The position numbers and the translations under genes were made by a program. The notes beneath the pieces are model-generated. The model was not told the origin of the DNA. It did not search any database and saw only the letters and a list, made by a program, of their open reading frames with translations. From a bacterium (GTDB taxonomy: Bacteria > UBA8248): a stretch of 64,000 bases of DNA. Positions 1 to 64,000 of the stretch are shown here, one piece after another. The stretch's first letter is position 1; the number at the start of each line of letters is the position of its first letter. Where the stretch lies: NCBI GenBank assembly GCA_965199855.1, contig OZ241326.1, positions 1,280,001 to 1,344,000 of the forward strand. The letters are read 5' to 3'.

Positions 1-408
1 GAGGTGTTCGCCCTGCACGGGGAGGACGAGCTGACGGTGGCGGTGAACGGAAAATCCCTGCGCCTCGCCCGCGGCGCGGTGGAGGCGCTTGACGGGGCGC
101 CGGGACCTTCTCCCCGGGAGGGGACGGTGACGCGCGAGATCTCCGCGAGAGAGGACGGCTTCTCGCCCGAGCTTCAGCTGCGCGGCGAACGCGCCGAGCG
201 CGCGATAGAGATGCTGGAGAAATACCTGGACGACGCCGCGCTCGTGGGCGTCGCCTCGGTTCGCATCGTTCACGGCAAGGGCGAGGGGGTGCTCTCCCAA
301 GTCGTCGCGGAGCGCCTGCGGGAGCACGTCCTGGTGTCGAGGTTCGGCCCCGCCAGGCCCGAGGAGGGCGGCTGGGGGGTCACCCACGTGGAGCTGGCGC
401 TTCGCTGA
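1..408 (+). CDS. mutS2: MutS2 C-terminal part (Smr endonuclease domain), 5'-truncated by window
   Basis: ELQLRGERAERAIEMLEKYLDDA...VRIVHGKGEGVL...GGWGVT is the Smr domain signature, preceded by a KOW-like segment. Confidence 0.85.
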   Translation, partial: EVFALHGEDELTVAVNGKSLRLARGAVEALDGAPGPSPREGTVTREISAREDGFSPELQLRGERAERAIEMLEKYLDDAALVGVASVRIVHGKGEGVLSQVVAERLREHVLVSRFGPARPEEGGWGVTHVELALR

Positions 409-441
409 CGCTGATGATTCGCTTTCCTTGAGGGGGGCGGC

Positions 442-2328
442 ATGGGCCGCGTGCCGGACGAGGTGGTGGACAGGATACGGGACGGCGCTCCGATAGAGAG
501 CGTCATCGGCGAGTTCGTGCGCCTCCAGAAGGCGGGCGCGAACTTCAGGGGGCTTTGTCCGTTCCACGACGAGAAGACGCCCTCCTTCAACGTGAACCCG
601 CGCATGGGCATCTACAAGTGCTTCGGGTGCGGGGCGGGGGGCAACGTCTTTCAGTTTCTCATGCGGCACGAGGGCATGACCTTCCCGGAGGCGCTGGCGC
701 ACCTGGCGAAGCGCCAGGGGATAGACCTCTCCCGCTACGAGGAGCCTTCGGGGAGAGGCCCGCGAAAGCCGGACGCGCGGCGGGAGACGGCGGTGCTCAA
801 CCGGCTGGCGGCCGATTTCTTCCGCGCCGCGCTCGGGAGCGGCGCGGGCGAGCGGGGCCGGCGGTATCTGGCCGAGCGCGGCGTCTCCGGGGAGGCCGTC
901 GAGAGGTTTCAGATCGGGTATGCGCCGCCGCGCTGGGACGCCCTCATCAAGGGGGCGGGGCGCAGGGGGGCGTCTCCCGATGCGCTGGCGGAGGCGGGCC
1001 TCGCGGCGCGCCGCGAGGAGGGCAATGGGTTTTACGACCGCTTCCGGGACAGAATCATGTTTCCCATCCGGGGCCACGAGGGGGAAATCGTGGGCTTCGG
1101 GGGGCGCTCGCTGCCCGACGCCGATTCGCGCCACGCGACCGCGAAATACCTGAACTCGCCGGATACGCCGCTCTTCCGGAAGGGAAGGGTCCTCTACGGC
1201 TTCCACGAGGGCGGGGAGGCCATCCGCGAGAAGAAGCGCGCCCTGGTGACGGAAGGATATTTCGACGTCATCTCGCTCTGGATGCGCGGCTTTCGGGAGT
1301 CCGTCGCGCCCCTGGGCACCGCGCTGACCTCCGAGCACGTGAGAAGCCTGCGGGCGCGCGCGGAGGAGCTCGTGTTCGTCTTCGATCCGGACGAGGCGGG
1401 CCTCGCCGCCTCGCGGCGCGCGGGCGCCATGGCGGGGCGGATGCTGGGCCTCGCGGGCGCGCCCGGCCGTCTCGTGGCGAGCGACCTCCTGCGCAGGGAC
1501 TTCATCGACCGCGACGGGGCGGGCGCCGTGCGCCTCAAGGTGGTGAGCCTGCCCGAGGGGCGCGACGTGGACGCCTTCCTGCGTGAGAGCGGGGCGGAGG
1601 CCTTCGAGCGGCTTCTCGCCTCCGCCGAGGGCATTCTCGAAAACACGGTGCGGACGGCGCTGGCGGGCGTCTCTGCGGGGGCGCCCCAGGCGGAGAAGAT
1701 CGAGGCGGCGCGGCGGCTTCTGCCCATCCTCGGCGCCTGCCACCGCAGCGTGCAGGATCAGTATCTCGCCCTGCTGGAGGATCAACTCGGGATTCCCTAC
1801 CCCACGCTGGCCTCCATGGTGCGGCGGATGCTCGCGGAAGAGGCCCGGGAGGGGCGGCCCCGCAGGGAGGAGGAGCGGGTGGACCTGCTGGGCGGCGGCG
1901 TCAAGCGTCCCAGGTTCGAGCTGGACGCCCTCCAGCTTCTGCTCATGCGCCCGGAGCTGGCCTCCGAAGTGCCCGAGGGGCTCCTGACCGACCCCGTGGT
2001 GAGCGAGGTCGTCTCCCTCATGAAGTCCCCGGGCGCGGGTTCGCCCGCGGCGGCCGCCCTGGCGGACAGGCTCGAAAGCCCGGCCGCGCGCGCGCTCGTG
2101 GCGGAGCTCGCCGTCGCGGAGGTCGAGCCCGAGGACGTGGAGGCGGAGCTGGCCGACTGCGTGGAGAGGCTGACGGATCGCCGCCGGCGAAGGCGGGAGG
2201 AGGAGCTGCTGCGGGTCATCGAGCGAACGCGCCGGGAGGAGGGGGCGGACTCCCCCAGACTCCGGGAGCTTCTGGAGCGAAAGAACGCGCTTCTGCGCGA
2301 GCGGCAGCGGGCCGCCGCGCCGCGCTGA
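442..2328 (+). CDS. dnaG: DNA primase
   Basis: Zn-binding CPFHDEKTPSF...CFGC, FRDRIMFPI, KYLNSPDT, TOPRIM EGYFD and FDPDEAG. Confidence 0.97.
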   Translation: MGRVPDEVVDRIRDGAPIESVIGEFVRLQKAGANFRGLCPFHDEKTPSFNVNPRMGIYKCFGCGAGGNVFQFLMRHEGMTFPEALAHLAKRQGIDLSRYEEPSGRGPRKPDARRETAVLNRLAADFFRAALGSGAGERGRRYLAERGVSGEAVERFQIGYAPPRWDALIKGAGRRGASPDALAEAGLAARREEGNGFYDRFRDRIMFPIRGHEGEIVGFGGRSLPDADSRHATAKYLNSPDTPLFRKGRVLYGFHEGGEAIREKKRALVTEGYFDVISLWMRGFRESVAPLGTALTSEHVRSLRARAEELVFVFDPDEAGLAASRRAGAMAGRMLGLAGAPGRLVASDLLRRDFIDRDGAGAVRLKVVSLPEGRDVDAFLRESGAEAFERLLASAEGILENTVRTALAGVSAGAPQAEKIEAARRLLPILGACHRSVQDQYLALLEDQLGIPYPTLASMVRRMLAEEAREGRPRREEERVDLLGGGVKRPRFELDALQLLLMRPELASEVPEGLLTDPVVSEVVSLMKSPGAGSPAAAALADRLESPAARALVAELAVAEVEPEDVEAELADCVERLTDRRRRRREEELLRVIERTRREEGADSPRLRELLERKNALLRERQRAAAPR

Positions 2329-2397
2329 GGCGCTTTGGCGCGACCGGGATTTTCACGGATTCAGACGACTGCCTGGCGAGAGGAAAGGAGCGGAACA

Positions 2398-4179
2398 TTG
2401 GCGCAAGCGATGCAGACGAAGAAAAAGAAGAATGCCGATGACGTGAAGAACCTGATCGACCTCGGCAAGGAGAAGGGCTTCCTCACCTACGAGGAGGTCA
2501 ACGACGTTCTGCCGCCGGACGTCACCTCGCCCGAGGTGATCGACGACATCATGGTGCTCTTCAACGACATGGACGTCGAGATTCTCGACAGCGAGTCGGC
2601 GGAGAAGCGCGCCGCCAAGAAGAAGGTCGAGGCGGCGAGTCCGGCGAAGGCGGGCGCGGAGACGACCAGCTCCTTCGACGACGCGACCTACGGGAAGACC
2701 GACGACCCCATGCGCATGTATCTGCGCGAGATGGGGCAGATTCCCCTCCTGACCAGGGAGGGCGAGATCGCCATCGCCAAGCGGATAGAGGAGGGGCAGT
2801 TCGAGGTGTGCCAGGCGGCGGTGAGCACGCGCGTGGCGATCAACGCCGTTCTGGAGCTGACCGATCAGCTCAGGAAGGACGAGCTCAGCGTGACCGATCT
2901 CGTCGTCGTCACTAGCGAGGCGGCCTCGGACGACGAGGAGAAGGAAAAGCCCGCCTACGAGGAGGACAAGCGGCGCGTCCTCAAGCTCGTGAGCAGGCTC
3001 AAGACGCAGCTTCGCGCCCTGGAGAAGAAGAAGGCGGCGGGCGACAAGCCGGCCTCCCTCCAGCGGACGCACGACAAGGTGGCCTCCTGCATCCGCGAGA
3101 TGAACCTGCGGCCCGAGCGCGTGGACAGCATCGCCGAGCGCGTGAAGTCCTACGTGGAGTCGATGCGCGGGCATCAGGAGGAGATCGGGCGGTATCTCGA
3201 CGCGGTGGGGATGGACGAGGCGCAGCTGCGCGCCGCGCTTCGGGAGGCCGCGAAGTCGAAGGGAAAGAAGGGCTCCGCCATCCTCAGCGCCGGCGGGAAG
3301 CCCGTCTCCGTCATCGTTCTCGCCGAGTATGATCGCCGCATCAAGAACGTGCGCCGCCGCATCCGCGCGACGGAGAAGGAGGCGGGCGCCTCCCGCGCGG
3401 AGCTCGAGAATTCGCTCAGGATGATTCGCCGCGGCCGCCGCAAGGATCGCCAGGCGAAGAAGGAGCTCGCCGAGGCGAACCTGCGCCTCGTCGTGAGCAT
3501 CGCCAAGAAATACACGAACCGCGGCCTCCAGTTCCTCGATCTGATTCAGGAGGGCAACATCGGCCTGATGAAGGCGGTGGACAAGTTTGAATACAAGCGC
3601 GGCTACAAGTTCAGCACCTACGCCACGTGGTGGATACGCCAGGCCATCACCCGGGCGATCGCCGATCAGGCGCGGACGATCCGCATCCCCGTCCACATGA
3701 TCGAGACGATCAACAAGCTCATCCGCACCTCGCGGCAGCTCCTCCAGAAGCTCGGGCGCGAGCCCCTGCCCGAGGAGGTCGCCAGGGCGATGGAGATACC
3801 CGTCGAGAAGGTGCGCCGGGTGCTCAAGATCGCCAAGGAGCCCATCAGCCTCGAGACGCCCATCGGCGAGGAGGAGGACAGCCAGCTGGGCGACTTCATC
3901 AAGGACGAGAAGGCCGAGGTGCCGCAGGATTCCGTCATCAAGCTGAACCTCAAGGAGCAGACCCAGAAGGTGCTTCAGACCCTCAGCCCGCGCGAGGAGA
4001 AGGTGCTGCGCAAGCGCTTCGGCATCGGCGCGGAGAACGAGCACACGCTCGAGGAGGTGGGGCAGGACTTCGACGTCACCCGCGAGCGCATTCGCCAGAT
4101 CGAGGCCAAGGCGCTCCGCAAGCTTCGCCACCCCACGAGGAGCCGCAAGCTCAAGAGCTTCATCGAGGAGGAAGGCTGA
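2398..4179 (+). CDS. rpoD: RNA polymerase primary sigma factor (sigma-70)
   Basis: Region 1.1, [55 protein letters not shown]; TTG start after AGGAAAGGAG. Confidence 0.97.
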
Positions 4180-4197
4180 GCGGGAGACCCCGCGCGC

Positions 4198-4228
4198 TTG
4201 ACGCGGAGCGCGCGGAGGGCCATATACT
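4198..4228 (+). promoter_or_regulatory. Putative sigma-70 promoter for the tRNA
   Basis: TTGACG (4198) followed by CATATACT (4221-4228) upstream of the tRNA. Confidence 0.45.
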
Positions 4229-4302
4229 CACGGGCGAACGAGGGCGCGGGGCGGCGGAGGATGTCCGGAGCGCCTTTTCCCCCTTGGGGACGCGCTGATG
4301 CC

Positions 4303-4377
4303 GGGCCCATAGCTCAGCGGCAGAGCCGCCGGCTCATAACCGGCTGGTCCTTGGTTCGAATCCAGGTGGGCCCACCA
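4303..4377 (+). tRNA. tRNA with CAT anticodon, most likely tRNA-Ile2 (lysidine-modified)
   Basis: Cloverleaf GGGCCCA...TGGGCCC-A-CCA; anticodon arm GCCGG-CTCATAA-CCGGC; TTCGAA T-loop; C4:G69 and C5:G68 pairs; no initiator features. Confidence 0.9.
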
Positions 4378-4422
4378 CGCGCTTCTTCATCGACGCGCCG
4401 GCGGCGCGAGGAGTCTTTGGCG

Positions 4423-5376
4423 GTGCACCCGGAGCTGACGGCGCTGAAAGAGCTTCAGGCGGTCGACCTTGAGATGGACGCGCGGCGCGAGGCGATAGCC
4501 GCCGTTCCCGCCTCGATTGAAAGGGAAAAGCGCTATCTCACGGGCTTCGAGTCGGCTGTTCAGGAGCTCGAGAAGGAGCTGGAGGCCGCCCGCAAGAGGC
4601 AGCGCGAGGCGGAGGGCGAGGTTCAGGACTTCGACCAGAAGCTGCGCGACGCGCGCGGCAAGCAGACGCTCGTCAAGACGAACGAGGAATACCGCGCCCT
4701 GGGAGCGGAGATAGCGGGCTTTCAGACGAAAATCAGCGCGCGCGAGGACGCCGTTCTCGAAATCATGGACGAAATGCCCTCGCGCGAGGAGGCGCTCGCC
4801 CGCGCGCGCGGCGAGCGGGAGGCGGCGCGGGACAGGGCGCGGGGCGAGGTGAAGAAGCACGAGCGCCGCCGGGAGGAGCTGGAGCGGGAGCTGGGCGGCC
4901 TTTCCGCCAAGTCGAAATCGCTGGCGGGCGAAATCAGCCCGGAGTGGCTGAGGCGCTACCGGGGCTTGCGAAAATCCCGCAAGGGGCTGGCCGTCTGCGC
5001 CATCGTCAACCGCGCCTGCCAGGGGTGCCGCACGGCGGAGACCATCAAGCGCTTTCTGGAGATCCGGGACTCGAAGGACGCGATTTACGCCTGCTCGAAC
5101 TGCGGCCGCATCCTGTATTACGAGGAGGGCGAGACGGAGGATTTGAGCCTCCCGGGAGAGGATGATGGTGCCGGCTATTCTACAAAAATAGGGTCCGTAA
5201 ATAGAAACAGCCAAGAAGTTATTCGGAAGACCAGTATCCCCGGCAACGACCACAATCAGTGGGTCTTTGTCTTGCGATGTGGTGAGTGTAATTATGAATA
5301 TGGATCGAACGGTTCGGATAACCACCAGAGACGATGCCCAAAATGCCAGGGCGGAGCGGCGGGGCTTTCGTATTAA
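4423..5376 (+). CDS. Coiled-coil C4 zinc-ribbon protein (DUF164/HP0958-like) with an extra C-terminal Zn-finger-like domain
   Basis: LKELQAVDLE start, coiled coil, KTNEEYRAL, CQGC...CSNCGRIL; extension contains CGEC...CPKC; GTG start after GAGGAG. Confidence 0.85.
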   Translation: MHPELTALKELQAVDLEMDARREAIAAVPASIEREKRYLTGFESAVQELEKELEAARKRQREAEGEVQDFDQKLRDARGKQTLVKTNEEYRALGAEIAGFQTKISAREDAVLEIMDEMPSREEALARARGEREAARDRARGEVKKHERRREELERELGGLSAKSKSLAGEISPEWLRRYRGLRKSRKGLAVCAIVNRACQGCRTAETIKRFLEIRDSKDAIYACSNCGRILYYEEGETEDLSLPGEDDGAGYSTKIGSVNRNSQEVIRKTSIPGNDHNQWVFVLRCGECNYEYGSNGSDNHQRRCPKCQGGAAGLSY

Positions 5377-5420
5377 AAACTGCGGCCCCTAAGCCCGAGC
5401 TCTATAAGGAATGTTGCCGA

Positions 5421-5837
5421 ATGAAGGGGCGCTATCTCCGGGTTCACACCGACGGCGCGGCGCGCGGGAATCCGGGGCCGGCCGCCGCCGCCGCCGTGCT
5501 GTATGACGACGCGGGCGACCGCGTGGCGGAGGAGTCGCGGTATCTGGGGGCGGCGACGAACAACGTGGCGGAATACCAGGCGCTTCTGCTGGGCCTCGAG
5601 CGCGCCGCGAAACTGGGAGCCTCGCGCGTGGAGGTGGTGACGGATTCCGAACTCATCGCCCGCCAGTGGAGCGGAGAGTATCGGGTGAAGAACAAGGCGC
5701 TCAAGCCCCTCTATGAGCGGGCGAAGGAGGCGGCCCGGGCGTTCGGCTCCGTCGCCGTGCGCCACGCGCCGCGCGCGCGGAACGCGGCGGCCGACGCCGC
5801 CGCCAACCGCGCCATCGACGCCGGGACGGCTTCGTAG
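5421..5837 (+). CDS. rnhA: Ribonuclease HI
   Basis: TDGAARGNPGPA, ATNNVAEYQAL, TDSELI, N-x-x-AD-x-x-AN motifs. Confidence 0.92.
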   Translation: MKGRYLRVHTDGAARGNPGPAAAAAVLYDDAGDRVAEESRYLGAATNNVAEYQALLLGLERAAKLGASRVEVVTDSELIARQWSGEYRVKNKALKPLYERAKEAARAFGSVAVRHAPRARNAAADAAANRAIDAGTAS

Positions 5838-5871
5838 GACTGGTAGAGCGGCGGGAATACGAAAGAGGCAT

Positions 5872-6242
<371 letters not shown>

Positions 6243-6381
6243 CAGGATTCGAGGGCGCGCTCCCCGGAGGCGCGAAAGCCGTCCGACGGGCGGCGCTCCC
6301 GGCGCGCCGGAAACCCATGCGCGAACCCGGGAGGTCGGACGGCGCGCGCCGCTTTTCTTTTGAACGAGACGGAGAAGCCAG

Positions 6382-7632
6382 ATGCCCACGGAATCCGCAG
6401 CGGCGCGGCAGACGCTTGATCCCTCGCTCATCGCCGCCGAGTCGGCTCGCGCGGCCGAGGCGATAGCGCCCTGCCTGCGGCCCACGCCCGCCCGCCTCAG
6501 CGAGCATTTCTCCGAGCGGCTGGGCGTAGAGGTCTATCTCAAGCCCGAGAACTTCCAGCGAACGGGCTCGTTCAAGGTGCGCGGGGGCATCTACGCGCTC
6601 CAGAAGCTGGATCCGGCGCGGCGCCAGTGGGGTGTCGTCACGGCGAGCGCGGGAAACCACGCCCAGGGCGTCGCCTTCGCGGCGAAGGAGCTGGGCGTCA
6701 AGGCGCTGGTGGTGATGCCCGAGGCTACGCCCAACACGAAGCTCGACGCCGCGCGGGCGCTGGGCGCCGAGACCGAGCTGTTCGGCGCCTCCTTCGACGA
6801 CGCCTACGAGCGCGCGCGGGGCTACGAGAAAGAGCGCGGCCTGACGATGATTCCCCCTTTCGACCACCCGGACGTCATCGCGGGCCAGGGCACCCTGGGG
6901 CTGGAGATCCTTGATGAGGCGCCGGACGCGGGAACCATCCTCGTCCCCGTCGGAGGGGGCGGCCTCATCTCGGGCGTCGCCGCCGCCGTGAAGACCCGAA
7001 AGCCGGACGCGCGCGTCATCGGCGTGGTGGCCGAGGGCGCGGCCGCGCTCGTGCGCTCCCTGGACGCGGGAAGAATCATCGAGGCGGGCGCGGCGCGGAC
7101 GATCGCGGACGGCATCGCCGTCAAGAGGAGCGGAGAACTCTGCTTTCCCCTGATTCGGGATCTGGTGGATCAGGTGGTCTCCGTCTCCGACGACGCGATG
7201 GCCAACGCCATTCTGGGCCTTCTGGAGCAGGAGCGGATGCTGGTCGAGGCGGCGGGGGCGGCCTCGCTGGCCGCGCTCATCGAGCGAAAGGCCAGGGTGA
7301 GCGGCAAGGTGGTCGCGCTCCTGAGCGGCGGGAACCTGGACGTCAACCTGCTCTCGCGCATCATCGGCAAGGGGCTGGCGCTGGCGAACCGCTACGCGCG
7401 CATCCAGGTGCCGCTCCACGACGTGCCCGGCGCGCTGATGCGGCTCTCCAAAATCGTGGCCGACTGCCGGGTGAACATCATCCACATCGAGCACGACAGG
7501 CTTTCGACGGAAGTGCCCATCAACCACACCCTCTCCACCCTCCACATGGAGGTGCGCGGGCGGGCGCATCTCGAGCAGTTGGCGCAGATTCTCCTCCAGG
7601 AAGGCTACGAAGTGCGCCGGGGGGAGGCCTAG
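6382..7632 (+). CDS. ilvA: Threonine ammonia-lyase with single C-terminal ACT domain
   Basis: ENFQRTGSFKVRG PLP-lysine, SAGNHAQG, VPVGGGGL, LSGGNLD. Confidence 0.9.
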   Translation: MPTESAAARQTLDPSLIAAESARAAEAIAPCLRPTPARLSEHFSERLGVEVYLKPENFQRTGSFKVRGGIYALQKLDPARRQWGVVTASAGNHAQGVAFAAKELGVKALVVMPEATPNTKLDAARALGAETELFGASFDDAYERARGYEKERGLTMIPPFDHPDVIAGQGTLGLEILDEAPDAGTILVPVGGGGLISGVAAAVKTRKPDARVIGVVAEGAAALVRSLDAGRIIEAGAARTIADGIAVKRSGELCFPLIRDLVDQVVSVSDDAMANAILGLLEQERMLVEAAGAASLAALIERKARVSGKVVALLSGGNLDVNLLSRIIGKGLALANRYARIQVPLHDVPGALMRLSKIVADCRVNIIHIEHDRLSTEVPINHTLSTLHMEVRGRAHLEQLAQILLQEGYEVRRGEA

Positions 7633-7635
7633 GCC

Positions 7636-9177
7636 ATGGGCGCGCCGCGCCGCGCCCTGCTCAGCGTGAGCGACAAGAGCGGGGTCGGAGAACTCGGCGC
7701 GGCCCTGGTTGAGGCGGGCTGGGAGGTCGTCTCCACGGGCGGCACGGCCGAGGCGCTGCGCCGCGCGGGCGTTCCCGCGCTGGAGGCGGCGGACTGCACG
7801 GGGCATCCCGAAATCATGGGAGGGCGCGTCAAGACGCTCCATCCGAAAATTCTGGGCGGCATTCTCGCGCTCCTGCCGGAGCACGAGGAGGAGATGCACG
7901 CGAACGGCATCGTCCCCATCGACCTGGTGGCGGTGAACCTCTACCCGTTCCGGGAGACCGTCGCCCGGCGCGGCGTCGAAAGGGCCGAGGCGGTCGAGCA
8001 AATCGACGTCGGCGGCCCCGCCATGGCGCGCGCCGCCGCCAAGAACCACGCGCGCGTGGCCGTGCTCGTGGACCCGGCCGACTACCCGGCCGCCATCACC
8101 CACGTCCGGAGCGGCGGGCCGTTTCCGCGGGACTGGCTGGCGGACCTCGCCCGCAAGGCGTTTCGCCACACCGCGAATTATGACGCCGCCATCGCGGACT
8201 ATCTGGACGCCGGCGAGGAGGACGCGCTTCCCGAACGAATCGACCTGCGCCTCGACCGCGTTCAGACGCTTCGCTACGGGGAGAATCCCCACCAGAGGGG
8301 CGCGCTCTACCGGCTGGACGGGGCGGGGGGCGGGTTCTCGCTCTGCGACGCGGAGCGCCTGGGCGGAAAGGAGCTCTCCTTCAACAATCTGCTGGACGCG
8401 GCGGCCGCCGCCGAGCTCGCGAACGATCTGGAGGGCGTCGGCTGCGCCATCATCAAGCACACGAACCCCTGCGGCGTGGGCCTGGGCGGCTCCCCGGCGG
8501 CGGCCTACGAGCGCGCCCTGGCGTGCGATCCCGTCTCGGCGTTCGGAAGCGTGATTGGCTGCAACCGCAAAGTGGACGCGGAGACGGCGCGCGCCATGCG
8601 GGAGCTCTTCGTCGAGGCGGTGGTCGCGCCCGATTTCGACGAAGAGGCGCTCGCCCTCCTGCGTAAGAGGAAAAACCTCAGAATCCTGCGCCTTCGGGGG
8701 CTGGGCGCCTCCGCGCCGGCGGGGCGCGACCTGCGCTCGGTTCCCGGCGGCGTTCTCATGCAGGAGCGCGACCGCCTCTCGGACGCGGAGTTTCGCTGGG
8801 AGGTTGTCACCCCCCGCGCGCCCTCGGAGGAGGAGGAAAGAGCGCTGCGAATCGCCTGGCGCGCGGCGCGCCACGTGAAGAGCAACGCCGTCGTCCTGGC
8901 GGACGCGAGCGGCTCGGTGGGCGTGGGCGCGGGCCAGATGAGCCGGGTGGACGCCGTTCGCCTCGCCGCCGAACGCGCCGTCCTGCCCACCGGGGGCTGC
9001 GCCCTGGGGTCGGACGCCTTCTTTCCCTTCCGGGACGGAGTGGACGCCGCCGCCTCCTGCGGGGTGAAGGCGATAGCCCAGCCGGGCGGCTCGGTGCGCG
9101 ACGAGGAGGTCATCGAGGCGGCGGCCGGGCATGACGTCGCCATGGTCTTCACGGGCAGACGCCATTTCCGACACTGA
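7636..9177 (+). CDS. purH: Bifunctional AICAR transformylase/IMP cyclohydrolase
   Basis: ALLSVSDK, GGRVKTLHP, LRYGENPHQ, KHTNPCG, SDAFFPF, PGGSVRD, RHFRH. Confidence 0.97.
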   Translation: MGAPRRALLSVSDKSGVGELGAALVEAGWEVVSTGGTAEALRRAGVPALEAADCTGHPEIMGGRVKTLHPKILGGILALLPEHEEEMHANGIVPIDLVAVNLYPFRETVARRGVERAEAVEQIDVGGPAMARAAAKNHARVAVLVDPADYPAAITHVRSGGPFPRDWLADLARKAFRHTANYDAAIADYLDAGEEDALPERIDLRLDRVQTLRYGENPHQRGALYRLDGAGGGFSLCDAERLGGKELSFNNLLDAAAAAELANDLEGVGCAIIKHTNPCGVGLGGSPAAAYERALACDPVSAFGSVIGCNRKVDAETARAMRELFVEAVVAPDFDEEALALLRKRKNLRILRLRGLGASAPAGRDLRSVPGGVLMQERDRLSDAEFRWEVVTPRAPSEEEERALRIAWRAARHVKSNAVVLADASGSVGVGAGQMSRVDAVRLAAERAVLPTGGCALGSDAFFPFRDGVDAAASCGVKAIAQPGGSVRDEEVIEAAAGHDVAMVFTGRRHFRH

Positions 9178-9179
9178 AG

Positions 9180-10613
9180 ATGCCGCGGAATCTCCCCGCC
9201 TCTCCTCTCCTGGACAATGCGCCCGCGCCCCTGGAGGCGCTGCGGCGCGCCGAGGCGCTTCTGAACGCCCTGGCCGCGCTGCCCAAGAAATCCTGGAGGC
9301 CGCGCCCGGACGCCCGGGGCGTGAAGGCGGCGGGGCCGGGCCTCGCCCGCGCCGCGCGGCTGCTCGACATTCTTGGGGTTCCCGGGGCGCGCCAGGAAAT
9401 CGTCCACGTCGTGGGGACGAGCGGCAAAGGCTCCACCGCGCTGATGATGGCGGAGGCCCTCCTGGCCTCCGGCAGGAGGACGGCCGCGTTTTTCTCGCCC
9501 CATCTCACCTCGATCGTCGAGCGCTTCTGGATCGGGGGACGCTTCGCCGAGCCCGCCCTCATCGCGCGATGCGCGCGCGAACTCGCCGAGGCGGCCGAAC
9601 GCATGGCGAAGGAGCCCGAATTCGGGCCGCCCTCCTTCTTTGAGGCGGCGCTCGGCCTTTTTCTGGTGATGGCGCGCGAGGAGGACTGCGAATGTCTCGT
9701 CCTGGAGGCGGGGCTGGGCGGGACGTTCGACGCCACGAACGTGGCGGGCGCGGCCGTCTTGGACGTCATCACCTCGGTCGGTCTGGATCACACCGAACTG
9801 CTCGGCGATTCGATCGCGCGAATCGCGCGCGACAAGGCGGGCATCATCACGGAGGGGGGGCGCGTCATGCCGGGCGCCGTCCCTCCCGAGGCGCGGACGG
9901 AAATCGAGCGCGCGGCCTTCGAGCGCGGAGCGCGCCTCTATGCGCCGCCGCGCCTTGAGAACGCGGACTTGCGGCCCGATGGCGCGCTTTTCGATGTAAC
10001 ATTCGACGACGGGGCGCGGTGGGAGAGCCTCTCGACCTCCATGCCCGGCGCGCACCAGGCGCAAAACGCCGCCCTGGCCGCCGGAGCGTGCCGGCTGCTG
10101 GGGCTGGGAGAGCGCGAGATTCGCGCGGGCGTCGCGGCGGCGCGCCTGCCGTGCCGGATGGAGAGCGTCCAGTCGAATCCGCAGGTCGTGCTGGACGGCG
10201 CGCACAACCGGGACAAGGCGCGGGCGCTGGCGGCGGGCCTGGCGCGGCGGGAGTCCGGTCGCCTCATCTTCGTTCTCGGAGCGGTGGGCGGCAAGGATTT
10301 TCGGGGAATGGCCGAGGCGTTCGCCGCCGCGGGCGATTCGTTTTTCGTCACGCTCCCTCCTGTGGGCGCGCCGAGAGCCGCCCTTTCGCCGGTCGCCTTC
10401 GCGCGCGCGCTCGAGGCGGCGGGCGCCGCGCGCGTGGAGATCCGCATGGACGCATGGGCGGCGCTCGATGACGCGCTCGCCGAGGCGGGAGAGGAGGACT
10501 GGGTCGCCGCCGCCGGGTCGATGTTCCTCGCCGGCGAGCTCAGGCGGCGCTGGGTGAGCGAGGCGCGCATCGCGGAGAGCGGCCTCGCTTTTCCGCATGA
10601 GGCGCGTCCGTGA
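9180..10613 (+). CDS. folC: Folylpolyglutamate/dihydrofolate synthase
   Basis: VHVVGTSGKGST, FSPHL, EAGLGGTFDATNV, LDHTELLG, DKAGI, LDGAHN, GSMFLAG. Confidence 0.88.
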   Translation: MPRNLPASPLLDNAPAPLEALRRAEALLNALAALPKKSWRPRPDARGVKAAGPGLARAARLLDILGVPGARQEIVHVVGTSGKGSTALMMAEALLASGRRTAAFFSPHLTSIVERFWIGGRFAEPALIARCARELAEAAERMAKEPEFGPPSFFEAALGLFLVMAREEDCECLVLEAGLGGTFDATNVAGAAVLDVITSVGLDHTELLGDSIARIARDKAGIITEGGRVMPGAVPPEARTEIERAAFERGARLYAPPRLENADLRPDGALFDVTFDDGARWESLSTSMPGAHQAQNAALAAGACRLLGLGEREIRAGVAAARLPCRMESVQSNPQVVLDGAHNRDKARALAAGLARRESGRLIFVLGAVGGKDFRGMAEAFAAAGDSFFVTLPPVGAPRAALSPVAFARALEAAGAARVEIRMDAWAALDDALAEAGEEDWVAAAGSMFLAGELRRRWVSEARIAESGLAFPHEARP

Positions 10614-11491
10614 GGGAGGGGCTTCGCTTCACCCGCGCGAGGTGGGCCGCCGCGCCCCCGTTGAGATGCCGCGGGCGAACGCTCGATTTCGCGCGCGCGC
10701 GCGTCATGGGCGTCCTGAACGCCACGCCGGACAGCTTCTCCGACGGCGGGGCGTTTCTGGACACCGCGGCCGCGCTCGAGCGAATCGCGCGAATGACGGA
10801 GGAGGGCGCCGACGTCATCGACGTAGGCGGCGAGAGCACCCGGCCCGGAGCGAACCCGGTGGACGAGGCGGAGGAGCTCGCGCGCGTCATGCCGATTCTC
10901 GAGCGGATGAACATGGAGAAGGGCCCCCTCGTCTCGATCGATACCTCGAAGCCCGGCGTGGCGCGCGAGGCGCTCGGGGCGGGCGTCCACATCGTGAACG
11001 ACGTGAGGGGCCTCGCCGACCCCGCAATGCGCGAGGCGGTCGCGGAGGCCGGCGCGGCGGCGATCGTCATGCACATGAAGGGCGAGCCGCGCGTCATGCA
11101 GGAGCGCCCCGCGTACGGCGACCTCATGCGCGAGGTGTCGGCCCTGCTCCGCGCGAGGGCGCGCGAGGCCGAGCGGGCGGGCGTCGCCTCCGTCCTGATC
11201 GACCCGGGCGTCGGCTTCGGCAAGTCGCGGGAGCACAACCTGGAGCTGCTGAGGCGGCTGCCGGCGCTGAGGCGGCTGGGGCGTCCGGTGGTCGTCGGCG
11301 TTTCGAGAAAGGCGTTCATCGGCGCGGCCACGGGGGTCGAGGCGGCGGGAGAGCGGCTCATCGGCTCGAAAGTCGCCGAGGCGTTCGCCGTGATCGGCGG
11401 CGCGGACATGATTCGCACCCACGACGCGCGCGCGGCCGTCGAGGCGGCGCGCATGGGCGAGGCCATCGCCCGGGGGAGGATCGCCCCTTGA
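10610..11491 (+). CDS. folP: Dihydropteroate synthase
   Basis: MGVLNATPDSFSDGG, DVGGESTRPGA, SIDTSK, DPGVGFGK, GVSRKAFIG, IRTHD. Confidence 0.96.
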   Translation: MREGLRFTRARWAAAPPLRCRGRTLDFARARVMGVLNATPDSFSDGGAFLDTAAALERIARMTEEGADVIDVGGESTRPGANPVDEAEELARVMPILERMNMEKGPLVSIDTSKPGVAREALGAGVHIVNDVRGLADPAMREAVAEAGAAAIVMHMKGEPRVMQERPAYGDLMREVSALLRARAREAERAGVASVLIDPGVGFGKSREHNLELLRRLPALRRLGRPVVVGVSRKAFIGAATGVEAAGERLIGSKVAEAFAVIGGADMIRTHDARAAVEAARMGEAIARGRIAP

Positions 11492-11528
11492 GGGCGCCCC
11501 GTCCATTCCGCAGGAACGAAGCGAGGCG

Positions 11529-12411
11529 GTGATGCTCGAATACGTTTTCGAATTCTGGTGGATGCTGCCCATCGCGTTCTGCGTGTGCCTCGCGGCGACG
11601 AGCACGAGCGTGGAGGGCGCGGTTTTCTTCGCGCCGATATTCATTCTCCTCTTCCCCTGGGCGGCGGGGGTGCGCATCGCTCCCCTGGAGGCCGTGTTTC
11701 TCGCGCTCTCCATCGAGATTTTCGGCTTCGGCAGCGCGCTCACCGGCTACGCGCGAAGAAGGCTGGTGGACTACGGCATCGCGAAGAAGGCGCTCGCCGT
11801 GTCCATCCCCACCGGCATGGCGTTCGGCTTTCTGGCGCATTCGACGCCCGCCGACGTCATCCTGGGGCTGCTGGGCGCGATGATGGCGCTTTTGGCCTGC
11901 GCCATGCTCTACGCCTTCTTCCGGGGGGGGAGTCCATGAGGCGGAGCGGGAGGAGGCGGGCGCGCCCACGCGGGTCGACGCCATGGGCAGAAGATACTGG
12001 TATCGCTACGAGCACGGGCGCTTCGGCTTCGGCTGGTCGGCGCTGGGCGGCGTCCTCGTGGGCTTCACGGGCATCGGCATCGGCGAGCTCGCGACGACGG
12101 CGCTCGTCGTGAAGCACAGGATGCCCGTTCGCGTGGCGGTGGGGACGGGGATTCTCATCGTCTTCGCGACGGTGCTGCCCGCCACCCTCGTGCACGCCTG
12201 GGTGTTCTCCTCGGGCGAGGTGAGCGTCCACTGGAACATCCTGTTCATGACGATCCCGGCGGTCGCCTGCGGCGGCCAGATATCGCCGTTCATCAACAAC
12301 CGCGTTGACGGCGAGAAGATGAAGGCGTTTCTCTCCCTCGTCTTCTTCGTCGTGGGCGCCCTGCTTCTGTGGCGCGCCTTCGGCGGCCAGGCGCCGGCGT
12401 CCGTTGGCTGA
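11529..12411 (+). pseudogene. TSUP (TauE/SafE sulfite-exporter family) membrane protein split by a frameshift in a G8 run (11923-11930)
   Basis: Two hydrophobic halves (VEGAVFFAP...; GFTGIGIGE...AVGTGI) in different frames; removing one G joins them. Confidence 0.75.
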
Positions 12412-13399
12412 GGACGAAGCCCCCATCGTCGTCGTGGGCCCCGGCGCCGTGGGCTCCATGCTCGCGGCGCGCCTGCAGGCGGGCCTCCCCGGGCGGAGCG
12501 TGCACCTGGCGGGCCCGGCGCGCCCGCGCCCCGGGACGGCCGCGCACCTTGCCGCCGTCGGGGAAAGCGGCGTCGTCATTCACGGCGAGGCGGCGCCCCC
12601 GGCGCGTCCCCTGGTTCGCCGGGGCGCGATGAGCGCGGCGGCGTCCCATCTTTTCTTCACCGTGAAGGCGGCGCGGCTGGCGGAGGCGGCGGCGGAATTC
12701 TCCGGCATGGCGGGTCGGGAAACCGTCACGGCCGTTTTCTCGAACGGCCTGGACGTCTGCGGGAGCCTCCCCGCCTCGTTGCGGGCGCGCGGCGTTGTCC
12801 GGGGCCTCGTCAACGCGGGCGCCGAAATCGCGGGGCCGGGCCGCGTGAGGCAGTTCGGCGCGCTGGACCTGACGCTCGCCCCGGCGCCGGGGGGCGCGGA
12901 GGAGGCGGACTTCGCCCGCGTGAGGCGGCTGGCCGGGCTTTTCGAGGCCGCGGGAATCCGCGTTCGCCGGAAGCGCGACGGGAAAGAGGCGGAGTGGCGA
13001 AAGGCGGCGGCCAACGCGATCATCAACCCCCTGGGGGCGGCGCTCGGGCTCAGAAACGGCGCGCTGCTGGACGCCCCCTCCTCCGCGCTCGTGGAGACGC
13101 TGGCGAGGGAGCTGCAGGCGCTCGTCGACGCCGAAGGGATGGCGCTCGCCGTCCTGGAGATCGTCCGCGAGACCGCGCGGGCCACGGCGGGCAACAGAAA
13201 CTCCATGTGGCAGGACTTGCGCGAGCGCCGCCGGACGGAGATTCGGGAGATTACAGGCCGCTTTCTCGAGCGCGCGGAGGCGCGGGGCGTTTCGATGCCC
13301 GCCCACGAATCCCTCTATCGCCGGATGCTGGCGCTCGAGCAAGACGCCCTGCGCCGGGGAGGCGGCGCGCGTCTTGACATCGGCGGACGGAAGCCGTAA
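12404..13399 (+). CDS. panE: Ketopantoate reductase
   Basis: GPGAVG Rossmann motif, FTVKA, NGL, WRKAAANAIINPL, NSMWQDL...TEI. Confidence 0.85.
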   Translation: MAEDEAPIVVVGPGAVGSMLAARLQAGLPGRSVHLAGPARPRPGTAAHLAAVGESGVVIHGEAAPPARPLVRRGAMSAAASHLFFTVKAARLAEAAAEFSGMAGRETVTAVFSNGLDVCGSLPASLRARGVVRGLVNAGAEIAGPGRVRQFGALDLTLAPAPGGAEEADFARVRRLAGLFEAAGIRVRRKRDGKEAEWRKAAANAIINPLGAALGLRNGALLDAPSSALVETLARELQALVDAEGMALAVLEIVRETARATAGNRNSMWQDLRERRRTEIREITGRFLERAEARGVSMPAHESLYRRMLALEQDALRRGGGARLDIGGRKP

Positions 13400-13402
13400 T
13401 TT
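13374..13402 (+). promoter_or_regulatory. Putative sigma-70 promoter for panB
   Basis: TTGACA-17 bp-TAATTT. Confidence 0.55.
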
Positions 13403-13505
13403 TCACGCCTCGCGCCGGGAGCCGCCGCGCCCCGGACGCGGACGGAAAAAAACTGGAAGCCGGAACCGGCCCCCGCTGCAGGCGTTCACCCAAGAGGGAG
13501 CGACC

Positions 13506-14378
13506 ATGAGCCTGAAAAGCCTCGACAAGCCCCACGCGAACGGCAAACCCCCCGTCAACGGAAGCGCCGCGGAGAAGAAGACGCGCGGGAAGGTCACCGC
13601 CGCCGTCATCCGCGCGCGCAAGGGGGGGCGGAAGATCACCTCCGTCACCGCGTACGACTGCCCCACGGCGAAGCTCGCGGACGACGCGGGCGTGGACGTC
13701 ATCCTGGTCGGCGACAGCCTGGGGATGGTGGTTCTGGGCTATCCCGACACGACGAAAGTGACGCTCGACGACATGGTTCATCACGCGCGCGCGGCGAGCC
13801 GCGCGAACCCGAAGGCGCTGCTCGTGGCCGACCTGCCGTTTCTGAGCTTCGGGGTCAGCGCGCGCGACACCATCCTGAACGCCGGCCGCCTCGTTCAGGA
13901 GGGATGCGCCGAGGCGGTGAAGCTCGAGGGCGGCGTTCGCGTGAAGGAGGAGATACGCGCCTTGGTGGACGCCCAGATTCCCGTGATGGGGCACGTGGGC
14001 CTCACGCCCCAGAGCGTCCACGCCTTCGGCGGCTTCAAGGTGCAGGGAAAGACCGACGCGGGCGCCGAGCAGGTGCTGCGCGACGCGGCGGCGGTGCAGG
14101 AGGGCGGCGCGTTCTCCATCGTGCTCGAAGGCGTCCCCGCCGCCCTGGGAGAGCGCGTGACGCGCGAGATCGACATTCCCACCATCGGCATCGGCGCGGG
14201 CCCCGGCTGCGACGGCCAGGTGCTCGTGACCCACGACATGCTCGGCCTGTTCCGCGACTTCACGCCGAAGTTCGTCAGGGTTTATGCCGACGTCGGCGGG
14301 GCGGCCATCGAGGCGATAGAGCGCTACTGCCGGGAGGTGCGCGAGGGCGCGTTTCCGGGCGAGGAGCACTGCTTCTGA
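13506..14378 (+). CDS. panB: 3-methyl-2-oxobutanoate hydroxymethyltransferase
   Basis: TAYD, LVGDSLGM, VKLEGG, GHVGLTPQ, IGIGAG..CDGQVLV.HDMLG. Confidence 0.97.
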   Translation: MSLKSLDKPHANGKPPVNGSAAEKKTRGKVTAAVIRARKGGRKITSVTAYDCPTAKLADDAGVDVILVGDSLGMVVLGYPDTTKVTLDDMVHHARAASRANPKALLVADLPFLSFGVSARDTILNAGRLVQEGCAEAVKLEGGVRVKEEIRALVDAQIPVMGHVGLTPQSVHAFGGFKVQGKTDAGAEQVLRDAAAVQEGGAFSIVLEGVPAALGERVTREIDIPTIGIGAGPGCDGQVLVTHDMLGLFRDFTPKFVRVYADVGGAAIEAIERYCREVREGAFPGEEHCF

Positions 14379-14735
14379 TCTGCCCCCGCGCCTCCCTTCG
14401 GGGAAAAGGCCGCGGGCGAGGACGCTTGGCTTTGGGCGAATCTTCCCTGTCCGGGCGCGGATGAAGGGAAAATCGCAGGGGACATCGCGCCCGTTCTTCT
14501 CTCGCCCCGGTGAATTTTTCTTTTCGACGCCTCCTTCCCGCGCGGTCGCTCTCTGAAGTATCTCCCACCATGCCCCACAAGTTTAATTTTTCATTTTAAC
14601 TTCAATGAATTAATCCTATTTTATTAAAGTAAATCCTGATGTTTTATCCCTGAAAACACTCCTGGAAAATTAAAATAATTTCTATCTTTTATGGCTAGAA
14701 ATTGTTGTTTTTTCTCAGTTTTCTCTATTTTCGTA

Positions 14736-14800
14736 TTGACAGGACTTTTTCGGGGGGATATAAGAATAAAAATCAGTGGGAAATAATGGGGTGAAGTGGG
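14736..14800 (+). promoter_or_regulatory. dcw promoter with MraZ-binding boxes
   Basis: TTGACA(14736)-17 bp-TATAAG(14759); (G/A)TGGG repeats at 14776, 14786, 14796 with 10-bp period; AT-rich upstream tract. Confidence 0.8.
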
Positions 14801-14810
14801 AGGTGTGAAG

Positions 14811-15257
14811 GTGCTCATCAGTTCCCATATCGTCTCCGTGGACGCGAAGGGGCGCGTCAGCGTCCCCGCGCGATTCCGGGAATATCTGAGCGCCGCGTTC
14901 GGCGACCAGATCGTTTTGCTCGGCAAGGACGAGTGCATCTTCGCGTATCCCCTGGAGGAGTGGCGGCGCAGGTTCAGCGAGAAGCTTCAGGGGCTGTCCA
15001 CCTCCCGCAAGGAGGTTCGCCGCTATCTGCGCAGAATCTACGGCCGGGCCCAGCCATGCGAGTTCGACAGGCAGGGGCGCATCCTGCTGCCCGCCAGGCT
15101 GCGCGAGAGCTTCGGCATCAGAGGGGAAGCCGTCATCGCCGGGATTGAGGACAGGCTGGAGATTTGGGACCCGGAGAAATGGGAGAAGGAAATGGGGAGC
15201 GCGGACGATGGAGAAGCCGCCGCTTCCGATGAGGATCTGATCGAATTCGAGTTCTGA
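14811..15257 (+). CDS. mraZ: Division/cell-wall cluster repressor MraZ
   Basis: DAKGRVSVP and DRQGRILLP motifs, EIW; GGAGGT RBS. Confidence 0.93.
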   Translation: MLISSHIVSVDAKGRVSVPARFREYLSAAFGDQIVLLGKDECIFAYPLEEWRRRFSEKLQGLSTSRKEVRRYLRRIYGRAQPCEFDRQGRILLPARLRESFGIRGEAVIAGIEDRLEIWDPEKWEKEMGSADDGEAAASDEDLIEFEF

Positions 15258-15358
15258 TGCGGACGCGAACGGGAGGAGCGCAGGTGCTCGCCGCGCCGGA
15301 AAAGCCCGCTTCACGAAAACGCGCCGCCGCGAACGGCCTTCGCGGCGGAAATGCGGAT

Positions 15359-16279
15359 ATGACGGCGTCTCACGTTCCGGTCATGGTTCAGGAGGTTCTG
15401 CATTTCCTGTCGCCATCTCCGGGCGCCGTGTTCTTGGATACTACCTTGGGCGGAGGGGAACACGGCGAAGCGGTTTTGGACGCGGTTCGGCCATCGGGTG
15501 TGCTGATCGGCTGTGACCGGGACGGAGACGCTGTTGCGCTTTGCAGGAAGCGGCTGGCGAGGCACGGCGCCGCCGCCAGGATTCATCACGCGCACCACCG
15601 CGAAATGAAGCGCATCGCGGCGGAGGAGGGATACGCCTCCGTGGACGGCGTCCTGTTCGACCTCGGGATTTCCTCGATGCAGCTCGACGCGCCCGGCCGC
15701 GGCTTCCGCATGGACGCGCCCGAGCCCCTGGACATGCGCATGGATCAGACGCGGGGCGCGACGGCGGCCGAGCTGCTCGACCGGCTGTCGGAGGAGGAGC
15801 TCGCCGACCTCATCTACAGATACGGGGAGGAGCGCCGCTCCCGCGCCATCGCGCGCGCCATCGGACGGGCGCGCGTGGACGGGGGCGTCGGGCGCTGCGA
15901 CGAACTCGCGGCGCTCGTCGCCTCGGTCGCGGCGAGAGGGAGCGGCCGCGGCGGGCGGCGGCGCATCCACCCCGCCACCCGGACGTTTCAGGCGCTGCGG
16001 ATCGCCGTGAACCGCGAACTGGAGACGCTGGAGGGCTCCCTGCGCGACGCGGTGGACCTTCTGCGCCCGGGGGGGCGCGTCGTCGTCATCAGCTTCCATT
16101 CGCTCGAGGACAGAATCGTCAAGAACCTCTTTCGAGAACTCTCGCGCGCCGAGAGGCCGACCCTCGAAATCCTGACGCGGAAGGTCGTTCGTCCCGGCGA
16201 GGCGGAAGCGCGGAGAAATCCGCGCAGCCGCAGCGCGAAGCTCCGCGCCGCCGAGCGTCTCGCGGGAGGCCGGGGATGA
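15359..16279 (+). CDS. rsmH: 16S rRNA m4C1402 methyltransferase
   Basis: HVPVM, DTTLGGGEH, DLGISSMQLD, PLDMRMD, FQALRIAVNREL, ISFHSLEDR, NPRSRSAKLR. Confidence 0.96.
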   Translation: MTASHVPVMVQEVLHFLSPSPGAVFLDTTLGGGEHGEAVLDAVRPSGVLIGCDRDGDAVALCRKRLARHGAAARIHHAHHREMKRIAAEEGYASVDGVLFDLGISSMQLDAPGRGFRMDAPEPLDMRMDQTRGATAAELLDRLSEEELADLIYRYGEERRSRAIARAIGRARVDGGVGRCDELAALVASVAARGSGRGGRRRIHPATRTFQALRIAVNRELETLEGSLRDAVDLLRPGGRVVVISFHSLEDRIVKNLFRELSRAERPTLEILTRKVVRPGEAEARRNPRSRSAKLRAAERLAGGRG

Positions 16280-16632
16280 AGCGGACGGGGCCGCGGAATT
16301 TCTGGCGGCGGCGCCTCGGCGCGCGCCTTTCCCGAAGGACGCCCGCCGGCCCGGGCGTTTCGTTGCTCAGGGCGGGCCTGTGCATCACCCTGATCGCGTG
16401 CAGCGCGGCCGCGCTGGTGTGGCCGCATCTGGAGACGGTGAAGCTCGGATACGGCCTGGCGCGCCTCGAGCGCCAGAGAGAAAAACTTTTGCAGGAGAGG
16501 CGCGTCCTGCGAATCGAGATCGCCGCGCTCCGCCAGCTGGACGGCATCGAGTCGATCGCGCGGCAGAAGCTGAACATGGTGTTTCCCGAACCCGGGCAGA
16601 TCGTCTATGTAAGAGCCGGGTCAGGGAACTAG
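16276..16632 (+). CDS. ftsL: Cell division protein FtsL
   Basis: Single TM plus coiled coil, IESIARQKLNMVFP; position between rsmH and ftsI. Confidence 0.8.
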   Translation: MKRTGPRNFWRRRLGARLSRRTPAGPGVSLLRAGLCITLIACSAAALVWPHLETVKLGYGLARLERQREKLLQERRVLRIEIAALRQLDGIESIARQKLNMVFPEPGQIVYVRAGSGN

Positions 16633-16678
16633 AGCGCAGCGCCTGACCTTTTCATCGCCGCCCACAGCAGGTTGGCCC

Positions 16679-18439
16679 ATGAAGCAGGGCTTCTCCCGCC
16701 GTCTGATGATTTGCGGCGCCCTGGTCGCGTTCGGATTCTGCCTGCTGGGCGTCCGGCTCTTCATCATCCAGATCCGCGACCGGGCGCGCCTCGTGGCCTA
16801 CGCGGATCGCCAGCTGCGCCGCACCCTGCTCGTGCGGCCCAGGCGCGGCGACGTGGCGGACGCGCGGGGCCGCCTCCTGGCGGTGAGCATCAAGGCGCCC
16901 TCTCTTTTCGCCAACGCGCGGGAGGTCGCCGACCCCCGCGGGGCGTCGAGGGCGCTCGAGAGGATTCTGGGCGGATCGGCGAAGGATTACCTCGAGAAGC
17001 TGAGCAGCCGCCGCCGATACGTGTGGCTCAAGCGCAAGATCAACCCCGATCAGAAAAAAAGAATCGAAAAGCTGGGCCTCGCGGGCCTGGGCTTCGTCAC
17101 CGAGAGCAGGCGGTTCTATCCCAAGCGCGAGCTCGCCTCCTCCCTGGTCGGCTTCGTGGGAGTGGACGACGCGGGCATGTCCGGCGTGGAGCGCGCCTAC
17201 GAGAGCCGCATGGGCGGGCGCGTGGGCCGCATCCGCATCCAGCGCGACGCGAAGGGAAGGTCGGTTCACCCCGAGGCGCGGGTGCTCGTGGCGCCGCGCC
17301 CGGGCGCGGACGTTCGCCTCACCATCGACGCGGTGCTCCAGTATATCGTCGAGAAGGAGCTGGGCGCGCAGCTGCGCCGGGTGGGCGCGCGGCGCGCCAT
17401 CGGGGTGATGGTCGAGCCGCGGAGCGGGCGGATCCTCGCGCTGGCCTCCGTGCCGGGGTTCAACCCCAACACCTACGGGCTTTACGGCGCGTCCCTCTGG
17501 AAGGAGCCCGCCATTCAGGAGTTCTACGAGCCCGGCTCGACGTTCAAAATCGTGACGGCCGCCGCCTATCTGGAGGCGGGCAAGCCGCTCTCCGGGAGGT
17601 ATTTCGCCGAAAACGGCTCCTACCGCACCGGCGTCGGCCGCCACACCCTGCGCGATCACGAAAAATTCGGCTGGCTCACCGCCGAGCAGGTGATCATGAA
17701 GTCCTCGAACATCGGCACCTTCAAGATGGCGCGGGAGCTCGGCAGGCGGCGCCTCTACGACATGGCGCGCCGCTTCGGCTTCGGCGAGAGGACGGGCGTC
17801 GATTTTCCCGGCGAGGCGCGGGGAATCCTCCGCCCGCCGAAGCGGTGGTCGAAAATCTCGCTGGCGTCGATCTCCATCGGCCAGGAGGTGGGCGTCACCC
17901 CGCTTCAGATGGTGATGGCCGCGGCCGCCGTCGCGAACGGCGGGCTGATGCCCCGGCCCGTTCTGCTCGATTCCGTGGAGCGCGGCGGCAGGAGAATTCC
18001 CCTCGCGCGAAAGCCGGAGCCCAGGCGCGTCGTCTCCCGGCGGGTGGCGAAGCGCCTCGCCGCCCTGATGCGGAAGGTGGTGGCCGAGGGCACGGGCGCC
18101 AAGGCCGAGATTCCGGGCTACGGCGCGGCGGGAAAGACGGGCACGGCGCAGAAGTCCCTCCCGGGCCAGCGGGGCTACAGCCGCTCGGCCTTCATCATGT
18201 CGTTCGTGGGGTTCGCCCCCTACGAGAATCCCCGCTTCGCGCTCATCGTCGTCTTCGACGAGGGGCGCGCGCGCGGCGGGGCGTGGGGGGGAACGGTCGC
18301 GGCGCCGGTTTGGCGGCGAATCGCCTGGCGGGCGCTGCGCTACATGCGCGTGCCGCCCGTCGGCGGCCGCGTCCTGCGGGTGGCCGCCGCGCGGCCCGGC
18401 GGTTCGGGCGAGGCGGCCTTGAAGGACGCGGCGCGTTGA
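16679..18439 (+). CDS. ftsI: Class B penicillin-binding protein
   Basis: RGDV.D..G, RFYPK, EPGSTFK (SxxK), SSN, KTGTAQK. Confidence 0.93.
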   Translation: MKQGFSRRLMICGALVAFGFCLLGVRLFIIQIRDRARLVAYADRQLRRTLLVRPRRGDVADARGRLLAVSIKAPSLFANAREVADPRGASRALERILGGSAKDYLEKLSSRRRYVWLKRKINPDQKKRIEKLGLAGLGFVTESRRFYPKRELASSLVGFVGVDDAGMSGVERAYESRMGGRVGRIRIQRDAKGRSVHPEARVLVAPRPGADVRLTIDAVLQYIVEKELGAQLRRVGARRAIGVMVEPRSGRILALASVPGFNPNTYGLYGASLWKEPAIQEFYEPGSTFKIVTAAAYLEAGKPLSGRYFAENGSYRTGVGRHTLRDHEKFGWLTAEQVIMKSSNIGTFKMARELGRRRLYDMARRFGFGERTGVDFPGEARGILRPPKRWSKISLASISIGQEVGVTPLQMVMAAAAVANGGLMPRPVLLDSVERGGRRIPLARKPEPRRVVSRRVAKRLAALMRKVVAEGTGAKAEIPGYGAAGKTGTAQKSLPGQRGYSRSAFIMSFVGFAPYENPRFALIVVFDEGRARGGAWGGTVAAPVWRRIAWRALRYMRVPPVGGRVLRVAAARPGGSGEAALKDAAR

Positions 18440-18453
18440 GCGGGGGAGCGGCG

Positions 18454-19944
18454 GTGAGAGAGAGAGGCGCCTCATTCGGGGAACTGACGCGGGCGATGAC
18501 CGGCGAGCGGGCGGCGGGGGATTTCTCCGCGCGCGTCACCGGCGTGGCCTACGATTCGCGCCTCGTTCGCGCGGGCGACGTGTTCGTCGCGGTGCCGGGC
18601 TTTCAGGCGGACGGCCACGACTTCGCGGCGGACGCGCTCGCCGCGGGCGCCGCCGCCCTCGTCGCGGAGAGAAGGATAGAGGGCGTCTCCCCCGACGCGC
18701 CGCAGTTCGTCGTCCCCTCCTGCCGCGAGGCGCTCTCCCTCATCGGCGACGCGCTCCACGGCCACCCCTCCGGCGAGCTGGCGCTCATCGGCGTCACGGG
18801 GACGAACGGCAAGACGACCACCGCGTTTCTCATCGACTCCGTTCTGCGCGCCTCGGGCAGGCGCTCCGGCCTCATGGGCACCATCCACTACCGCGTGGGC
18901 GAGGAGGCGTTCGAGGAGCCGCGCACCACGCCGGAGGGCCCCGACCTTCAGGGCTATCTGCGCCGCATGGCGGACGCGGGCGCCTCGCACGCCGTGATGG
19001 AGGCATCGAGTCACGGGCTGGCGCTCGGCAGGCTGCTCGGCTGCGAGTTCCGGGCGGCGGCGTTCACGAACCTCACCCAGGATCACCTCGATTTTCACGG
19101 CGGCATGGAGTCCTACTTTCAGGCGAAGCTCCGGCTGTTCCGGGAATTCTCCCCCGCGCACTCCATCGTCAACGCGGATGACGAATACGGGCGGAGAATC
19201 GCCGGGGAGGCGCGGGGGCGCGTCTGGACGTATGCCCTGGAAGGCGGGGCGGACGTGGGCGCGGAGAATCTCTCCGTCTCCTCCTCGGGCATGAATTTCG
19301 ACATGACGACCCCCGCCGGGCGCGCGCGCGTGGAAACCGCGCTCATCGGCCGCCACAACCTGAGCAACGTGCTGGCCGCCTCGGCGGTCTGCCTCTCGCA
19401 GGGGCTGAGCCTCGATGAGGTGGCGGCGGGCGTCGCGGCTCTCGAAAGCGTCCCCGGACGCTTCGAGAAGATAGACCTGGGCCAGCCCTTTCTCGTGGTG
19501 GTGGACTACGCCCACACCGAGGACGCCCTCGCCCGCGCGCTGGAGTTCGCCCGCCCCGTCACGGAGCGGAGAATCCTCACCCTCATGGGATGCGGGGGCG
19601 ACAGGGACAGGAAAAAGCGTCCGCTCATGGCCGCCGCCGCGCTGCGGGGGAGCGACCGCGTGGTGATGACCTCCGACAACCCGCGCACCGAGGATCCGCA
19701 AGCCATCCTGCGGGAGGTGGAATCGGGCGCCGCCCTGGTTCCCGGAAGCGAGGGCCGCTGGAGAACCATCGCGGACAGGCGCGAGGCGATTCGCGCCCTC
19801 GTCGCCGAGGCGCGCGAGGGGGACGCGGTGATCATCGCCGGCAAGGGGCACGAGACCTATCAGATTCTGGGAACCGAGCGCGCGCCGTTCGACGATCGCG
19901 AGGAGGCCCGGGAGGCGCTGCGCCTCGCGGGATACGGCGCGTGA
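18454..19944 (+). CDS. murE: UDP-MurNAc-tripeptide synthetase (meso-DAP type)
   Basis: GVTGTNGKTT, TTPE, MEASSHGL, NLTQDHLDFH, DYAHT, DNPR, AGKGHE. Confidence 0.95.
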   Translation: MRERGASFGELTRAMTGERAAGDFSARVTGVAYDSRLVRAGDVFVAVPGFQADGHDFAADALAAGAAALVAERRIEGVSPDAPQFVVPSCREALSLIGDALHGHPSGELALIGVTGTNGKTTTAFLIDSVLRASGRRSGLMGTIHYRVGEEAFEEPRTTPEGPDLQGYLRRMADAGASHAVMEASSHGLALGRLLGCEFRAAAFTNLTQDHLDFHGGMESYFQAKLRLFREFSPAHSIVNADDEYGRRIAGEARGRVWTYALEGGADVGAENLSVSSSGMNFDMTTPAGRARVETALIGRHNLSNVLAASAVCLSQGLSLDEVAAGVAALESVPGRFEKIDLGQPFLVVVDYAHTEDALARALEFARPVTERRILTLMGCGGDRDRKKRPLMAAAALRGSDRVVMTSDNPRTEDPQAILREVESGAALVPGSEGRWRTIADRREAIRALVAEAREGDAVIIAGKGHETYQILGTERAPFDDREEAREALRLAGYGA

Positions 19945-21353
19945 TGGGGGCGGAGGCGATGGCGGCCGTCTTCAGCGCGCGCGAGATCGCGGAGGCCGTG
20001 GGCGGGAGAATCGTTCGCGGAGACGGCGCGGCGCGCGCCGCCGGCGTGAGCGCGGACACGCGAACCCTGAAGGAGGGCGAGCTGTTCTTCGCGCTCAAGG
20101 GCCCCAACTTCGACGGGGCGGACTTTCTCGCCCGGGCGATGGAGAAAGGGGCGGCGGGGGTCGTCGCGGAGGCGGGCGCGGCTTTTCCCGCCGGGGGCGG
20201 CTTCGCCATCGAGGCCCCCGACGCCCTGCGTGCGCTGGGCGACCTCGCGTGCCGGCACCGCGGCCGCTTCGATATTCCCGTGGCGGGGGTGACCGGCAGC
20301 AACGGAAAGACGACCACGAAGGAGATGACGGCGGCCGTCCTCTCGGCGCGGGGCGAGACGCGCAAGAGCCGGGGCAACCTGAACAATCTGGTGGGCCTGC
20401 CGCTCGAGGTTTTCCGCCTGGGCGAGGCGCACGCGAGCGCCGTCTTCGAGATGGGGATGAGCGCGGCGGGCGAAATCCGAAGGCTCGCCGAAGTCGCGCG
20501 GCCCGGCGTCGCCGTCATCACGAACATAGGCCCCGCCCACGTCGGGGAGCTGGGCGGCATGAAGGCGGTGCGCGACGCGAAGGGCGAAATTCTGGAGGCG
20601 CTGCCCGCCGAAGGCGCCGCCGTTCTCTCGAACGAGGACGCGCACAGCCGCGCCCTGGCCGCGAGGCGTGAGGCGGCGGGCGGACGCGTGGTTCGCTTCG
20701 GCTTCTCGGCGGAAAGCGACTTCTGGGCCGAGGACGTTCGCCTGGACGCCCGGGGCGCGCGCTTCACCCTCCGGCGCATCGGGGGCGGGCGGGAGGTTCG
20801 GCTGAGGGCGCTCGGGCGGCACAACGTCCTGAACGCGCTGGCGGCCGCCGGCTGCGCCTCCGCCATGGGCTGCTCGCTGGAGGAGACGGCCGAGGGGCTC
20901 TCCCGCGCCGAGCTTCCCGACATGCGCCTTCGGGCGCGGGTGCTGCGCGGACGGACGGGCGTCCGCCTGCTGGACGATTCCTACAACGCGAACCCCGAGT
21001 CCGTCTTCCGCGCGCTCGAGACCGCGGACGCCCTGCGGGGCGGGGGGAGGCTCGTGGCGATTCTCGGCGACATGCTGGAGCTCGGCGAAATCGCCGAAAG
21101 CGCCCATCGGGACGCGGGCCGCAAGGCGGCCGGCTGCGGGGCGGCGCTGTTCGCGGGCGTGGGGCCGCTGATGCGGCTGGCGGTCGAGGAGGCGCGGCGC
21201 GCGGGGATGGACGATTCAAGGAGCATGGGCTTCGACGCGCCGGAGGAGGCCGCCTCCGCGGTGGCCGGGATGCTTCTGCCCGGCGACTGGGTGCTGGTGA
21301 AGGGTTCGCGCTCGATGCGGATGGAGCGCGCGATAGAGGGGCTCGAGGCCTGA
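19944..21353 (+). CDS. murF: UDP-MurNAc-pentapeptide synthetase
   Basis: VTGSNGKTTTKEM, NNLVGLP, EMGMS, DSYNANP, GDMLELG, KGSRSMRME. Confidence 0.95.
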   Translation: MGAEAMAAVFSAREIAEAVGGRIVRGDGAARAAGVSADTRTLKEGELFFALKGPNFDGADFLARAMEKGAAGVVAEAGAAFPAGGGFAIEAPDALRALGDLACRHRGRFDIPVAGVTGSNGKTTTKEMTAAVLSARGETRKSRGNLNNLVGLPLEVFRLGEAHASAVFEMGMSAAGEIRRLAEVARPGVAVITNIGPAHVGELGGMKAVRDAKGEILEALPAEGAAVLSNEDAHSRALAARREAAGGRVVRFGFSAESDFWAEDVRLDARGARFTLRRIGGGREVRLRALGRHNVLNALAAAGCASAMGCSLEETAEGLSRAELPDMRLRARVLRGRTGVRLLDDSYNANPESVFRALETADALRGGGRLVAILGDMLELGEIAESAHRDAGRKAAGCGAALFAGVGPLMRLAVEEARRAGMDDSRSMGFDAPEEAASAVAGMLLPGDWVLVKGSRSMRMERAIEGLEA

Positions 21354-22438
21354 TGTTGCATTCCTTCTTTATCTCCCTGAGCGGCGCGCTCTCCGCGCTG
21401 AACGTGTTCCGCTTCATCACGTTCCGGACGGCGATGGCGGTGTTCTCCGCCCTCCTCATGGCGCTGTTGCTGGGGCCGCGCCTCATTCGCTCCCTGCAAA
21501 GGCTCCAGATCGGAGAGGTCATCCGCGACGACGGCCCGCGGAGCCACCTCTCGAAGCAGGGGACGCCGACGATGGGAGGACTTCTCATCCTCGCGTGCGT
21601 GGCCGTTCCGGTGCTGCTGTGGAACGACCTGGGCAACGGCTTCGTCTGGCTCTCCCTGTTCGTCCTGCTCGCGTTCGGCCTCCTGGGCTTCTGGGACGAC
21701 TACACGAAGGTGACGCGCAGGGACAAGAACGGCGTGCGGCCCGCCATGAAGTTTCTGGCCCAGGCCGCCATCGGCCTCGCCGTGGGCTGCGCCCTTTACG
21801 GCGGACTCGCGGGGGCGGACTTCAAGACGGTCGTCATGCTGCCCTTTTTCAAGGATTTGCAGCCCGACCTCGGAATCTGGTTCGTGCCCTACGCCGCCCT
21901 CGTCATCGTGGCGACGAGCAACGCCGTGAACCTCACGGACGGCCTGGACGGCCTCGCCATCGGCCCGCTGCTGATAGCGGCGGGCGCCTATCTCGTCTTC
22001 AGCTACGTCTCGGGACACGCGGCCATCTCCAGGTATCTGCTCATCCTTCCCGTTCAGGGGGCGGGCGAGCTCGCCATCGTCTGCGGGGCGATGTTCGGGG
22101 CGGGCCTCGGCTTCCTGTGGTTCAACGCCTACCCGGCGCAGGTGTTCATGGGCGACGTGGGCGCGCTCCCGCTGGGCGCGCTGCTGGCCACGGTGGCGCT
22201 GTCGATCAAGCAGGAGCTCCTCCTGCTCCTGGTGGGCGGCCTGTTCGTCATCGAGACGCTCTCGGTCATTTTGCAGGTGTTCTCCTTCAAGACCACGGGG
22301 CAGCGCGTGTTCCGCATGGCGCCCCTGCACCATCACTACGAGGAGAAGGGGTGGTCCGAGCCCAAGGTGACGGTGCGCTTCTGGATCGTGGCGATCGTGC
22401 TGGCGTTCATGAGTCTGGCGACGCTGAAGCTGAGATGA
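21353..22438 (+). CDS. mraY: Phospho-N-acetylmuramoyl-pentapeptide transferase
   Basis: KQGTPTMGG, DDY, NAVNLTDGLDGL, FMGDVG, MAPLHHHYE. Confidence 0.97.
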   Translation: MLHSFFISLSGALSALNVFRFITFRTAMAVFSALLMALLLGPRLIRSLQRLQIGEVIRDDGPRSHLSKQGTPTMGGLLILACVAVPVLLWNDLGNGFVWLSLFVLLAFGLLGFWDDYTKVTRRDKNGVRPAMKFLAQAAIGLAVGCALYGGLAGADFKTVVMLPFFKDLQPDLGIWFVPYAALVIVATSNAVNLTDGLDGLAIGPLLIAAGAYLVFSYVSGHAAISRYLLILPVQGAGELAIVCGAMFGAGLGFLWFNAYPAQVFMGDVGALPLGALLATVALSIKQELLLLLVGGLFVIETLSVILQVFSFKTTGQRVFRMAPLHHHYEEKGWSEPKVTVRFWIVAIVLAFMSLATLKLR

Positions 22439-23835
22439 GGAATCCGGTGCTGGACGGCGAATTCGCGGCGTGGACGAACGCTCTGCCCTCGAGGCGGGCG
22501 CTCGTCATGGGAATGGGCAGGAGCGGCGCGGCCGCGGCCGGCGCCCTGGCTCGCCTGGGGGCGGAGGTGACGGGCACGGATTCGAGCGAGATTCCCGGTC
22601 TGCGCGGACGCCTGCCCGACGGGGTGGCGCTCGAACTCGGCGGCCACAGCGAGGCGAGCTTCGAGGGGTGCGACCTGCTGGTGGTGAGCCCGGGCGTTCC
22701 GGCGACGAGCCGCTACATCGCGCGGGCCAGGGCGGCGGGCGCCGAGGTCATCAGCGAGGTGGAGCTCGCCTGCCGCCTGTGCCCCGTCCCCCTCGCCGCC
22801 GTCACCGGCACGAACGGCAAGACGACGGTCTCCGCCATGCTGGGGAGAATTCTGGAGGAGGGCGGCTTTCGCGCCCCCGTGGGCGGCAACATCGGAAGAC
22901 CGCTCGTCGAGGTGGTCGAGGCGGAGGGAGAGGACGCCGACTTCATCGTCGCCGAAGTGAGCAGCTTTCAGCTCGAATGGGCGCCCGCGATCAGGCCGAG
23001 GGTGGGGGTGATGACGAACGTGACGCCCGATCATCTGGATCGCCACCCCGACCTCCGCGAATACGCGGACCTCAAGGCGCGGCTGTTCGCCAACCAGAGG
23101 GAGGGGGACGCCAGGGCGCTGAACGCGGACGATCCTCTCGCGGCGCGCTACATGACCCCCGCCGGGCGGGGCGGCGTCCTGGCGTTCAGCCGCAAGGGGG
23201 CGGTGCGCCGGGGCGCCTGCGTCGAAGGCGGCGACGTGCTGCTCATGGACGAGGACGGCGCCGCGCGCGTCTGCGGCGCGGAGGAGCTCGCGGCGCCCGG
23301 CCTGCACAACCTCGAGAATTTTCTCGCCGCGTGCGCGGCGGCGCGCTTTCTGGGCGCGGAGGCGGAAGCGATGGCGCGCGCGGCGCGCGGCTTCGAGGGG
23401 CTGCCCCACCGCATGGAGGTGGTGGCCGAGCGGGACGGCGTGCGCTGGGTGAACGACTCCAAGGCGACGAACGTAGGCGCCGCGGCCATGAGCCTGGAGA
23501 GCGCGGCGGGCGACGTGCTGCTCATCGCCGGCGGAACCGACAAGGGGAGCGACCTCGCGCCCCTGCGCTCCGGGGTGGAGCGCAAGGTGCGCCGTCTGGT
23601 TCTCATCGGCGAGGCGGCGGAGCGGTTCGAGCGCTTCTTCCGGGGGTGCGCGCCGATCGCGCGGGCGCGGACGCTGGAGGAGGCCGCGCGCCTCTGCCGC
23701 GAGGAGGCGCGGCCGGGCGATACGGTGCTGCTCTCGCCCGCCTGCTCGAGCTTCGATCAGTTCCGAGACTACGCCCACCGGGGCGACGCCTTCCGCCGGA
23801 TGGCGCGGGAGCTGACGGGGGGGGACGCGGAATGA
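22435..23835 (+). CDS. murD: UDP-MurNAc-L-Ala:D-Glu ligase
   Basis: GMGRSG, VSPGVP, TGTNGKTT, EVSSFQLE, DHLDRH, NDSKATN, LSPACSSFDQF. Confidence 0.96.
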   Translation: MRNPVLDGEFAAWTNALPSRRALVMGMGRSGAAAAGALARLGAEVTGTDSSEIPGLRGRLPDGVALELGGHSEASFEGCDLLVVSPGVPATSRYIARARAAGAEVISEVELACRLCPVPLAAVTGTNGKTTVSAMLGRILEEGGFRAPVGGNIGRPLVEVVEAEGEDADFIVAEVSSFQLEWAPAIRPRVGVMTNVTPDHLDRHPDLREYADLKARLFANQREGDARALNADDPLAARYMTPAGRGGVLAFSRKGAVRRGACVEGGDVLLMDEDGAARVCGAEELAAPGLHNLENFLAACAAARFLGAEAEAMARAARGFEGLPHRMEVVAERDGVRWVNDSKATNVGAAAMSLESAAGDVLLIAGGTDKGSDLAPLRSGVERKVRRLVLIGEAAERFERFFRGCAPIARARTLEEAARLCREEARPGDTVLLSPACSSFDQFRDYAHRGDAFRRMARELTGGDAE

Positions 23836-25019
23836 TACGGAAGCGCATCGACCCCGTCATCTTCTTCCTCTCGCTGGGGCTGGTGGTGCTGGGCGTCGTC
23901 ATGGTGTTCAGCGCGAGCCACATTCTCGCGCTGGACAGATACGGGGATGCGTTCTTCTTCGTGAAGCGCCACGTCCTGTGGGCGGCGCTCGGCTTCGGCT
24001 TCATGCTGGCGATCTCGCAGACGGAGCCCCGGCAGATCCGCAAGGCCGCTTTTCCCCTGGTCATCGCCTCGATCCTGGCGCTTTTGATGGTGTTCGCGCC
24101 GGGCCTCGGGCGGGAGGCGGGCGGCGCCCGACGGTGGCTGATGCTGGGCCCCTTCTCCTTGCAGCCGGTGGAGGCCGCGAAGGTGGGGCTGGTGGTTTTC
24201 CTGGCGCACTTTCTCGCGCTCAAGGGCGAGCGCCTGCGGGACTGGAAATACGGATTTCTGCCGCCGGTCGGGTTCGCGGGAATCATCCTGGCGCTCATTC
24301 TGGCTCAGCCCGACCTGGGCTCCGCCGGCCTCATCGCCGCCGTCGTCGGCGCGCTTCTGCTCCTGGCGGGGGCGCGGTGGACGCACCTGATCCTCTGCGG
24401 GGCGGCGGGAGCGTCCGTCCTGCTCGGCATGGTGGTCTTCGCGCCGTGGCGCATGAAGCGCATCCTGGCATTTTCCGATCCCTTCGCCGTGGCCAAGGGC
24501 GCGGGCTATCAGCTGATCCAGTCCCTGCTCGCCATCGCGCGGGGCGGCCTGACGGGCCTCGGCCTGGGCGAGGGCAAGCAGAAGCTCTTCTATCTGCCGG
24601 AGCCTCACACGGACTTCATCTACGCGGTCGTGGGCGAGGAGCTGGGCCTCATCGGCGCGTTGTGCGTGGCGGCCGCGTTCGCGGTTCTGCTCTGGCGCGG
24701 CTTTCAGATAGCCGCCCGGTGCGAGGATTTCTTCTGCGCCCTTCTGGCGGCGGGCGTGACGCTCCTCGTCGTCCTTCAGGGCTTTTTGAACATGGCGGTG
24801 GCGGCGGGGCTTCTGCCTACCACGGGCATCCCGCTGCCCCTCGTCAGCCTGGGCGGCTCGTCCCTCGTGTGCACGCTCATCGCCCTGGGGCTGCTGATTT
24901 CCATCGAAGCGTCTGGCCAGGAGTCGAGTGCGCCCGCGCGGGGAAGCCCTCTCGACGCGGCCTCGGGGCCGCGAGAGGGCGCGCGGAGGCTGGTTCCCGC
25001 GGGGAGGGCGCGCCCATGA
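23832..25019 (+). CDS. ftsW: SEDS peptidoglycan polymerase FtsW
   Basis: GARRW, QPVEAAK, QPDLG, GYQLIQS, LPEPHTDFI, GEELG, LPLVSLGGSS. Confidence 0.95.
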   Translation: MIRKRIDPVIFFLSLGLVVLGVVMVFSASHILALDRYGDAFFFVKRHVLWAALGFGFMLAISQTEPRQIRKAAFPLVIASILALLMVFAPGLGREAGGARRWLMLGPFSLQPVEAAKVGLVVFLAHFLALKGERLRDWKYGFLPPVGFAGIILALILAQPDLGSAGLIAAVVGALLLLAGARWTHLILCGAAGASVLLGMVVFAPWRMKRILAFSDPFAVAKGAGYQLIQSLLAIARGGLTGLGLGEGKQKLFYLPEPHTDFIYAVVGEELGLIGALCVAAAFAVLLWRGFQIAARCEDFFCALLAAGVTLLVVLQGFLNMAVAAGLLPTTGIPLPLVSLGGSSLVCTLIALGLLISIEASGQESSAPARGSPLDAASGPREGARRLVPAGRARP

Positions 25020-26101
25020 GGCTCCTCATCGCGGGCGGCGGCACGGGGGGACACCTCTATCCGGGCATCGCGGTCGCCAGGGCGTGGCTCGCCGATGACG
25101 CGGAGGGCGAGGTCTTGTTCGTGGGCTCCGCCCGCGGGCTGGAGGCGCGGGTGCTGCCGCGCGAGGGGCTTCCGTTCGCGCCGATCTCCGCCGCCGGCGT
25201 CCTGCGGCGCAGCATCGCCCAGCAGGCGGGGGCCGTCTGCATGATGGGCCGGGGGCTCTTCCAGGCGGTGGGAATCCTGCGGCGCTTTCGCCCCCACGTC
25301 GTTCTGGGGGTGGGCGGCTATTCCAGCGTTCCGACGGTGGCCGCCGCCGGCCTCGGGAGAAGGCCGATCGTGCTGATCGAGCAGAACGTCGTTCCCGGCC
25401 TGGCCAACCGCTTCCTGTCGCGCTTCGCGTCCAGGGTCGCCGTGGGTCTGCCCGTGCGCGACGCGGGCTTCGCCCCGGGGAAAATCGTGGAAACCGGCCT
25501 GCCGCTCAGGCGCGAATTCTCGGAGGACTTCGCGCGCGGAGAGGATTTCTGGGGCGGTCCCCTGAAGGTGCTCGTCTTCGGCGGAAGCCAGGGCGCGCGC
25601 GCCATCAACGAGGCGGTGATGGAGGCCCTGCCCCTGCTGGGCGGCGCCGTGGAGCGGATGCGGTTCGTGCACCAGACGGGCGAGGCGGACCTGGCGCGCG
25701 TTCGAGACGCCTACGAGAGGGCGGGCGCGCGCGCGGAGGCGGCGCCCTATCTGCACGACATGGCGGCGCGCTATCGCTGGGCGCAGGTGTGCCTCTCGCG
25801 GGCGGGGGCGGTGAGCGCGGCGGAGATATGCGCCTCCTCCCTGCCGGCGGTGCTGATTCCGCTGCCCGGCGCCACGCACGGACACCAGGAGGCGAACGCC
25901 CGCTACCTCGCGGATCGACAGGCGGCGCGGATGGTTCTTCAAAAAGACTTGAGCGCGAGGCTTCTCGCGGACGTCTGGCTCGAATACGAGGCGGAGCGGG
26001 AGAAGCTCGTTCGCATGTCGAAGCGCGCGAAGGCTCTCGCCCGCGCGAACGCCTCGGAAGCCGTGGCCGCCCTGTGCCGCGAGGAGGCGCGGGCGGCGTG
26101 A
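25016..26101 (+). CDS. murG: Lipid II GlcNAc transferase
   Basis: GGGTGGHLYP, GGY, EQN, GGSQGA, RAGA, HQEANA. Confidence 0.96.
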   Translation: MRLLIAGGGTGGHLYPGIAVARAWLADDAEGEVLFVGSARGLEARVLPREGLPFAPISAAGVLRRSIAQQAGAVCMMGRGLFQAVGILRRFRPHVVLGVGGYSSVPTVAAAGLGRRPIVLIEQNVVPGLANRFLSRFASRVAVGLPVRDAGFAPGKIVETGLPLRREFSEDFARGEDFWGGPLKVLVFGGSQGARAINEAVMEALPLLGGAVERMRFVHQTGEADLARVRDAYERAGARAEAAPYLHDMAARYRWAQVCLSRAGAVSAAEICASSLPAVLIPLPGATHGHQEANARYLADRQAARMVLQKDLSARLLADVWLEYEAEREKLVRMSKRAKALARANASEAVAALCREEARAA

Positions 26102-26120
26102 CGCGAAAGGGAGGGGGAGG

Positions 26121-27547
<1,427 letters not shown>

Positions 27548-27551
<4 letters not shown>

Positions 27552-28501
27552 ACGCCGGGCTGGCGGAGGAAGTCATGACGTCCGAGGCGGCGGAGAAGCT
27601 GAAGAATCTCGACTGCGGGATTCTCTTCGGAGAGCCGCTGGCCGCCTACACCACGTTCCGGGTGGGAGGGCCGGCCGACGCCCTCGCGTTGCCCGCGGCG
27701 GAGGGCGCGCTCGCTGCGCTGCTCGATAGATGCCGGAGCGAGGCGCTCCCCGTCGCCGTGCTGGGGGGCGGCGCGAACACCCTGGTGCGCGACGGAGGCG
27801 TTCGCGGGGCGGTCGTCGCGCTTCCGGGGGCGTTCCGGGGGATCGAGGTGATCGAGGAGAGCGGGGAAGGCGCGCTGATCGAGGCGCGGGCGGGGGAGAA
27901 GATTCCCGCGCTGGTGCGCTTCGCCGCCGAGCGCGGCTGGGCGGGGGTCGAGTGTCTGGCGGGCGTTCCCGGCACCGTGGGAGGCGCGCTGGCCATGAAC
28001 GCGGGCACTGCGGAATCCTACATCCAGGACGCCGTGGAGAGCGTGCGCTGGATGCCTCTGGCCGGCGGCGCGCCCGCGTGGGCGCCCGCGGACGCCCTGC
28101 GCTTCTCCTATCGCCGCGCCGAGCTGCCCGCGCCCGGCGTGGTTCTGGCCGCGCGCTTCTCGCTGAGGCGCGCCGACGCCGGCGAGCTGAAGGAGCGGCT
28201 GAGGCGGGACGCCGCCCGGAGGCGCGAGCGCCAGCCCTGGGGGATGCCCTGCGCCGGCTCCATCTTCAAGAACCCCGCCGGCGCGCGCGCGGGGGCGCTC
28301 ATCGAGGCGGCCGGCCTCAAGGGAATGAGAATCGGCGGCGCGCAGGTGAGCGAGGTCCACGGAAATTTCATGGTGAACCTGGGCGGGGCCACGGCGCGGG
28401 ACGTGCTGAGCCTCATCGCCGAAGTCCAAAAAGCGATTCTGGAGCGGACGGGAATCGAGCTGGCGCTGGAGCTGAACGTCATCGGGGAGGACGCCGCATG
28501 A
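27548..28501 (+). CDS. murB: UDP-N-acetylenolpyruvoylglucosamine reductase
   Basis: TTFRVGG, GVPGTVGGALAMNAG, FSYR, AGSIFKNP, HGNFMVN. Confidence 0.95.
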
Positions 28502-29382
28502 GCCGTTCCCGGTCCGGAGCGCGGCGGCCGAGGCGCCGGGAGGTGTTCCCGGACCGCGCCCGCGCGCCCGGAGGCGCCGGCGGCGCCCGAAAGGGCGTCA
28601 GGCGAAGCGGCGGCAGGAGCGGCCGGAGCTGGGTATGGCCCCTCATCGGCTTTCTGGCTTTCGCGGAGGCGCTCCTGCTGGGCGGACACGCCGTCCTGTG
28701 GGCGAAGGCGAGCCGGCATTTCGAGCTGAGCAAGGTGGTGGTGGAGGGGCATCGGGCGCTTCGGCCCGAGGACGTCGTGAAGCGCGCGGCGCTCGCGCCG
28801 GGGACGAGCATATTCGACGCCGACCTGGAGGCCGTGCGCGCCCGCGTGGCCTCTCATCCCTGGATCAAGCGCGTGAGCGTGCGCAGGCGGCCGCCCCATT
28901 TTCTCCACGTCGAGATCGTCGAGCGCAGGCCGGCCGCGCTGCTCGCCGGCGCCGCGCGCATGGCGGTGGACGCGGAGGGCGTCGTGCTCGGCGGGCTCCC
29001 GGCGCCGCGCGCGGGGTGTCTGCCCGTGATGGAGGGATTCGCCTCGCGGAATTTGCGGCCGGGCGAGGCGTTGCGCGGCGCGCGCTTCGCGCGCGCCATG
29101 GAGGCGGCCTCCCTGTTCCGGGGCTTTCCCGTGATTCGGGAGGGGTGCGTCTCCGTCCGCGCCGCCGGGGGAGGGCAGCTCCGGCTTCGGGCGCTCACGG
29201 GGAAGGTGGAGCTTGTCGTGAACGAGGAGGGGATGGAGAGCCAGGCCGAGCGGCTTCGGGCGGTCGCGCGCGACGTTCTGCGGGAGGAGGCGCTGGGCGC
29301 GGGCGGTCTCCGGCTCGATCTGAGATTTCCGGGCAGGGTGATCGTCCGGTCGCTCGAAGAGGATGGAGGGAACAGGGGATGA
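28498..29382 (+). CDS. ftsQ: Cell division protein FtsQ/DivIB
   Basis: TM plus POTRA (HPWIKRVSVRR.PP.L.VEIVER.P), C-terminal DLRFPGRVIV. Confidence 0.85.
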   Translation: MSRSRSGARRPRRREVFPDRARAPGGAGGARKGVRRSGGRSGRSWVWPLIGFLAFAEALLLGGHAVLWAKASRHFELSKVVVEGHRALRPEDVVKRAALAPGTSIFDADLEAVRARVASHPWIKRVSVRRRPPHFLHVEIVERRPAALLAGAARMAVDAEGVVLGGLPAPRAGCLPVMEGFASRNLRPGEALRGARFARAMEAASLFRGFPVIREGCVSVRAAGGGQLRLRALTGKVELVVNEEGMESQAERLRAVARDVLREEALGAGGLRLDLRFPGRVIVRSLEEDGGNRG

Positions 29383-30617
29383 GCAAACAGGGCGACGTGC
29401 TGGTGGGCTTGGACATCGGCACCTCGAAAATCTGCGCGGTCGTGGCCGAGGTGAACGAGGAGGGCGCCCTCGAGATCGTGGGGCTGGGGAAGCATCCCTC
29501 CAAGGGACTCAACCGCGGCTCGGTGGTGAACATCGATCAGACGGTGGAATCCATCAAGGCGGCGGTGGGCGAGGCCGAGTTCATCAGCGGCGCGCCCGTC
29601 CGCTCCGCCTTCGTCGGCGTGGCGGGAGGACACATCCGCAGCTTCAACACGAACGGCATCGTGGCGATCAAGAACAAGATCGTGGCCCAGGAGGACATCG
29701 ACCGCGTCGTCGAGCAGGCGCGGGCGGTCACAATGCCGGCGGATCACGAAATCATCCACGTGCTGCCGCAGGAATACATCGTCGACGAGCAGGAGGGCGT
29801 CACCGAGCCCGCGGGCATGGCCGGCGTGCGCCTCGAATGCAGGGTGCACGTCGTCACGGGGGCGATTCCCGCGATTCAGAACATCACCCGCAGCGTCGAG
29901 ATGGCGGGCCTGAGCGTGGAGCGCCTGGCGCTCCAGCCTTTCGCCTCCTCGCTGGCCGCGCTGAGCGACGACGAGCGCGACCTCGGCGTGGCGATCGTGG
30001 ACGTCGGGAGCGGCACGGCGGACGTCGCCGTCATCAGCGCGAGCGCGCTGCGCTACACCTCCGTCATCCCCGTGGGGGGCAGCCACATCACGCGGGACAT
30101 CGCCATCGGTCTGAGGACGCCGGACTATCAGGCGGAGAAGATCAAGCAGGAGCACGGCTGCGCCCTGGCCTCCCGCCTCTCCCACGAGGACGAGATCGAG
30201 GTGCCCAGCGTGGGCGGGCGTCCGCCGCGCGTGCTGAGCCGCCAGATGCTCGCCGAGATCATCGAACCCCGCATGGAGGAGATTCTGACGCTCATCCGCC
30301 GCGAGATACAGAAGAGCGGCATGGAGGATCTCCTCCCCGCCGGCGTGGTGCTCACGGGCGGGGCGAGCATGATGGAGGGCGTCGAGGAGCTGGCCGAGGG
30401 CGTGCTTCAGCTTCCGGTGAGGCTGGGTCTGCCCGCCGGCGTGGGCGGGCTGGTGGATATGGTCAACGGCCCCATGTATTCCACCGCCGTGGGCCTCGTC
30501 ATCTACGCCATGAAGACGGCCGGCCGAAAGGGGCGGCTCGCGGGCGGCGCTTCGGGCAGTCCAATCCGCCAGACGACGGCCAGAATCCGCCACGTGCTGG
30601 CCAGCGTGTTCAGGTAG
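29379..30617 (+). CDS. ftsA: Cell division protein FtsA
   Basis: [32 protein letters not shown]-terminal amphipathic helix. Confidence 0.96.
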
Positions 30618-30669
30618 TTTTTCGGGAAGGCCGAGGGGGCGCCTTCCAGGGTCGAATGGGGGGAAGGGA

Positions 30670-31815
30670 ATGAGCGACTTGATGTTCGAGATGGAGCAGG
30701 AGCCGCCCTGCCGGGCGCGAATCGCGGTCATCGGCGTGGGCGGGGGCGGCGGCAACGCCGTCAACACCATGATTTCGTCGGGCATGGAGGGCGTCGAGTT
30801 CGTGGCGGCCAACACGGACGCCCAGGTGCTGGAGCGCTCCCTGGCCGGCGAGAAAATCCAGCTGGGCCTCGATCTGACGAACGGGCTGGGGGCGGGCGGA
30901 AACCCCGAGGTCGGCAGAAAGGCGGCCCTCGAGGACACCGAGCGCCTCGCCGACTACCTTCAGTCGCTGGAGCTGGTGTTCGTCACCGCGGGCATGGGGG
31001 GAGGCACGGGCACGGGCGCCGCGCCCGTCATCGCGCGCATCGCGAAGGAGGCGGGAGTGCTGACGGTGGGCGTGGTCACCCGGCCGTTCGACTTCGAGGG
31101 GCCGCGCCGGATGAACCAGGCGAGCGAGGGCATCGAGGAGCTGCGCGAGGCCGTGAACACGCTCATCACCATCCCCAACCAGCGGCTCTTGGGAATGGTC
31201 GAGCGCTCGACGCCGATGACCGAGGCGTTTCAGAAGGCGAACAACGTCCTCCTTCAGGCGTGCAAGGGAATCGCCGACCTCATCACCACGCCCGGGCTGA
31301 TCAATCTCGACTTCGCCGACGTGCGCACCATCATGCGCGACATGGGCGGCAAGGCGCTCATGGGCAGCGGCACGGGCCACGGCGAGAACCGCGCCGTCAT
31401 CGCCGCCCAGAACGCCATCAACAGCCCGCTGCTCGAGGAGGGAACCATCGAGGGCTCCCGGGGCGTGCTCATCAACATCACCGGCGGCTCCGACCTCTCG
31501 CTCTTCGAGGTGAACGAGGCCTGCAAGCTCGTCCACGAGAAGGCGCACCCCGACGCCAACATCATTTTCGGCTCGGTCATCGACGTCGGCATGGAGAACG
31601 AAATTCGCGTGACCGTCATCGCCACGGGCTTCGGGCGCGAGGCGATTCGCGAAGTCCCGCCCCTGGAGGCGGAGGCGGCCACCGGAACCGACGGAAAGAG
31701 GATATCGCCCGTGGACTACATGCGCCTGAAAAGCGGCGCGCCTCAAGCCGACGCCTACGAACTGGAGGAGGACGATCTGGACGTGCCCACTTTCCTGCGC
31801 AAGCAGGTTGACTGA
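30670..31815 (+). CDS. ftsZ: Cell division protein FtsZ
   Basis: [26 protein letters not shown]-terminal DVPTFLRK. Confidence 0.98.
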
Positions 31816-32055
31816 CCCCCCCAGCGTCGGTTCGCCGAGGGAGCCTTTTCTCAAACCGAACCGCGCATTCCCCTCCGATGAAGCCGGGGGAGATTCGTCT
31901 CCCCCGGCCCCGCCATCCCGCGCGGCGGGCGCTCTTTCTTGTGGCGCCGTTGGGCCCTCTCTATAATGCGGTCTCCATGATGAAGAGCCGTGCGCGCCGG
32001 GCGGGGGCTCTCCGCGCGCGCTCGACGGCTCCTCGCCGGCCGGAGCGGACTGCGG

Positions 32056-32871
32056 ATGCGTTCTTTGGAGGGCCATGAATCCGGCGGCGTCGAATTCCTC
32101 ACCTCTCCCCTGCTGGAGGAGGCCGGCTTCGCGCGCCACGCCTTCAGCACCCGAAGAGGCGGGGTGAGCGCGGGCCGCTTCTCCTCCCTGAATCTGGGGC
32201 GCGCGCGGGGCGAGGCGCCCGAGAACGTGGCGGAAAACAGAAGGCGCTTCTTCGAGGCCGCCGGCTTTTTGGCTGAGCGTCTGGTGGAGCTGAGGCAGGC
32301 GCACGGATGCGGCGTTCTCGCCGCCGAGGAGATCGCCCCCGGCGAGAAGGCGAGCGGCGACGCCCTGATGACGAACGATCCGCGCCTGGGCGTCGCCGTC
32401 AAGACGGCGGACTGCGTGCCCGTGCTCATCGCGGACGCGCGGAGGCGGGCGGTCGCCGCCGTTCACGCGGGCCGCAGGGGGGTGGCCGGCGGCATTCTGC
32501 TCAGGACGGTCGAGCGGATGCGGGAGAAATACGGGTGCGACGCCCGGGATTTGCGCGCCGCCCTGGGCCCCGCCGTTTCCGGGGGGCGCTACGAGGTGGG
32601 CGAGGAGTGTCTGCCGCCGTTTCGCGCGTGGTGCCGGGACTGGAGAGACTTCAGCGCGCCCCTGGGGCGCGGGAAATGGCTGCTTGATCTTCCCGAGGCG
32701 GCGCGGCGTCAGCTTGTCCTGGCGGGGGTTCCCGAGGAGCGCGTCGGCGCGCCCGGGCCCTGCACGTTTTCCGGGCCGTCGCGGTTTTTTTCCTACCGCC
32801 GGGACGGCGCGCCCGCCGGGATGCTGCTCTCGGCGATACGGGCGACGCGCCATGGAGAAGGCGATGGCTGA
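32056..32871 (+). CDS. pgeF: Peptidoglycan editing factor / purine nucleoside phosphorylase (YfiH family)
   Basis: FSTRRGGVS, QAHG, TADCVP, HAG.RG, FFSYRR. Confidence 0.9.
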   Translation: MRSLEGHESGGVEFLTSPLLEEAGFARHAFSTRRGGVSAGRFSSLNLGRARGEAPENVAENRRRFFEAAGFLAERLVELRQAHGCGVLAAEEIAPGEKASGDALMTNDPRLGVAVKTADCVPVLIADARRRAVAAVHAGRRGVAGGILLRTVERMREKYGCDARDLRAALGPAVSGGRYEVGEECLPPFRAWCRDWRDFSAPLGRGKWLLDLPEAARRQLVLAGVPEERVGAPGPCTFSGPSRFFSYRRDGAPAGMLLSAIRATRHGEGDG

Positions 32872-33568
32872 GATTCGGGAGAGATGCGAGGCGGTGAGGC
32901 GGCGCGCGGCGGCCGCCGCCCGCTCCGCGGGCCGCAAACCCGACGAGGTGCGCCTGCTGGCCGTGAGCAAGACGCAGCCGCCCGAGAGGCTCATCGAGGC
33001 CATCGAGGCGGGCGTGGAGATTCTGGGAGAGAACCGGGTGCAGGAGGCCCGGCGGAAAAGGGACGGGATGCCCCCCGAGGTGGCGGAGAAGGCGCGGTGG
33101 CACCTCATCGGCGCCTTGCAGAGGAACAAGGCGCGCGCCGTGCCGGGGCTGTTCGACGCGGTGGAATCCGTGGATTCCCTCCCTCTCGCGCGCGAGCTGG
33201 ACAGGCGCGTGGGGACGGCGGGGGGCGCGCCGCTCGAGGTCTTCATCCAGGTGAACACGGGCGAGGAGGCCCAGAAGAGCGGGGTCGCGCCGGCGGAGGC
33301 GATGGCGCTCGTGCGGGAGGCGTCCGCGCTGGAGTCGCTGCGGTTGGTCGGCCTCATGTGCATTCCCCCTCTGGGCCGCGAGGCGGAGGAGAGCCGTCCC
33401 CATTTCGCCCTGCTCAGAAAGCTGCGCGACGAGGCGCGGGAGCGCGGGTTTTCCAGGGTGAGGGAGCTCTCGATGGGCATGTCGAACGATTTCGAGACGG
33501 CCATAGCGGAGGGGGCGACCCTCGTTCGCGTCGGCGCGGCCATTTTCGGCCCGCGGCGAACGGAGTGA
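32864..33568 (+). CDS. yggS: PLP homeostasis protein
   Basis: LAVSK, GENRVQE, WHLIG.LQRNK, GLMCIPP, LSMGMSND, VRVGAAIFG. Confidence 0.95.
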   Translation: MAEIRERCEAVRRRAAAAARSAGRKPDEVRLLAVSKTQPPERLIEAIEAGVEILGENRVQEARRKRDGMPPEVAEKARWHLIGALQRNKARAVPGLFDAVESVDSLPLARELDRRVGTAGGAPLEVFIQVNTGEEAQKSGVAPAEAMALVREASALESLRLVGLMCIPPLGREAEESRPHFALLRKLRDEARERGFSRVRELSMGMSNDFETAIAEGATLVRVGAAIFGPRRTE

Positions 33569-33661
33569 GCGAATTTGAGTTGCGCCGTCAATTTCAGTAG
33601 GGTGGGTTCGCTCCGGCGCGTGAAGCGGCCTTGACCTTGCGGGCTTGAAGGGTTGCGAAAG

Positions 33662-34468
33662 ATGGCGGAAATCCTCGTGGTCGGCGGCGGAAACATGGGC
33701 GAGGCCCTCTCCACGGGCATGGTGAGCGCGGGCTACGCGCGCGCGGAGGAGGTCGTCATCGCGGAGCCTCTCCCCGCGCGCGCCGAATATCTGCGCGAGA
33801 AGGCGGGGTTTCGCGTGGCGTCCGACGGGGCGGAGGCGGCGCCCGGGGCGGACAGGGTGATCATCGCCGTGAAGCCGCAGGTTCTGGACGCGGTTCTGGG
33901 CGGGCTGAAGGAAGCCCTGGCGCACCGCCCGCTCCTGATCTCGGTCGTCGCCGGCGCGCCGACGAGACGCTTCACCGCGGCCCTGGGCGAGGAGGCGCGC
34001 GTCGTCCGCGTCATGCCGAACGCGCCCGCCCTTGTGGGGGAGGGCGCCGCCGGGCTGTGCGCGGGAGGGCGGGCTTCGGATGCGGACCTGGCGGAGGCCA
34101 GGCGCCTGCTGGAGTCCGTCGGCAGGGCGGTGGTTCTGCCCGAATCGCTCATGGACGCCGTGACGGGCCTCTCGGGCAGCGGCCCCGCCTACGTGTTTCA
34201 GTTCATCGAGGCGCTGGCGGACGGCGGGGTGCTGGCGGGCCTGCCGCGAGAGGAGGCCATGACGCTGGCGGCGCAGACGGTTCTCGGCGCCGCGAGAATG
34301 CTGCTGGAGACGGGGGAGCACCCGGGCCGCCTGAAGGACATGGTCGCCTCGCCCGGGGGGACGACCATCGCCGGCCTGCGCGCCCTGGAGAGCGGGGGGC
34401 TGCGCGCCGCCGTGATGGACGCGGTGGGCGCGGCCGCGCGCCGGAGCGGGGAGCTGGGCCGGGGCTAG
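33662..34468 (+). CDS. proC: Pyrroline-5-carboxylate reductase
   Basis: GGGNMG, AVKPQ, RVMPN, SGSGPAY, SPGGTT. Confidence 0.96.
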   Translation: MAEILVVGGGNMGEALSTGMVSAGYARAEEVVIAEPLPARAEYLREKAGFRVASDGAEAAPGADRVIIAVKPQVLDAVLGGLKEALAHRPLLISVVAGAPTRRFTAALGEEARVVRVMPNAPALVGEGAAGLCAGGRASDADLAEARRLLESVGRAVVLPESLMDAVTGLSGSGPAYVFQFIEALADGGVLAGLPREEAMTLAAQTVLGAARMLLETGEHPGRLKDMVASPGGTTIAGLRALESGGLRAAVMDAVGAAARRSGELGRG

Positions 34469-34496
34469 CCCATTTCATCGAAGCGGGAGCGTATCG

Positions 34497-34793
34497 GTGT
34501 TTCTGATATCGAACTTCATGCACGCGGCGGGCGTCATTCTCAGCTATCTGTTCACCATCTATATCTGGATCATCATCATCCGCGCGCTCGTCTCCTGGGT
34601 GAGTCCCGACCCCTACAATCCCATCGTGCAGATACTGCACCGTCTGACGGAGCCCGTCTTGGCGCCCGTTCGCCACCGGATGCCGAATTTCGGGGGCATC
34701 GACCTGAGTCCGATTGTCGTGGTGCTGATCATCTTCTTTCTCCAGAGTTTTCTCGTGCGGAGCATCTTCGACCTGGCCGCGATACTGCGCTGA
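34497..34793 (+). CDS. yggT: YggT family membrane protein
   Basis: SWVSPDPYNP, LTEPVL.P.R, GIDLSP. Confidence 0.92.
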   Translation: MFLISNFMHAAGVILSYLFTIYIWIIIIRALVSWVSPDPYNPIVQILHRLTEPVLAPVRHRMPNFGGIDLSPIVVVLIIFFLQSFLVRSIFDLAAILR

Positions 34794-34814
34794 CTTTGCC
34801 CGGAGGACGCGCCC

Positions 34815-35369
34815 ATGAAGCTCACCGGAAGCGACATCAGAAGCCGTGCCTTCCCGCGCAGGATGCGGGGCTACGACCGGCTCGAGGTGGATGCGTTTCT
34901 GTTCGCCGCGGCCGAGCAGGTGGACAGGCTGGTCCGCGAGAACGAGCAGCTGGGCCTGCAGTGCGCGGATCTGTTCGAGGAATACAACCGCCTGAAAAAA
35001 GAGCACGCCGAGGCGCGGAAGACCCTGGCCTCCCTGCCCGCGCTGAGGGATGAGGCCTCGGCCTGGGCCGGGGAGCTCGTGCGGAAGGCGGAGGCGGACG
35101 CCGACCGCATCCTCGATGAGGCCGAATCCCGCGCGGCGCGGCTTCGGGCGGACGCCGAGAGGGAGGCGGCTCGTCTGCGCGGGGAAGCGTCCGCGCTGCG
35201 GGAGGCGCGGGACAATCTTTTCGCCGATTTTTGCGCGACGCTGCGCTCCCAGACGCGAACCCTGGAGGAGGAAAGCCGGCGCGCGGGGGTGGACCTCGAA
35301 CGCCTCATGGGCGAGCGAAGCGGAACCGTCATCAATCTGAGCCAGAAGGCGGAGGGCGATGCGTCGTGA
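34815..35369 (+). CDS. divIVA: DivIVA domain coiled-coil protein
   Basis: LT..DI....F....RGYD..EVDAFL N-terminal motif plus coiled coil. Confidence 0.88.
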   Translation: MKLTGSDIRSRAFPRRMRGYDRLEVDAFLFAAAEQVDRLVRENEQLGLQCADLFEEYNRLKKEHAEARKTLASLPALRDEASAWAGELVRKAEADADRILDEAESRAARLRADAEREAARLRGEASALREARDNLFADFCATLRSQTRTLEEESRRAGVDLERLMGERSGTVINLSQKAEGDAS

Positions 35370-35497
35370 CGGGCCTCCGCCCGGAGGCGGCCGGCGCCAG
35401 CTCTGAGGCGCGGGTTCAGCCGCGCTCCCCGAAAGCGGAAATCGGCGGAACGCGCGACGGCGCCCTCCGCGCGCGGAAAGCTTCCGGCCGGGGATAA
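35366..35497 (+). pseudogene. Truncated DUF167/YggU-family remnant
   Basis: ARVQPRSPKAEIGGTRDGALRAR resembles the YggU N-terminus; GTGA overlap with divIVA stop; ends after 43 aa. Confidence 0.6.
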
Positions 35498-35500
35498 GCC

Positions 35501-36610
35501 GTGAGCGGCAAAGAGACCGAGGGAAACTTTCGCACCCTCTCCTTTCAGGGGGGCGCGCTCGCGCTCATCGACCAGAGGAAACTCCCGCAGGAGGAGACCT
35601 ACGTCGAGTGCCGCACGGAGGACGAGGTGGCCGAAGCCATCGCCGGCATGGTGGTGCGCGGCGCGCCCGCCATCGGGGTGGCGGCGGCCTACGGAATGGC
35701 GCTGGCGGCCGCCCGCCACGCGGATTCGGGCGCGAAGGCGCAGCGCCGCGCCATCGATCGGGCGGCGCGCGCGCTGTCCGCCACGCGCCCTACGGCGGTG
35801 AATCTCTTCTGGGCTATCGAGAAGATGCGGGCGCGCGTCCGGGAAAGCGGCGGCGCGCCCGAGGCGCTGGCCGCGAGCCTCCTGCGCCTGGCCGGGGAAC
35901 TCCACGAGGAGGACGCGGCCGTCTGCCGCAGAATCGGCGACCTGGGCGCGGCGCTGCTGCCGGAGGGAACGAGCGTCCTCACCCACTGCAACGCGGGCGC
36001 GCTGGCGACCGCGGGCTACGGCACGGCGGGCGGGGTGATCCGCAGCGGCTTCCGGGACGGACGGGTGCGGGAGGTGTTCGTGGACGAGACCCGGCCCTTC
36101 CTCCAGGGGGCGCGCCTCACCGCCTGGGAGCTGGACAGGGACGGCATTCCCGTCGTTCTCATCACCGACGGCGCGGCCGCGCACTGCATGAGCCTCGGGC
36201 GCGTGGGCGCCGTGGTGGTGGGGGCGGATCGCGTGGCCGCCAACGGGGACTTCGCCAACAAGATCGGCACCTACGCCCTCGCCGTTCTCGCCAGGGAGCA
36301 CGGGGTGCCCTTCTACGCGGCGGCGCCGACGAGCACCATCGACATGGACGCGGCGCGGGGCGCGGACATTCCCATCGAGGAGCGGCCGGCCGAGGAGGTG
36401 CGCTCGTTTCGCGGCGAGGCTGTCGCCCCCGAAGGGGTGCGCGTCTTCAACCCCGCGTTCGACGTGACGCCCGCCCGCTTCGTGGACGCCCTGGTGACGG
36501 AGCGGGGGGTGGCGCGCCTGGCCGAGGGCGAAACGCTCGCCGCGGCGATGAGGGAGGAGGCGGACGACGCGCCGCGCCCGCCGGGGCGGGAGGCGCGCCT
36601 TTCGTGTTGA
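35501..36610 (+). CDS. mtnA: Methylthioribose-1-phosphate isomerase
   Basis: DQRKLP, VRGAPAIG, RPTAVNL, THCNAG.LAT, ETRP..QG.RLT, ANKIGTY, NPAFDVTP. Confidence 0.96.
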   Translation: MSGKETEGNFRTLSFQGGALALIDQRKLPQEETYVECRTEDEVAEAIAGMVVRGAPAIGVAAAYGMALAAARHADSGAKAQRRAIDRAARALSATRPTAVNLFWAIEKMRARVRESGGAPEALAASLLRLAGELHEEDAAVCRRIGDLGAALLPEGTSVLTHCNAGALATAGYGTAGGVIRSGFRDGRVREVFVDETRPFLQGARLTAWELDRDGIPVVLITDGAAAHCMSLGRVGAVVVGADRVAANGDFANKIGTYALAVLAREHGVPFYAAAPTSTIDMDAARGADIPIEERPAEEVRSFRGEAVAPEGVRVFNPAFDVTPARFVDALVTERGVARLAEGETLAAAMREEADDAPRPPGREARLSC

Positions 36611-36636
36611 CTTCCCGCGCGCGCGCGGGCTATAAA
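36607..36636 (+). promoter_or_regulatory. Putative sigma-70 promoter for tRNA-Asp
   Basis: TTGACT-18 bp-TATAAA. Confidence 0.55.
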
Positions 36637-36715
36637 CCCAAACGCTTCGGGCGGCTGTCAGACCGCGCGGCCGGGCGAAAGCCTTGCCGCGCCGTCGGGA
36701 AGGGACATCGCCAAG

Positions 36716-36792
36716 GGGGCTGTAGCGAAGCCGGTTATCGCGCTGGCCTGTCAAGCCAGAGATCGCGGGTTCGAGTCCCGTCAGCCCCGCCA
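36716..36792 (+). tRNA. tRNA-Asp(GTC)
   Basis: GGGGCTG/CAGCCCC acceptor stem, G discriminator plus CCA, anticodon arm CTGGC-CTGTCAA-GCCAG, GGTTCGAGTCC. Confidence 0.95.
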
Positions 36793-37055
36793 CCTCCTTC
36801 TTCCCGATCCTTCGCCGTCTTTGGATCGCCGTCGAACGCGCTCGCCCGGCTCTCCGCGCGGCGGGGAGCGATGCGCCGCGCGTCCGGCTTTGGCGGAATC
36901 CGCTTTTATGGCGTATAATGGACGCAAGGGCATGACATGACCAGCCGCGTCGCCGCCGGGAGGGCTCTTCGGCCGCCGCGCGGCCCGCGCCTTCCCGACG
37001 AGGCTCCGGACGACTATACCGAGGCAGCATTCATTCGCTTCAAGGAGGAGAGGAC

Positions 37056-38048
37056 ATGAAAAGACTCATCGGCTTCACGCTGGCCGCCGCGTTCGCCGCG
37101 GGCGTCTTTCTCGCCGCCGCGCCGGCCGCCGAGTCGGCGACGCTGCGCGTGGGCGCGCACAGGGGCATGTGGGGCTCCTACGAGATCATCGCCGACCGCA
37201 TGGGCTACTGGAAGAAGGAGGGGCTGAAATACAAGATCGGCCACTTCAAGCAGGGCAAGCTCATGCGCAACGCCATCATCCAGAACAACCTGGACACCGG
37301 CACCACGGGCTTCTCGCCCTTCACGACGGCGATCTCCAAGGGCGCGCGGGTGACGGCCATCGGCGTGACGGCGAACATCTGCGCGGCCGTCTCCATCATC
37401 GTGCCCGCGACCTCGAAGGCCAAGAGCCTGAAAGACCTCAAGGGTTCGGTGTTCGCCAACAAGAAGGGCACGAGCACGGACTTCGCGTTTCAGTCCTACG
37501 TCATTCCCTCGTATGGCCTGAAAAGCTCCGACTTCCCCCTTCTGAGCGTCCGCACCACCGAGCGCATCGCCGCGCTGATCTCCGGCGCCGCCCAGGCGGC
37601 CATGATCGGCGAGCCGCAGGGCGAGATCGCCCGCGAGAAGGGCCTCGTTCGCTATCTTGAGGATCTGTGCAAATACGACAACACGAGCATGATGCACGTG
37701 GGCAACCCCCAGACCCTCAAGAAGCATCCCGACCTCTACTACAAGTATTTCCGGGGCTGGCTGAAGGCGCACAAGCTGCTCAAGGACGACCCCAACGCCT
37801 ACGCCAAGGTCTATACCAAGGCGCTGAACGAGGTCGGCGACAAGGCCAAGGTGAGCACCACGCTCAAGGCCCTCAAAAAGCTCAAGACGGAGATTTATCT
37901 GACGGACCGGGTGAAGAACTATCTGAACGACATGGGCGACAAGCAGATCAAGCTCGGCTGGATCAAGAGCCGCCCCGACTTCACCAAGAGCCCGTTCCTG
38001 GACGACTCCATCCTCCGCAGGGCCGCCAAGGACATCGGCTTCAACTAG
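37056..38048 (+). CDS. NitT/TauT (SsuA-like) ABC transporter substrate-binding protein
   Basis: Signal peptide, GYWKKEGL, SLKDLKG, KGTST, EP motif; AGGAG RBS. Confidence 0.85.
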   Translation: MKRLIGFTLAAAFAAGVFLAAAPAAESATLRVGAHRGMWGSYEIIADRMGYWKKEGLKYKIGHFKQGKLMRNAIIQNNLDTGTTGFSPFTTAISKGARVTAIGVTANICAAVSIIVPATSKAKSLKDLKGSVFANKKGTSTDFAFQSYVIPSYGLKSSDFPLLSVRTTERIAALISGAAQAAMIGEPQGEIAREKGLVRYLEDLCKYDNTSMMHVGNPQTLKKHPDLYYKYFRGWLKAHKLLKDDPNAYAKVYTKALNEVGDKAKVSTTLKALKKLKTEIYLTDRVKNYLNDMGDKQIKLGWIKSRPDFTKSPFLDDSILRRAAKDIGFN

Positions 38049-38080
38049 CGGACGGGTCGATCAAGCCGGAAAGACCGGCG

Positions 38081-38121
38081 AAAAACAAACCCCCCGGAGG
38101 CCGCGGCCTCCGGGGGGTTTT
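38081..38121. terminator. Bidirectional intrinsic terminator
   Basis: 16-bp perfect inverted repeat AAACCCCCCGGAGGCC/GGCCTCCGGGGGGTTT between convergent genes. Confidence 0.8.
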
Positions 38122-38154
38122 CGCGCCCGCTTCGCGGGAACCGCGGCCGCCACT

Positions 38155-38221
38155 ATGCGTCCCCTACGGCGCGAAATCAGCCTCCCGAACTTTGTAGCGG
38201 GGACCGCATTCCCCGTCCCCC
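38155..38221. repeat. GTAG-type REP-like elements
   Basis: GTAGGGGACGCAT on minus strand (38155-38167); GTAG-CGGGGAC...GTCCCC palindrome from 38194. Confidence 0.5.
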
Positions 38222-38278
38222 GCGCCATGCGGACGGGCGCGCTGAATGCGGAGAAGCCGACGGCAGTCCGGCCTTCGG

Positions 38279-39205
38279 CTACACCTTCTTGTCCTGGGCG
38301 CCCATGGCCTCCATCATGCCCCAGCGGATGACGGTGCGGCTTTCGAGGGGCTGGAAGAGAACCTTCTCCAGAACGAAGCCGAAGAGGCCCAGAACGGAGA
38401 GGGCGACCATCATGAAGGCGATGTCGAGGTATTCCTGGGCGTCGAAGATGCCGGCGGAAAGCCCCCAGCGGATGCCGGCGAACGCCTCCGCCCCCACGCC
38501 CGCGCGCCAGGCGCGCGCCAGGCCGATGCGCAGGCCGCTCAGAATCATCGGCAGCGAGCCGGGCAGGACGACGGTGCGGAAGATCGTCATCTTGTCGGCG
38601 TTCATCGACTGCGCCGCGCGTATCCACACGGGGTTGACGGTCTTCACGCCCGTCCAGACGGCCATGGCGATGGGCAGGAAGGAGGCGAAGGCCGTGATGA
38701 CGATGACCGTCTGATCGCCGATGCCCGACCAGATGACGACGATGGGCGTCCACGCGATGGCCGGAATCGGGAGCAGCACGGAGAGAAGCGGCACGAAGAA
38801 CGACTCCCAGAAGGCGAAGCGCCCCATCAGGATGCCCACGATGGTGCCCACGATCGCCGCGATGAAGAACGAGAACGGAAGGCGCCACGCCGTGTTGATC
38901 GTGTGCAGGAAAATCGGGCTTTCCAGGAGTTTCCAGAAGTAGTCGGCGATCCCCAGGTTCGGGTCCTCGGCCAGCGCCTTGAACAGGGGGCCGGTGACCA
39001 GCTCCCACGCGCGGTAGAGAATCGCGTCGACCGTGGGAAAGAGCCGCCCCTGGTTGCCCTGGGCCTGCATGGCGGCCACCTGCCAGATGGCGAGAATGAC
39101 GACGAACGGATAGATCGGCCTGAGTTTCACCCATATCGGCGTTCTGGTCTTCTCCTTCACTTCGTCCATCGACGGAGGGACGGGCGCTGTCCGGGATGTC
39201 TGCAT
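38279..39205 (-). CDS. NitT/TauT ABC transporter permease
   Basis: LLPIPAIAW.P, AAQSM.A EAA-like loop, LPGSLP.ILSGLR. Confidence 0.9.
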   Translation of the reverse strand: MQTSRTAPVPPSMDEVKEKTRTPIWVKLRPIYPFVVILAIWQVAAMQAQGNQGRLFPTVDAILYRAWELVTGPLFKALAEDPNLGIADYFWKLLESPIFLHTINTAWRLPFSFFIAAIVGTIVGILMGRFAFWESFFVPLLSVLLPIPAIAWTPIVVIWSGIGDQTVIVITAFASFLPIAMAVWTGVKTVNPVWIRAAQSMNADKMTIFRTVVLPGSLPMILSGLRIGLARAWRAGVGAEAFAGIRWGLSAGIFDAQEYLDIAFMMVALSVLGLFGFVLEKVLFQPLESRTVIRWGMMEAMGAQDKKV

Positions 39206-39224
39206 GGAAGATTCCTCTCTGTCT

Positions 39225-39971
39225 CTAGAAGTCTCGGATCAAATCGTTCACGCGCCGCTGGAGCTTGATGAACTCGGGCGCCAGATCGTCTCTCGGCCGG
39301 GGAATGTCCACCTTCACGATCTCGCGGATTCTCCCCGGATTCGGAACGAAGACGACGATGCGGTTGCCCAGATAGACGGCTTCGCTCAGGTTGTGCGTGA
39401 CGTAGATGATCGTCTTCTTCGTCTTCTGCCAGACGTCGACGGTGAGCTCCTGCAGCTCCTCGCGCGTCTGGGCGTCGAGGGCGCCGAAGGGCTCGTCCAT
39501 GAGGAGCACCTGGGGGTCGAAGGCCATGGCGCGCGCCACCGCCACGCGCTGGCGCATCCCGCCCGAGAGGTTGTGGGGGAAGAAGTCCGCGAAGTCCTCG
39601 AGGCGGACGAGGCGCAGGTAGTCGAGCGCGATGCGCCTGCGCTCCTCCTCCGGCACGCTTCGGATCTCCAGGCCGTATTCCACGTTCTGCCTGGCCGTGC
39701 GCCAGGGGAACAGGGCGTATTCCTGGAACACGACGCCCTTGTCGTAGTCCTGGGAGAGCGTCTTGCCGTCCAGGATGATGCGTCCTGCGGTGATCTCGAC
39801 GAAGCCGGCGAGCATGTTCAGGAGCGTCGTCTTCCCGCAGCCCGAAAGCCCCACGAGACAGATGAACTCGCCGTCGGCGATGTCGAGGTTCACGTCCTCG
39901 AGGGCGTGGACCCGCCTCTCGGGGGTGTCGTAGATTTTCCGCAGATTCTGAATGGATATTTTCGTGACCAT
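39225..39971 (-). CDS. NitT/TauT ABC transporter ATPase
   Basis: GLSGCGKTT, VFQEYALFPW, LSGGMRQR, LMDEPFGALD, VTH. Confidence 0.93.
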   Translation of the reverse strand: MVTKISIQNLRKIYDTPERRVHALEDVNLDIADGEFICLVGLSGCGKTTLLNMLAGFVEITAGRIILDGKTLSQDYDKGVVFQEYALFPWRTARQNVEYGLEIRSVPEEERRRIALDYLRLVRLEDFADFFPHNLSGGMRQRVAVARAMAFDPQVLLMDEPFGALDAQTREELQELTVDVWQKTKKTIIYVTHNLSEAVYLGNRIVVFVPNPGRIREIVKVDIPRPRDDLAPEFIKLQRRVNDLIRDF

Positions 39972-40189
39972 GAATGAGAGAGTCCCAGGATGTGAAGGAC
40001 GAGGCGAGGCGTCCTTCGGGCGCATGGAAATGGAGCAGGAGCGCGGGGATTCTAGCAGACGCCCGCCGGAAGGAAAACCGCGAATATACTTTCGCGGCGT
40101 TCTGTAATAATCTGCCCGCGGCGGATGAGCCTCCGCGGCGAGCAAGGCCGCGTCCGGCGCGGGCGGGAATTTACGGAAGGATTCGGGCG

Positions 40190-41419
40190 ATGAGCGCAAG
40201 GCTGCCGCTCGAGGGGCTTCGCGTCCTGGCGGTGGAGCAGTTCGGGGCGGGGCCGCTGGCCTCGCAGCTGCTCGGGGACATGGGCGCCGAGGTCATCAAG
40301 ATAGAGGATCATGCCGTGGGCGGCGATTCGGCGCGGCCCGTCCCCCCCTATCCCCTGCCCGGAAACGACAGCTACTATTTCCAGACCTTCAACCGCAACA
40401 AGAAGAGCGTCGCGCTCAGAATCCGCGAGCCCGAGGGCAGGGCGATAGTGCGCAAGCTCGTCCCGAAAGCGGACGCGCTGTTCGCCAACTGCCGGGGAAC
40501 GGCGCCGGAGAAGCTCGAAATCACCTACAGGCACCTCGCTCCCTACAACGAGAAAATCGTGTGCTGCTTTCTCTCCGGCTTCGGGATGACGGGGCCACGC
40601 GCGGGCGAGCCGGCCTACGACTACCTCATGCAGGCGTACGCCGGCATCATGAACCTCACGGGCGAGCCGGACGGCCCGCCCACGAAGGCGGGCGTAAGCT
40701 TCGTGGACTTCTCGGGCGGCTTCCTCGCGCTGACGGGGCTGCTCGCCGCGCTCTGGGAGGCGGGCCGCACCGGCAAGGGCAGGGACGTGGACGTGGCGCT
40801 CATGGACGGCGCCCTGTTCCAGCTCGGCTACATGGCCACCTGGGCGCTGAACTGCGGCTACGTCCCGCGGAAATTCTCCCACAGCGCGCATCCCTCGCTC
40901 GTGCCCGCGCAGAATTTCCGGACGAAGGACGGCTGGGTGAGCGTGCTGTGCCTCAAGCAGGATTTCTTCCCCGTCCTCGCCGAGCGCATGGGCATGGCCG
41001 CGCTGGCGGAGGACGCGCGCTTCCGAACCGCCCGGAATCGCTTCGACAACCGAGAGGCTCTCCTGGAAATCCTGCGCGGGGCGTTCCTGAAGAAGACGAA
41101 CGCGGAGTGGACCTCCCTGCTCCAGGGACACGTCCCCTTCGCGCCGGTGAACGACGTGGCGCAGGCGATGGAGGACCCCCAGGTTCTGGCGCGGGAGATG
41201 ATCGTGGAGATGGAGCACCCGGCGGCGGGCGCGATAAAGGTCCCCGGCTCGCCCGTCAAGCTGCCGGGCAGCGAGATGAAGTTCCGGCGCGCCCCCTATC
41301 TGGGAGAGCACACGCGGGAGGTGCTGGGCGGGCTTCTCGGCATGAGCGAGGGCGAACTCGCGGATTTGCGGGAGAGGAACGTCGTGTCGTGGACGGAGCC
41401 GCCCGAGGGCGGCGAATAG
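40190..41419 (+). CDS. Class III CoA-transferase (CaiB/BaiF)
   Basis: PLEGLRV, GDMGAEVIKIE, NRNKKS, GFGMTGP, catalytic Asp in FVDFSGG, APYLGEHT. Confidence 0.92.
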   Translation: MSARLPLEGLRVLAVEQFGAGPLASQLLGDMGAEVIKIEDHAVGGDSARPVPPYPLPGNDSYYFQTFNRNKKSVALRIREPEGRAIVRKLVPKADALFANCRGTAPEKLEITYRHLAPYNEKIVCCFLSGFGMTGPRAGEPAYDYLMQAYAGIMNLTGEPDGPPTKAGVSFVDFSGGFLALTGLLAALWEAGRTGKGRDVDVALMDGALFQLGYMATWALNCGYVPRKFSHSAHPSLVPAQNFRTKDGWVSVLCLKQDFFPVLAERMGMAALAEDARFRTARNRFDNREALLEILRGAFLKKTNAEWTSLLQGHVPFAPVNDVAQAMEDPQVLAREMIVEMEHPAAGAIKVPGSPVKLPGSEMKFRRAPYLGEHTREVLGGLLGMSEGELADLRERNVVSWTEPPEGGE

Positions 41420-41528
41420 GGCGGGAACTGCGGGTTCGCGGGCGCGAGGCGTCCTCAATGGCGGACGCCGGACGGGCGCGCCCGCGCGGGATGAAAGTTT
41501 TTTTTCGCGCATCGACGGAGGACGGGGC

Positions 41529-41969
41529 ATGAACAACGCGGCCGGGGATCTTCCGATTCCCAAGATCATCAACTCCCTCGACGTGGACGAGGACAAGGCC
41601 TACGAGCCTCCCTACGACATTCGCTGGGGCGTGAACCGGGAGACGACGGGGACGGACGCCATCACGATGGGCAGAACCATCATCCCCCCGCGCGGGCGCA
41701 ACGCGCTGCACTTTCACAAGAACTGCGACACCACGATTTACGTCGCGCGGGGCCCCGTCAACATCTACTGGAAGGAGGGCGGAGAGATCGTCCGAAAGGA
41801 GGCGCCCGTCGGCCACTTCGTCTATTTTCCCCGCGGCTGCGTTCACGGGCAGGAGAACCCGAGCGAAACGGAGCCCGCAGAACTCATATTCACCTACGGC
41901 GGGATGCCCAACAAGGAGGCGGCGGGCACCACCTTCGTGGACGACCCCAGAGACCCGCTCAGGGACTAG
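41529..41969 (+). CDS. Cupin domain protein
   Basis: HFH motif and FPRGCVHG.EN second cupin motif. Confidence 0.8.
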   Translation: MNNAAGDLPIPKIINSLDVDEDKAYEPPYDIRWGVNRETTGTDAITMGRTIIPPRGRNALHFHKNCDTTIYVARGPVNIYWKEGGEIVRKEAPVGHFVYFPRGCVHGQENPSETEPAELIFTYGGMPNKEAAGTTFVDDPRDPLRD

Positions 41970-42017
41970 GCTTTTCCCCGCCGCCCGGCGGCGCCCGTTC
42001 AGGAGACGACGCCTCTC

Positions 42018-42923
42018 ATGCTTCCCGCGCGATTCCTCCTCGCCCCGCTTCTCTTGCTCCTGGCGGGCGTCATCGGGAGTTTTCCCGGCGCCGGCGTCCC
42101 GGACGCATCCGCCCAGCCCCGGGAGGCCGGTATGAAAATATCGGGCTTTGACGGCGCGGCGCTCGTTCGCGTGCCGCCGGGCCGGTTCGTCATGGGCAGC
42201 GAAGCCGGCGACAGAGACGAGCGGCCGCCCGTCAGGGTCTTCGTCTCCGGCTTCTGGATCGACAGGACCGAGGCGACGGCGGAGCGCTTCGCCCGCTTCG
42301 CCGCGCGGACGGGCTACCGCACGACGGCCGAGAAGCGCGGGTGGTCGTGGACGTGGGACGCCTCCCTGAAGGACGGCAGGGGCGGCTGGCGCAAGACGAG
42401 GGGGGCGAGCTGGCGAAGCCCGGAGGGGCCGGGGTCGAGCTGGCGGACGCCGCCCGGACGGCCCGTCTCCCACGCGAGCTGGCCCGACGCCGAAGCCTAT
42501 TGCGGGTGGGCGGGCAGGCGCCTGCCCACCGAGGCGGAATGGGAGCGCGCGGCGCGCGGAGACGACGGTCGGCGCTACCCCTGGGGGTCGCGGAAGGAGG
42601 CGCGGCGCGCCAACCTGAAGGGGGGCGGGGACGGATTTCCGGGCGTCGCGCCCGTGGGCCGCTTCCCGCGGGGGGCGAGCCCCTTCGGCGCGCTCGACAT
42701 GGCGGGCAACCTCTGGGAGTGGACGGCCGACCGCTACGCCTCCCGCGCGTATCGAAGCATGGCGAGGCGCGACCCCCACGGCCCGGCGAAAGGGAAAACG
42801 CGGGTGGTGCGCGGCGCCTCCTGGGGCAGCCCCCTCGCCTGGGCGGCGGCGCACAACCGCTATCACCGCCCGCCGCGCTACACAAACAACAAACTCGGCT
42901 TCCGCTGCGCGTCGGGACTTTAA
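42018..42923 (+). CDS. Secreted SUMF1/FGE-domain protein, lacking catalytic cysteines
   Basis: [40 protein letters not shown]; N-terminal signal-like segment. Confidence 0.88.
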
Positions 42924-42958
42924 TATGGCCCGCATCCATTGGGCGCGCTGCGTGAGCC

Positions 42959-42982
42959 GCAGGGGACGCATATATGCGCCCG
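42959..42982 (+). repeat. REP-like palindrome
   Basis: GCAGGGGACGCATATATGCGCCCG, near-copy of the element at 43253. Confidence 0.55.
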
Positions 42983-43040
42983 TTGGAACGGCGGCTTTGA
43001 GGTATGACGACCCCTTGTCCTGAATGAAAGAGATCAACCC

Positions 43041-43230
43041 ATGAAGGCGGTAAAGCGGACGGCTCTGCTTTTCGTTGCGGCGGCCCTGCGCGGATTCCGG
43101 CTTCTCGCCGAGCGCGGCGGCGCGGTTTCGCGAGCTGGCCGCGATGTTCCTGACCCCGCCGGAGTTCGCCGGCGTCCGGAGGCTCGCGCGGGAGTGGCGG
43201 CCCCGTAAGGAGGCCCTGCCCGCCAAGTAA
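43041..43230 (+). pseudogene. Internally collapsed Sel1-repeat protein remnant
   Basis: MKAVKRTALLF..ALRGFRLLAERG in one frame, then AARFRELAAMFLTPPEFAGVRRLAREWRP (Sel1-protein terminal helix) in another. Confidence 0.55.
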
Positions 43231-43252
43231 GCCGCGCGGCGGGGGATCGCTT

Positions 43253-43361
43253 GTAGGGGACGCATTCATGCGTCCCGCCCGCGCATTGACGGAGCGACCC
43301 GTAGGGACAAACGGACAAACCCCCTGTGGTTGTCCTCTTGCGGGAAACGGGTGCGGGCTAC
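43253..43361. repeat. Cluster of GTAG-type REP elements
   Basis: GTAGGGGACGCATTCATGCGTCCC (43253), GTAGGGACAAAC-GGACAAAC-CCCCTGTGGTTGTCC (43301), GTAGCCCGCAC on minus strand (ending 43361). Confidence 0.65.
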
Positions 43362-43386
43362 GGACGGCTGGGGGGATCCTCCGCCT

Positions 43387-44361
43387 TCAATTCGCGGGAA
43401 CGGGCGGAACCACCAGCACGCCGTGGGGGCCGCTGCCCACGCGGATTCTGCGGATGTTGCGGTGCCTGCGGGCGTCCATGACGAACACCTCTCTCGAATC
43501 GCGGTTCGTCACGTAGGCGAGCGCGCCGTCGGGCGTGAAGGCGATGAGGTCGGGGCGGACGCCCTGCTTCACGCGGGCGACGCGCTTTTGCTCGGGCAGG
43601 GCGAACACCGAGACGGCGTTTCGGTGCGGCAGGGTGACGTAGAGAAATTTCCCGTCCGGCGTGATGAGGGCGTCGTGCGGCTCGCCGGAGAGCCTGACGG
43701 CGCGCTCGATTTCGAGGGTGGCGAGATTCACGACGCTGTAGGAATGCCGCTCGCCGTTCATCACGTAGAGCCGCTCGCCGCCGCGCGTCACGTCGATGCC
43801 CTCGATGTAGTGGCCCGCCTCTATCTGCTTGATCGGCCTGCCCGCTTCGAGATCGACGACGGAGACGTCCTCGCTCAGCTCGTTGGCGACGAAGGCGCGG
43901 CGACCGTCCGGGCCGAGCTTGATGTTCACCGGGCTGCTGCCGCCGTGCCGGATGAGGCCGACGAGCTTCCGGGCGGCGACGTCGAGAATCGTCACGTTGT
44001 CGGAGTAGGCGTTCACGAAGTAGGCGAGGCGTCCGTCGGGGGAGAAGGCGAGGTTGTAGGGGTCGCGGCCCGCGCGCACGCGGCGGAGGAGTTTCATCGT
44101 TTGGGCGTCGAACACGCGGACGAAGGCGCTGCCGTCGTTGATGACATAGACGCGGCGGCCGTCCGGGGAGAGGGCGAGGCGGTTCGCCTTGCGGCCCGCG
44201 GGAATCGTCCGGATCACCCTGTGGGAGTCGCGCGAGATGACGCTCAGGGTGCCCTCGCGCGTGTTCGTGACGAGAATTCTCTCTCCCGTCCGCCCCCCGC
44301 TCGCGCCCTCGGGGACGCCGAGCGCGAGGAGGACGAGGATGGCTGCGATCTTGCGCGTCAT
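43387..44361 (-). CDS. Secreted YVTN-family beta-propeller protein
   Basis: Signal peptide plus about 7 repeats of SPDG..(Y/F)V.N....VSV.D. Confidence 0.9.
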   Translation of the reverse strand: MTRKIAAILVLLALGVPEGASGGRTGERILVTNTREGTLSVISRDSHRVIRTIPAGRKANRLALSPDGRRVYVINDGSAFVRVFDAQTMKLLRRVRAGRDPYNLAFSPDGRLAYFVNAYSDNVTILDVAARKLVGLIRHGGSSPVNIKLGPDGRRAFVANELSEDVSVVDLEAGRPIKQIEAGHYIEGIDVTRGGERLYVMNGERHSYSVVNLATLEIERAVRLSGEPHDALITPDGKFLYVTLPHRNAVSVFALPEQKRVARVKQGVRPDLIAFTPDGALAYVTNRDSREVFVMDARRHRNIRRIRVGSGPHGVLVVPPVPAN

Positions 44362-44442
44362 GGGACGTCCGAACGGGTGATGGCGGCGTCCGCGAGCCCG
44401 GACGCCGCCTGAAAACGCTCCCGCCGCCTCGCCCGGTGCGGG

Positions 44443-44898
44443 TTATTTCGCCGCCTTGCCCTGCTCTCTCAGGAAGCGCTCCTTCGCCTTCGGGTCGAAG
44501 CGGCAACGGCACATCCTGCGGATGAGCTCCACCAAATCACGAATCTCCTCCTTTGTAAATACGTTGCCCCAGGGGGGCATGATGGGGGAGAGGTCGCTCG
44601 CCGCCCCGCCGTGGGTGATGGTGCGCGTCATGTCCGCATCGGAGAACTGCGCCATGTCCTTCCCGTCCGTGAGGTCGCGGGGGCTCACGGGCAGCTTCTT
44701 CGTGTTGTTCACCCCCTTGCCGTCTCCCTTGGGTCCATGGCACTGGACGCAGAACCAGCGAAAGTGCGCCTCCGCGCTCGTGCGCCGCGCCGCCTCGCCG
44801 GGCCTCGAGGGCAGGGGGGCGGCGCCCTCGCTCGCGCCGGCGGGGGATGCCGCCGCGAGCGTCAGGGCGAGGAGCGCGGCGAGAGCCGGCGTCCTCAT
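44443..44898 (-). CDS. Monoheme cytochrome c (NcgC-like)
   Basis: Signal peptide, CVQCHG.KG.GKGVN, PRDLTD, MPPWG, C-terminal MCRC. Confidence 0.88.
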   Translation of the reverse strand: MRTPALAALLALTLAAASPAGASEGAAPLPSRPGEAARRTSAEAHFRWFCVQCHGPKGDGKGVNNTKKLPVSPRDLTDGKDMAQFSDADMTRTITHGGAASDLSPIMPPWGNVFTKEEIRDLVELIRRMCRCRFDPKAKERFLREQGKAAK

Positions 44899-45695
44899 TT
44901 GAAGCTCGCTATGTAGGCGGCGAGGGCGATGAAGTCCGCATCGCCCAGCCTCGTGAACGCCTTGTCCCCATAAACCGGCATCCTGCCGTTGGGGTTGTAG
45001 CGGCGCGGGTTTTTCAGGAACGCGACGATGAAGTCGGGGTTCAGCCTACGCCCGGCCTCCCGGAAATGGGGCGCGCTGTGGCCGCCCACCTCGATTTTCG
45101 TCCGGTAGACCGTCTTTCGTATCGAGACCATGTGGCACGAATAGCAGGGTTGCTTCTTCTGGAACAGGACGCGCGCCCGCCGCAGCGTCCGCCGGGGGAT
45201 TTTCCTCCACCTGGGAACGACGCCCGAGGGCATTTGCGGGTCTTTGAGGCTCTCCAGCCAGGCGGCGACCTCGCGCGCCTCCTCCTTCGGGAGCGCCGGA
45301 TGCGCGTATCTCCCCCGCTTCATGGTTCCGAATAGGACGCCCCGGAACGGCTTGGGTCTTTCGAGCCAGCCCGCCAGGAAGCCGGGGCGGAACTTGCTGC
45401 CCGCGTACCAGAGCGTAGGTCCTTTTATGCGCCGGCGCGCGGGGACGGGCAGTATGCGCTCGGGCCCCTGAACCGCGTGGCAGCCGCCGCAGCCGCTTCG
45501 CCCGAAAATCGCTTCTCCCGCGCGCGTATCCGCGCCGTGCGAGGCGGCGGGCGCAAGCGCGAAGGCGAGCGCTCCCGCGAGGACGAAGGGGAGAACCGCC
45601 CCGGGCCTCGCTCCCGAAAGCGGCGCGGGGGCGATTCGCCCGCCCGCCCCCGTCCGCCGCCCTGAAGGGGAGGGATTCATTCCGCAAGGCGTCAT
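44895..45695 (-). CDS. Diheme cytochrome c (NcgB-like)
   Basis: CGGCH...KGPTLWYAGSKF...HPAL and CYSCH...AGRRL...NP...MP. Confidence 0.88.
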   Translation of the reverse strand: MTPCGMNPSPSGRRTGAGGRIAPAPLSGARPGAVLPFVLAGALAFALAPAASHGADTRAGEAIFGRSGCGGCHAVQGPERILPVPARRRIKGPTLWYAGSKFRPGFLAGWLERPKPFRGVLFGTMKRGRYAHPALPKEEAREVAAWLESLKDPQMPSGVVPRWRKIPRRTLRRARVLFQKKQPCYSCHMVSIRKTVYRTKIEVGGHSAPHFREAGRRLNPDFIVAFLKNPRRYNPNGRMPVYGDKAFTRLGDADFIALAAYIASFK

Positions 45696-46753
45696 TGGGG
45701 GAGCTCCGGCGCCCTGACTTCGGGGAGGTCGCCCGTCAGCGCGCCCATGAAGGCGATGAGATCAGCCTTTTCCCGCTTCGTGAGGCCGAGCGGCTTCATG
45801 TCCGGGTCGAGGTGGGGGTTCGGGTGTCCGCCTTTGTCGTAGAAATCCACCACCTCCTCCAGCGTGGCGAAGCGTCCGTCGTGCATGTAGGGCGCCGTCT
45901 GCGCGACGTGGCGGAGGGTGGGGGTTTTGAACCTGCCCCTGTCCCGGACGCGCTTCGTAATCCTCTCGCGCCCCGCCTCGATCGGCCGCTTGTCCATGCC
46001 GACGCCCAGGTTGTGGAACTTGTCGTCCGTGAACGGCGCGCTGAACTCGTCCGCCAGATGGCATTTCACGCAGTTTCCCTTCGAGGTGAACACCTCGAAC
46101 CCCCGAATCGCCGCCTGCGGCATCGCGGCCTCGTCTCCTCCGAACTTCCAGCGGTCGAACGGCGAATTGCCCGAGAGCAGGGTGCGCTCGAAGGAGGCGA
46201 TGGCCCGCGCGACGCGATCCAGGCTGATCTCCCCGCTGCCGAACGCCGCGCGGAAGCGCGCCCGGTATCCCCGAATCGCTCCGAGCGTCCGGATGATTTT
46301 CTCCTCGCTCGAGGCCATCTCGCCCGGGTGGAGGATGGGCCCCTTCGCCTGCTCCTCCAGGCTCCCCGCCCGCCCGTCCCAGAAGAGGAACTCGTGATAG
46401 GCGGCGTTGATGATGGTGGGCACGTTCCTGAGCGTGGACCTGCCCTGGAAGCCCGCGCCATACCGGCGCGCGTTCGAGAATCCGCGCCGCGGCACGTGGC
46501 AGGTCGCGCAGGAGACGGCGCCGTCGCCCGATATGCGCTTCTCGAAGAAGAGCAGCTTTCCGAGCTCGACCTTGGCCCGCGTCATCGGGTTGTTCTCCGG
46601 CGCGGGGGCGTCGTCGAGGCCCAGGGGCGGAGGCGGGGGGAACTCCTCCGCCTCCCGGGGCTGCGCCTGCTGCGCGCGCGCGGGCGGGGCGGCGAGGCAT
46701 CCCGCCGCCAGAGCGAGCAGAACGAGCGCGGCGATTCGCGCGGGGTGCGGCAC
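45692..46753 (-). CDS. Diheme cytochrome c peroxidase-family enzyme (MauG/bCCP superfamily)
   Basis: LGKLLFFE.R.S....SCATCH, FWDGRA..LEEQA.GP, CVKCH, FKTPTLR, TAPYMHDG. Confidence 0.92.
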   Translation of the reverse strand: MPHPARIAALVLLALAAGCLAAPPARAQQAQPREAEEFPPPPPLGLDDAPAPENNPMTRAKVELGKLLFFEKRISGDGAVSCATCHVPRRGFSNARRYGAGFQGRSTLRNVPTIINAAYHEFLFWDGRAGSLEEQAKGPILHPGEMASSEEKIIRTLGAIRGYRARFRAAFGSGEISLDRVARAIASFERTLLSGNSPFDRWKFGGDEAAMPQAAIRGFEVFTSKGNCVKCHLADEFSAPFTDDKFHNLGVGMDKRPIEAGRERITKRVRDRGRFKTPTLRHVAQTAPYMHDGRFATLEEVVDFYDKGGHPNPHLDPDMKPLGLTKREKADLIAFMGALTGDLPEVRAPELPQ

Positions 46754-46800
46754 GGCGTTTCTTTCCTCGGGGCGGACTGCCTGAAGGCGCGGCTGCGGCC

Positions 46801-47193
46801 TTACGCTCTGCTCAGCAGCTCGATGCTCACGCCGTCGGGCGCCTCGATGAAGGCGATCCTCGTCGTCGGGTTGAACTGTCGGGGCTCCATCGTGAACTTC
46901 ACGCCCTTCGCCTTGAGGTCGTCGCAGAAGCCCTGAAAATCGCCCTCGACGCGAAAGGCGAAATGATCCGTCCCCCATTGGAGGCCGCTTTTCCCGGCCG
47001 CGCGCTCGCCCGTTCTCTCGCCGCGCACCATGACCGTCGCCCCGCCCAGCCGCACCGGAATCTGCGGCGCGCCCCGCACCTCGGCGCCTTCCGCGCGCTC
47101 GCCGCCGAGCTTCTCGACGAACCAGCCGACCGAAGCCTCCGGGTCCCGGCTGATGACGTGGACGTGATCGAACGCGACTCTGGCTGAACCCAT
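46801..47193 (-). CDS. VOC/glyoxalase-family protein
   Basis: FDHVHV, DHFAF, AFIEAPDGVSIEL. Confidence 0.88.
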   Translation of the reverse strand: MGSARVAFDHVHVISRDPEASVGWFVEKLGGERAEGAEVRGAPQIPVRLGGATVMVRGERTGERAAGKSGLQWGTDHFAFRVEGDFQGFCDDLKAKGVKFTMEPRQFNPTTRIAFIEAPDGVSIELLSRA

Positions 47194-47311
47194 GCTTCGG
47201 CTCCTCTGAAATTCAGACGCTGCGGGCGGGGCCGCTCCCTCCGCCGGAAAAAACGGCGCGTCCCCCCGCCCGTTCGCTTCATGCCGCGCGGCGGGAACCT
47301 TGCGCGCCCCG

Positions 47312-47962
47312 CTATTCGCTCCAGGTCACGTCCCCGTACTCGCCCGGCCTCGGCCGCCCCGCGGCGCGGAAGCCGGCGAATTCCTCCTTGCTCCGGGCGA
47401 CGGTGCTGTTCGCCCCGTGTCCGGGGTAGAGGACGGTCGCGTCCGGCAGGGCGAACACCTTGTTCTCGATGGAGTCGAGCAGGGCGAGCAGCTGGGCGTG
47501 GCTCCAGGTTTTCCCGGGGCCGCCGGGGAAAATCGCATCCCCGCAGACGCAGTGGCCCGGGTAGTGGAACATGAGCATCCCCCTGCAGTGGCCGGGGGCG
47601 TGAATCGCCCGCAGCGCGACCTCGCCGAAGCGGACCTCGTCGCCGTCGTTGATGGCGAAGTCCGGGCTGATGCCGAATTCGGCGGCGTCCTCGGGGTGCT
47701 GGCCCAGGGGCGCGCCCGTCCGATCGCGCACCTCGTCCAGGGCGTCGATGTGATCCCCGTGGCAGTGGGTTTGCAGGATGTATTTCGGCGTCGCGCCCTC
47801 GCAGGCGGCGAGAATCGGCTCGGCGGCGTGGGAGGTGTCGATGATGACGCACTCCCGGGTCGCCTTGCAGGTCAGGACGTAGACGTTGTTGCTGTAAGGG
47901 CCGATGTTGAGCTTCCGGAGGTCGAGGGCGGGAAGCTCCACCCGTTGGTCGAATTCACCCAT
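47312..47962 (-). CDS. MBL-fold metallo-hydrolase (glyoxalase II-like)
   Basis: THCHGDH, PGH, GDAIF, YPGHG. Confidence 0.9.
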   Translation of the reverse strand: MGEFDQRVELPALDLRKLNIGPYSNNVYVLTCKATRECVIIDTSHAAEPILAACEGATPKYILQTHCHGDHIDALDEVRDRTGAPLGQHPEDAAEFGISPDFAINDGDEVRFGEVALRAIHAPGHCRGMLMFHYPGHCVCGDAIFPGGPGKTWSHAQLLALLDSIENKVFALPDATVLYPGHGANSTVARSKEEFAGFRAAGRPRPGEYGDVTWSE

Positions 47963-48037
47963 GTCGTCTTCTCTCCTTTCGCGTGAGGAGGCCGGCGTTC
48001 CCGGGAGGCGCCCGCCCGGGGGCGCGATTTCGGAGAA

Positions 48038-49048
48038 TCATACAGGAAAGTTGGCGAATCCGTATTCCCTCCGGCCGTCAGGAAGCCTTTTTTCTCCCGC
48101 TCCTCGCTCCGGCCGCGGTCTTTCGCGTTCCGCCGCCGCTCCTAAGGCCGGCGCCTCTCCCGCCTCCGGGAGGCGAAGACGGGAGACGGGCTTCGAGAAC
48201 GGCGTGGGGAAATTCGTGAGCAGGGCCTCATGCACGGCGTTTCGGTTCGCCTCCCTCGCGCCCACGTGATAGAAGTGCTCCCGGACGGAGATGAGGCAGT
48301 CCTTCCACAGCGAGAAAACGTGGCCGTTGACGCGGTATCTGTTCCCCAGCCACGTGGAGACCATGAAGTCCGCCCCCGATTCGACCAGCGCGCCGTGAAG
48401 CGCGGCCTCCTCGTCCTCCGACCATGAGCCGTAATAATCCGCGTGGCGGCCGATATACGGCGGGTCGCAATACGCGAGGTCGCCCGCTCCCGCTTCGGCC
48501 AGCGTCGCCTCGAACGGCTGATGCCTGAACTCGTAGTCCCCCTCGGCGATAACGCGCGAGACCGCCTCGATCTGGTTGGCGATTTTCGTGATCAGCGCCC
48601 GCGCGAAGCGGCCGGGCTTCCTGCAGAAGGGGACGTTGAAGCCGCCGCGGCCGTTGAAGCGCATCATCCCGTTGAAGCAGGAGCGGCTCAGGAACAGGAA
48701 ATCCAGGGGGTCGCCGCGCGCGTTGAACCGCTCGCGGACGGCGTAGTAGCGCGCCCCGCCGCTCGCCAGGAGTTTTTCGCCCTCCTTTTCGAAAAAGCGC
48801 CTCGCCGTCTCGCCCGTGATTCTCCCGGAGCGGACGCATTCGTAGAATTCGACCACGTGCGGGTTGCCGTCGCAGAGCAGGGCGGCCTTCGGGCGCGCGT
48901 TGAAGGCGACCGCGCCGGTTCCCATGAACGGCTCCACCCAGCGCCGGAAGCTTCTCCCTTCGGCGTGCGCGACTATCCAGCCGGCGAGCTTCGTCTTGAT
49001 TCCCTGCGACTTGATGGGAGGAGCGAAGCCTGCCTTTTCATGGCGCAT
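48038..49048 (-). CDS. Dam-family (alpha class) N6-adenine DNA methyltransferase, M.EcoRV-like
   Basis: PPIKSQGIKTKL, WVEPFMGTG, RSCFNGM.RFN..GGFNVPFC.KP.RFA, CDPPYIGRH.DY, EHFYHVGA. Confidence 0.92.
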   Translation of the reverse strand: MRHEKAGFAPPIKSQGIKTKLAGWIVAHAEGRSFRRWVEPFMGTGAVAFNARPKAALLCDGNPHVVEFYECVRSGRITGETARRFFEKEGEKLLASGGARYYAVRERFNARGDPLDFLFLSRSCFNGMMRFNGRGGFNVPFCRKPGRFARALITKIANQIEAVSRVIAEGDYEFRHQPFEATLAEAGAGDLAYCDPPYIGRHADYYGSWSEDEEAALHGALVESGADFMVSTWLGNRYRVNGHVFSLWKDCLISVREHFYHVGAREANRNAVHEALLTNFPTPFSKPVSRLRLPEAGEAPALGAAAERERPRPERGAGEKRLPDGRREYGFANFPV

Positions 49049-49159
49049 GGGCCGCGTCCTGCCTGCGGGCGGTGAGTTGCGGGGCTTCCGGCGTATAATT
49101 CGCGCACTGTGTATAACGCTTTCTTCGGGCGAATCACAACCACGGAGGCGGAAAGCGGG

Positions 49160-49861
49160 ATGGGGCGGCCTTTCGTGTTCTCGAACCTGGCGATGACGCT
49201 GGACGGAAAAATCGCCGCCTTCGACCGCGCGGACTTCTCCCTCGGCTCGGAGGAGGATCGCCTGGAGATGGATCGCCTTCGGGCGCGGGCGGACGTCGTG
49301 CTGTGGGGGGGCGAGACGCTGCGCGCCGCGCGCCATCCCGCGCGCGTCCGGGAGAAATCCCTCGTGGAGGAGCGCGTGAGGCGGGAGCGCCCGCCGCATC
49401 CGGCGAACGGGGTGGTGACGAAAAGCGGGGTTTTTCCCCCCGGCCTCCCCTGGTTTGAGGCGGGGGACATGGAGCGCTTCGTCTTCACCTCGCCCGCGGG
49501 CGCCGCCCGGCTCGACCCGCGCCAGGCCGCGCGCGCGAGAGTCGTCGCGCTGGAGGGGGAGGATTCCCCGGCGCGGGGGGCGCTGGCGCATCTGGAGGAG
49601 GCGGGGATGCGAAGCGTCCTCATCGAGGGCGGCGGCGGCCTGATCTGGGCGTTCGCCGGCCTGATCGACGAGTTTCACGTGACGCTCACCCCCTGGCTCG
49701 CCGGGGGAGCGAAGGCGCCGACGCTCATGGACGGGGCGGGGTTTCGCCCGGGCGAGTTTCTGGGCCTGCGCCTCGTGGAGGTTCGCCGGGCGGGGGACGA
49801 GCTGTTCCTGCGCTACGCCGCCGCGCCCGGGAGGCGGGGCGGCTCCCGGGCCGCCGATTGA
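49160..49861 (+). CDS. RibD C-terminal (pyrimidine reductase/DHFR-like) protein
   Basis: AMTLDGKIA, LRARAD.V..GGETLR, LIEGGG, IDEF.VT..P...GG. Confidence 0.85.
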   Translation: MGRPFVFSNLAMTLDGKIAAFDRADFSLGSEEDRLEMDRLRARADVVLWGGETLRAARHPARVREKSLVEERVRRERPPHPANGVVTKSGVFPPGLPWFEAGDMERFVFTSPAGAARLDPRQAARARVVALEGEDSPARGALAHLEEAGMRSVLIEGGGGLIWAFAGLIDEFHVTLTPWLAGGAKAPTLMDGAGFRPGEFLGLRLVEVRRAGDELFLRYAAAPGRRGGSRAAD

Positions 49862-49965
49862 AACCTCCCCGCTCCGTGTGGTAGGGATGAGTGTCTGATT
49901 TTCCCGTTCTTGCGATGCTCCGGCGGCCGCGCCCGCGCGCCGCCGCCGGGAGGAGGGCGTCTGCT

Positions 49966-50955
49966 GTGGCCACCGGGGCGAGGAGAAGGGCGGCGAAGCC
50001 CAGGAAGCTGACGAAGAAGGACCTGGACGGCATGTATCGCAACATGCTGCGGATTCGCCGGTTCGAGGAGAAGACCGACGAGTTCTTCATGGCCGGCCGG
50101 GTGAAGGGGGCGGTTCACGTGAGCATCGGGCAGGAGGCGTGCTCGGTGGGGGTGTGCGCCGCCCTGACCGAGGAGGACGCCATTCTCACCACCCACCGGG
50201 GCCACGGCCACTCCATCGCCAAGGGCACGCGGATGCCCGAGATGATGGCCGAGCTGCTGGGAAAATCCACCGGCCTCTGCAAGGCGCGCGGCGGCTCCAT
50301 GCACATCGCCGACATCTCGAAGGGCCACTACGGGGCGCACTCCATCGTGGGGGCGAACATGCCGATGGCCACCGGCATGGGCCTCGCCTACCAGCTGGAG
50401 GGCCGGGGGCGCGCGGCGGTGGTCTTCTTCGGCGACGGCGCCTCGAACCAGGGAAGCTTTCACGAATCCATGAACCTGTGCGCCATCTGGAAGCTGCCCG
50501 TCATCTTCTTCTGCGAGAACAACCACTACGCGGTGAGCTATCACGTGGAGCGCTCCACCGCCGTCCGGGACATCAGCGTGCGGGCGCAGGGCTACGACTC
50601 GCCCGGGGTGACGGTGGACGGCATGGACGTGGCCGCCGTCTATGAGGCCACGGCCGAGGCCGTGCGCCTAGCGCGCGCGGGGGGCGGCCCCAGCCTCATC
50701 GAGGCGAAGACCTACCGCTTCTTCGGCCACTCGCGGGGCGACCCCCAGTTCGGGCCGTATCGGACGAAGGAGGAGGTCGATGAGTGGCGCAAGCGCGACC
50801 CCCTCGCGGTCGCGGAGAAGATGCTGCGCCTCACGGAGGCGCGGAAGAAGGCGCACCTGGAAGCCGTGGACGAGGAGCTGGCCGAGGCCATCGCCTTCGC
50901 CGAGCGCAGCCCGGAGGCGACGCTCGAATCGGCGCTCGAGGACGTGTATGCCTGA
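49966..50955 (+). CDS. TPP-dependent 2-oxoacid/acetoin dehydrogenase E1 alpha
   Basis: GQEA, THRGHGH, RGGSMH, GDGASNQG.FHE, ENNHY, TYRFFGHS. Confidence 0.92.
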   Translation: MATGARRRAAKPRKLTKKDLDGMYRNMLRIRRFEEKTDEFFMAGRVKGAVHVSIGQEACSVGVCAALTEEDAILTTHRGHGHSIAKGTRMPEMMAELLGKSTGLCKARGGSMHIADISKGHYGAHSIVGANMPMATGMGLAYQLEGRGRAAVVFFGDGASNQGSFHESMNLCAIWKLPVIFFCENNHYAVSYHVERSTAVRDISVRAQGYDSPGVTVDGMDVAAVYEATAEAVRLARAGGGPSLIEAKTYRFFGHSRGDPQFGPYRTKEEVDEWRKRDPLAVAEKMLRLTEARKKAHLEAVDEELAEAIAFAERSPEATLESALEDVYA

Positions 50956-51062
50956 GCGTCTCCATCGCCCGGCGAAGGCTTTGCGAATCGAGGCGCCGGG
51001 GGAGGCCGGCCGGGGCGATCGCCGCGAATTTCCGAGTCCGTAGAAAATCCCGGAGGGGCGAC

Positions 51063-52043
51063 ATGCGAGAGATCACTTTTGGGGAAGCGCTGAACGAGGC
51101 CCACCACGAGGAGATGGAGCGCGACGAGCGCGTCATCGTCCTGGGCGAGGACGTGGAGCTGGCCTACGTCTTCGGCGTGACGAAGGGCCTGGCCGAGAGG
51201 TTCGGCAAGGAGCGCGTGCGCGACACCCCCATCAGCGAGCTCGGCATCGTGGGCGCGGGCGTGGGCGCGGCCATGGCGGGCTACCGCCCCATCATCGAGA
51301 TCATGTTCATGGACTTCATCATGCTGGCGATGGACCCCCTCATCAACCAGGCGGCGAAGCTGCGCTACATGCTGGGCGGACAGCTGAGCGTGCCGCTCGT
51401 CGTGCGCACCCCGAGCGGCGGGGGCGTGCAATACGGCCCCACGCACAGCCAGTGCCTGGAGGCGTGGTTCATGCAGATGCCGGGCATCCGGGTGGCCGTC
51501 CCCAGCGACCCCGCCGACGCGAAGGGGCTGATGAAGGCGGCGGTCCGCGACGACAACCCCGTGCTCCTCGTCGAGCACAAGATGCTCTACAAGATGAAGG
51601 GCGCCCTGCCCGAGGGCGACCGCGTCCTCCCCTTCGGCCAGGCCGCCGTGAAGCGCGAGGGCGGCGACATCACCCTCATCGGCGTGGGCTACCAGGTCCA
51701 CAACTGCCTCGCGGCGGCCGAGACGCTGGAGAAGGAGGGCGTGAGCGCGGAGGTGGTGGACCCCAGGACGCTCGCCCCCCTCGACACCGCGGCCATGGCC
51801 GAATCCGTCCGCAAGACGAGCCGCTGCGTCATCGTCGAGGAGGGGCATCTGCGCAGCGGGGCGGGCTCCGAGATCGCGGCGGCGGTTCAGGAGGAGGCGT
51901 TCGACTATCTGGACGCCCCCATCGGCCGCGTGGCCGCCCTCGAGGCGCCCATCCCCTTCGAGCCGCGCCTCGAGGACTTCGTGCTGCCCAACGCCGCCAA
52001 CGTCGTCGAGGCCGCCCGCAAGGCGCTGGGAGCCGTGGTTTAG
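51063..52043 (+). CDS. 2-oxoacid/acetoin dehydrogenase E1 beta
   Basis: GEDV, DTPISE, EIMFMDF, HSQ, EHK, VDPRTL.PLD, LDAPI.RV. Confidence 0.93.
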   Translation: MREITFGEALNEAHHEEMERDERVIVLGEDVELAYVFGVTKGLAERFGKERVRDTPISELGIVGAGVGAAMAGYRPIIEIMFMDFIMLAMDPLINQAAKLRYMLGGQLSVPLVVRTPSGGGVQYGPTHSQCLEAWFMQMPGIRVAVPSDPADAKGLMKAAVRDDNPVLLVEHKMLYKMKGALPEGDRVLPFGQAAVKREGGDITLIGVGYQVHNCLAAAETLEKEGVSAEVVDPRTLAPLDTAAMAESVRKTSRCVIVEEGHLRSGAGSEIAAAVQEEAFDYLDAPIGRVAALEAPIPFEPRLEDFVLPNAANVVEAARKALGAVV

Positions 52044-52209
52044 GGGGAGGGAGGCGGCGGGTGAAAGATCGTGAAAATATGCGCTAATATCGCCGCAGGG
52101 GGCCGGCGAGGGCCGCCTCGTCCGCTTCGGGGAGGCGGACGCCGCCCCCGGGCGCGCCGAAAAGAAGGCCGCTGACCGAATCTTCCAGCCGGGAGGCATC
52201 GAGGACGCC

Positions 52210-53535
52210 GTGCTTCGTCAAGCCGTTTTCGTCATTCTGGCCGTCCTGGTTCTCGCGGCCGGCGGGTGGGCGACGAGGTGGCTCGTTCTGAACCAGCCCG
52301 TCGCCAAGGTCGCCGCCCCCCCCGCTCCGCGCCGGATCGTGCGCGTCATGCGCCTCAAGAAGCAGGACAGGACGCTCTGGGTGAAGGGCTACGGCTCCGT
52401 GCGGCCCAAGACGGAGCTCTCCGTCGCGCCCCAGGTCTCCGGCCGGGTGGTGAGGCGCGCCCCCGGCTTCAGGACGGGCGGCTTCATCCGGAAGGGGGCG
52501 CTGCTCTTCCAGATCGACCCGGCGGACTACCGCCTCGAAATCGAGCGGCGCAGGGCGGAGATCGTCCGGCTCGAGGCGGACGCCGCCCGCCTCGATCAGG
52601 AGGAGAAGAACTACGACGCCGACCTCGCCATCGCCGAGCGGCACATGAAGGTGGTGAGCGAGGAAGTGCGGCGCAACAGGAGGCTCAGGGGGCAGGGCGT
52701 CATCTCCGCCGGCCAGTATGATCAGTCGCGCCGGAGTTTTCTGCAGCAGGAGATGACGGTTCAGTCCATCCGCAACGCCTTGGCGCTCCTGCCCGTCCGG
52801 CGGATGCAGAAGCGCGCCGCGCTGGAGGCGAGCCGCGCCGCGCTCAGGAAGGCGCGCCTGGAGCTCTCCCGCGCGAGCGTCCGCGCCCCCTTCGACGCGC
52901 GGGTGCGCGAGACGAGCCTGGACGTGGGCGACTTCGCCAGCGCGGGCAGGCCGGTGGGCGTCATCTACGACGTCTCGGCGCTCGAGGTTCCGGTGTCGCT
53001 CCCGGTCGAGGACGCGCGCTGGGCGCTCCCGCGGGCGCGGGGCGCGCTCTTTCCGCGCGACGGGGAGGGGGAGAAGCCCCCCCTGCCCGCCGCCCGGGTG
53101 TCCTGGAGCCGGCTCGGCAGGAAATTCGAGTGGGAGGGCCGCGTCTCCCTCGTGGAGGCCGGGCTGGACGCCTCCACGCGCGCCCTCACCCTCGTGGTGG
53201 AGGTGTCCGAGTCCGCGGAGAGCCGCGCGTCCGGCGAGCGCCCTCCCCTGTTCGTGGGCATGTTCGTTCAGGCGGCGATCGAGGGGGCGGCGCTGCGCGG
53301 CGTGTTCGTGATTCCGCGCGCCGCCCTGCGCGCGGAGGACCGCGTCTATCTCCTGGATGAGGGCAGGCTGCGGATAGCGAAGGCCGAGGTCGTCCGCAAG
53401 GAGGAGGAGGGCGCGGTGATCCGGGGCGGCGTGAGCGAGGGCGACCTGCTCATTCTCTCCCCCGTTCCCGACCCGATTCCCGGCATGAGGCTCGAGGCGC
53501 GCGCCGGGGACGCCGCCGGAGGCGCCGCGCGATGA
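52210..53535 (+). CDS. RND efflux periplasmic adaptor subunit
   Basis: N-terminal TM, PQVSGRV, KG.LLFQIDP.DY, APFD, GMFV, IPRAAL. Confidence 0.9.
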   Translation: MLRQAVFVILAVLVLAAGGWATRWLVLNQPVAKVAAPPAPRRIVRVMRLKKQDRTLWVKGYGSVRPKTELSVAPQVSGRVVRRAPGFRTGGFIRKGALLFQIDPADYRLEIERRRAEIVRLEADAARLDQEEKNYDADLAIAERHMKVVSEEVRRNRRLRGQGVISAGQYDQSRRSFLQQEMTVQSIRNALALLPVRRMQKRAALEASRAALRKARLELSRASVRAPFDARVRETSLDVGDFASAGRPVGVIYDVSALEVPVSLPVEDARWALPRARGALFPRDGEGEKPPLPAARVSWSRLGRKFEWEGRVSLVEAGLDASTRALTLVVEVSESAESRASGERPPLFVGMFVQAAIEGAALRGVFVIPRAALRAEDRVYLLDEGRLRIAKAEVVRKEEEGAVIRGGVSEGDLLILSPVPDPIPGMRLEARAGDAAGGAAR

Positions 53536-56500
53536 GCGGCTTCATCGCCTGGAGCGCCCGCAACACCGTCTTCGCCAACCTGCTGATGAGCATCCTCATC
53601 GTCGTCGGCGTCGTCGCCGTCTTCCAGATCAGGAGCGAGCTGCTCCCCCAGTTCGCCCTCGACAGGGTGAGCGTGAGCGTGGCGTGGGAGGGCGCCAGCC
53701 CCGAGGAGGTGGAAGAGGGCGTCTGCATCAAGATCGAGGAGGCGCTCACCGGCGTGGAGGGCGTGAAGAAGATCACCTCCATCGCCTACGAGCAGCGCTG
53801 CTCCGTGATGGTGGAGCTCTACGCCTGGGTGAAGAACCCCCGGGAGGCGATGGAGGACATCAAGAGCGAGATCGACCGCATCCGCACGCTTCCCGCCGAC
53901 GTCGAGAGCCCCGTCGTCACCGAGGTGAAGCGCGTCAACCAGGTCGTCCACGTCTCGCTTTACGGAGACGTTCCCGAGCGGCTGCTCAAGCGCCGGGCCA
54001 TCGAGATCAAGGACGAGCTCATCGACATTCCCGACATCTCCCGAATCGTGACGCGCGGGCTGAGGGAGTGGGAGATCTCCATCGAGGTCTCCGAGGAGTC
54101 CCTCCGCCGCCACGGCCTCACCTTCGAGCGGCTCTCGGACGTCATCCGCAGGAACGTGCTCGAGCTCTCGGGCGGGGACATCCGCTCGCCCGAGCGCAGA
54201 ATCCGCATCCGCACGCTGGGCAAGCGCTACACGGGGCGCGAGTTCGAGCGCCTCGAAATCCTCACCCGCGAGAACGGGGCGGTTCTCCGGCTCGGCGACG
54301 TCGCCCGCGTGGTGGACGGCTTCGAGGACAGCGACAGGACGGGGCGCTTCAACGGGAAGCCGGGCGCGCTCGTCACGGTCATGCGCACCGAGGAGGAGGA
54401 CGCCGTCGCCATCGCCGGGAAAGTGGATGAATACGTGAAGAAAAAGCGCGCGGAGCTGCCCGAGGGGCTGCATATCGACTCCTGGGCGGACGTGTCGCGC
54501 CTGATCAGGGACAGGCTCAGCCTGCTTCTTCGCAACGGGCGCATCGGCCTCGTCCTCGTCTTCCTCTCGCTGTGGCTGTTTCTGAACATCCGCCTCTCCT
54601 TCTGGGTGGCGATGGGCATTCCCGTCGCCCTGCTGGCCTCGCTCGGGTTCCTGAGCTTCTCCGGCGGCTCGCTCAACATGCTCACCATGTTCGCCTTCAT
54701 CATGGTGCTGGGCATCGTGGTGGACGACGCCATCGTCGTGGCCGAGAACATCTACTCCCACATGCAGCGGGGAAAGCCGCCGGTGCAGGCCGCCATCGAC
54801 GGCTGCCTCGAGGTGCTGCGGCCGGTGACGGCCACGGTCGTTACCTCCATCGTCGCCTTCATCCCCCTGATGATGATCGAGGGAACCATCGGGAAGTTCA
54901 TGGCGGTGCTTCCGGCGGCCATCATCGCCGCCCTCATCGCCTCCCTCATCGAGTCGCTCTTCGTTCTGCCGGCGCACCTGGGCCACTGGGTGCGCCCGCC
55001 CCGGGAGCGCACGATCGCCGCGCGGCTCCGGGGCGCCGTGGACGGGGCGATGGACTGGCTCATCCACGTCTGCTACGCGCGGATTCTGCGCTTCTGCCTG
55101 AGCGCGAGATACCTCGTCGTCGCCCTCGCCGTGGCGACCTTCATGGTGACGATGGGGCTGGCGATAGGCGGGCACGCGCGCTTCCTGTTCTTCCCGAAGT
55201 TCGACTCGGACTTCATCGAGTCCAGGCTCCTGTTTCCGCAGGGAACCCCGATTGAGCGCACGCGCGCCGCGGCGCGGCGCATCGAGGCGGCGGCGCTCTC
55301 GCTCAACGAGTCGCTGCGCTCGAAGACGGGCGAGCCGGTCGTCCGGAAGGTGTTCACGGCGCTGGGCGAGCAGGTGGGCGAGGGCGGCAGGAGCGTCGGA
55401 CAGGGAAGCCACACGGCGCAGGTCATCGTAGAGCTGCTGCCCTCGGAGGACAGGGGAATCGCCTCGGAGGAGATCACCGCGCGCTGGCGCGCCGGCGCGG
55501 GCGAGGTGGCCGACGTCATCAGCCTCACGTTCGGCTCCTCGCGGAACCGGCCGCTCGGCGGCAAGGCCATCCAGGTGCAGTTCTACGGCGAGGAGGTCGG
55601 GCCGATCCGCGGCGCGGCGCTCGCCCTCCGCGAGCGGCTGCGGAAATACCCGGGCGTCTATGAGATTCAGGACGACTTCCGCCCCGGCAAGTTCGAGTTC
55701 CAGGCCTCGCTCAAGCCGCAGGCGCGCTCGCTGGGCGTGAGCCTGGAGAATCTGGCGCGGCAGCTGCGCGCGCGCTTCTTCGGGCTGGAGGTTCTGCGCC
55801 TCCAGCGCGGGCGCGACGACGTGAAGGTGAAGCTGCGCTATCCGCCGGAGGAGCGGCGCTCCCTGGAGGACGTGCGGAACGCGAGAATCATCACCGCCTC
55901 GGGCGCGGAGATTCCCTTCGGCGAGGCCGCGGAGGTGAGGATCGTCCGGGGGCTGGACGAGATCAAGCGCGTGGACAGGCGGCGGGTGGTCACCGTGACG
56001 GCCGACGTGGACCCCGACCGCGCCAATCCCACCGAGGTGATGAACGACCTGCGGGCGAATTTCCTGCCCGGCCTCCCAGGGCGCTTCGAGGGGGTGCGCT
56101 TCCGAATCGAGGGCCACGCGAAGGAGACGAAGGACTCGACCGCCAGCCTGTTCCGCGGCTTCGCCCTCGCGGCGGCCATCATTTTCGCCGTCCTCGCCAC
56201 GCTGTTCCGAAGCTACTTCCAGCCCCTGATCGTGATGAGCGCCATTCCCTTCGGGATCGTGGGCGCGATATGGGGACACATCATCATGGGCTACGACATC
56301 TCCATCCTGAGCATGATGGGCATCGTGGCGCTCTCGGGCGTCGTGGTGAACGACTCCCTCGTGCTGCTGGACTTCGCGAACCAGCGCGTCGCGGACGGCA
56401 TGGAGGTCGAGGAGGCGCTCCATCTGGCCGGCGTCTCCAGGTGGCGGGCGGTGATTATCACGACGCTCACGACGGCGGCGGGGCTGGGGCCGATGATGCT

Positions 56501-56717
56501 CGAGCGCAGCTTCCAGGCGCAGTTCCTGGTGCCCATGGCGATCAGCATGTGCTTCGGCCTGCTGTTCGCCACGGTCATCACCCTCGTCCTCGTCCCGGTG
56601 ATCTCCCTCATCGGAAACGACGTCGGGCGCCTTTGCTGGCGCGTCCGCGCGGGCGCGTGGCTGACGAGGGAGGAGGTGGACGCCCACTCCCCGCAGAGAG
56701 TACGGGCGCGCGCCTGA
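53532..56717 (+). CDS. RND efflux permease (AcrB/AcrD/AcrF family)
   Basis: GASPEEVE, GIVVDDAIVVAEN, SYFQP, GVVVNDSLV, RWRA...TTLTT. Confidence 0.95.
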   Translation: MSGFIAWSARNTVFANLLMSILIVVGVVAVFQIRSELLPQFALDRVSVSVAWEGASPEEVEEGVCIKIEEALTGVEGVKKITSIAYEQRCSVMVELYAWVKNPREAMEDIKSEIDRIRTLPADVESPVVTEVKRVNQVVHVSLYGDVPERLLKRRAIEIKDELIDIPDISRIVTRGLREWEISIEVSEESLRRHGLTFERLSDVIRRNVLELSGGDIRSPERRIRIRTLGKRYTGREFERLEILTRENGAVLRLGDVARVVDGFEDSDRTGRFNGKPGALVTVMRTEEEDAVAIAGKVDEYVKKKRAELPEGLHIDSWADVSRLIRDRLSLLLRNGRIGLVLVFLSLWLFLNIRLSFWVAMGIPVALLASLGFLSFSGGSLNMLTMFAFIMVLGIVVDDAIVVAENIYSHMQRGKPPVQAAIDGCLEVLRPVTATVVTSIVAFIPLMMIEGTIGKFMAVLPAAIIAALIASLIESLFVLPAHLGHWVRPPRERTIAARLRGAVDGAMDWLIHVCYARILRFCLSARYLVVALAVATFMVTMGLAIGGHARFLFFPKFDSDFIESRLLFPQGTPIERTRAAARRIEAAALSLNESLRSKTGEPVVRKVFTALGEQVGEGGRSVGQGSHTAQVIVELLPSEDRGIASEEITARWRAGAGEVADVISLTFGSSRNRPLGGKAIQVQFYGEEVGPIRGAALALRERLRKYPGVYEIQDDFRPGKFEFQASLKPQARSLGVSLENLARQLRARFFGLEVLRLQRGRDDVKVKLRYPPEERRSLEDVRNARIITASGAEIPFGEAAEVRIVRGLDEIKRVDRRRVVTVTADVDPDRANPTEVMNDLRANFLPGLPGRFEGVRFRIEGHAKETKDSTASLFRGFALAAAIIFAVLATLFRSYFQPLIVMSAIPFGIVGAIWGHIIMGYDISILSMMGIVALSGVVVNDSLVLLDFANQRVADGMEVEEALHLAGVSRWRAVIITTLTTAAGLGPMMLERSFQAQFLVPMAISMCFGLLFATVITLVLVPVISLIGNDVGRLCWRVRAGAWLTREEVDAHSPQRVRARA

Positions 56718-56869
56718 TGCGCTAGACTTGCGGGGCGGCTCCATCGCCCCGCCCCGCGCGCGGGGGAAACGTTCCGGCGGCTCCCGCGCCGCCGCTCCGA
56801 AGAAGCAAGGAGAGCGAATTCATGCCTTCGCGGTTCGACGTTCGCTACGGCGAGGAGGTGGGGGACAGG

Positions 56870-57921
56870 ATGGAGGCGGTCGTGATGACCGCCCCCGGCG
56901 AGCTCGAGGTCCGGTCGGTTCCCGTCCCCGAACCCGATATAGGAGAAGTCCTCGTCAAGGTGGAATGCGCGACGATCTGCGGCACGGACGTCGAGATTAT
57001 CAAGGGAAGCCACCTTCCGCGCTGGCCGCCCCGCCTGCCGGCGATTCTGGGGCACGAGTGGGCGGGGAGAATCGTCGCCATGGGCCCGATGACCGAGGGC
57101 TTCGGCCTCGAGATGGGCGACGCCGTGGCGGGGACGAGCCACGCGGGCTGCGGCGCCTGCCGCATGTGCCTCATCGGCCGCTACAACCTCTGCTTCAACT
57201 ACGGAAACGAGGCGACCGGCCACAGGCAATACGGGCACGTCTCGCAGGGCGCCTACGCGGAGTACGTCGCCAACAACGTCCGCGCCCTGCACCGGATGCC
57301 CGAGGGAATGTCCTTCGAGCATGGCTCGGCGGTGGACCCGGCGGGTTGCGGCCTGTGGACGGCGAAGCGCGCGGGCGTCAACCCCGGCGATACGGTCGTG
57401 GTGCTGGGCTCGGGGCCCATCGGCGTCTTCGCCTACGAGTCGGCGCGCGCGCTGGGGGCGGGCCGCGTCATCGTCGTGGGCGGCGGCAGGCGGCTCGAGA
57501 TTCTGGCGGAGCAGGGCGCGGAGGTCGTGAACTACCGGGAGGGCGGCGTGCCCGAGCGCATCGGGGAGATGACCGAGGGCGCGGGGCGAACGTCGTGCTC
57601 GAGACGGCGGGCTCCACGGAGAGCTTCAAATGGAGCGTGGACTGCGGCGGCAAGGGGGCGCGCGTGGCCATCACCGGCATCCCGGAGAACATCCCCGACC
57701 TGGCGTGGAGGCGCGTGGTGCTCGAGGAGATGGATGTATTCGGGGTGCGGGCGAACCCGAACTGCGGGGACGAGGCGATAGCCCTCATCCACGCGGGCAG
57801 AATCCGGGTGGACCCCTACGTCACGCACCGCTTCGCGCTCAAGGACTACCAGGAGGCGCACGACGCCTTCGCCGCGCGCAGGGACGGCGCCCTGCTCGTG
57901 AACCTCACGCCGGGAGCCTAG
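56870..57921 (+). pseudogene. Zn-dependent alcohol/sugar dehydrogenase with a single-base frameshift near 57583
   Basis: CGTD, GHEWAG, CGACRMC..G..NLC, GSGPIG in one frame; ANVVLETAG...VTHRF continues in the other frame. Confidence 0.8.
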
Positions 57922-57927
57922 GCGAAA

Positions 57928-58329
57928 ATGGCGCAAGACGGGATGAAATACGGCGCGAGGATGATAGCGGAGGCCAGGCTCGAGACCGCGCCGAACCCCT
58001 CGAAGGGGCGCGACTACGTCGTCGAGTTCGAGATTCCCGAGTTCACCTGCCTCTGCCCGATCAGCAATTTTCCCGACTTCGCGACCATTCGCGTCAAATA
58101 CGTCCCGGCGGAGAAGATCGTGGAGTTGAAATCTCTCAAACTCTACATCAATAATTACCGGGATCGGGAAATTTTCCACGAGCAGGCGGTGACCGAGATT
58201 CTGGGCGACCTGGTGGCGGCCTGCGCGCCCAGGTGGGCGTGGGTGGAGGGCGACTTCAACGTGCGCGGAAACATCAAGACCCGCGTTCGCGCCGCCCACG
58301 GCGAGCGGCCGCCGGGGGCGCCCGAGTAG
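57928..58329 (+). CDS. queF: preQ0 reductase (type I QueF)
   Basis: EFTCLCP...PDFA, VELKSLKLY, FHE, F.VRG.I. Confidence 0.94.
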   Translation: MAQDGMKYGARMIAEARLETAPNPSKGRDYVVEFEIPEFTCLCPISNFPDFATIRVKYVPAEKIVELKSLKLYINNYRDREIFHEQAVTEILGDLVAACAPRWAWVEGDFNVRGNIKTRVRAAHGERPPGAPE

Positions 58330-58431
58330 GGGCGCGGCCGGAGGGCGGGCGAACCGGAGGGGCTCCCGCGCGAATGCGGGGAAAATGGGAAAAGCGAGAA
58401 TCTTTCAGCCGCATATCTCCATGAGGTGAAC

Positions 58432-60681
58432 ATGACGGACTACAAGGTGGCGGGCCTGGGCCACGCCCGAATCGACGCGCCGGACAAGGCGGCCGGAAGC
58501 GCGCAATACGCGGCGGACGTGCCCTCGGGCCGCGCGCTGACGGGCCTCGTTCTGGGAAGCCCGCACGCTTACGCGAAGGTCAAGAGCGTGGACGCCGCCG
58601 AGGCGCGGCGGGTCCCCGGCGTCCGCGCCGTTCTCACGCGCGAGGAGGCGCCCCGCATCCGCTTCGGGGCGAACATCAAGGATCAGAGCTGGTTCGCCCA
58701 GGACGGCTTCGTCCGCTACGGCGGGGAGCCGGTGGCCGCCGCCGCCGCCGAGGACGTGGACGCCGCCCAGGCGGCGCTCGAGCTGATTCGCGTGGAATAC
58801 GAGCCGCTCGAGCCCGTGGTGGACGGCCTTGCGAGCCGCGCCGGGGAGGGCCTCGCCGTCCACGAGGACTGGCGAAAGCTGAACCTCGGCCCGGGCGGGA
58901 AGAAGAACGTCATCGCCCGCTTCGAGAAGGAAATCGGGGACGCGGACGCGGGCTTCCGCGAGGCGGATCGCGTCTTCGAGCACGCCTTCTCCACCCCGTT
59001 CGTCCACGCCGGCTACATCGAGCCGCACGCCTGCGCGGCCGAGGCGGGCGCGGACGGGAAGGTCACCATCTGGACGACCACCCAGGACGCCTGGGCGATC
59101 CGCGCGGACGTGGCCGAGGCGCTCGGGGTTCCGGCGACGCGGGTGCGCGTCGTCCCCACGGAGATCGGCGGCGGCTTCGGCGCGAAGCTCAAGAGCGTCT
59201 ATGAGCACATCGCCGCGCTTCTGGCGCTCAGGACGGGCCGCCCCGTGCGCATGGAGATGAGCCGCGAGGCGGACCACGCCGGCGTGAACCCCAGGCATCC
59301 GCACTTCATCACCATCCGCACGGGCGTGAAGAACGACGGGACGCTCACCGCGCGCGAGCTCGACGTCACGATGGATCACGGCGCCTACGGGCGGGGGGCG
59401 CCGTTTCAGTGCAGCAGCAAGATGCTCATGGGCTCCTCCTCCTACCGCATTCCCAACGTGCGGATTCGCGCCTGCACCGTCTACACCAACGGGCCCGTCT
59501 GCGGCCCGGTGCGCGCCCCGAGCGGCCCCCAGTATCACTTCGCCACCGAGGTGCAGATGGACATCATCGCGCGCGAGATGGGCATCGATCCCCTGGAGAT
59601 CAGGCGAATCAACGCGCTGCGCCCCGGGGACGAGACGCTCGCCGGCGCGGAGGCGAACCCCTCCATGCGCGGCGTGCTCGACTCGACGGCGGCCGAGAGC
59701 CGGTGGGGCGGACGCCCCGAGGCGAACGGCGCGCTCGAGGGCGAGGGCTGGAAGCTCGGGCGCGGCATCGCCTGCGGCTACTGGCCGGGGCCGGGCGAGG
59801 CGTCCAGCTGCTCCGCCCGCCTGAACCAGGACGGCACCGTCCACGTGATCGCGGGGACGGTGAACCTCACCGGCATGAGCACCTCCATCTGCCAGCTGGC
59901 GGCGGAGGAGCTGGGCGTGAGCCTCGACGCGGTGCGCTACGTGAGCGGCGACACGGATTCCGTACCCGAATCCTCGGCGGCGTCGGGCAGCAAGGCGACG
60001 CGCGCGGTGGGCATGGCGGCGCTCGCCGCGGCGCGCGACCTGCGCGAGAAGATTCTGAGCGTGGCGGGCGTTGCGCTCGAGGCGTCGGCGGACGATCTGG
60101 TTCTCGAGGACGGGCGGGTGAAGGTCGCCTCGGCGCCGGATCGCTCCCTCACCCTCGCGGAGGCGGCGCAGGCGGCGCCCGCGATTCAGGGGTTCCTCAT
60201 CGGGCAGGGCGAGAGCGCGAAGCCGCCCCCGTGTCCGATACACACCGCGCAGGTGGCGGACGTGGCCGTCCACCCCGAGCTCGGCGAAATCCGGGTGCTG
60301 CGCCTCACGTGCGTGCAGGACGTGGGCTTCGCCATCAACCCGCTCTCCGTGGTCGGGCAGATCGAAGGCGCGATGCTCCAGGGGCTGGGCCTCGCCCTCA
60401 TGGAGGAGCAGCCCCGCCGCCCGGACGGAAACCTCCACGGCGAGACCCTGCACGAATACCTCCTCCCCACGAGCATGGACGTGCCGGAGCTCCGCGCCGT
60501 CCTCTACGACAACCCGGCCGAGGACACGCCCTACGGGATGCGGGGGGTGGGGGAGCCGCCCATCGTGGCGACGGCCGCCGCCATCGTGAACGCGATTCAG
60601 GACGCCGTGGGAGCCCCCGTGTTCTCCCTGCCCGTCGGCCCCCACCACATACGCGAGGCGCTGGCGGGGAGCGGCGCGTGA
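58432..60681 (+). CDS. Xanthine dehydrogenase-family molybdopterin-binding subunit
   Basis: K..G.A.Y..D, SPHA.A, VRY.GEPVA, GGGFG.K, RAP, AINP....GQIEG, GVGEPP. Confidence 0.92.
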   Translation: MTDYKVAGLGHARIDAPDKAAGSAQYAADVPSGRALTGLVLGSPHAYAKVKSVDAAEARRVPGVRAVLTREEAPRIRFGANIKDQSWFAQDGFVRYGGEPVAAAAAEDVDAAQAALELIRVEYEPLEPVVDGLASRAGEGLAVHEDWRKLNLGPGGKKNVIARFEKEIGDADAGFREADRVFEHAFSTPFVHAGYIEPHACAAEAGADGKVTIWTTTQDAWAIRADVAEALGVPATRVRVVPTEIGGGFGAKLKSVYEHIAALLALRTGRPVRMEMSREADHAGVNPRHPHFITIRTGVKNDGTLTARELDVTMDHGAYGRGAPFQCSSKMLMGSSSYRIPNVRIRACTVYTNGPVCGPVRAPSGPQYHFATEVQMDIIAREMGIDPLEIRRINALRPGDETLAGAEANPSMRGVLDSTAAESRWGGRPEANGALEGEGWKLGRGIACGYWPGPGEASSCSARLNQDGTVHVIAGTVNLTGMSTSICQLAAEELGVSLDAVRYVSGDTDSVPESSAASGSKATRAVGMAALAAARDLREKILSVAGVALEASADDLVLEDGRVKVASAPDRSLTLAEAAQAAPAIQGFLIGQGESAKPPPCPIHTAQVADVAVHPELGEIRVLRLTCVQDVGFAINPLSVVGQIEGAMLQGLGLALMEEQPRRPDGNLHGETLHEYLLPTSMDVPELRAVLYDNPAEDTPYGMRGVGEPPIVATAAAIVNAIQDAVGAPVFSLPVGPHHIREALAGSGA

Positions 60682-60716
60682 AGCCCGTCCGAACCTTCCT
60701 GTGAGGAGAGAATCCC

Positions 60717-61382
60717 ATGCCCGTGGACGAAGCGACGAGCCTGCCCGACAGCCTGGGCGTGACCGACGAGATGATGGCGTGTCCGCTGCCGCGCCTGCCC
60801 TTCGTCGCGCCCGAAGCCGTGCCCGATGAACTGAAGGAGGAGCTCGACCCCCTCTATGCGTGGGCGAAGCGGATGTGGGGCACCGTCCCGCGCTTCCTCC
60901 AGCTGCTGGGAAATTCGCCCCCCACCGTGGAGGGGTGGATGCTGCTCGACCAGAAGCTGCGCACGAACCGTCTGAAGACGGAGCCGGACTACATCCGCCT
61001 CATGGAGCTCGTCATCGTCAAGACGGCCATCCTCACGGAGTGCAACAACTGAATCGGGCACAACGTGGAGCTCGGTCGGGCTCTGGGCCTCAGCCAGGAG
61101 CAGATCAACCTGCTCGAGGGCGACGGCTGGCGGGACAGCGAGGCGTTCGACGAGAAGGAGAAGGCCGTCGTCCGGTGGGCGGACGAGGTCTCGAAGCTCA
61201 CGGCGAAGAACAACGACTTCGCCTTCGCCGAGATGAAGAAGCACTTCACCGATCGCCAGATCGTGGAGCTCACCTTCATCTGCGGCATGTGGCACCTCTC
61301 GGGCAGGCTCGCCGAGGCGCTTCACCTGGTGGTGGAGCCTCCGGGCGGGCGCATCGAATTTCAGAAAGAGGACATGGCGTAG
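60717..61382 (+). CDS. AhpD/carboxymuconolactone decarboxylase-family protein, probable selenoprotein (CNNU, Sec at codon 112)
   Basis: ORFs 60717-61052 and 61065-61382 are in the same frame separated by one TGA (61050-61052) at the second position of the CxxC motif; ELVI..TA...C..U..H, F...EKA...WAD, HFTD.QIVELT. Confidence 0.8.
61067..61084 (+). promoter_or_regulatory. Candidate bacterial SECIS hairpin
   Basis: (G)GAGCTC-GGTC-GGGCTC(T); G-first apical loop starting 22 nt after the UGA. Confidence 0.6.
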
Positions 61383-61514
61383 GCGGCCGGTTCCGGCTCC
61401 CTCCGAACCGTTGACGGCGCATGGGGGCGAACCGCCCCGCAATCCCTCCTCCCTGTCGCGCCCGTTTTGACGCCGGAGGGACGGAGGCGCGCGCCGCCGG
61501 CGCATTGCCCGCCT

Positions 61515-61597
61515 GATGGAAAAACAAAGGCTTAAGAGGTTTTTTTGATGAAAAAGGATGAAAAAAGCGTTGCATTTTCCGAAAAATCGGCTATACT
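61515..61597 (+). promoter_or_regulatory. Strong sigma-70-like promoter with A-tract UP element
   Basis: GATGAAAAA twice at 10-bp spacing, then TTGCAT(61570)-16 bp-TATACT(61592). Confidence 0.65.
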
Positions 61598-61671
61598 CGC
61601 CCGCTTTGTCGCGCCGCCTCCGGCGAAAGCGGGGCGCGCGCGCATCGGGCCGCCCACGCAGCGAGGACGAC

Positions 61672-61842
61672 ATGATCGAATTGAAGGATGACAGCGCAGC
61701 CGTTCTGAACCGGGAATTTTTCGCGGAGGCCGGAGACGCCCTCCCCGCCGATCTCGCCGACTATGACGCGCCGGACAAGGGAGCGGGCGAGTACGCCTCC
61801 ATCCTGAGCGACGGCGAGGGGGGAGTCGCCCCCGCCTCGTAG
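61672..61842 (+). CDS. Hypothetical 56-aa acidic peptide
   Basis: GAGGA RBS, own promoter and terminator, mostly GC-ending codons. Confidence 0.65.
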   Translation: MIELKDDSAAVLNREFFAEAGDALPADLADYDAPDKGAGEYASILSDGEGGVAPAS

Positions 61843-61863
61843 CGGCGCCTCCCGTCGAGGGAG

Positions 61864-61908
61864 AAAAAGACGACGCCCGGCCGCTTCCATCGGCCGGGCG
61901 TCTTTTTT
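61864..61908. terminator. Intrinsic (bidirectional) terminator
   Basis: GACGCCCGGCCG-7 nt loop-CGGCCGGGCGTC followed by T6 and preceded by A5. Confidence 0.85.
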
Positions 61909-61932
61909 CGGACAACTGAACCAAATCCGACT

Positions 61933-62288
61933 CTACTTGTTCTTGCCTTTCTCCTCGAATTTCACTTTCGGAGCCGGAAGGTCGCATTTCTTTCCAGCGG
62001 CCGGGTTCCTCAGAATCTTGTTGCCGCTTCCCTGCCCTTGAGGTCCATAAAGAACCAGGGAACCACGATCAAAGCCCCCACGATTCCCATCCCTACGTTC
62101 TTCCTGAACGTCTTGTTTTTCTCCTTCGTCAACTTGATGATCTCATCCTCGTTCGCCGCGATCTCCGCAACGAGACTCTTGCAGGAACGCTTCTCGTCTC
62201 CCGGTTGGTGCGTCGGAATCGTCCTCGGCGCCGACCCCGCGCATCCCGTCAACGCCAACGACAGCAAAACCGCCGTGACCCTTCGCAT
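61933..62288 (-). pseudogene. Small lipoprotein, apparently frameshifted near its C-terminus
   Basis: Lipobox LTGC; ORF stops at 62010 but another frame continues NKILRNPAAGKKCDLPAPKVKFEEKGKNK to 61933. Confidence 0.55.
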
Positions 62289-62336
62289 CTCTATCCCGCC
62301 CTGTTTTCGGGACCGTTCCGTTTGGATAGCGGGGGC

Positions 62337-62412
62337 TGGTGGAGGTGAGGGGACTCGAACCCCTGACCTCGTGGGTGCGATCCACGCGCTCTCCCAGCTG
62401 AGCTACACCCCC
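62337..62412 (-). tRNA. tRNA-Ala(CGC)
   Basis: GGGGGTG/CACCTCC acceptor with G3:U70, anticodon arm CGTGG-ATCGCAC-CCACG, GGTTCGAGTCC, ACCA end. Confidence 0.95.
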
Positions 62413-62527
62413 ACAAGAGCGGACTGAAAGTAGGCGAAGGCGCTTCGGGTTGTCAAGTCGGGCGCGGGCCCGAAAAAGGGAGCGCCGATGAAGACCCCCC
62501 CAAGGGGACTCCATCGGCGCTCGGCCT

Positions 62528-62674
62528 GCCGCAGAGTCCGCCCGTTTCCCCCGCAGCAGAAAATTCCGTGTTCTATGAACGCCCTTGCAGCCTCCTTCCG
62601 GTGAGGGCCGGGGAGGAATCCTCCGAGGATTCTCCCCGGCCCTCGTCCCGCCGCAGAGTCCGCCCGTTTCCCCC
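62528..62674. repeat. 25-bp perfect direct repeat flanking a long hairpin
   Basis: GCCGCAGAGTCCGCCCGTTTCCCCC at 62528-62552 and 62650-62674; 20-bp inverted repeat (one bulge) at 62603-62644. Confidence 0.8.
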
Positions 62675-62691
62675 ACGACGGGGTTGTTTTC

Positions 62692-64000
62692 TCAGGAGCA
62701 TCCGCTCGTCGCTCCGCAGGTCACGCATTTGAGGCAGGTGCCGTTTCGCACGAGGGTGAACAGCCCGCAGTCGCCGCACGCCTCGCCCTCGTATCCCTTG
62801 GCGCGCGCCTCCTCGATCCCGGCCGAGGGCGCGGCGGAAGCGCCGGCGGCCTCCTCGCCGTAGTCGAGGCTCACCCGGTCGCTGCGCGGCGCGCCCATGT
62901 CCGGCCCCGGGATCATGGTCTGAATCTCGTCTTCCTCCTCGGCGTCGAACTCGGGCATTTCCTCCTCCGGCCGTCCGAGGGTGTCGCTCCTCAAGTCCTC
63001 CGGCGTCACCTGCGCGAGGTCGTGGCGTCCCAGGTAGGAGACGGCCAGCTCCCGGAAGATGTAGTCGATGATGGAGGTGCTCATCTTGATGTGCGGATTG
63101 CCCGCCACCATCCCGCCCGGCTCGAAGCGCGTGAAGACGAAGGCGTCCACGAACTCGTCCAGCGGCACGCCGTGCTGGAGACCCAGCGAGATGGCGATGG
63201 CGAAGCAGTTCATCAGGCTTCGGAAGGCGGCGCCCTCCTTGTGCATGTCGATGAATATCTCGCCCAGCGAGCCGTCCGCGTATTCCCCCGTTCTGAGATA
63301 GACCTTGTGGCCGCCGATGACGGCCTTCTGCGTGTATCCGCCCCGGCGGGTGGGCAGCTTGCGCCTTCTCGACTGGTAGATGATGCGGCGCACGATCTGC
63401 TGGGCGACGCGCGCGGGCGCGCTCTGTCCGTCCGCCGCCTTCTCCTCCCCGCCGGCCTCCTCCTCGCCGAAGAGCTCCGCCTCGCTCTGGGCGGAGAGCG
63501 GCTGGCTGAGCTTCGAGCCGTCCCGGTAGATGGCGATGGCCTTCGTCATCCGCCGCCAGGATTCGCCGTAGATGTCCAGGACGTCCTGAATCGTGGACTC
63601 GGCGGGCATGTTGATGGTCTTGCTGATCGCCCCCGATATGAAGGGCTGGGCCGCCGCCATCATCCGCACGTGCGCCGTCGGGCTGATGAAGCGCTGGCCC
63701 TCGCGCCCGCATTTGCTCGCGCAGTCGAAGACGGCGAGGTGCTCCTCCTTCAGGCGCGGCGCGCCCTCGAGCGTCATCCGCCCGCACACGTAGTCGTTCG
63801 CCTCGCTGATCTGCTCGGGCGCAAAGCCTATCGCCTCGAGCAGGTTCAGGCTCCAGTCGGCGATTTGCGCGTCGTCCAGCCCCAGGTGCTCGCGGCAGAA
63901 GTCCTCGCCCAGGGCGTATTTGCTGAAGGCGAAGGGCAGCTCGAACGCGCCGTCGAGGGCGGCCTCCGCCTTTTCGATGGCCTTGGCCGTGAAGCCCTTC
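62692..64000 (-). CDS. nrdJ: Class II (B12-dependent) ribonucleotide reductase, C-terminal part (runs off the window)
   Basis: [39 protein letters not shown]-terminal CGDCG...NGTCLKC.TCG.TSGCS. Confidence 0.93.

Follow-up and report, generated by a model that had tools for sequence, protein, structure and literature searches.

MauG offers a precedent for a dihaem enzyme that matures a propeller-containing protein, as its substrate is a precursor of methylamine dehydrogenase, which has a propeller subunit. Operons that join mtoX, SCO1/senC and mauG are a further precedent for maturation (PMC5739008). The class of dihaem enzymes with a His/Tyr-ligated E haem is defined by the replacement of the sixth ligand, Met, by Tyr (PMC11892367, PMC6405878); an E haem of this type is described as having a low potential, and MauG and MbnH as using H2O2 as an oxidant on protein, with poor dye-linked peroxidase activity (PMC11892367). 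BthA, also a His/Tyr dihaem enzyme, turns over H2O2 with an external donor (PMC6405878). A monohaem and dihaem cytochrome pair was proposed to act as carriers in NXR and bd-like oxidase clusters in a study that also suggested, for Nitrospina gracilis, H2O2 removal by a cytochrome c peroxidase, and reported that neither catalase nor SOD was found in this species (Lucker et al. 2013, PMC3578206). The ncgBC genes of Nitrosomonas europaea have been implicated in tolerance of N-oxides and nitrite (PMC6967387), and propeller-dihaem fusions, distant relatives of hydrazine synthase beta-gamma, are reported to be widespread (PMC12758564). Here we describe a locus with features of several of these systems, and see about an even chance that its four exported genes encode a cytochrome-fed periplasmic peroxide reductase and a propeller partner.

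The locus lies in a 64,000-nucleotide stretch of DNA (the window) from the genome of an uncultured, sponge-associated bacterium (3.04 Mb, 100% complete). A preliminary description had listed a minus-strand run of MBL-fold, VOC, peroxidase, dihaem cytochrome, monohaem cytochrome and propeller genes, and open reading frames, Pfam and NCBIfam matches bore this out. The exported set, all on the minus strand, comprises a MauG-type dihaem enzyme of the bCcP/MauG superfamily (45692..46753, 353 amino acids, PF03150), an NcgB-like dihaem cytochrome c (44895..45695, 266 amino acids, two matches to Pfam Cytochrom_C), an NcgC-like monohaem cytochrome c (44443..44898, 151 amino acids, Pfam Cytochrome_CBB3) and a YVTN beta-propeller (43387..44361, 324 amino acids, five matches to the TIGR02276 repeat). 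The DNA carries both of the ATGA stop/start overlaps reported earlier on this strand, between the peroxidase and dihaem genes (45692..45695) and between the dihaem and monohaem genes (44895..44898). Of 24 orthologous loci, 9 preserve the first of these, 13 have instead a spacer of about 60-80 nt and the other 2 showed no start codon. The second is kept in 21 of the 24, the other 3 having a 7-nt gap. The monohaem and propeller genes are separated by 81 nt, with a comparable gap in all 24 loci.

Upstream of the peroxidase, the VOC/glyoxalase-I-like protein (46801-47193, minus strand, PF00903) and the MBL-fold protein (47312-47962, minus strand, PF00753) are encoded by co-directional neighbours that are conserved in synteny. 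The VOC gene ends 47 nt before the peroxidase start; its 130-residue product has no signal peptide, scores 34 bits against the glyox_I cut-off of 120 and probably has a separate cytoplasmic function. The MBL-fold protein (216 amino acids, no signal peptide) resembles hydroxyacylglutathione hydrolases and reaches 84 bits on GSH_gloB (cut-off, 201). On the other side, an exported FGE-sulfatase-domain protein is encoded on the plus strand (42018..42923; PF03781, 199 bits), convergent with the propeller gene and kept beside it throughout the clade. This family includes NirV (PMC1262709), and copies of it also adjoin the cytochrome pair in locus L075, while in L176 and L182 they lie close to relatives of the peroxidase.

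The longest reading frame of the peroxidase (45692-46978) runs into the VOC gene. The likely start codon, picked by eye, is the GTG at 46753, which is preceded by GAGGAAAG and followed by a signal-like hydrophobic stretch. Both haem motifs (CATCH and CVKCH) are invariant, and so are Trp125 between the haems, Gln135, Glu145 and Met146 across 121 homologues; Gln135 and Glu145 lie in the peroxidatic pocket. The enzyme carries the TAPYMHDG and PGEM motifs, the first and the GEM of the second having been noticed before. It lacks a distal His: where activatable bCcPs have this residue, it has Phe. The preliminary description had found no C-terminal Tyr. This was wrong because Tyr305, in the motif FYDKGG, occupies the E-haem ligand position, aligning without gaps with MauG Tyr294 and also with Met258 of N. 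europaea 1IQC and the DIYSEGG motif of MbnH 6E1C; it is kept in 117 of the 121 aligned homologues. Judged by these alignments, the enzyme is of the His/Tyr E-haem (MauG) type. The canonical CcpA type was rejected, with Tyr305 standing where 1IQC, Shewanella 3O5C and Paracoccus 2C1U have Met, and the residue alignments make the MauG-type assignment clearer than it was first thought to be.

Profile searches placed the enzyme in the bCcP/MauG superfamily (PF03150, 190 bits; cut-off, 25.6) and below the thresholds for MauG proper (TIGR03791, 267.2 bits; cut-off, 443.85), MbnH (TIGR04039, 244.9 bits; cut-off, 362.85) and hydrazine_gamma (NF052341, 44.6 bits; cut-off, 625). No small-subunit gene of a mau context was present among the window's reading frames, and no MbnP partner adjoins the peroxidase, the downstream genes encoding c-type cytochromes. 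Against solved structures, the full-length enzyme scored 190 bits with 1IQC, 188 with 3O5C, 167 with MbnH 6E1C, 101 with MauG and 58 with BthA; for residues 262-330, MbnH (51.8 bits) and MauG (36.4) exceeded the canonical bCcPs (at most 32.5).

The propeller has seven YVTN blades and one invariant face; in every blade, the A-B and C-D loops are invariant. Among 25 orthologues, 112 residues are invariant, and the conserved face carries three invariant loop Tyr (102, 119 and 185) and five invariant His. The window copy has no haem motif, Cys or Trp; the mature protein is free of Cys in 25/25 orthologues and of Trp in 18/25, with no Trp conserved. Since there is no Cys and no conserved Trp, a cofactor of the TTQ, CTQ, kynurenine or Cys-Tyr type on the propeller is excluded. 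Scores were below the cut-offs for TIGR03866, the PQQ-catabolism-associated propeller (158.2; cut-off, 287.3), hydrazine_beta (NF052340, 141.7; cut-off, 560) and TTQ_MADH_Hv (27 bits; cut-off, 454), and such propellers cross-match generically, with 111,942 library proteins at E<=0.001. Foldseek searches with an AF2 model (pLDDT 91.9) returned 1L0Q (E 1.4e-27) and, as the best-characterised structural relative, hydrazine synthase beta, a haem-free subunit (5C2V_B, E 1.6e-17), with NirN, NirF and cd1 nitrite reductase among the lower matches.

These features bear on an unlikely alternative, drawn by analogy, in which the dihaem protein would be a maturation enzyme that, via a bis-Fe(IV) state, oxidises residues of the propeller or a cytochrome and so generates a metal site or a protein-derived cofactor; in that case, the matured protein would have the cytochromes as redox partners. 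The match of Tyr305 to MauG Tyr294, the PYMH(D/N)G motif common to MauG and MbnH, the scores of residues 262-330 and the loss of the distal His all agree with it, as do the Tyr and His residues on the propeller's conserved face and the recurrence of propeller genes after related enzymes (YVTN type in 4/79 loci; NHL/ScyE-like in 5/79, within one clade). The composition of the propeller argues otherwise, making MauG-style installation of a known cofactor there, as was suggested earlier, improbable. A gene for a small cofactor-bearing subunit is likewise missing from the reading frames, and translational coupling to two cytochromes here, together with a cupredoxin gene at the corresponding place in relatives, fits an enzyme that is fed with electrons better than a sub-stoichiometric maturase.

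The dihaem cytochrome starts at ATG 45695, the sole other in-frame start being ATG 45680; its first haem (CGGCH) is accompanied by an invariant His132 and its second (CYSCH) by an invariant Met239-Pro240. The monohaem cytochrome contains CVQCHG, MPPWG and a C-terminal Cys130-x-Cys132, followed by a tail (residues 134-151) that is specific to its clade. We compared both with six loci, recognised by gene content alone, in which a two-domain multicopper oxidase gene, a dihaem gene, a monohaem gene and a NirK-like gene follow one another, the cytochromes lying between the oxidase and the NirK-like gene in 6/6. In tblastn searches, identity to the NcgB-position proteins was 26-31% (E 1e-14 to 1e-18) and to the NcgC-position proteins 38-46% (E 1e-20 to 1e-31), and in searches of the window genome the best hits were reciprocal. 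A profile of the dihaem family alignment (A1) matched the NcgB-position proteins over positions 11-235 of 235 (E 1e-33 to 1e-41), and the monohaem signature CxQCHG...MPPWG...CxC is common to all 67 aligned members, including 6/6 nirK-linked ones. The NcgB- and NcgC-position genes abut as well, sharing one base in L218 and L219.

This sequence evidence shows true, though distant, homology between the window cytochromes and those at the NcgB/NcgC positions. Orthology, the stronger form of the likeness first proposed, was rejected: in a tree, the nirK-linked rows formed a separate, long-branched clade (100% support), whereas the window fell in a clade of 13 rows (99% support), and both nirK and ncgA, already said to be missing from the locus, are absent from the window, and a search of the complete genome (3.04 Mb) found neither. 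The family is large, with 276 stretches of the dihaem family matched in species-representative genomes, and the dihaem and monohaem genes form a widespread, portable pair that is found next to NirK, bd-like oxidases (15 of 50 distant loci examined) or nothing obvious. No solved relative of the dihaem cytochrome emerged (Foldseek best E 5e-3; phmmer best E 1e-4), and the monohaem cytochrome best matched a Kuenenia dihaem protein (6H5L_B, E 1.3e-7).

Kinship with NcgBC, linked with N-oxide and nitrite tolerance in N. europaea (PMC6967387), raises the possibility of a nitrogen-oxide enzyme, in which the dihaem protein and the propeller would be an unfused hydrazine-synthase-like gamma/beta pair, or a substitute for NirK, with the cytochromes supplying electrons for the reduction or detoxification of NO, nitrite or hydroxylamine. 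The structural match of the propeller to 5C2V_B, the spread of fusions distantly akin to hydrazine synthase beta-gamma (PMC12758564) and the conserved NirV-family neighbour are consistent with this. We nevertheless regard it as distinctly improbable: the enzyme scores 44.6 bits on the hydrazine_gamma model against 267 on that of MauG and retains the complete set of peroxidase residues, the propeller lies under the hydrazine_beta cut-off in a fold family that matches generically, the cytochrome pair stands outside the nirK-linked clade and NirK is missing from the genome.

The same four genes occur together in 31 loci (24/28 of a first set and 7 more, some of the 31 being cut by contig ends). 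It is present in 35/41 other genomes of the window's GTDB family and in 0/10 genomes of the phylum's other families. As all of these loci belong to one GTDB family, synteny alone is weak evidence for shared function; collinearity within the family also extends beyond the set, from ribD to a CoA transferase, so adjacency may partly reflect descent. None of the three findings that would speak against the preliminary description (unrelated cytochromes, an enzyme clustering with CcpA, an unconserved gene set) was made.

Taken further, the same pattern would mean that only the peroxidase and cytochromes form a unit, with the propeller, MBL-fold, VOC and FGE-like genes neighbours by shared descent, which seems to us quite unlikely. 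The confinement to one family, collinearity across unrelated genes and the similar gap before the propeller gene in all 24 loci are as it would predict, and outside the family the cytochrome pair occurs with a propeller or peroxidase in 0/50 loci. Against it, the propeller is retained at 53-56% identity in L051, L053 and L054, where collinearity past the FGE-like gene is lost, and related peroxidases have gained propeller neighbours in two other phyla. A scan of the region for terminator-like sites on the minus strand, which is a weak test, showed none.

Relatives of the peroxidase in other phyla, scored in 71 loci with a called two-haem reading frame, have an amicyanin-like cupredoxin gene directly downstream in 13/71 (invariant His129, Cys167, His170 and Met173), such that another kind of carrier fills the same position; a c-type cytochrome adjoins the peroxidase in 9/71. 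Some cupredoxin-linked relatives have a propeller too. The Acidobacteriota propeller beside a related peroxidase in L113 scored 280.6 on TIGR03866.

Under the peroxide-reductase reading, the respiratory chain would deliver electrons to the two cytochromes, monohaem (NcgC-like) and dihaem (NcgB-like), and these would pass them to the His/Tyr-ligated E haem of the enzyme; from there they would reach the five-coordinate P haem through Trp125, and the P haem would reduce H2O2 or a related small oxidant. The cytochrome pair would be a portable carrier cassette whose family elsewhere accompanies NirK with a two-domain copper oxidase, or bd-like oxidases, and the propeller a partner or substrate-binding protein. 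Peroxide handling, one of the options raised earlier, fits best; what we infer is the course of the electrons, the identity of the substrate as peroxide and any contact with the propeller. The intact peroxidatic pocket, the gene overlaps, the carrier-like cytochrome family and the alternative carrier gene in relatives speak for this reading, and so does the genome, in which searches for catalase and KatG found none, there is one haem-copper oxidase, and the window peroxidase is the sole standard-length CCP_MauG gene. The activity of BthA on H2O2 and the peroxidase role suggested for N. gracilis (Lucker et al. 2013) also favour it. The low-potential His/Tyr E haem and the behaviour of MauG and MbnH weigh on the other side, as does the lack of the peroxidase/dihaem overlap in 13/24 loci; the reading also leaves the propeller without a role, although it is as conserved as the enzyme.

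A bolder proposal, which we hold to be a long shot, is that the Trp- and Cys-free propeller joins the MauG-type protein in an unfused catalytic complex like hydrazine synthase beta-gamma, in which the haem, high-valent or reduced, would act on a small molecule at the invariant propeller face, with the NcgBC-type cassette supplying or removing electrons. If true, catalase-less, sponge-associated bacteria would contain a new class of periplasmic enzyme.

Set beside the described systems, the window enzyme shares with MauG 3L4M, MbnH 6E1C and BthA 6NX0 two CXXCH haems, an inter-haem Trp and PYMH(D/N)G, and with MauG-type enzymes the E-haem Tyr and the missing distal His. It falls below both equivalog cut-offs, has neither mau genes nor MbnP alongside and is coupled instead with two c-type cytochromes; over its full length, canonical bCcPs (190 bits) score as high as MbnH (167), and both score above MauG (101). 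Those canonical enzymes (1IQC, S. oneidensis CcpA 3O5C and P. pantotrophus 2C1U), its best full-length sequence matches, have the same peroxidatic pocket residues and use small periplasmic electron donors, but carry PYFH(D/S)G and ligate the E haem by Met (Met258 in 1IQC, counted from the alignment) where the window enzyme has Tyr. The ncgABC-nirK cluster of N. europaea has the same order, a dihaem gene and then an abutting monohaem gene, with reciprocal significant homology and a common monohaem signature; identities of just 26-31% and 38-46%, a clade of its own and the lack of NcgA and NirK set the window pair apart. The NXR and bd-like oxidase clusters of Nitrospina, Nitrospira and Kuenenia (Lucker et al. 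2013) also have a monohaem and dihaem pair, a likeness of haem content and bd-like context, whereas a homologue of the bd-like oxidases is absent from the window genome. Hydrazine synthase beta/gamma and its fused non-anammox relatives, as described in PMC12758564, likewise combine a haem-free seven-bladed YVTN propeller with a cytochrome-fed dihaem protein of the bCcP/MauG fold; in the window there is no alpha subunit, the genes are separate with two cytochromes in between and the dihaem protein keeps its peroxidase residues.

Comparison of the open reading frames with Pfam and NCBIfam bore out the proposed six-gene run on the minus strand at 43387–47962. It consists of an MBL-fold protein (47312–47962; gloB-like at 84 bits, below cut-off), a glyoxalase-I-like VOC protein (46801–47193), a CCP_MauG dihaem enzyme (45692–46753; PF03150, 190 bits), a dihaem cytochrome c (44895–45695; CGGCH and CYSCH), a monohaem cytochrome c (44443–44898; CVQCH) and a YVTN propeller (43387–44361; five matches to the TIGR02276 repeat). 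A conserved neighbour on the plus strand, an exported FGE-sulfatase-domain protein (42018–42923), is convergent with the propeller. Both ATGA overlaps of the preliminary description, peroxidase/dihaem and dihaem/monohaem, were found in the DNA. The longest peroxidase reading frame overlaps the VOC gene; the more likely start, picked by eye from the sequence, is a GTG at 46753, with GAGGAAAG before it and a hydrophobic signal-like stretch after it, giving 353 aa. The dihaem gene has two in-frame starts ahead of its hydrophobic segment, the overlapping ATG and another ATG 15 nt downstream. The MBL and VOC proteins have N-termini without signal-like features (by eye) and look like a cytoplasmic glyoxalase-like pair. 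A promoter and terminator scan, which carries little information in an organism of 70% GC, returned no promoter-like sites; its five terminator-like sites all lie on the plus strand, and chance alone would give 4.5.

The four-gene set of peroxidase, cytochrome pair and propeller recurs beyond the window, within its GTDB family. A search with the dihaem protein returned 28 loci. In 24 of them (L001–L023 and L026) the peroxidase lies directly upstream, and 22 of these 24 continue into the monohaem gene and the propeller, whereas L022 and L026 are truncated by contig ends. Seven more loci (L049–L055) carry the same run, with dihaem identities of 51–63%. The carriers' record titles name uncultured Nitrospinota, Nitrospinaceae or Tectomicrobia. 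Of 41 other genomes in the family, 35 (from 7 of its 9 genera) contained the dihaem gene when the window protein served as query (E ≤ 1e-20), against none of 10 genomes from the phylum's three other families. The dihaem and monohaem genes overlap by 4 nt in 21 of the 24 orthologous loci and are separated by 7 nt in the remaining three. The peroxidase and dihaem genes overlap in nine, the most distant ones among them, and lie about 60–80 nt apart in 13; no start codon was found in the other two. The conserved block runs from ribD (opposite strand) through MBL, VOC, peroxidase, dihaem, monohaem and propeller genes to the convergent FGE-sulfatase-domain gene. Since collinearity extends in closer relatives as far as a cupin and a CoA transferase, synteny alone is weak evidence for a common function. 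Sponge metagenome runs, those listed being without RNA, contained 56–78% of the stretch's sampled words. The FGE-sulfatase-domain family recurs in Nitrospirota, adjoining the cytochrome pair or peroxidase relatives: it occurs about 2–3 kb past the peroxidase relatives of L176 and L182, and in two copies beside the cytochrome pair of L075 (2404–3321 and 4795–5484). Part of one report places NirV of nirK operons in this family (PMC1262709).

The two cytochromes had been likened to NcgB and NcgC. We searched a profile of 15 dihaem homologues against 401 genomes of the order surrounding one betaproteobacterial match, and nine contained full-length matches (E 1e-33 to 1e-41). All six loci that were fetched (L218–L223) had the same order of reading frames: about 351 aa, a dihaem protein of 230–245 aa, a monohaem protein of 117–163 aa, and about 314–327 aa. 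The flanks of L218, L220 and L222 were scanned: the first frame encodes a two-domain multicopper oxidase and the last a NirK-like protein (TIGR02376 score of 162–198 bits, short of the 296-bit cut-off). L218 also has a divergent Rrf2/NsrR-like regulator, matching the NsrR that we take to lie upstream of ncgABC-nirK clusters. These comparison clusters were recognized by gene content, L219, L221 and L223 being assigned from reading-frame size and cytochrome matches only. Their layout matches that of the ncgABC-nirK cluster in the relevant passages of two publications (PMC3603346, PMC6967387).

Against the nirK-linked proteins, the window's dihaem cytochrome showed 26–31% identity (E 1e-14 to 1e-18) and the monohaem cytochrome 38–46% (E 1e-20 to 1e-31), and reverse searches of the window's genome returned the window genes as best matches. 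The cytochrome motif of the preliminary description proved to be a family signature common to 67 aligned monohaem members, with CxQCHG, G58/G60/G62/N64, P73, M82, G97-G98, M107-P108 and C130 invariant or nearly so and C132 kept in 61; the six nirK-linked proteins have all signature residues. In a tree of 71 rows, a chosen subset of 12 of the 31 loci carrying the four-gene set together with distant and nirK-linked loci, the nirK-linked proteins grouped apart, in a long-branched clade (support 100), and the window fell inside a 13-row clade drawn entirely from peroxidase contexts (support 99), nearest to Nitrospirota and to rows whose loci encode a 935-aa protein. The homology to NcgB and NcgC thus stood, whereas placement with the nirK-linked proteins did not, and from their sequences we conclude that the window pair belongs to the same family but a different subfamily. 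The C-terminal Cys-x-Cys of the NcgC-like family (residues 130–132; Cys130 in 67 of 67) lies apart from the haem motif and may serve as a redox-active disulfide or bind a metal; we know of no described role for it.

The profile matched 276 stretches in species-representative genomes, of which the best 80 were kept. Fifty distant loci (L057–L106) were examined, and in 47 a monohaem homologue follows the dihaem gene; two of the other three end at contig ends. No peroxidase or propeller match was found in any of the 50. Neighbour clustering and Pfam placed 15 loci from Alpha- and Gammaproteobacteria in a context with a cytochrome-bd-like subunit I and a 327-aa cytochrome c, the whole four-gene unit often being tandemly repeated. 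In six loci the neighbours are instead a 530-aa protein assigned to no family and a 935-aa protein containing a single cytochrome c domain; 13 Deltaproteobacteria/Thermodesulfobacteriota loci, as well as Nitrospirota loci, have plain housekeeping neighbours. The NcgB/NcgC-type cytochromes are shown here to be part of a widespread two-gene carrier cassette whose terminal enzyme varies, being NirK together with a copper oxidase in some loci, a bd-like oxidase in others and a MauG-type peroxidase in the window. Such variety suggests a generic role in electron shuttling, one that is testable outside slow-growing nitrifiers; in the part of the literature we draw on, the role of ncgABC is described as incompletely elucidated (PMC6967387).

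Several details of these loci are recorded here. The tandem unit, present twice inside 12 kb in L077, L081, L088, L095, L104 and other Alpha- and Gammaproteobacteria MAGs, comprises the bd-like oxidase subunit (613 aa, weak PF01654 match), the 327-aa cytochrome c and both small cytochromes. The 530-aa and 935-aa proteins precede the pair in the Alphaproteobacteria MAGs L024 (3228–13263), L058, L062, L065 and L066, and in L024 the pair is followed by a trihaem cytochrome of 766 aa that includes an ethylbenzene-dehydrogenase-like haem b domain. In the window's genome, a minus-strand region (G000:C1:1699614-1701161) gives several successive weak matches to the dihaem cytochrome (22–30% identity), and its product is probably a multi-domain c-type cytochrome. 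No solved relative of the dihaem protein was found by PDB sequence search or Foldseek, where its model (pLDDT 76) returned nothing at E ≤ 0.001.

The peroxidase's resemblance to MauG and MbnH held at the residues that matter. Full-length PDB scores favoured the Nitrosomonas europaea enzyme 1IQC (190 bits) and Shewanella CcpA (188) over MbnH 6E1C (167), MauG (101) and BthA (58), but the diagnostic residues contradict this ranking: canonical enzymes have PYFH(D/S)G ... EAVxxM, whereas the window enzyme, like MbnH, has PYMHDG ... VVDFYDKGG. Residues 262–330 alone placed MbnH first (51.8 bits), ahead of MauG (36.4) and 1IQC (32.5). Tyr305 aligns without gaps to MauG residue 294, and Met258 of 1IQC (own count) falls in the same column. 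Phe occupies what is presumably the distal His position of activatable enzymes, and Trp125, Gln135 and Glu145 are invariant in the aligned homologues. In the sections concerned, two publications separate canonical from MauG-type enzymes by His-Met versus His-Tyr ligation of the haem and give Tyr294 of MauG and Tyr463 of BthA as ligands (PMC11892367, PMC6405878); for MbnH we follow the general His-Tyr statement on MauG-type enzymes in the first of these (PMC11892367). The MauG-type motif was present in all 120 closest homologues listed, with Tyr in 117 of 121 aligned rows, and a profile scan gave at least 608 confirmed genomic stretches, which suggests that dihaem peroxidases with a His/Tyr haem form a large branch. 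The only other CCP_MauG match in the genome, a partial domain match (G000:C1:2800597-2802561, minus; L030:1090-3054), was considered as a propeller fusion and rejected: it encodes a RoxA-like protein of 654 aa that gave no YVTN match.

Of the confirmed peroxidase stretches 80 were kept, and 79 loci lie outside the clade that carries the four-gene set. The cytochrome pair was not found in these 79, bar one weak monohaem match. A YVTN propeller follows the peroxidase in four, all Acidobacteriota. In 14, the gene immediately downstream, identified by clustering, encodes a protein of about 234 aa with no haem motif, invariant His129, Cys167, His170 and Met173, a C-terminal CarboxypepD_reg domain and weak profile matches to blue-copper proteins and amicyanin; we read it as an amicyanin-like cupredoxin. 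MbnP was ruled out for this neighbour, given no NCBIfam match and invariant residues that fit a type-1 copper site. The His and Cys-x2-His-x2-Met pattern spans several phyla (L113:5943-6656, L145:4517-5221, L185:6012-6413 and 11 further loci). The next gene encodes the YVTN propeller in four loci and a chemotaxis receptor in four. The latter, from Alphaproteobacteria, a Vibrio and an Alteromonadaceae MAG, is a methyl-accepting chemotaxis protein; it and the cupredoxin may together act as a taxis sensor for peroxide or redox state. An NHL/ScyE-like propeller is found instead in five Planctomycetota loci, and a 428-aa monohaem protein in five loci. Among 71 loci with a called two-haem reading frame, a cupredoxin lay within 1.5 kb on the same strand in 13, a c-type cytochrome within that distance in nine, and none of the scored neighbour types in 40. 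That His/Tyr enzymes are often wired to their own cupredoxin or cytochrome suggests that many are fed catalysts, not protein maturases. The Nitrospinaceae single-cell genome L179 has a MauG-type paralogue of the window's peroxidase (42% identity), with three small monohaem cytochromes around it (150–171 aa) that make up a separate family. Deep nodes of the peroxidase tree had a support of 34, and we therefore make no claim of an ancestral propeller association.

Protein maturation by the dihaem enzyme is kept alive by the His/Tyr haem and by the recurrence of propellers beside related enzymes, but the proposed MauG-style cofactor on the window propeller is excluded in its Trp- or Cys-derived form: across 25 orthologues the mature propeller has no Cys, 18 have no Trp and no Trp is conserved. 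Complex prediction for peroxidase and propeller scored 0.00 in two runs without control pairs, a result that weighs neither for nor against contact. The propeller model (AF2, pLDDT 91.9) has 28 strands in seven blades; Foldseek returned an archaeal S-layer YVTN domain (E 1.4e-27), then hydrazine synthase beta (E 1.6e-17), NirN, NirF and cd1 nitrite reductase. The orthologues share 112 invariant residues, including His139, His229, His246, His300, His313, Tyr102, Tyr119 and Tyr185. On our reading of the repeat register, the invariant residues occupy the loops that follow strand A and precede strand D in each blade, together a single face around the central channel. ESM Atlas returned only generic YVTN and lactonase clusters, and a HMMER list was dominated by giant multi-propeller YVTN proteins, so that fused forms and orthologues could not be read from it. 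A literature search limited to the names MauG and YVTN found no description pairing the two. The propeller's role is explained by none of the readings considered here.

The window's genome is a single 3.04-Mb contig rated 100% complete, with one haem-copper oxidase. The described lack of ncgA and nirK extends to the whole genome, where NirK, an NcgA-like oxidase and a bd-like oxidase were not found; nitrogen-oxide chemistry as the module's function would rest on analogies only. Catalase and KatG were likewise not found in the genome. Several lines favour a cytochrome-fed peroxidase that reduces peroxide: the close coupling between the enzyme and its carriers, the replacement of the cytochromes by a cupredoxin in peroxidase relatives, the carrier-like contexts of the pair in other genomes and the lack of catalases. 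In an aerobe without catalase or KatG, the module may be the principal periplasmic defence against peroxide. Its enzyme scores under the equivalog cut-offs of both MauG and MbnH. A cytochrome-fed peroxidase is consistent with the account, in part of one report, of BthA as a His/Tyr dihaem enzyme that turns over H2O2 (PMC6405878), and with a passage suggesting that a cytochrome c peroxidase removes H2O2 in Nitrospina gracilis (PMC3578206).

Follow-up and report, generated by a model that had tools for sequence, protein, structure and literature searches.

AhpD-type selenoproteins have been on record since the 2005 survey of the Sargasso Sea sequences by Zhang, Fomenko, and Gladyshev, whose family list includes an "AhpD-like protein" (COG2128, CxxU motif, 27 sequences) and a "CMD domain-containing protein," also with a CxxU motif (PMC1088965). 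The tabulated families of the 2008 GOS study by Zhang and Gladyshev include "AhpD-like 1" (COG2128, 299 genes) and "AhpD-like 2" (pfam02627, 70 genes) (PMC2398784), and four AhpD-type entries are found in the selenoprotein list of a 2026 review (PMC13188914). In the ranking given with BSepDB, the ten bacteria richest in selenoproteins include MAGs titled Nitrospinota or Nitrospinaceae (GTDB UBA8248), which have 48 to 54 selenoprotein genes each (PMC13326102). The relatives of the gene described here carry similar titles and would thus belong to this highly ranked lineage.

Two well-studied systems provide the points of reference. In the AhpD protein of Mycobacterium tuberculosis, the C-x-x-C redox pair is located at the start of a helix and its second Cys residue is the nucleophile. 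The selenocysteine insertion sequence (SECIS) of the Escherichia coli fdhF type is a hairpin within the coding sequence, shortly past the UGA codon, which is bound by SelB and has a G-U in its small apical loop.

The gene analyzed here occupies positions 60717 to 61382 on the plus strand of the window (the entire 64,000-nucleotide stretch of DNA that was analyzed). Its reading frame comprises 221 codons plus a TAG stop, beginning with the ATG at 60717 and ending with the TAG at 61380-61382, with a single in-frame TGA at 61050-61052 (plus strand) in the context ...ELVIVKTAILTE-C-N-N-TGA-I-G-H-N; the extent of the coding sequence is supported by the frame itself, the Pfam match, the homologues, and the AlphaFold2 (AF2) model. 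The read-through product of 221 amino acids contains the motif ...AILTE-C109-N-N-U112-I-G-H115-N116..., in which the C109-N110-N111-U112 redox motif (TGC AAC AAC TGA, 61041-61052, plus strand) was assigned from the frame and the homologue alignment, the TGA being retained in the orthologues. The following H115-N116 pair (CAC AAC, 61059-61064, plus strand) is invariant in the subfamily alignments, and its His codon is CAC in 40 of 40 sequences. A Shine-Dalgarno-like GAGGAGA could be read from the sequence at 60703-60709 on the plus strand, 7 nt upstream of the ATG. The choice of the start codon rests on the N terminus, which is conserved from M1 in all members of the subfamily. As stated in the initial annotation, the plain list of open reading frames has two pieces here, 60717-61052 (111 amino acids) and 61065-61382 (105 amino acids, GTG start), which share one frame and are separated only by the TGA; inspection of the sequence upstream of the GTG at 61065 revealed no Shine-Dalgarno motif, in line with the earlier remark that the second piece has no convincing ribosome-binding site. 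Gene callers were expected to split such a gene, and the 111- and 105-residue pieces are indeed present as separate predicted proteins in the public collections (sources NCBI, ENA, and Logan). A version read through with Cys at position 112 is absent from these collections, in a look-up that is blind to records bearing U.

The TGA codon is retained far beyond this genome. In six-frame searches, a match that contains a single TGA was obtained for each of the 22 other genomes of the genus; it covers residues 1-220 or 1-221 in 21 of them (84-90% identity), i.e., both halves of the protein are conserved together over residues 1-221. Genome G018 has only a 63% identical paralogue among the matches listed, and the copy in G015 is broken. 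All 20 same-genus orthologue loci keep the TGA. Within the phylum, 44 of 51 genomes have a match at an E value of 1e-40 or better, with exactly one TGA in all 81 rows listed. TGA is likewise found at 17 of the 18 loci taken from named MAGs, under the titles Nitrospinota/Nitrospinaceae, Tectomicrobia, Acidimicrobiia, Alphaproteobacteria/Rhodospirillales, Sulfotelmatobacter, Chthoniobacterales, or just "bacterium"; the remaining one (L092, titled Anaerolineales) has TGC. The genuineness of the TGA, which the initial annotation had left to be checked, is borne out by contigs from three other studies that span the whole gene with 3 to 5 differences, none of them at 61050-61052, and by a fourth independent contig that covers the TGA without any difference. 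Given this conservation in the orthologues, across the phylum, in the MAGs, and in the independently assembled contigs, a sequencing error, a pseudogene, and a strain-specific nonsense mutation can all be excluded. Sponge metagenomes are among the samples that contain this stretch of DNA.

The genome, a single contig of 3.04 Mb, encodes the machinery for selenocysteine insertion that had been suggested as a check: adjacent selA (548 bits) and selB (372 bits) genes, a selD gene (344 bits) that itself has one in-frame TGA, and tRNA-Sec (79 bits), all of them scoring above the curated cut-offs. TGA is also the commonest stop codon in this genome, ending 1,685 of the 2,564 open frames that are 400 codons or longer as well as the gene immediately upstream (60679-60681). 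Because TGA otherwise serves as an ordinary stop, an alternative genetic code is not the explanation and was ruled out.

A search of the public protein collections with the read-through product returned 17 proteins at an E value of 1e-5 or better, 14 of which were aligned to the query. The column of U112 holds Cys in all 14, and this is their only invariant Cys residue; the column is thus occupied by either Cys or TGA and never by Trp, which answers the question that the initial annotation had put to the homologues. The full-length Cys homologues cross the TGA junction without a gap. In the closest of them (P0002 to P0010, 48-58% identity), the position of C109 is taken by Ser or Gly in seven of the nine proteins, and a C-x-x-C pair is found in the other two, so residue 112 is the indispensable one. 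The subfamily profile matches solved AhpD-like proteins, among them Atu0492 (2gmy, E value of 2e-16), PA0269, 2oyo, the debrominase Bmp8, and AhpD of Deinococcus radiodurans (6k40), and the second Cys of the C-x-x-C motif in these proteins falls in the U column, just where the TGA had been said to lie. The conserved His is found at U+3 in this protein and in seven of the eight selenocysteine-containing paralogues, whereas in the single Cys paralogue of the same genome and in the solved relatives it is at +4 from the second Cys. Given this departure from the canonical +4 spacing, the catalytic details may differ from those of AhpD.

The assignment to the AhpD/CMD family was upheld by the Pfam CMD domain (PF02627), which scores 26.0 bits (cut-off, 23) over residues 95-157. 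The best-scoring curated NCBIfam models, both from the same superfamily and matching the same motif region, are NF053654 (GroundWater_YciW, "YciW-related (seleno)protein"), with 46.4 bits (cut-off, 310) and only over profile positions 63-170, and TIGR01926 ("peroxidase-related enzyme"), with 32 bits against 81.8. There was no match at an E value of 0.01 or better to NF041238 (AhpD_rel_CFYUT) or to the distant AhpD homologue model NF041047, and the protein does not reach the curated cut-off of any AhpD-type model in NCBIfam. The AF2 model, built on 9 sequences, is all-helical (pLDDT of 87.8, pTM of 0.85), with U112 in the first turn of the helix formed by residues 110-122 and C109 located just before this helix. 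The best 20 of the 35 Foldseek matches at an E value of 0.001 or better are all AhpD/CMD proteins, with TM scores to the target of 0.67-0.84. The first ∼30 residues (pLDDT of about 75) and the C-terminal tail fall outside the matched folds. As judged by this model, the protein adopts the AhpD/CMD fold and is a member of the superfamily.

In the maximum-likelihood tree of 30 sequences, from which P0011 to P0014 were left out for their partial or odd N termini, the query falls into a clade (support 95/96) that combines selenocysteine forms from other phyla with the Cys forms P0002 to P0010; its sister is a paralogue with the C-E-I-U motif. Since the Sec and Cys forms are interleaved at an unresolved fork within this clade, no direction of change between them was drawn. 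The clade is marked by a conserved N-terminal region of ∼35 residues (with M20, R26, and P32), the invariant H115-N116 pair, and the VEPPGxRIxF tail. The spacer between the two redox residues, by comparison, is variable: C-S-N-U and S-D-Y-U are seen among the Sec forms and, for example, S-I-N-C, S-N-N-C, and C-N-N-C among the Cys forms. Thus, of the earlier suggestion that the C-N-N-U motif and the N-terminal extension may define a distinct subfamily, the subfamily itself stands, backed by the clade, the N-terminal region, the tail, and the lack of a covering NCBIfam model, but the C-N-N spacer, in the sequences compared, is not its diagnostic feature.

The hairpin noted in the initial annotation was found at the predicted place. 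It occupies positions 61067-61084 on the plus strand, with the 5' arm at 61067-61073, the GGUC loop at 61074-61077, and the 3' arm at 61078-61084. The core GAGCUC-GGUC-GGGCUC (61068-61083) is lengthened by one G.U pair to a stem of 7 bp, which begins 14 nt 3' of the UGA, and the first G of the loop (61074) is the 22nd base past it; a small, G-containing apical loop thus lies directly 3' of the UGA. Taken alone, the single-sequence fold of the 61 nt 3' of the UGA is uninformative (z = -0.6 against shuffled sequences), and an Rfam search gave no match at the gathering threshold and none at an E value of 10 or better on 60950-61200. The case for a SECIS element comes instead from pair conservation, covariation, codon freezing, and RNAalifold. 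In the alignment of 31 sequences, drawn from 42 distinct hairpins, standard pairs make up 93.1% of the 217 cells, compared to 82.0 ± 1.3% in the shuffles, and none of the 500 shuffles reached the observed pairing or covariation score, figures that should not be read as probabilities because the sequences are related. Changes on both sides were seen at five of the seven stem pairs, sliding the partner by 1 to 3 columns lowered the pairing to 26-53%, and RNAalifold independently drew the same helix. What had been a SECIS-like hairpin in one sequence is therefore a conserved one with compensatory changes.

The codons that make up the hairpin tell the same story. In a table of 40 orthologues and close paralogues, the codons for E118-L-G-R-A122 have a mean entropy of 0.31 bit, as opposed to 1.16 bit for the 81 other conserved codons; Leu119 is encoded by CTC in 40 of 40 sequences and Gly120 by GGT in 39 of 40, and the single variable site in the hairpin, CGG/CGA, switches between U.G and U-A. 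Locus L064, whose motif does not match the search pattern and which is probably the same 4,425-base contig as L090, was left out of the codon and hairpin tables. In L090 (motif S-D-Y-U), the hairpin is fully compensated, GGGCUC-GGGC-GAGCCC, with A-U replaced by G-C. The Cys form L092 has TGC at the site and encodes the peptide D-L-A-R-A with other codons, so that the stem cannot form. One stem mismatch each is found in L050, L065, and L067 (A.C) and in L085 to L087 (G.G). Since the hairpin overlaps the conserved peptide E-L-G-R-A, part of its conservation must be at the protein level; within the close subfamily the stem is nearly invariant, and most of the covariation comes from the paralogues. 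On the sequence evidence, the comparative data are nonetheless decisive in that the combination of TGA and hairpin can be regarded as more than a chance occurrence.

Those paralogues form a series of their own. The six-frame search of the same genome gave nine matches to the protein: a single Cys form and eight AhpD-like paralogues that each carry just one in-frame TGA. Hairpins occur in the same register in all eight TGA-bearing paralogues, and the GGUC loop is common to seven of them; the most divergent paralogue, with the C-N-Y-U motif, has a GGC or GGCG loop. The stems differ (GAGCUC/GGGCUC, AGCUU/AAGCU, GCGCUU/AAGCG, CACGUUC/GGGCGUG, and GCCGGUU/AGUCGGC), and the paralogues with other peptides at this place (KLGQA, ALGQA, TFGRA, and PVGQS) maintain the pairing through double changes. 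A genome-wide search for a TGA followed by 21 nt and a GGTC flanked by at least 5 pairs had 10 matches, 7 of which are the AhpD-like paralogues. The three others lack a convincing frame and look fortuitous. Among the whole-protein models of NCBIfam (equivalog or subfamily), none is matched above its cut-off by the other eight paralogues. Two of these eight score above the cut-off of TIGR00778, a short domain model, and NF041238 is weakly matched by three of them only.

Taken together, the region 60717-61382 very probably encodes, as far as can be told from the sequence, one AhpD/CMD protein of 221 residues in which the UGA at codon 112 is decoded as selenocysteine, as had been proposed at the outset. 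The opposite reading, with the TGA as a true stop followed by a second small gene starting at the GTG 61065 or by a decaying frame, agrees with what gene callers produce, since exactly these two products are found in public collections, and with the use of TGA as the commonest stop in the genome. It is the least probable of the explanations considered: the TGA and both halves are under purifying selection in all 81 rows listed from the 51 genomes of the phylum and in other phyla too, the full-length Cys homologues run across the junction, the GTG lacks a Shine-Dalgarno motif and lies beside the hairpin, and the two halves make up a single AhpD domain in the model.

Read-through would also be accounted for if a near-cognate or suppressor tRNA inserted one of the standard amino acids Trp, Cys, and Arg, and nothing specific speaks for this; given a complete selenocysteine pathway in the genome, a site that coincides with the catalytic Cys column, a hairpin with a small G-first loop at the SECIS distance that is lost in the Cys form, and seven further paralogues of the same design, this alternative is highly improbable. 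Just as little weight can be given to the hairpin being a by-product of the conserved peptide E-L-G-R-A, with the true SECIS, if any, located elsewhere. The peptide is indeed conserved and the z-score of the fold is weak (-0.6), but peptide conservation would not be expected to freeze 4- and 6-fold degenerate codons, such as the Gly and Leu codons noted above, relative to the 81 others, to preserve pairing by double changes in paralogues with different peptides, or to go along with other codons and no pairing in the D-L-A-R-A peptide of the Cys form.

For the preferred reading, a 221-residue selenoprotein, a mechanism can be proposed from the established bacterial selenocysteine pathway and by analogy with AhpD-type CxxC proteins. 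The hairpin at 61067-61084 of the mRNA would recode the UGA located 14 nt upstream of its stem through the binding of SelB loaded with Sec-tRNA(Sec); the genome has the genes for SelB as well as for tRNA(Sec). In the protein, U112, in the first turn of its helix, would act as the attacking nucleophile, and C109 would resolve it through a selenenylsulfide, which would make the protein a selenol/thiol oxidoreductase that reduces peroxides or disulfides. By the same analogy, the chances that its function is hydroperoxide or disulfide reduction are about evenly balanced.

A hint of a more specific role comes from the gene immediately upstream. It encodes a molybdopterin-binding large subunit of the xanthine dehydrogenase/aldehyde oxidase family (58426-60681, plus strand; Pfam domains Ald_Xan_dh_C, MoCoBD_1, and MoCoBD_2), a protein of 751 amino acids whose TGA stop is 35 nt 5' of the selenoprotein ATG. 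This subunit reaches no equivalog cut-off in NCBIfam, the best match being the 4-hydroxybenzoyl-CoA reductase alpha subunit with 451 bits against 995. The two genes are adjacent in 20 of 20 same-genus loci and also in G023, in five of the six loci taken from other genera of the family, and in 9 of the 18 named-MAG loci. Within the bacterial family, the pair thus stays together from genus to genus, while the identity of the Mo subunit falls to 61%. In a sister family, the direct neighbor of the selenoprotein gene is a MetE-like gene, and a 33% identical Mo subunit is encoded on the opposite strand 1.7 to 3.5 kb away in two of the four loci. The adjacency is missing around paralogue 2 and in the loci from Acidimicrobiia, Alphaproteobacteria, and Sulfotelmatobacter, and a comparison of coordinates within the genome found none of the other paralogues adjacent to a MoCoBD gene. 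An apparent fusion of the Mo subunit with the AhpD-like protein in G043, where the match lies in an open frame of 975 amino acids, was rejected, as there are two genes in different frames. There are 10 MoCoBD genes in the genome as opposed to only 4 Fer2_2 genes, and a Fer2_2 gene adjoins just 2 of the MoCoBD genes; the subunit discussed here is among the 8 that have no 2Fe-2S subunit gene next to them. Neither a peroxiredoxin nor ahpC was found among the neighbors of the selenoprotein gene. Instead of being a general antioxidant, the selenoprotein might conceivably be a dedicated partner of this Mo subunit, for instance as a selenol/thiol redox relay or as a helper in the delivery or repair of the labile sulfur or selenium ligand of the Mo cofactor; this is, all told, an unlikely assignment, as the Acidimicrobiia, Alphaproteobacteria, and Acidobacteria loci have the selenoprotein without such a neighbor. 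Because the related genomes are not independent of each other, the linkage is a lead rather than evidence of function. It is a testable lead in that an orphan Mo-hydroxylase subunit so regularly encoded next to the selenoprotein could point to a substrate of this AhpD-like family.

At the level of annotation, the result is a correction: the 111- and 105-residue fragments in the public collections should be replaced by a selenoenzyme of 221 residues. The eight Sec paralogues with a single hairpin register constitute a natural series for the SelB requirements of this lineage and may help explain the preference for Sec over Cys at this site.

Compared with the systems described so far, this is a genuine selenoprotein gene of a kind that, going by the family lists cited above, has been known since 2005. 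In the literature searched, there was no match for a CNNU motif with selenocysteine, and BSepDB was the only match for UBA8248 together with a selenoprotein. Mildly new are the 8:1 ratio of Sec to Cys paralogues with their shared SECIS design, the pairing with the orphan Mo-hydroxylase subunit at the level of a bacterial family, and the supported subclade without a covering NCBIfam model, the latter as set against the passages that describe the published AhpD-like families. The E. coli fdhF element is similar in being a hairpin in the coding sequence soon after the UGA with a G-U in its small apical loop; here, the loop is one codon further from the UGA. The solved AhpD-like proteins Atu0492 (2gmy), PA0269 (2ijc, 2o4d, and 7xw1), 6k40, 2oyo, 2prr, and Bmp8 (6ohi) share the all-helical AhpD fold, match the profile with E values from 2e-16 to 1e-7, and have their catalytic Cys aligned to U112; in contrast to the protein described here, all of them are Cys proteins, with only 13-28% identity and without its first ∼30 and last ∼15 residues. 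Neither the C-x-x-C-x-x-x-H spacing nor the adjacent ahpC gene, the marks of a true AhpD, is found here, and the protein differs from the M. tuberculosis AhpD in all these respects, with no ahpC next to it, the His at +3 rather than +4, and Sec in place of Cys. The closest counterparts remain the published AhpD-like and CMD selenoproteins with the CxxU motif, which, as described in those passages, likewise have Sec as the second residue of the pair, an AhpD/CMD domain, widespread Cys homologues, and a small G-containing SECIS loop, and from which the present protein appears to be set apart by the additional N-terminal ∼35 residues, the VEPPGxRIxF tail, and the His at U+3.

The genome that encodes the AhpD/CMD-like selenoprotein, a single 3.04-Mb contig (C1), contains seven additional AhpD-like paralogues (L024 to L029 and L031) with one in-frame TGA apiece, located, respectively, at C1 positions 1780042-1780701, 2070754-2071350, 3005628-3006302, 688978-689637, 1626918-1627598, 2744640-2745281, and 208149-208808. 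Their motifs are CAYU (three paralogues) and CNNU, CEIU, CKYU, and CNYU (one each). The sole Cys-form paralogue, L030 (C1:1464779-1465288), carries the motif CHFC. In relatives, each genome has 8 to 13 matches, almost all with one TGA. In the same-genus genome G015, the orthologue (G015:C38:36699-38748) is apparently broken or rearranged: the part that covers residues 1 to 157 contains the TGA and is followed by two separate copies of residues 156 to 221, one of which lies in a reading frame that contains a TAA.

The selD gene (L010; C1:2985603-2986568, minus strand) also has an in-frame TGA, in the context ARAGG-U-GSKLGPEDL, with a hairpin on its 3' side that differs from the AhpD-like hairpin. 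Given this TGA and the hairpin that follows it, SelD of this organism is predicted to be a selenoprotein as well.

Upstream of the AhpD/CMD-like gene lies the gene for a molybdopterin-binding large subunit of the xanthine dehydrogenase family (window positions 58426-60681, plus strand), with no 2Fe-2S or FAD subunit gene adjoining it. Of the 10 genes for such large subunits in this genome, only 2 adjoin an Fer2_2 gene; Fer2_2 genes number just 4 in total. Immediately upstream of the large subunit gene is a gene for a QueF-II type preQ1 synthase (57928-58329, plus strand; 143 bits, cut-off 86.9), which is retained in that position at 7 of the 18 loci from named metagenome-assembled genomes (MAGs) and at 2 of the 6 loci from other genera of the family.

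Some 490 nt 3' of the selenoprotein gene, a perfect 12-bp palindromic hairpin with 11 G-C pairs (61872-61902) has flanking T-runs on each strand and resembles a bidirectional terminator. An A/T-rich patch at ∼61518-61580 is atypical for this genome (67% G+C). The window also encodes a class A RNase P RNA (5877-6241; 299 bits) and three tRNAs (4303-4374, 36716-36789, and 62340-62412, the last on the minus strand).

Sec forms with 59 to 71% identity (L084 to L089 and L093) come from MAGs titled Acidimicrobiia, Alphaproteobacteria/Rhodospirillales, Sulfotelmatobacter, and Chthoniobacterales, and their hairpin nucleotides are almost unchanged. The presence of nearly the same hairpin in such differently titled MAGs suggests that the selenoprotein gene may have spread horizontally together with its SECIS element.
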